IMG/VR virus record: IMGVR_UViG_2617270948_000004 | DNA from: a virus | Taxonomy: Duplodnaviria > Heunggongvirae > Uroviricota > Caudoviricetes | DNA: 17,167 bases | Strand: one strand, 5' to 3' | In this document: positions 1 through 17,167 of the stretch, one piece after another | Position numbering within the stretch: position 1 is the stretch's first letter | Layout of the letters: every line of letters begins with the position of its first letter | Made by a program: the position numbers and the translations under genes | The notes under the pieces: model-generated | What the model saw: the letters and a program-made list of their open reading frames with translations, nothing else | Databases searched by the model: none | Told to the model about the DNA's origin: nothing

Positions 1-8684: not shown

Positions 8685-8893
8685 TGCGATACCTTGAACA
8701 TATCACCACCGACGGCGAACGCTGGGATAATCTGGCATGGCATTACTACGGTGATGCACTGGCTTACGAACGCATTATCGCCGCCAATCCACATGTCGCC
8801 ATTTATCCGGTACTGCCTTCCGGTATTCAGCTCATTATTCCAGTCATTTCCGTCAACAAAACCGTATCGGAGATCCCACCATGGCTGAGATAA
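8684..8893 (+). CDS. Tail protein X (P2 gpX-like, LysM-like fold)
   Basis: 69 aa, MRYLEHITTDGERWDNLAWHYYGD...AANPHV, parallel to P2 gpX (YYGRTEGVVETVLAANPGL) as recalled. Start overlaps the preceding stop (TAATG). Confidence 0.75.
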   Translation: MRYLEHITTDGERWDNLAWHYYGDALAYERIIAANPHVAIYPVLPSGIQLIIPVISVNKTVSEIPPWLR

Positions 8894-9921
8894 GCGTAAC
8901 TGGCGGCGTCTTTGCCACGCTCGCGCCCATTTTTACCCTCTGGTATGGGCATAAAGATATCACTTATGACATCACGCCCTATGTCACCAGTATCAGTTAT
9001 CACGACAGTATTAAAAACGAGTCGGATACCATCGCGATTACACTGGATGACACCGATGGACGCTGGATAAAAGAGTGGTATCCCGGCAAAGGCGATACGC
9101 TGGCGCTGCACATGGGTTATCAGGGGGAAAAACTGCTCGATTGTGGTCAATATATCATTGATAAAATTGATATTTCAGCACCACCTTCCACGGTAAATAT
9201 TGATGGCATCGCCACTTCCGTCAATCAGGCGCTGCGCACCCGTAATAGTCAGGGCTTTGAAGAGACAACGCTTTCAGCCATCGCCAGCCGTATCGCGCAA
9301 ACTCACGGCCTGACGCTGGTGGGCAAAATCGAGCCTCTGACAATTGACCGGGTAACACAGTACGGCGAAACCGATGTTGGATTTCTCAAACGCCTGGCCA
9401 GCGAATATGGCTATGCGGTAAAGGTGACCACCAAAGAGCTGATTTTTTCGCATTTACCCACGCTGCGCTGCCTGGCGCCGGTGAAAAAGATCGACCGCAA
9501 AGACGTTTCGCATTTCACCTTCAAAGATACCATTAACCGTATCTACAAAAACGCCACAGTACAGCATCAAAATAGTAAGAAAAAAGAACTGGTTATCTAC
9601 ACTCACGACAGCCAGCAAAAGCCGTCTGCCCGTGGAGTCTGCACCAGTGCCGACACGCTAAAACTGAACAGTCGGGTGCCGGACGTTGGCGCAGCGCAGG
9701 CAAAGGCCAACGCCGCGCTCGACAGCCACAACGAATATCAACAAACCGGAACGCTCAGGATGATGGGCTGCCCGGAACTGACGGCAGGCAATAAAATCGA
9801 GCTAACCGATTTTGGTGTGCTTTCCGGTCAGTGGCTGATTGATAAATCTACTCACAGTTTTGTGCGCAGTGGCTATACCACTGAAATCGACATTTCACGC
9901 GGGCCAGCGACCAGCCAGTAA
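8881..9921 (+). CDS. Tail/baseplate hub protein (P2 gpD-like late control protein D / Mu P-like)
   Basis: 346 aa, overlapping the gpX-like gene; size and position are typical of gpD. Confidence 0.8.
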   Translation: MAEISVTGGVFATLAPIFTLWYGHKDITYDITPYVTSISYHDSIKNESDTIAITLDDTDGRWIKEWYPGKGDTLALHMGYQGEKLLDCGQYIIDKIDISAPPSTVNIDGIATSVNQALRTRNSQGFEETTLSAIASRIAQTHGLTLVGKIEPLTIDRVTQYGETDVGFLKRLASEYGYAVKVTTKELIFSHLPTLRCLAPVKKIDRKDVSHFTFKDTINRIYKNATVQHQNSKKKELVIYTHDSQQKPSARGVCTSADTLKLNSRVPDVGAAQAKANAALDSHNEYQQTGTLRMMGCPELTAGNKIELTDFGVLSGQWLIDKSTHSFVRSGYTTEIDISRGPATSQ

Positions 9922-9930
9922 GGAGGCAAT

Positions 9931-10632
9931 ATGAAAGGAGTAACACGGCAAACGGGGATTATCAGCGATATTGACGAAACCAGCGTTCGGGTGCGGGTCA
10001 CGCTACCAGAGTGTGACAATCTGAAGAGTAACTGGCTTGCGGTGCTGCAGCGCAATTCTCAGGACAATAAAGACTACTGGCTACCGGATATGGGAGAGCA
10101 GGTGGAAGTTCTGCTGGATGATAACGGTGAAGATGGAGTAGTGCTGGGCGCAGTATATTCAACGGTAGATACCGCGCCAGTAGCATCGCGCGATAAAAGG
10201 TATGTCCAGTTTTCCGATGGCGCAGCGTTTGAATATGACCGCAGCACCCACCAGCTTACGATTAATGGCGGCATTGAAAAAATCGTGATTGAGGTTATCG
10301 ACCATACCCGCCTGACATCGCCCAACGTTGAGGTTAAAGCCCAACACGTCACCGTGACTTCCGACACTGTTGATGTGAAAGCCACCGATGTCAGCATTGA
10401 AGCCAGTAAGGTGGATGTTAAAGCGATGACTGTAACGGTAGACGCACCGCTCAGTACCTTTACCGGCAACGTCACGGTGATGAAAAAACTGACCTGGCTG
10501 GGTGGCATGGCAGGAAGTGGAGGCATCGGTAATGCCGCCACGATAACCGGCAATGTCAACGTGATTGGTAACGTGCAGGCCAGCGGCACATTGCAGGACA
10601 GCGGTGGCAACTCCAACCACCATTCACACTGA
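9931..10632 (+). CDS. Baseplate central spike protein (P2 gpV-like / Mu Q-like)
   Basis: 233 aa with strong AAGGAGG RBS. The segment QFSDGAAFEYDRSTHQLTING parallels P2 gpV RFPDGAVIEYEPETSALTVSG. Beta-helical V/T-rich repeats and a His-rich C-terminal tip (NSNHHSH), consistent with a metal-binding spike apex. Confidence 0.85.
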   Translation: MKGVTRQTGIISDIDETSVRVRVTLPECDNLKSNWLAVLQRNSQDNKDYWLPDMGEQVEVLLDDNGEDGVVLGAVYSTVDTAPVASRDKRYVQFSDGAAFEYDRSTHQLTINGGIEKIVIEVIDHTRLTSPNVEVKAQHVTVTSDTVDVKATDVSIEASKVDVKAMTVTVDAPLSTFTGNVTVMKKLTWLGGMAGSGGIGNAATITGNVNVIGNVQASGTLQDSGGNSNHHSH

Positions 10633-10637
10633 CTTTT

Positions 10638-10667
10638 AACCCGCCTGATGGCGGGGTTTCTCTTTTT
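10638..10667 (+). terminator. Rho-independent terminator-like hairpin after the spike gene
   Basis: GC-rich stem (CCCGCC / GGCGGG) with 4-nt loop TGAT, followed by the T-rich run TTTCTCTTTTT, 6 nt after the gpV stop. Confidence 0.55.
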
Positions 10668-10730
10668 AATCAACCAGTTTTCTAAACCGCTTTAATATCT
10701 CCTCCGCCTGTTCAGGGCGAAAATGCCCTC

Positions 10731-11090
10731 ATGAACACGAAAACACGCCCCTCTACGCTGCACTGGCAACCCGCCTTGCAGCGGCCTGAAGAATACGTCT
10801 GCGGACTGGATGATATTCACCAGGCAATACACATCATTCTGCGCACACCGCGCGGCAGTGATCCCCACAGACCGCTGTTTGGTAGCAACTTGTGGCACTA
10901 CATCGATTATCCCATCGAGCGGGCGATCCCGCATGTGGTACGGGAGTCTGTAGAGGCCATTCGCCAGTGGGAAGCGCGCTGCCGGTTGCTGAAGGTGACA
11001 CCGGTAATCGACGGGGAACATCTGACGTTACGTGTGCAATGGCGCGCCGCTGACGGCGTAATCAACTCAACGGAGGTGTTATGGCGATAG
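10731..11090 (+). CDS. Baseplate wedge protein (P2 gpW-like, GPW/gp25 family)
   Basis: 119 aa; the motif IHQAIHIILRTPRGSDPHRPLFGSNL parallels P2 gpW ISQSIGDILRTPVGSRVMRRDYGSLL. Confidence 0.8.
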   Translation: MNTKTRPSTLHWQPALQRPEEYVCGLDDIHQAIHIILRTPRGSDPHRPLFGSNLWHYIDYPIERAIPHVVRESVEAIRQWEARCRLLKVTPVIDGEHLTLRVQWRAADGVINSTEVLWR

Positions 11091-12196
11091 CCGAACCCAA
11101 TTTTATTGACCGCGATCCTGCGCAAATTACCAGCGAGATGATTGCGCAGTACGAAGATGCCAGCGGCAAAAAGCTCTACCCGGCACAGGCCGAGCGGTTG
11201 CTGATTGACCTTTTTGCCTATCGTGAAAACCTTGTACGCATCGCCATTCAGGAAGCGGCGAAACAGAACCTGGTCGCGTATTCCCGCGCGCCAATGCTGG
11301 ATTATTTAGGGGAACTGGTGGGCGTTCACCGCTTACCTGCGCAGCCAGCAAAAACGACGTTGCAGTTTTCGGTAGTCAATGCGTATACAAGCAACATCCT
11401 GATCCCCCAAGGAACACGAGCCAGCGCCTCTGACAGCGTGATGTTTGCTACCGATGAAGATGTTCTGATTCCGGCGGGAAGTTTGCATATCGCCGTTCCC
11501 GCCACCAGTCTGACAACAGGCGAAGCGGGCAATGGCTGGCAGCCTGCACAAATTAGCGCCCTTGTTGACAGGATTGGTTATTACGATATCAACGTAACCA
11601 ACCTGACTGCTTCAACGGGCGGCTGCGGTGAAGAGAGTGATGACGCACTGCGCCAACGGATCCAACTGGCGCCGGAAAGTTTCAGTAATGCGGGTAGCTA
11701 TGGTGCCTACCGCTTTCATACGTTTTCCGTAAGCCAGTCGATTATTGACGTTGCGGTCCTGGGGCCGGACGAAGGATTACCAGAAGGCTGCGTGGAGATC
11801 TACCCGCTAACGCTGAATGGTCTGCCGGGCGTGGAACTGCTCGCGCAAATTGAACTGGAGGTTAGTAAGGAGAAAAAACGTCCGCTGACCGACAAAGTAA
11901 GTGCGAAATGCGCCGTTAGGGTGCCGTATGAGATCCGTGCGCAGCTCACACTGTTTACCACTGCCGATCAGGAGACAACGCTGGCTGCGGCGCGTAAAGC
12001 AATTAGCCTCTGGACGCAACAGCGGCAGACACATCTGGGACAGGACATTGTGCCAAACCAGATAATCAAAGTATTGCAGGTCGATGGCGTCTATGACGTT
12101 GTGCTGAACATGCCCACAAAACGTATTTTGCGGGCGCATGAGTGGGCGGAATGCACCGCGATAGACGTCACGATTGCCGGAGTCAGCGATGGATAA
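11081..12196 (+). CDS. Baseplate protein J (P2 gpJ-like / Mu gp47-like)
   Basis: 371 aa, overlapping the gpW end; size, position and overall similarity to P2 gpJ. Confidence 0.85.
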   Translation: MAIAEPNFIDRDPAQITSEMIAQYEDASGKKLYPAQAERLLIDLFAYRENLVRIAIQEAAKQNLVAYSRAPMLDYLGELVGVHRLPAQPAKTTLQFSVVNAYTSNILIPQGTRASASDSVMFATDEDVLIPAGSLHIAVPATSLTTGEAGNGWQPAQISALVDRIGYYDINVTNLTASTGGCGEESDDALRQRIQLAPESFSNAGSYGAYRFHTFSVSQSIIDVAVLGPDEGLPEGCVEIYPLTLNGLPGVELLAQIELEVSKEKKRPLTDKVSAKCAVRVPYEIRAQLTLFTTADQETTLAAARKAISLWTQQRQTHLGQDIVPNQIIKVLQVDGVYDVVLNMPTKRILRAHEWAECTAIDVTIAGVSDG

Positions 12197-12905
12197 ATTG
12201 CTGCCGCCACCACCGCTTGCCAGCGATGAGCGTTTTTCAACTCTGGCAAATATCGCCGCCGAGCGTTTTGCCCAACTCGATCTGACGGCGTTGATGGTTT
12301 ATCTGGTAGACCTGGTTGATGCTTCGGCATTACCTGCCCTTGCAGAACAATTTCACGTTCAGGGGCTGGAAGGTTGGTTATTTACCACTGATGAACGGGA
12401 GAAGCGAGAGTTAATTAAGCAAGCCATTGAGCTGCATAAATATAAAGGAACGATTTGGGCGGTACGGCGGGTACTGGAAATACTTTCTCTACCAGGAACT
12501 ATTTCAGAATGGTTTGAATATGAGGGGAAGGCTTATTTTTTTAAGGTTGATATTACACTAGAGGAAAAAGGATTAAATGAAGATGATTTTAATGCACTTA
12601 TCGCATTAATTCACGAATATAAAAATGTTCGTTCAAAACTTGAAAGCATTACCATCTGGCTTATTAACCAAAGTCAAATACCGGTTATTGGCAGCGCAAT
12701 CCAGGGCGGGGAGGTTATTACTGTATTACCCCCTATTGCGGAAAGTATTTGCCAGTCATCGACACTATTTTTAGCGACAGGTTACTGTGTTGAGGAATAC
12801 ATAAATCTCTTTCCGTATCAACCTGATCGCATTACACAATCCCAACCGATTCATGTCGGCACAGGATACTGGAGTACCGAAATTATGTCTGTATACCCGG
12901 AGTAA
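12189..12905 (+). CDS. Tail protein I (P2 gpI-like)
   Basis: ATG at 12189 overlaps the gpJ stop (the track start at 12174 is TTG). The motif HKYKGTIWAVRRVLEIL parallels P2 gpI HCHKGTIGAIRRVVEPL. The C-terminal half is markedly AT-rich. Confidence 0.8.
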   Translation: MDKLLPPPPLASDERFSTLANIAAERFAQLDLTALMVYLVDLVDASALPALAEQFHVQGLEGWLFTTDEREKRELIKQAIELHKYKGTIWAVRRVLEILSLPGTISEWFEYEGKAYFFKVDITLEEKGLNEDDFNALIALIHEYKNVRSKLESITIWLINQSQIPVIGSAIQGGEVITVLPPIAESICQSSTLFLATGYCVEEYINLFPYQPDRITQSQPIHVGTGYWSTEIMSVYPE

Positions 12906-12907
12906 AT

Positions 12908-14404
12908 ATGGCAAGTGAATTTTTTACAATATTAACCAGCGCAGGCAAATCAAAAATTGCCTCTGCGCTGGCGGAGCAAAAACAGATCCGCCTACAAACG
13001 ATGGTAGTCGGCGATGGCAATGGTCATTATGTCGAGCCGACAGAAAGTCAGACCAAAGTTGTGCATGAAGTCTGGCGTGGGCAACTAAATACCTTAAAGA
13101 TTGCGCCTGATAATCCAGCCTGGGTTATCGCAGAGACTATTATTCCTGAACAAGTAGGTGGCTGGTACGTCCGCGAGGTTGGGCTACTGGATGCTGACGG
13201 CACGCTAGTAGCTATTGGCAAATTTCCGGAAACCTATAAACCGCTATTACCTACAGGCGCCAGTAAGCAAATTGTTATTCGCGCGGTTATGGAAGTGACC
13301 AATGCTGACGCGGTGACGCTTTTGATCGACCCTTCAGTCGTTATGGCAACCAGGGAGTATGTCGATGACGCGCTGAAAACACATCAGCAATCACGAAATC
13401 ATCCTGATGCGACGCTGACACAAAAAGGTTTTACACAGCTGAGCAATGCGACTAATAGCGATGATGAGACTAAAGCAGCCACGCCAAAAGCGGTAAAAAC
13501 GGCATATGACCTGGCAAATAGTAAAGCCGCCACTAGTCATGCTCATGCCTGGAATCAGATTACTGGTATCCCTGACGGTACGCTGACGCAGAAAGGGATC
13601 GTTAAACTTAACAACACGACAAATAGCGCCAGTACGACGGAAGCTGCAACGCCAAGTGCGGTTAAGGCAGTGTATGACCTGGCAAATAGTAAAGCCGCCA
13701 CTAGTCATATTCATGCCTGGAATCAGATTACCGGTATCCCTGATGGTACGCTGACGCAGAAAGGAGTCGTTAAACTTAACAACACGACAAATAGCACCAG
13801 TTCGACGGAAGCTGCAACACCAAGTGCGGTTAAGGCGGTGTATGACCTTGCTAATGGCAAGGCTTCGGCAAGTCATACGCACGCATGGGAGCAGATTACC
13901 AACATTCCCGACGCAACTCTTGGTAAGAAAGGAATTGTTCAGCTAAGCAGTATCGTCCCTAGTACCAGTACAACAGAAGCAGCAACGCCATACTCAGTTA
14001 AGGTTGCCTATGACCTTGCGAACACTAAAGCTCCGGCAAGCCATGCTCATCCATGGAATCAAATTACTGGTATCCCAGACGGTACGCTGACGCAAAAAGG
14101 GATTGTGAAGCTTAATAACACAACAAACAGCACCAGTACGACAGAGGCAGCGACACCCAGTGCGGTGAAGGCAGCAATGGACAAAGCAAATACAGCGTTG
14201 AATAACACCACTGCATCTATATCAGATGTCAGACTAGGTGCTAAATTTGATCAGGTTATGGCAAAAGGGGGGCGCTATGAATTCTCTGGTAATGTTCTGA
14301 CTGGGTTGAGAATTATCGGAGAAGTAGATGGAGATGATCTCGCTATATTTCGCCCACTTCAGATAAAGGTTAGAAATTCTTGGTATACGGTAGGGCAACT
14401 TTAA
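12908..14404 (+). CDS. Tail fiber protein (P2 gpH-like N- and C-termini with expanded internal repeats)
   Basis: 498 aa with GGAG RBS. The N-terminus (VGDGNGHYVEP...HEVWRGQLN...VGGWYVREVGLLDADGTLVAIGKFPETYKP) and C-terminus (VRLGAKFDQVMAKGGRYEFSGNVLTGLRIIGEVDGDDLAIFRPLQ) closely parallel P2 gpH as recalled; the middle is a repeat array. Confidence 0.85.
   Translation: MASEFFTILTSAGKSKIASALAEQKQIRLQTMVVGDGNGHYVEPTESQTKVVHEVWRGQLNTLKIAPDNPAWVIAETIIPEQVGGWYVREVGLLDADGTLVAIGKFPETYKPLLPTGASKQIVIRAVMEVTNADAVTLLIDPSVVMATREYVDDALKTHQQSRNHPDATLTQKGFTQLSNATNSDDETKAATPKAVKTAYDLANSKAATSHAHAWNQITGIPDGTLTQKGIVKLNNTTNSASTTEAATPSAVKAVYDLANSKAATSHIHAWNQITGIPDGTLTQKGVVKLNNTTNSTSSTEAATPSAVKAVYDLANGKASASHTHAWEQITNIPDATLGKKGIVQLSSIVPSTSTTEAATPYSVKVAYDLANTKAPASHAHPWNQITGIPDGTLTQKGIVKLNNTTNSTSTTEAATPSAVKAAMDKANTALNNTTASISDVRLGAKFDQVMAKGGRYEFSGNVLTGLRIIGEVDGDDLAIFRPLQIKVRNSWYTVGQL
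13406..14210 (+). repeat. In-frame tandem repeat array, about 4.8 copies of a 168-bp (56-aa) unit, inside the tail fiber gene
   Basis: Units begin at 13406, 13574, 13742, 13910 and 14078 (partial). Each encodes D(A/G)TLTQKG-V-LNNTTNS-S-TEAATPSAVKAVYDLANSKAATSH-H-WNQITGIP. Copies 2 and 3 are nearly identical at the nucleotide level; other copies differ mainly at synonymous positions. Confidence 0.9.
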
Positions 14405-15057
14405 TGGGATATAAAAATTTTACACTCTATAAACCAACAGAAAGTATTGGTGGTATTTTTTATCTAAAATCTGATGACGATGTTGATTGGTACGAGGCAC
14501 AAAAAAACTTTTCTACCGAAACGTTAAAAATTGCTTATGACAGCACAGGTAGAATTTGCATTGCGGATACTGATGCCTCAGCGATTTGGCCAATAAATTT
14601 ATCTATCAGTGAGATCTCATCTGAGAATGTTCCTGATGATTTTTCAACAAATGGGAAATGGCTCTGGAATGGCGAAAGTATAATCAGCTCTGTAACAATC
14701 GTAACCGCTAAAAAAAATAAAGTAGAGGATATCAAAAATCAACGCGATACCATCACAACCAACTACATCATCATCAACGACCATCACTTCCACAGTGATA
14801 CAAATAGCCGTATCCAACAGCTTTCACTCACTAAAATGGGAGCGGAGAAAAAAATTCCGCCAGGTTTAATGTGGAAAACTAAAAATGACGGTCTGATCGA
14901 GTTAACCAACGAAATCGCCGCCCAGTTTGAATCGGTAACAATGGATCACGATATGCGCTTATTGGCCAACGCCCAGCACCATATCGCGGCGGTGGAAGCA
15001 CTGGACGATATTCAGGCAGTGCTCGACTACGATTACTCCACAGGCTGGCAACCATGA
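14404..15057 (+). CDS. Tail fiber assembly protein (P2 gpG / Tfa-like)
   Basis: ATG at 14404 overlaps the fiber stop (TAATG). The N-terminal region DWYEAQKNFSTETLKIAYDSTGRICIADTDAS parallels P2 gpG [32 protein letters not shown]. AT-rich. Confidence 0.75.
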   Translation: MGYKNFTLYKPTESIGGIFYLKSDDDVDWYEAQKNFSTETLKIAYDSTGRICIADTDASAIWPINLSISEISSENVPDDFSTNGKWLWNGESIISSVTIVTAKKNKVEDIKNQRDTITTNYIIINDHHFHSDTNSRIQQLSLTKMGAEKKIPPGLMWKTKNDGLIELTNEIAAQFESVTMDHDMRLLANAQHHIAAVEALDDIQAVLDYDYSTGWQP

Positions 15058-15509
15058 GTAAAACCACTGTCTGGCTCGCTTGTTATAAGGGCCGAACAGA
15101 GCACCGTGGTGTTGCCCGACTGGCTGACTGGCTTACCCGTAAAGTGACACGTGGTAGTTATTCCCACTGTGAATTAGCCGTTAAGCATGGTGAAAAGAGT
15201 TACCTTTGTTACTCTGCATCACTACGCGATCGCGGCGTTCGGGGAAAGATAATGCCTTTACCGCCAGATAAGTGGGATATGCTGCCGCTCCAGGCCTGCC
15301 TTCAGGACGTGGAAACGTTTTTCCATAAACATGATGGCAAAAAATACGACTGGCGCGGAGCCTTAGGAATTATCACCGGCAATAAAGAACAGTGCGATCG
15401 CCTGTTTTGCAGTGAATTTTGTGCTGAATTCCTGCAATTAAAAGACAGCTGGCGATACTCACCAAATCACCTGTATGCCTTAGTAAGTAGCTGGCAATCC
15501 CATCCGTAA
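15054..15509 (+). CDS. Hypothetical Cys/His-containing protein; possible permuted papain-fold (NlpC/P60-like) hydrolase
   Basis: 151-aa ORF translationally coupled to the fiber assembly gene (ATGA overlap). Contains a His motif (SYSHCELAV) N-terminal to a Cys motif (LFCSEFCAEF), the order expected for circularly permuted papain-like enzymes. The function is inferred from motif order only. Confidence 0.45.
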   Translation: MSKTTVWLACYKGRTEHRGVARLADWLTRKVTRGSYSHCELAVKHGEKSYLCYSASLRDRGVRGKIMPLPPDKWDMLPLQACLQDVETFFHKHDGKKYDWRGALGIITGNKEQCDRLFCSEFCAEFLQLKDSWRYSPNHLYALVSSWQSHP

Positions 15510-15515
15510 ATCACA

Positions 15516-15540
15516 CCGGGCACAATGCCCGGTTCCTTAT
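15516..15540 (+). terminator. Hairpin with weak T-tract after the 151-aa gene
   Basis: CCGGGCA-CAA-TGCCCGG (7-bp stem), followed by TTCCTTAT, 7 nt after the stop codon. Confidence 0.4.
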
Positions 15541-16015
15541 ATACTCTAAATAGCTTATATGGACACCTCCCCAATGCAAGCACGGTTAGACAGAGAAAAT
15601 GGTCTCTGTGCCTTACCCCGAAAGGGCTGACCGAAAATGGAGAACTATTCCGCTTGGCTATTTAGAATTAGGTATAACATATTTATAAAAAATATCATCC
15701 CAAACAAAGCATTCACTTGAAGAATAAAAGCAATTTTTAAACATAAATATATTGCGTTATAAATCACTTCAAATATAGTTTGTCCTTTTGATACCCTCAT
15801 AGACGATGCGAGGAAACAGCGTGTTTCTATCTCACTCCTCTGGAAAAGTAAGGTTATCACTAATAAAAATGAGTCAGATAACACGTTGCCGCTGGCACGC
15901 CACAAAGATAGAGGCTTAAGTAGGATAACATTCACATACTATGCATATACACTGATTCCTCATTTGCTTATAAAAATTCAATAAAGCAAAATAACAATAG
16001 AAAGGATAATACGTC

Positions 16016-17167: not shown

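What the first reader, a model, noticed from the sequence alone, without database searches (positions are those of the whole stretch)
13406..14210. Expanded 56-aa tandem repeats with a conserved S-H-x-H-x-W motif inside the tail fiber
The fiber has P2 gpH-like N- and C-termini but an internal array of about 4.8 copies of a 168-bp unit, versus about two copies of a similar unit in P2 gpH as recalled. Each unit carries an H-x-H motif (SHAHAW, SHIHAW, SHTHAW, SHAHPW). In trimeric phage fibers and spikes, stacked HxH motifs coordinate metal ions (as in the T4 gp37 tip and P2 gpV apex), so this may be a metal-stabilised shaft of tunable length. Copies 2 and 3 are nearly identical in nucleotide sequence, indicating recent duplication and a substrate for repeat-number variation affecting fiber length or host range.
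Basis: partly seen in the sequence, partly recalled or inferred. Interest (0 to 1): 0.5.

Follow-up and report, generated by a model that had tools for sequence, protein, structure and literature searches.

The report
Histidine-studded repeat shaft of tail fibre
The middle of this P2-like tail-fibre gene is a real tandem array of 56-residue units, each joined by a conserved His-x-His-x-Trp linker, and related strains carry two to five units; this is a common, already catalogued fibre building block, and metal binding is plausible but untested.

Summary
The 498-aa fibre ORF (12908-14404) has a 168-nt / 56-aa tandem array (about 13400-14203, 4.8 units). It consists of five Pfam Phage_fiber_2 (PF03406) repeats. 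The four junctions between them each carry S-H-x-H-x-W-x-Q-I-T.

The N- and C-termini are P2 gpH-like. P2 gpH has two 44-aa repeats and no HxH, so the 56-aa unit is the P2 unit plus a 12-aa HxH insert. Copy number does vary. Alleles with the same termini have 2, 3, 4 or 5 HxH junctions, and three of them differ from this gene by one clean whole-unit gap at three different places.

The units are under strong purifying selection (dN/dS 0.04 at dS 1.3). HxHxW is present in 354 of 354 junctions of 56-aa spacing in homologues.

Metal coordination on the trimer axis could not be tested. Only a monomer model was possible, and its repeat region was low confidence. No solved structure matches the junction by sequence.

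The unit is widespread: thousands of proteins and at least 120 viral contigs carry it. It is partly covered by Pfam PTR (PF12789).

The gene sits in a headless Mu-like tail cluster. In this copy the sheath gene carries a nonsense mutation.

The finding is ordinary, a new member of a known kind.

The parts
12908..14404 (+). Tail-fibre gene, 498 aa (stop codon at 14402-14404)
   Evidence: ORF list. Pfam PF12571 plus five PF03406 repeats. The identical protein is named 'tail fiber protein [Escherichia]' and lies on 24 contigs.
12908..13354 (+). N-terminal baseplate-attachment domain (aa 1-149), P2 gpH type
   Evidence: PF12571 at E 3.3e-59. 49% identity to P2 gpH over aa 24-263. This is the only part of the AlphaFold model with confidence.
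13400..14203 (+). Tandem array of 4.8 units of 168 nt (56 aa). It holds five PF03406 repeats: aa 165-206, 223-262, 279-318, 335-374 and 391-432.
13526..13573 (+). Junction 1, AATSHAHAWNQITGIP (aa 207-222), with HxH at 211/213
   Evidence: BLASTP against P2 gpH shows a 12-aa gap exactly here.
13694..13741 (+). Junction 2, AATSHIHAWNQITGIP (aa 263-278)
13862..13909 (+). Junction 3, SASHTHAWEQITNIP (aa 319-334). Pfam PTR (PF12789) aligns here below its cut-off.
14030..14077 (+). Junction 4, PASHAHPWNQITGIP (aa 375-390)
13505..13540 (+). 36-nt exact direct repeat, whose second copy is at 13673-13708. It is the breakpoint of the one-unit deletion allele.
   Evidence: Locus L006 equals this gene minus 168 nt, with the junction inside this stretch.
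14204..14401 (+). C-terminal tip (aa 433-498), P2 gpH / Mu gpS type
   Evidence: 48% identity to P2 gpH aa 580-669. It matches Mu tail fibre S (5yvq) aa 435-502. It is identical at nucleotide level in alleles L007 and L008.
14404..15057 (+). Tail-fibre assembly chaperone gene (217 aa as called in related contigs)
   Evidence: PF14301 (DUF4376) and PF02413 (Caudo_TAP). Gene calls in L002-L005.

Best explanation
The region encodes the shaft of a homotrimeric tail fibre of the P2 gpH / Mu gpS type. The fibre belongs to a headless, Mor-activated contractile-tail cluster in the Escherichia chromosome.

The shaft is built almost entirely from five Phage_fiber_2 (PF03406) repeats. Each of the four junctions between repeats carries a 12-residue insert relative to the P2 gpH junction. 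The insert has the invariant pattern H-x-H-x-W-x-Q-I-T-x-x-P, which gives the 56-aa period.

Shown here:
- The array is real.
- The protein sequence of the units is held by strong purifying selection.
- The His-x-His-x-Trp pattern is invariant.
- Unit number changes by whole-unit, in-frame recombination between repeats. This gives alleles with 2 to 5 junctions between identical attachment and tip domains.

Inferred:
- In the trimer, the three HxH pairs of each junction meet on the three-fold axis. They would form an octahedral six-histidine site for Fe(II) or another divalent ion, as in T4 gp37, the R1/R2 pyocin fibre shafts and P2 gpV.
- Such sites would register the three chains during folding and stiffen the shaft.
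- Adding or removing a unit would change the reach of the fibre without touching the receptor-binding tip.
For: - Repeat anatomy.
- Domain identity: PF03406, five stretches, E 1e-83. PF12571 at the N-terminus. P2 gpH and Mu S type C-terminus. A chaperone gene lies downstream, and gpJ and gpI genes lie upstream.
- The junction is a discrete module. In 120 homologues, 354 of 354 intervals of 56 aa carry HxHxW, and 56 of 56 intervals of 44 aa carry none. BLASTP against P2 gpH shows a clean 12-aa gap at the junction.
- Selection: units U1 and U4 have dN 0.049 and dS 1.33, ratio 0.036, with 21 synonymous against 6 non-synonymous codon differences.
- Copy-number change: proteins of 386, 442, 498 and 554 aa share the same ends.
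- Single-gap alignments of three alleles to this gene:
  - L007: a 336-nt gap at about 13412-13420, otherwise 97.7% identical. It comes from a complete genome.
  - L008: a 168-nt gap at about 13814-13819, otherwise 96.5% identical. It lies on 15 contigs, one of them long-read polished.
  - L006: a 168-nt gap inside a 36-nt exact repeat, otherwise 100% identical.
- Precedent for HxH sites that bind Fe on the axis of trimeric fibres and spikes: PMC6116203, PMC8174754, PMC12609058.
- Sister alleles of the same cluster end in classic T4 gp37-like GSHxHSxxL repeats.
Against: - There is no structural or chemical evidence for metal binding in this unit.
- The AlphaFold monomer model is below pLDDT 50 across the repeats.
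- The junction has no detectable sequence similarity to any solved structure, including the known Fe-binding fibres.
- Isolated P2-like phages build the same kind of shaft with 44-aa units and no histidines. The HxH insert is therefore not needed for a PF03406 shaft to fold.
- In this copy the sheath gene has a TGG-to-TGA stop, so the fibre is probably not in use in this strain.
- The one-unit deletion allele L006 is known only from a k-mer graph assembly and could be a collapse.
- No data link unit number to fibre length or target range.
Confidence: 0.6

Rival explanations
1. The histidines are structural but do not bind metal. The alternating H, H and W side chains pack into the trimer core or form hydrogen-bond and stacking ladders, or act as pH-sensitive switches. 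No ion is bound.
For: - The invariant i, i+2, i+4 pattern (H, H, W) with variable residues in between fits an inward-facing strand, with or without metal.
- The junction shows no sequence similarity to proven Fe-binding segments.
- A related 53-aa period variant has HSH but no Trp, so the local packing differs between variants.
Against: In every solved trimeric fibre or spike discussed in PMC6116203, a conserved HxH forms a six-His metal site. The strict invariance of both His across units whose synonymous sites are saturated is what a ligand role predicts.
Confidence: 0.2
2. The repeats are not just a spacer. The unit surfaces bind a repetitive surface glycan (O-antigen or capsule) along the shaft, and copy number sets avidity rather than length.
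For: - The fibre has only about 65 residues beyond the repeats, a very small tip for a receptor-binding domain.
- One unit (13841-14008) is markedly divergent at exposed positions and is conserved as such in several alleles.
Against: - Most units are nearly identical in protein sequence across Escherichia and Salmonella fibres that carry quite different tips. That is not the pattern of a specificity determinant.
- The homologous C-terminal segment of Mu gpS and P2 gpH is the part tied to receptor binding and chaperone docking in published work (PMC11915804).
Confidence: 0.1
3. Copy-number differences are neutral slippage and recombination noise in a decaying cryptic element, or partly assembly artefacts, with no adaptive tuning.
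For: - The sheath gene carries a nonsense mutation here. The tape-measure gene is a pseudogene in strain CE10. The tape-measure and gpD genes are split in L002.
- The 442-aa alleles P0002 and P0004 occur only in Logan graph assemblies.
Against: - All indels are whole units and in frame.
- The units show dN/dS of 0.04, and the N-terminal domain 0.05-0.15.
- The same exact fibre occurs with an intact sheath gene (L004).
- The 386-aa and 442-aa alleles occur in a complete genome and in 15 contigs.
- The same unit varies from 1 to 8 copies in viral contigs.
- This rival concerns adaptive value only. It does not dispute that the variation exists.
Confidence: 0.3

Closest known systems
Bacteriophage P2 tail fibre gpH (NP_046775)
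   Same: - The N-terminal attachment domain is 49% identical over aa 24-263.
- It has PF03406 repeats.
- The last ~60 residues are 48% identical.
- A chaperone gene follows, and gpJ and gpI genes precede.
   Different: - P2 gpH has two repeats 44 aa apart, joined by GKYTAQDAT, and no HxH.
- It has about 330 further residues between the repeats and the tip that are absent here.
- Here there are five repeats with four 12-aa HxHxW inserts.
Phage Mu tail fibre S (gp49; PDB 5YVQ, 9KI1)
   Same: - One PF03406 repeat (aa 108-150) matches the unit profile at E 6e-14.
- The C-terminal tip is related.
- The surrounding tail gene order (sheath, tube, tape measure, baseplate, fibre) and the Mor activator are Mu-like.
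   Different: - Mu S has a single repeat and no HxH junction.
- Its N-terminal domain is different.
- Only the two ends of the Mu fibre have been modelled (PMC11915804).
R1/R2 pyocin fibres (PA0620) and the T4 gp37 needle: HxH iron sites
   Same: These are trimeric fibres of contractile tails or tailocins in which a conserved HxH from each chain forms a buried six-His Fe site. The authors propose that this site aids folding register and stiffness (PMC6116203). Sister alleles of this fibre end in gp37-like GSHxHSxxL repeats.
   Different: - There is no detectable sequence similarity between those segments and this junction.
- Here the HxH is embedded between PF03406 repeats at a fixed 56-aa period.
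- Metal binding is not shown.
Pfam PTR 'Phage tail repeat like' (PF12789)
   Same: Profile positions 22-46 align on the HxH junction. Related fibres P0068 and P0215 pass the family cut-off.
   Different: The window protein scores 20 bits against a cut-off of 27.

Membership tests
P2 gpH / Mu gpS-type tail fibre | N-terminal tail-collar fibre domain (PF12571) | tested here: met
   E 3.3e-59, 199.6 bits, aa 1-149.
P2 gpH / Mu gpS-type tail fibre | Phage_fiber_2 repeats (PF03406) | tested here: met
   Five stretches, E 1e-83, 275 bits.
P2 gpH / Mu gpS-type tail fibre | C-terminal tip homologous to the gpH / S tip | tested here: met
   48% identity to P2 gpH aa 580-669. Second hit stretch to Mu S aa 435-502.
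P2 gpH / Mu gpS-type tail fibre | Gene position: after the baseplate gpJ and gpI genes, followed by a tail-fibre assembly chaperone gene | tested here: met
   PF04865 and PF09684 upstream. PF14301 plus PF02413 (22.6 bits against a cut-off of 22.1) downstream.
P2 gpH / Mu gpS-type tail fibre | Homotrimer | not testable with these tools
   Only monomer prediction is offered.
HxH metal-binding fibre/spike segments (T4 gp37 needle, R1/R2 pyocin shaft, P2 gpV apex) | Conserved H-x-H motif | tested here: met
   Four of four junctions here. 354 of 354 junctions of 56-aa spacing in homologues.
HxH metal-binding fibre/spike segments (T4 gp37 needle, R1/R2 pyocin shaft, P2 gpV apex) | Six His from three chains around an ion on the three-fold axis | not testable with these tools
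   The monomer model has pLDDT below 50 in the repeats.
HxH metal-binding fibre/spike segments (T4 gp37 needle, R1/R2 pyocin shaft, P2 gpV apex) | Sequence homology to a solved Fe-binding segment | tested here: not met
   Profile and peptide searches of all PDB sequences find only the PF03406 part of Mu S.
Pfam PTR (PF12789) | Score above the gathering cut-off (27 bits) | tested here: not met
   20 bits for the window protein. Relatives P0068 (42.7 bits) and P0215 (44.4 bits) pass, with the match on the HxH junction.
R-type tailocin (headless contractile tail cluster) | Lysis and regulatory genes plus a full contractile tail module, with no head or DNA-packaging genes, at a fixed chromosomal site | tested here: met
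   Mor activator, holin, SLT lytic transglycosylase, then sheath through fibre and chaperone. The locus is bounded by lysC and by yjbD/rluF in CE10 and L002-L005, with no head genes.
R-type tailocin (headless contractile tail cluster) | Intact genes and killing activity | tested here: not met
   The sheath gene has a TGG-to-TGA stop at 3348-3350 in this copy. It is intact in L004. Killing activity is not testable.

The most novel reading that the evidence does not exclude
The 56-aa unit is a self-contained, metal-clamped spacer module. Each junction would bind one Fe(II) per trimer, which makes 4 per fibre and 24 per particle here. Unequal recombination would add or remove modules as a molecular ruler, matching fibre reach to the thickness of the target's O-antigen or capsule layer while the tip stays constant. 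No published description of the PF03406-plus-HxHxW composite unit, or of its structure, was found in the searches made here.
Probability: 0.2. Interest if true: 0.45.

Novelty: new member of a known kind. Interest (0 to 1): 0.25.

Why it matters
If the junctions do bind metal, this is a compact, sequence-defined and naturally length-variable shaft module. It could be used to engineer phage or tailocin fibres of set length. It would also add a fourth structural context for six-His iron sites in tail fibres.

As it stands, the result mainly documents a clean natural allelic series of 2, 3, 4 and 5 units between identical ends. That series would make a convenient test set. The biology is otherwise what specialists would expect of a Phage_fiber_2 fibre.

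Tried and rejected
1. Trimer geometry.

2. Monomer model. The AlphaFold2 monomer run with a 52-sequence alignment gave mean pLDDT 47 and below 50 across all repeats. It cannot place the histidines. Foldseek against the PDB found only the N-terminal domain, in the Haloferax virus HFTV1 tail (9h4p, E 1e-6).

3. Solved relatives of the junction. Three sequence searches of the PDB were run: the whole protein, a 15-unit profile and a 31-aa junction peptide. They found only Mu fibre S, which matches the PF03406 part and the tip.

4. Nucleotide search of the phage collection gave no match. NCBIfam gave no family for the fibre or its neighbours.

5. Literature. Searches for PF03406 / Phage_fiber_2 found only listings and a repeat-modelling paper with no usable structure. 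Searches for an E. coli tailocin at lysC found nothing on this locus. The ST131 'tailocin' paper describes a different, P2-like prophage.

6. The minus-strand ORF 13391-13882 (163 aa) inside the array was set aside as a by-product of the repeat. The plus-strand frame has dN/dS well below 1. It was not tested further.

7. L006 as proof of a very recent deletion was downgraded. It is known only from a k=31 graph assembly, and the breakpoint lies in a 36-nt exact repeat.

Full report
WHAT IS THERE

The ORF 12908-14404 (+) encodes a 498-aa protein. Tandem Repeats Finder reports a 168-nt period at 13505-14174, with 4.0 copies, 75% matches and score 685. The repeat finder gives four in-register 216-nt copies spaced 168 nt apart. 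Base identity at lag 168 is 0.686, against 0.258 +/- 0.043 for other lags.

In protein terms the array runs from aa 165 to 432 (nt 13400-14203), which is 4.8 units of 56 aa. H-x-H occurs at aa 211, 267, 323 and 379, in the motifs SHAHAW, SHIHAW, SHTHAW and SHAHPW.

In the best register (units starting at YDLAN, nt 13505) the identities are as follows:
- Units 1 and 2 are 94.0% identical and share a 36-nt exact stretch.
- Units 1 and 4 are 81.5% identical.
- Unit 3 is about 64% identical to the others.

WHAT IT IS

Pfam finds the P2-type N-terminal fibre domain PF12571 (E 3e-59, aa 1-149). It also finds five Phage_fiber_2 repeats (PF03406, E 1e-83).

The C-terminal ~65 residues resemble the tips of Mu fibre S (5yvq) and P2 gpH, with 48% identity to the end of gpH.

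The neighbouring genes fit a fibre gene. Baseplate genes gpJ and gpI lie upstream. A fibre-assembly chaperone gene (DUF4376 / Caudo_TAP) lies downstream.

BLASTP against P2 gpH shows what the 56-aa unit is. The P2 repeats are joined by GKYTAQ-DATT. Here the same position reads SKAATSHAHAWNQITGIPDGT, and the alignment opens a clean 12-residue gap in gpH.

P2, Wphi and Yersinia phage P37 each have two repeat cores 44 aa apart and no HxH. Phage 12474III has four such cores.

So the fibre is an attachment domain, then five PF03406 repeats with four HxH-bearing junctions, then a short gpH/S-type tip. The roughly 330 residues that P2 gpH has between its repeats and its tip are absent.

THE JUNCTION IS A DISCRETE, CONSERVED MODULE

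I located the PF03406 core (AATPxAVK) in 120 homologues without reference to histidines:
- All 354 inter-core intervals of 56 aa contain HxHxW.
- All 56 intervals of 44 aa contain none.

Across 139 distinct units chosen for carrying the H-x-H-x-W core, Q, I, T and P after the core are near-invariant. The residues between the two histidines and between the second histidine and W vary (T/R/I/A/K/N and P/A/T). That pattern is expected if alternate side chains face the core.

Selection is strong. Units 1 and 4 differ at 21 synonymous but only 6 non-synonymous codons (dN 0.049, dS 1.33, ratio 0.036). The recently homogenised pair, units 1 and 2, has dS 0.14. The N-terminal domain has a ratio of 0.05-0.15 against orthologues.

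COPY NUMBER VARIES

The identical protein is in public databases as 'tail fiber protein [Escherichia]' on 24 contigs. Homologues with the same N-terminal domain and the same tip have four lengths:

| Length | HxH junctions | Seen in |
|---|---|---|
| 386 aa | 2 | E. coli |
| 442 aa | 3 | E. ruysiae and others |
| 498 aa | 4 | this gene; E. fergusonii |
| 554 aa | 5 | E. albertii |

At DNA level each of three alleles aligns to the window gene with one whole-unit gap:
- L007: a 336-nt gap at about 13412-13420, 97.7% identical otherwise. It comes from a complete genome.
- L008: a 168-nt gap at about 13814-13819, 96.5% identical otherwise. It lies on 15 contigs, including a long-read polished one.
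- L006: a 168-nt gap within the 36-nt exact repeat 13505-13540 / 13673-13708. The gene is otherwise 100% identical, and the flanks are 99.8% identical.

L006 is known only from a k-mer graph assembly, so it may be a collapse. The other two alleles are independent of it. Three different breakpoints show that recombination between units is recurrent.

HOW COMMON IT IS

A profile of the unit hits 6717 clusters (at 50% identity) among 1.84 billion representative proteins at E <= 1e-3. In the top 150, PF03406 arrays occur with several periods:
- 39, 44 and 45 aa, without HxH.
- 53 aa, mostly with KANxSHSHxxxDLP (HxH but no Trp).
- 56 aa, with HxHxW in 57 of 58 intervals.
- 58-80 aa, almost all without HxH.

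These carry 1 to 8 junctions per ORF (14 in one ORF that lacks PF03406), and 56-aa spacing dominates.

Pfam's PTR family (PF12789) aligns on the junction. It passes its cut-off in relatives P0068 and P0215 and falls below it here, at 20 bits against 27.

The unit is therefore a common, partly catalogued building block. I found no paper that describes this composite unit or its structure.

DOES IT BIND METAL?

Published structures show that conserved HxH motifs in trimeric fibres and spikes form buried six-His octahedral Fe sites. Examples are the T4 gp37 needle, the R1/R2 pyocin fibre shaft and the P2 gpV apex. T4 gp12 holds Zn at the equivalent site. The authors suggest these sites act as folding reference points and tune stiffness (PMC6116203).

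Sister alleles of this very fibre end in gp37-like GSHxHSxxL repeats.

By analogy the four junctions here most likely form four axial metal sites per trimer. I could not test this, for three reasons:
- The monomer model has pLDDT below 50 throughout the repeats.
- No solved chain resembles the junction by sequence.

P2-type phages make PF03406 shafts without any histidine. The insert is thus an optional reinforcement or register device, not a requirement.

CONTEXT

The window is a headless Mu/BcepMu-like tail cluster. Its genes, in order, are:
- Mor activator (1-348, minus strand), holin, SLT lytic transglycosylase and Gp37;
- sheath, tube, tail assembly chaperone and tape measure;
- gpU, X, gpD, V, W, J and I;
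- fibre, chaperone and a 151-aa ORF of unknown function.

In E. coli CE10 and in the contigs that carry the identical fibre, the cluster lies between lysC and yjbD/rluF. No head genes are present. It therefore looks like an R-type tailocin or a tail-only prophage remnant. 196 of 5426 complete E. coli genomes match the gpI-to-151-aa-ORF segment of the cluster at 80-90% identity.

In this window the sheath gene has a TGG-to-TGA nonsense codon at 3348-3350. The codon is intact in L004, which has the same fibre. In this strain the fibre is probably idle.

VERDICT

The domain assignment, the motif conservation and the copy-number variation are shown. Metal binding and functional length tuning are reasonable inferences from known fibres and remain untested.

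For a specialist this is an ordinary Phage_fiber_2 fibre with a familiar HxH theme. Its most useful aspect is the clean natural 2-to-5-unit allelic series.

Noticed in passing
window 2865-4289 (stop at 3348-3350): The tail sheath gene is interrupted by a single in-frame TGA where a related contig (L004) has TGG (Trp). The same stop is in L002, L003 and L005. The rest aligns over 474 aa at 94% identity to the CE10 sheath protein. This copy of the tail cluster is probably non-functional.
   Followed up: yes
window 1-15509; L001 (E. coli CE10) 2892-20471: The whole window is a headless contractile-tail cluster. It has a Mor activator, holin, SLT lysin, sheath, tube, tape measure, baseplate, fibre and chaperone, and no capsid or packaging genes. 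It sits between lysC and yjbD/rluF in Escherichia chromosomes, so it is tailocin-like. I found no paper on this locus. 196 of 5426 complete E. coli genomes match its gpI-to-151-aa-ORF segment at 80-90% identity.
   Followed up: partly
L001 10183-12558; L002 2466-4825 and 5975-7014: Other copies of the cluster carry different inactivating lesions. In CE10 the tape-measure gene has an internal stop. In L002 the tape-measure and gpD genes are split. This suggests repeated independent decay of the element.
   Followed up: no
window 16016-17167; L001 20486-22410; L007 5280-6071: The slot just downstream of the tail cluster holds different cargo in different strains. Here it is a family-4 glycosyltransferase that also matches Pfam 'GT4-conflict'. 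In CE10 it is a nucleotidyltransferase plus a slipin-family protein. In L007 it is an RlaP-family protein.
   Followed up: no
window 14201-14404 versus L007 and L008: The last 68 codons of the fibre are identical at nucleotide level in alleles whose flanking genes are 4-5% diverged. This points to recent exchange or conversion of the tip.
   Followed up: partly
proteins P0059, P0019 and P0057 (same cluster in other Escherichia): Sister alleles keep the same N-terminus and 2-3 HxHxW junctions. They end in a Collar domain followed by 9-aa GSHxHSxxL repeats, of the kind that bind iron in the T4 gp37 needle.
   Followed up: partly
window 15054-15509: A conserved 151-aa ORF follows the chaperone gene in every copy of the cluster. 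It has no Pfam or NCBIfam match and only an oddly named PHROG (phrog_1128). Its function is unknown.
   Followed up: partly
L041 and L028 (IMG/VR contigs): The HxHxWxQI motif also forms arrays of its own, with 19- and 35-aa spacing and no PF03406 repeats (14 and 8 copies in one ORF). The histidine junction is therefore an independent repeat module.
   Followed up: no

What the first reader, a model, noticed from the sequence alone, without database searches (positions are those of the whole stretch)
15054..15509. Cys/His protein translationally coupled to the fiber assembly gene: possible permuted papain-fold enzyme of unknown role
The ORF start overlaps the Tfa stop (ATGA), so it is expressed as the last gene of the tail operon, at the position where Mu carries gin/mom and where P2-like phages often carry cargo or defence genes. 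The motif order His (SYSHCELAV) before Cys (FCSEFCAEF) suggests a circularly permuted NlpC/P60-like hydrolase or acyltransferase. It could be a fiber-associated enzyme, a cell-wall or LPS modifier, or a lysogenic-conversion or defence moron.
Basis: inference. Interest (0 to 1): 0.5.

Follow-up and report, generated by a model that had tools for sequence, protein, structure and literature searches.

The report
Permuted papain-like enzyme coupled to fibre chaperone
The gene after the tail-fibre chaperone encodes a small cysteine enzyme of the circularly permuted papain-like (YaeF/YiiX) kind. It belongs to a large, unannotated or misnamed phage family that almost always sits directly behind, and overlaps, a tail-fibre assembly gene; its substrate is unknown.

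Summary
ORF 15054-15509 (+), 151 aa, starts in an ATGA overlap with the stop of the DUF4376-type tail-fibre assembly gene. A strong hairpin follows it.

- A profile of 68 homologs hits PDB 3kw0 (E 1.5e-4) and YiiX 2if6.
- His38, Cys119 and Tyr98 are invariant in 144 of 144 distant representatives.

Pfam, NCBIfam and PADLOC do not recognise the protein. The PHROG/GenBank label 'enoyl-CoA hydratase' is a misnomer.

The family is large, with 4421 clusters at 50% identity, almost all single-domain proteins of about 150 aa. In about 85% of 155 related loci with an upstream ORF in range, the gene overlaps or abuts that ORF, which is usually a fibre chaperone. It is inherited together with the chaperone's DUF4376 half, while the fibre-specific half is swapped.

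Its G+C matches the backbone, not the AT-rich cargo downstream, and dN/dS is about 0.1. It is therefore a conserved part of the fibre module, not a moron. The element here is tail-only and looks like a tailocin. Substrate and role are inferred only.

The parts
15054..15509 (+). 151-aa permuted papain-like (YaeF/YiiX-like PPNE) protein. It is soluble, with no signal peptide or TM segment, pI 9.1 and 7 Cys.
15054..15057 (+). ATGA: the start codon of the enzyme overlaps the stop codon of the fibre chaperone gene (translational coupling).
   Evidence: The same -4 overlap, or -1/-8/-11, is found in most related loci.
15165..15167 (+). Codon of His38, the predicted general base at the start of strand 38-45. 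It lies in the YSHxE motif.
   Evidence: Invariant in 68/68 and 144/144. It aligns with catalytic His49 of 3kw0 and YiiX (PMC3142127).
15345..15347 (+). Codon of Tyr98, the predicted NlpC/P60 signature tyrosine (oxyanion / P1 carbonyl), in the motif GKKYDW.
   Evidence: Invariant in 144/144. hhalign places it on YiiX GKPYDF, which holds Tyr115 (PMC3142127).
15408..15410 (+). Codon of Cys119, the predicted nucleophile at the N-terminus of helix 119-126, in the motif FCSE.
   Evidence: Invariant. It aligns with the catalytic Cys of 3kw0 (ICSEF) and YiiX (YCSE).
14404..15057 (+). Tail-fibre assembly chaperone (217 aa). The N-terminal half is fibre-specific and the C-terminal half is DUF4376.
   Evidence: PMC7882524
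14707..15030 (+). DUF4376 domain of the chaperone (residues 102-209). This half is co-inherited with the enzyme gene. The similarity to E. coli relatives begins at 14731.
12908..14404 (+). Tail fibre (498 aa; Phage_tail_fib N-terminal domain plus fibre repeats). It is the first gene of the fibre-chaperone-enzyme trio.
15515..15533 (+). G+C-rich hairpin after the stop codon. It is the likely operon terminator and marks the end of the conserved module; E. coli similarity ends at 15532.

Best explanation
**What it is (shown).** The gene encodes a catalytically competent thiol enzyme of the circularly permuted NlpC/P60 (YaeF/YiiX-like, 'PPNE') kind.

**Chemistry (inferred from the family).** His38 activates Cys119 at the N-terminus of a helix. 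The thiolate attacks an acyl (amide or ester) carbonyl held by Tyr98, forming an acyl-thioester. Water then resolves it (amidase or lipase) or an acceptor does (acyltransferase).

**Where and when it acts.** Shown: the protein has no export signal and is Cys-rich. Inferred: it therefore acts in the producer's cytoplasm. Its start overlaps the stop of the DUF4376-type tail-fibre chaperone, so it is made late, together with and in proportion to the chaperone.

**Place in the genome (shown by comparative genomics).** It is a conserved component of the fibre / chaperone module of Mu-like, P2-like and some siphovirus-like phages, and of this tail-only element. It is not movable cargo.

**Role (inferred, not shown).** The most likely role is an accessory enzyme of that module, acting on a fibre-module protein. 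It could process or release the chaperone cap, or add or remove an acyl or isopeptide group on a lysine of the fibre or chaperone.
For: **Fold**
- Profile of 68 homologs against PDB: 3kw0 E 1.5e-4, YiiX 2if6 E 0.5. The SH, DxGVR and CSEF motifs are aligned.
- AF2 model: pLDDT 83.6, pTM 0.81.
- BFVD hits include phage proteins named C92/YaeF-YiiX.

**Catalytic residues**
- His38, Cys119, Tyr98 and Trp74 are in 144/144 divergent representatives; Glu40 is in 142/144.
- The Cys/His/Tyr set matches the Cys/His/Tyr of the four-residue PPNE catalytic set defined in PMC3142127; the fourth, acidic residue (Glu64) is not matched.

**Module membership**
- 69 of 79 viral loci (65 at -4) and 57 of 76 genomic loci have the start overlapping the upstream stop.
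- The upstream protein is DUF4376 in 50/80 and 36/76, and phrog_2837 tail protein in 70/80.
- The order fibre-Tfa-enzyme persists at 32-37% identity in Pseudomonas and Acidovorax phages, and in SuMu, Pm86 and Mcat7.
- Enzyme identity tracks the DUF4376 half of Tfa, while the N-terminal half is replaced.

**Not a moron**
- G+C is 47-52%, like the backbone, against 34-38% for the downstream cargo.
- No promoter-like site; no PADLOC hit.
- The downstream neighbours fall into 60 clusters among 138 loci.
- dN/dS is 0.06-0.14.

**Cytoplasmic:** the highest 19-residue hydropathy is 0.14 and there are 7 Cys.
Against: - No experiment or proteome places the protein in a particle or on a fibre. The SuMu paper's main text does not mention it; its mass-spectrometry table (Table S3) was not read.
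- Closely related solved members bind a fatty acid (YiiX) or a free lysine (3kw0). Characterised permuted relatives act on lipids (PMC3142127, PMC12994826). This fits a lipid substrate at least as well as a protein one.
- Adjacency and co-inheritance with DUF4376 do not prove physical or functional interaction.
- The third, acidic catalytic residue of YiiX/3kw0 (Glu64) aligns with a small residue here (Ala55; Ser in most members).
- Foldseek against the PDB found nothing significant, and the Pfam C92 model does not reach threshold.
- The Cys-His distance in the model could not be measured.
- Phage Mu and R-pyocins have fibres and chaperones without this gene, so it is not generally required.
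Confidence: 0.42

Rival explanations
1. **Host-lipid-directed enzyme.** It would be a phospholipase A, a lipoprotein deacylase or a lipid A deacylase / acyltransferase made late. It would weaken the envelope at lysis, reaching the periplasm through holin lesions as soluble endolysins do. Alternatively it would destroy or alter the LPS receptor on the dying producer so that released particles are not lost on debris.
For: - All characterised permuted NlpC/P60 relatives handle acyl groups: YiiX with a bound fatty acid and a hydrophobic S1 pocket (PMC3142127); Tox-Act1 and TseH as phospholipases (PMC12994826); LnsA in lipoprotein N-acylation (PMC7387801).
- In several phages the gene lies between the fibre module and lysis genes.
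- One relative is fused to a lipobox-like extension.
- The fibres of such tails bind LPS, and the neighbouring cargo here is an LPS core glycosyltransferase.
Against: - There is no signal peptide, lipobox or membrane anchor, unlike YiiX (signal peptide) and most PPNEs.
- The conserved partner is the fibre chaperone, not holin, endolysin or spanin, which in this element lie 13 kb upstream.
- Late expression leaves little time to remodel outer-membrane receptors.
Confidence: 0.25
2. **Counter-defence deconjugase.** It would be a cytoplasmic isopeptidase or deacylase that strips host-imposed modifications from tail fibres during assembly, for example ubiquitin-like proteins attached by Bil-type systems.
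For: - 3kw0 binds a lysine in the active site, and an acyl-lysine amidase activity was proposed for it (PMC3142127).
- Bacteria are known to conjugate a ubiquitin-like protein to a phage tail fibre (bioRxiv 10.1101/2023.09.04.556158).
- The gene is co-expressed with fibre and chaperone in the cytoplasm.
Against: - This rests purely on analogy.
- The known Bil target is the central fibre of siphoviruses, not side fibres.
- The nearest structural relatives are lipid-binding YiiX/3kw0, not PPPDE.
- No co-occurrence with Bil systems was tested.
Confidence: 0.08
3. **Moron.** It would be a lysogenic-conversion or defence gene carried as cargo at the end of the tail operon, as with P2 Z/fun or Mu mom.
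For: It occupies the slot between Tfa and the next module where P2 and Mu carry accessory genes. In 12 loci the next gene is the sheath, and in 14 it is a Dam-like methylase.
Against: - G+C matches the backbone, whereas the true cargo downstream is AT-rich.
- There is no promoter-like site.
- The start overlaps the chaperone stop across four bacterial families.
- The gene is retained while the cargo behind it varies: GT4 here, NTase + slipin in E. coli.
- There is no PADLOC hit.
Confidence: 0.07
4. **Peptidoglycan endopeptidase.** It would be a virion-associated NlpC/P60 enzyme that helps the tail cross the cell wall.
For: NlpC/P60 enzymes are commonly murein peptidases, and tail-associated lysins are common in phages.
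Against: - The protein belongs to the permuted clade, whose S1 pocket is hydrophobic, not to the canonical murein-peptidase clades (PMC3142127).
- It is a 151-aa single domain with no tail-attachment or cell-wall-binding domain.
- Seven cysteines argue against an extracellular enzyme.
Confidence: 0.04
5. **Enoyl-CoA hydratase / carnitine racemase-like protein**, as named in PHROG 1128 and several GenBank records.
For: Only the inherited names.
Against: - No crotonase (ECH) Pfam hit in any of 68 members at E <= 1.
- The protein is 151 aa, against about 250 aa for a crotonase domain (own knowledge).
Confidence: 0.01

Closest known systems
[quoted passage not shown]
   Same: - They share the permuted order His ... 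Tyr ... Cys.
- They share three motifs: xSH, D-x-G-V-R and CSE(F).
- The catalytic Cys is at a helix N-terminus and the His at a strand start.
   Different: - This protein is 151 aa, against 186-214 aa.
- It has no signal peptide, whereas YiiX has one.
- The acidic third residue (Glu64) is replaced by Ala/Ser, and an invariant HxE glutamate is present instead.
- It falls below the Pfam C92 threshold.
- It is phage-borne and tied to a fibre chaperone gene.
- The substrates of YiiX and BcPPNE are themselves unproven.
Tox-Act1 / TseH (T6SS effectors) and PLAAT/LRAT: permuted NlpC/P60 phospholipases and acyltransferases
   Different: - Similarity is much lower.
- These enzymes are secreted toxins with immunity proteins, or membrane-anchored eukaryotic enzymes.
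- No immunity-like partner and no secretion context are present here.
PPPDE/DeSI isopeptidases, MARTX RID lysine fatty-acyltransferase, picornavirus 2A(H/NC)
   Different: The similarity is distant, and they occur in eukaryote or virus-of-eukaryote contexts. They are only a mechanistic precedent for a protein substrate.
Accessory genes behind tail-fibre chaperone genes (P2 Z/fun, Mu gin-com-mom)
   Same: They have the same map position, immediately after the fibre assembly gene. In SuMu the homolog sits between Tfa and com.
   Different: Those are independently expressed, variable cargo (own knowledge). This gene is translationally coupled, has backbone-like composition, and is conserved across families.

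Membership tests
Permuted NlpC/P60 (PPNE), YaeF/YiiX-like family | Circularly permuted order: catalytic His N-terminal, catalytic Cys C-terminal | tested here: met
   His38 precedes Cys119. Both align with the catalytic residues of 3kw0 and YiiX (PMC3142127).
Permuted NlpC/P60 (PPNE), YaeF/YiiX-like family | Invariant Cys/His dyad across the family | tested here: met
   68/68 and 144/144 representatives at 50% clustering.
Permuted NlpC/P60 (PPNE), YaeF/YiiX-like family | Conserved signature tyrosine (Tyr115 in YiiX, Tyr127 in BcPPNE) upstream of the Cys | tested here: met
   Tyr98 is in 144/144. hhalign aligns GKKYDW with YiiX GKPYDF. Its three-dimensional position was not checked.
Permuted NlpC/P60 (PPNE), YaeF/YiiX-like family | Third polar (acidic) residue on the strand next to the His (Glu64 in YiiX and BcPPNE) | tested here: inconclusive
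   The aligned position is Ala55 here and Ser/Ala in the family. Neighbouring Ser56 (137/144) or the invariant Glu40 could substitute. LRAT and PPPDE1 also lack a classical third residue (PMC3142127).
Permuted NlpC/P60 (PPNE), YaeF/YiiX-like family | Papain-like alpha/beta fold superposable on solved members | tested here: met
   [not shown]
Permuted NlpC/P60 (PPNE), YaeF/YiiX-like family | Cys-His geometry compatible with a thiolate-imidazolium pair | not testable with these tools
   Model coordinates are not returned. Only the secondary-structure placement is seen: His at the start of strand 38-45 and Cys at the N-terminus of helix 119-126.
Pfam PF05708 Peptidase_C92 (as a database family) | Score at or above the Pfam gathering threshold | tested here: not met
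   No hit for the window protein at E <= 1. Only 1 of 68 homologs hits, at E 0.073.
Enoyl-CoA hydratase / crotonase (name carried by PHROG 1128 and GenBank records) | Crotonase fold / ECH Pfam domains | tested here: not met
   No ECH hit in 68 members. No crotonase among the fold matches.
Canonical NlpC/P60 murein endopeptidases (P60-like, AcmB/LytN-like) | Cys N-terminal to His; export signal or cell-wall-binding domains | tested here: not met
   The order is reversed, there is no signal peptide or extra domain, and there is no NLPC_P60 Pfam hit.
Known anti-phage defence proteins (PADLOC-DB) | Match to a defence-system model | tested here: not met
   0 families at E <= 0.1.

The most novel reading that the evidence does not exclude
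The enzyme is a dedicated post-translational editor of the receptor-binding apparatus. It would be a cytoplasmic isopeptidase, deacylase or lysine acyltransferase delivered with the DUF4376 chaperone. It would either remove host-imposed tags from the fibre (for example Bil-type ubiquitin-like conjugates) or install or remove an acyl group that controls release of the chaperone cap and receptor binding. That would make it the first enzyme known to be a standard part of a phage or tailocin tail-fibre module.
Probability: 0.12. Interest if true: 0.8.

Novelty: new variant of a known kind. Interest (0 to 1): 0.45.

Why it matters
Tail-fibre modules (fibre plus chaperone) are the units that set host range. 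They are the parts swapped when phages and tailocins are re-targeted.

This work shows that in many Mu-like, P2-like and other phages of Enterobacterales, Pasteurellaceae, Neisseriaceae and Moraxellaceae the module has a third, enzymatic member. That member is currently unannotated or misnamed 'enoyl-CoA hydratase'.

If the enzyme acts on the fibre or chaperone, it would reveal an unrecognised maturation step and would need to be carried along in fibre-swap engineering. If it acts on host lipids or LPS, it would be a new late-acting envelope enzyme.

Either way there are immediate gains: the database annotation can be corrected, and there is a clear mutational target (Cys119, His38, Tyr98).

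Tried and rejected
**Searches that found nothing**
- Pfam, NCBIfam and PADLOC scans of the protein: no hit.
- A Pfam scan of all 68 homologs gave only noise, plus one sub-threshold C92 hit.
- Single-sequence phmmer against the PDB: only E 1.5 to 3kw0. The profile was needed.
- The afdb50 library was not available.
- hhalign of the family profile against the single YiiX sequence: weak (probability 13.8%, E 0.002), but it aligned the Tyr and Cys motifs correctly.
- tRNA, Rfam and repeat scans found nothing relevant.

**Ideas rejected**
- The 'enoyl-CoA hydratase' name.
- Rosetta-stone fusions. Nearly all of the best 150 representatives are 132-187 aa, and 4 are longer than 200 aa. The longer ones look like mis-called starts or unrelated extensions.
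- A conserved downstream partner. The next genes fall into 60 clusters among 138 loci: Dam-like methylase, sheath, NTase and others.

**Attempts that could not be completed**

**Literature**
- No paper was found on this phage family.
- The SuMu paper's main text does not mention the protein.
- Anantharaman & Aravind 2003 is not held.

Full report
**Observation**

The window holds a 151-aa ATG ORF at 15054-15509 (+). Its ATG overlaps the TGA of the preceding 217-aa gene (14404-15057) in the sequence ATGA. That upstream gene carries DUF4376 (E 7.5e-12) and Caudo_TAP and matches tail-fibre-assembly PHROGs. It follows a 498-aa tail fibre (12908-14404).

Six bases after the stop there is a G+C-rich hairpin at 15515-15533 (-14.2 kcal/mol, z -3.3). 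An AT-rich gap of about 480 nt follows. The ORF is therefore the last gene of the tail operon.

It is a real gene:
- 82 homologs were found by the word-indexed search.
- 4421 50%-identity cluster representatives have E <= 1e-3, 1901 of them at <= 1e-10.
- dN/dS is 0.06-0.14 against the ten closest relatives.

**What the protein is**

Pfam, NCBIfam and PADLOC give nothing for it. PHROGs places it in phrog_1128 (E 7.5e-57), labelled 'enoyl-CoA hydratase/carnithine racemase-like'. That name also appears in SuMu, Pm86 and Pasteurellaceae records.

The name is not supported. No crotonase domain is found in any of 68 members, and no crotonase appears among the fold matches.

A profile of 68 homologs (alignment A1) instead hits two solved structures:
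- PDB 3kw0, 'cysteine peptidase' (E 1.5e-4).
- E. coli YiiX, 2if6 (E 0.5).

Three motifs line up in these hits: YSH with FSH/YSH, RDGGVR with EDDGVR, and FCSEF with ICSEF.

**Catalytic residues**

Xu et al. 2011 (PMC3142127) define the permuted enzymes (PPNEs) by Cys/His/Tyr plus a polar residue. These are Cys154, His49, Glu64 and Tyr127 in 3kw0, and Cys128, His49, Glu64 and Tyr115 in YiiX.

Allowing for the 19-residue tag in the 3kw0 chain, the alignment puts His38 on His49 and Cys119 on the catalytic Cys. hhalign puts GKKYDW (Tyr98) on YiiX GKPYDF (Tyr115) and FCSE on YCSE.

In 144 representatives clustered at 50% identity:
- His38, Cys119, Tyr98 and Trp74 are present in 144/144.
- Glu40 is present in 142/144.
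- Ser56 is present in 137/144.

The position aligned with Glu64 is Ala55 here and Ser/Ala in the family. The classical acidic third residue is therefore missing. Glu40 (an HxE motif) or Ser56 may replace it, and this point stays open.

In the model, His38 begins strand 38-45 and Cys119 begins helix 119-126, as in papain-like enzymes. The actual Cys-His distance could not be measured because coordinates are not returned.

The protein has no hydrophobic segment (highest 19-residue hydropathy 0.14), has pI 9.1, and contains seven cysteines. YiiX, by contrast, has a signal peptide. I infer a cytoplasmic enzyme.

**Genomic context: linkage to the fibre chaperone**

In 80 IMG/VR loci (95-43% identity), 69 of the 79 with an upstream ORF in range have the start overlapping that ORF's stop. 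In 65 of these the overlap is -4 nt, most likely the same ATGA. In 80 loci from different species, 57 of 76 overlap and about 9 more lie within 10 nt. Those species belong to Enterobacterales, Pasteurellaceae, Neisseriaceae and Moraxellaceae.

The upstream protein is usually a fibre chaperone:

| Locus set | DUF4376 | Caudo_TAP | phrog_2837 tail protein |
|---|---|---|---|
| 80 IMG/VR loci | 50/80 | 13 | 70/80 |
| 76 species loci | 36/76 | 13 | not scanned |

DUF4376 is the conserved C-terminal domain of Mu-type tail-fibre chaperones (PMC7882524; also annotated in the Alteromonas fibre chaperones, PMC10579305).

The order fibre - chaperone - enzyme is seen in several phages:
- Mu-like SuMu, where com and a methylase follow.
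- Pasteurella Pm86 and Moraxella Mcat7.
- Pseudomonas phage pAN and Acidovorax phage AP1, at only 32-37% identity, where lysis genes follow.
- A Ralstonia jumbo phage copy is an exception.

The genes after the enzyme are not conserved. They fall into 60 clusters among 138 loci. The largest clusters include a Dam-like methylase (14 loci), the tail sheath (12) and a nucleotidyltransferase (10); the very largest (15 loci) is an unidentified ORF.

**Mosaic structure**

E. coli complete genomes match the window only from 14731 to 15532. This span covers the DUF4376 half of the chaperone, the enzyme and the hairpin.

Across loci, the enzyme's identity to the window tracks the DUF4376 half of the chaperone:

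| Enzyme identity | DUF4376 half identity |
|---|---|
| 90-95% | 81-91% |
| 73-81% | 70-78% in most loci |
| 55-58% | 62-74% |

The N-terminal, fibre-specific half of the chaperone is unrelated (3-19%) in all loci but one.

The G+C of the enzyme gene (47-52%) is that of the tail backbone (50-57%). The fibre-tip / chaperone-N cassette (36-39%) and the downstream cargo (34-38%) are AT-rich. No promoter-like site lies in 14300-16100.

The enzyme therefore belongs to the conserved frame that flanks the exchangeable host-range cassette. It is not a moron.

**The element**

In Escherichia chromosomes that carry the window's genes, the cluster lies between lysC and yjbD/rluF. It reads: Mor-like activator, holin, SLT endolysin, lipoprotein, Gp37-like protein, sheath, tube, chaperones, tape measure, gpU, X, D, V, W, J, I, fibre, chaperone, enzyme, cargo.

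There are no head, terminase, integrase or replication genes. It is thus a tail-only element, either a candidate R-type tailocin or a prophage remnant.

In the window the sheath gene carries an in-frame stop at 3348-3350. This particular copy may be inactive. The enzyme gene is nevertheless intact and under purifying selection across copies.

**Mechanism**

*Shown.* The fold, the permuted catalytic set, the absence of export signals, the coupling to and co-inheritance with the DUF4376 chaperone, and the backbone-like composition.

*Established for the family* (PMC3142127, PMC7387801, PMC12994826). A Cys-His dyad forms an acyl-thioester, which is resolved by water or by an acceptor. The S1 pocket is hydrophobic. 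Known activities are amidase, phospholipase A and acyltransferase.

*Inferred.* Because synthesis is tied to the chaperone and takes place in the cytoplasm where fibres are folded, I favour a role inside the fibre module (confidence about 0.4). The enzyme would process or release the chaperone cap, or add or remove an acyl or isopeptide group on a fibre or chaperone lysine.

The main rival (about 0.25) is a lipid-directed late enzyme that aids envelope disruption or receptor destruction. It fits the family's known substrates better, but fits the missing export signal and the conserved partner worse.

The remaining rivals rank lower:
- A counter-defence deconjugase (about 0.08).
- A moron (about 0.07).
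- A murein peptidase (about 0.04).
- The crotonase label, which is rejected.

**Comparison with what is known, and novelty**

The protein works like, and by fold and catalytic residues belongs with, the YaeF/YiiX-like permuted NlpC/P60 enzymes. It differs from described members in five ways:
- It is minimal (151 aa).
- It has no signal peptide.
- It lacks the acidic third residue.
- It falls below the Pfam C92 threshold.
- It has a fixed synteny behind a tail-fibre chaperone.

I found no paper describing this phage family. I rate it a new variant of a known kind, of moderate interest. The added finding is the strong, wide linkage to the DUF4376 chaperone and the exclusion of the moron reading. 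The substrate remains unknown.

Noticed in passing
window 1-17167; L172/L173, L002-L007: The whole element is tail-only and lies between lysC and yjbD/rluF in Escherichia. It has a Mor-like activator, holin, SLT endolysin, lipoprotein and a full contractile-tail gene set, but no head, terminase, integrase or replication genes. It looks like an R-type tailocin or a prophage remnant. One literature search (tailocin, Escherichia coli, lysC) found no description.
   Followed up: partly
window 2865-4289 (stop at 3348-3350): The tail sheath gene is interrupted by an in-frame stop codon, which splits it into ORFs 2859-3350 and 3420-4289. The orthologue in L172 is an intact 474-aa protein at 93.9% identity. 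This copy of the element may be non-functional.
   Followed up: partly
window 16016-17167 (+), with the AT-rich spacer 15536-16015: - AT-rich (34-40% G+C) cargo gene for a GT4 lipopolysaccharide N-acetylglucosaminyltransferase (NF012028, 673.8 bits against a cut-off of 618; also PF20706 'GT4 in conflict systems').
- It lies between the tail operon and yjbD.
- It could alter the LPS core, the usual receptor of such tails, and so give self-protection or exclusion.
- It is absent from the 5426 complete E. coli genomes searched.
   Followed up: partly
L001 8793-10717 (E. coli FDAARGOS_497), equivalent to the slot after window 15532: In E. coli relatives the same cargo slot holds a nucleotidyltransferase-domain protein and a slipin-family protein on the opposite strand, instead of the glycosyltransferase. 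The NTase recurs in 10 related loci. It may be a defence-like pair.
   Followed up: no
window ~14731 (chaperone residue ~110): There is a recombination joint inside the chaperone gene at the start of DUF4376. Upstream of it (chaperone N-half, AT-rich) the sequence is unrelated between loci; the fibre tip was not compared. Downstream of it (DUF4376 plus the enzyme) the sequence is conserved.
   Followed up: yes
window 12350-12800: A second dip in G+C (36-37%) lies in the C-terminal part of the gpI-like baseplate gene, just upstream of the fibre gene. It is possibly another mosaic segment.
   Followed up: no
family-wide (PHROG 1128; GenBank AEG42293.1, AWY03337.1 and others): The family is propagated in databases as 'enoyl-CoA hydratase/carnithine racemase-like'. 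This is a misnomer that should be replaced by 'permuted papain-like (YaeF/YiiX-like) cysteine hydrolase/acyltransferase'.
   Followed up: yes
protein positions 39 and 123 (window 15168-15170 and 15420-15422): In distant members each of Cys39 and Cys123 is frequently replaced by a hydrophobic residue (Val at 39 in 37/144; Val or Ile at 123 in 55/144). The two positions may be in contact in the core. Joint variation within the same sequences was not tabulated.
   Followed up: no
P0205: One distant homolog carries a C-terminal extension with a lipobox-like LALAGC segment. This may be a fusion with a neighbouring lipoprotein or spanin-like gene. It hints at proximity to lysis genes in some phages.
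   Followed up: no
L171 (E. coli FDAARGOS_497, NZ_CP033850.1 1826431-1845523): In this clinical strain the tape-measure gene of the same element is split by a 17-kb resistance island that carries CTX-M-15, OXA-1, aac(6')-Ib-cr, aac(3)-IIe and tet(A).
   Followed up: no
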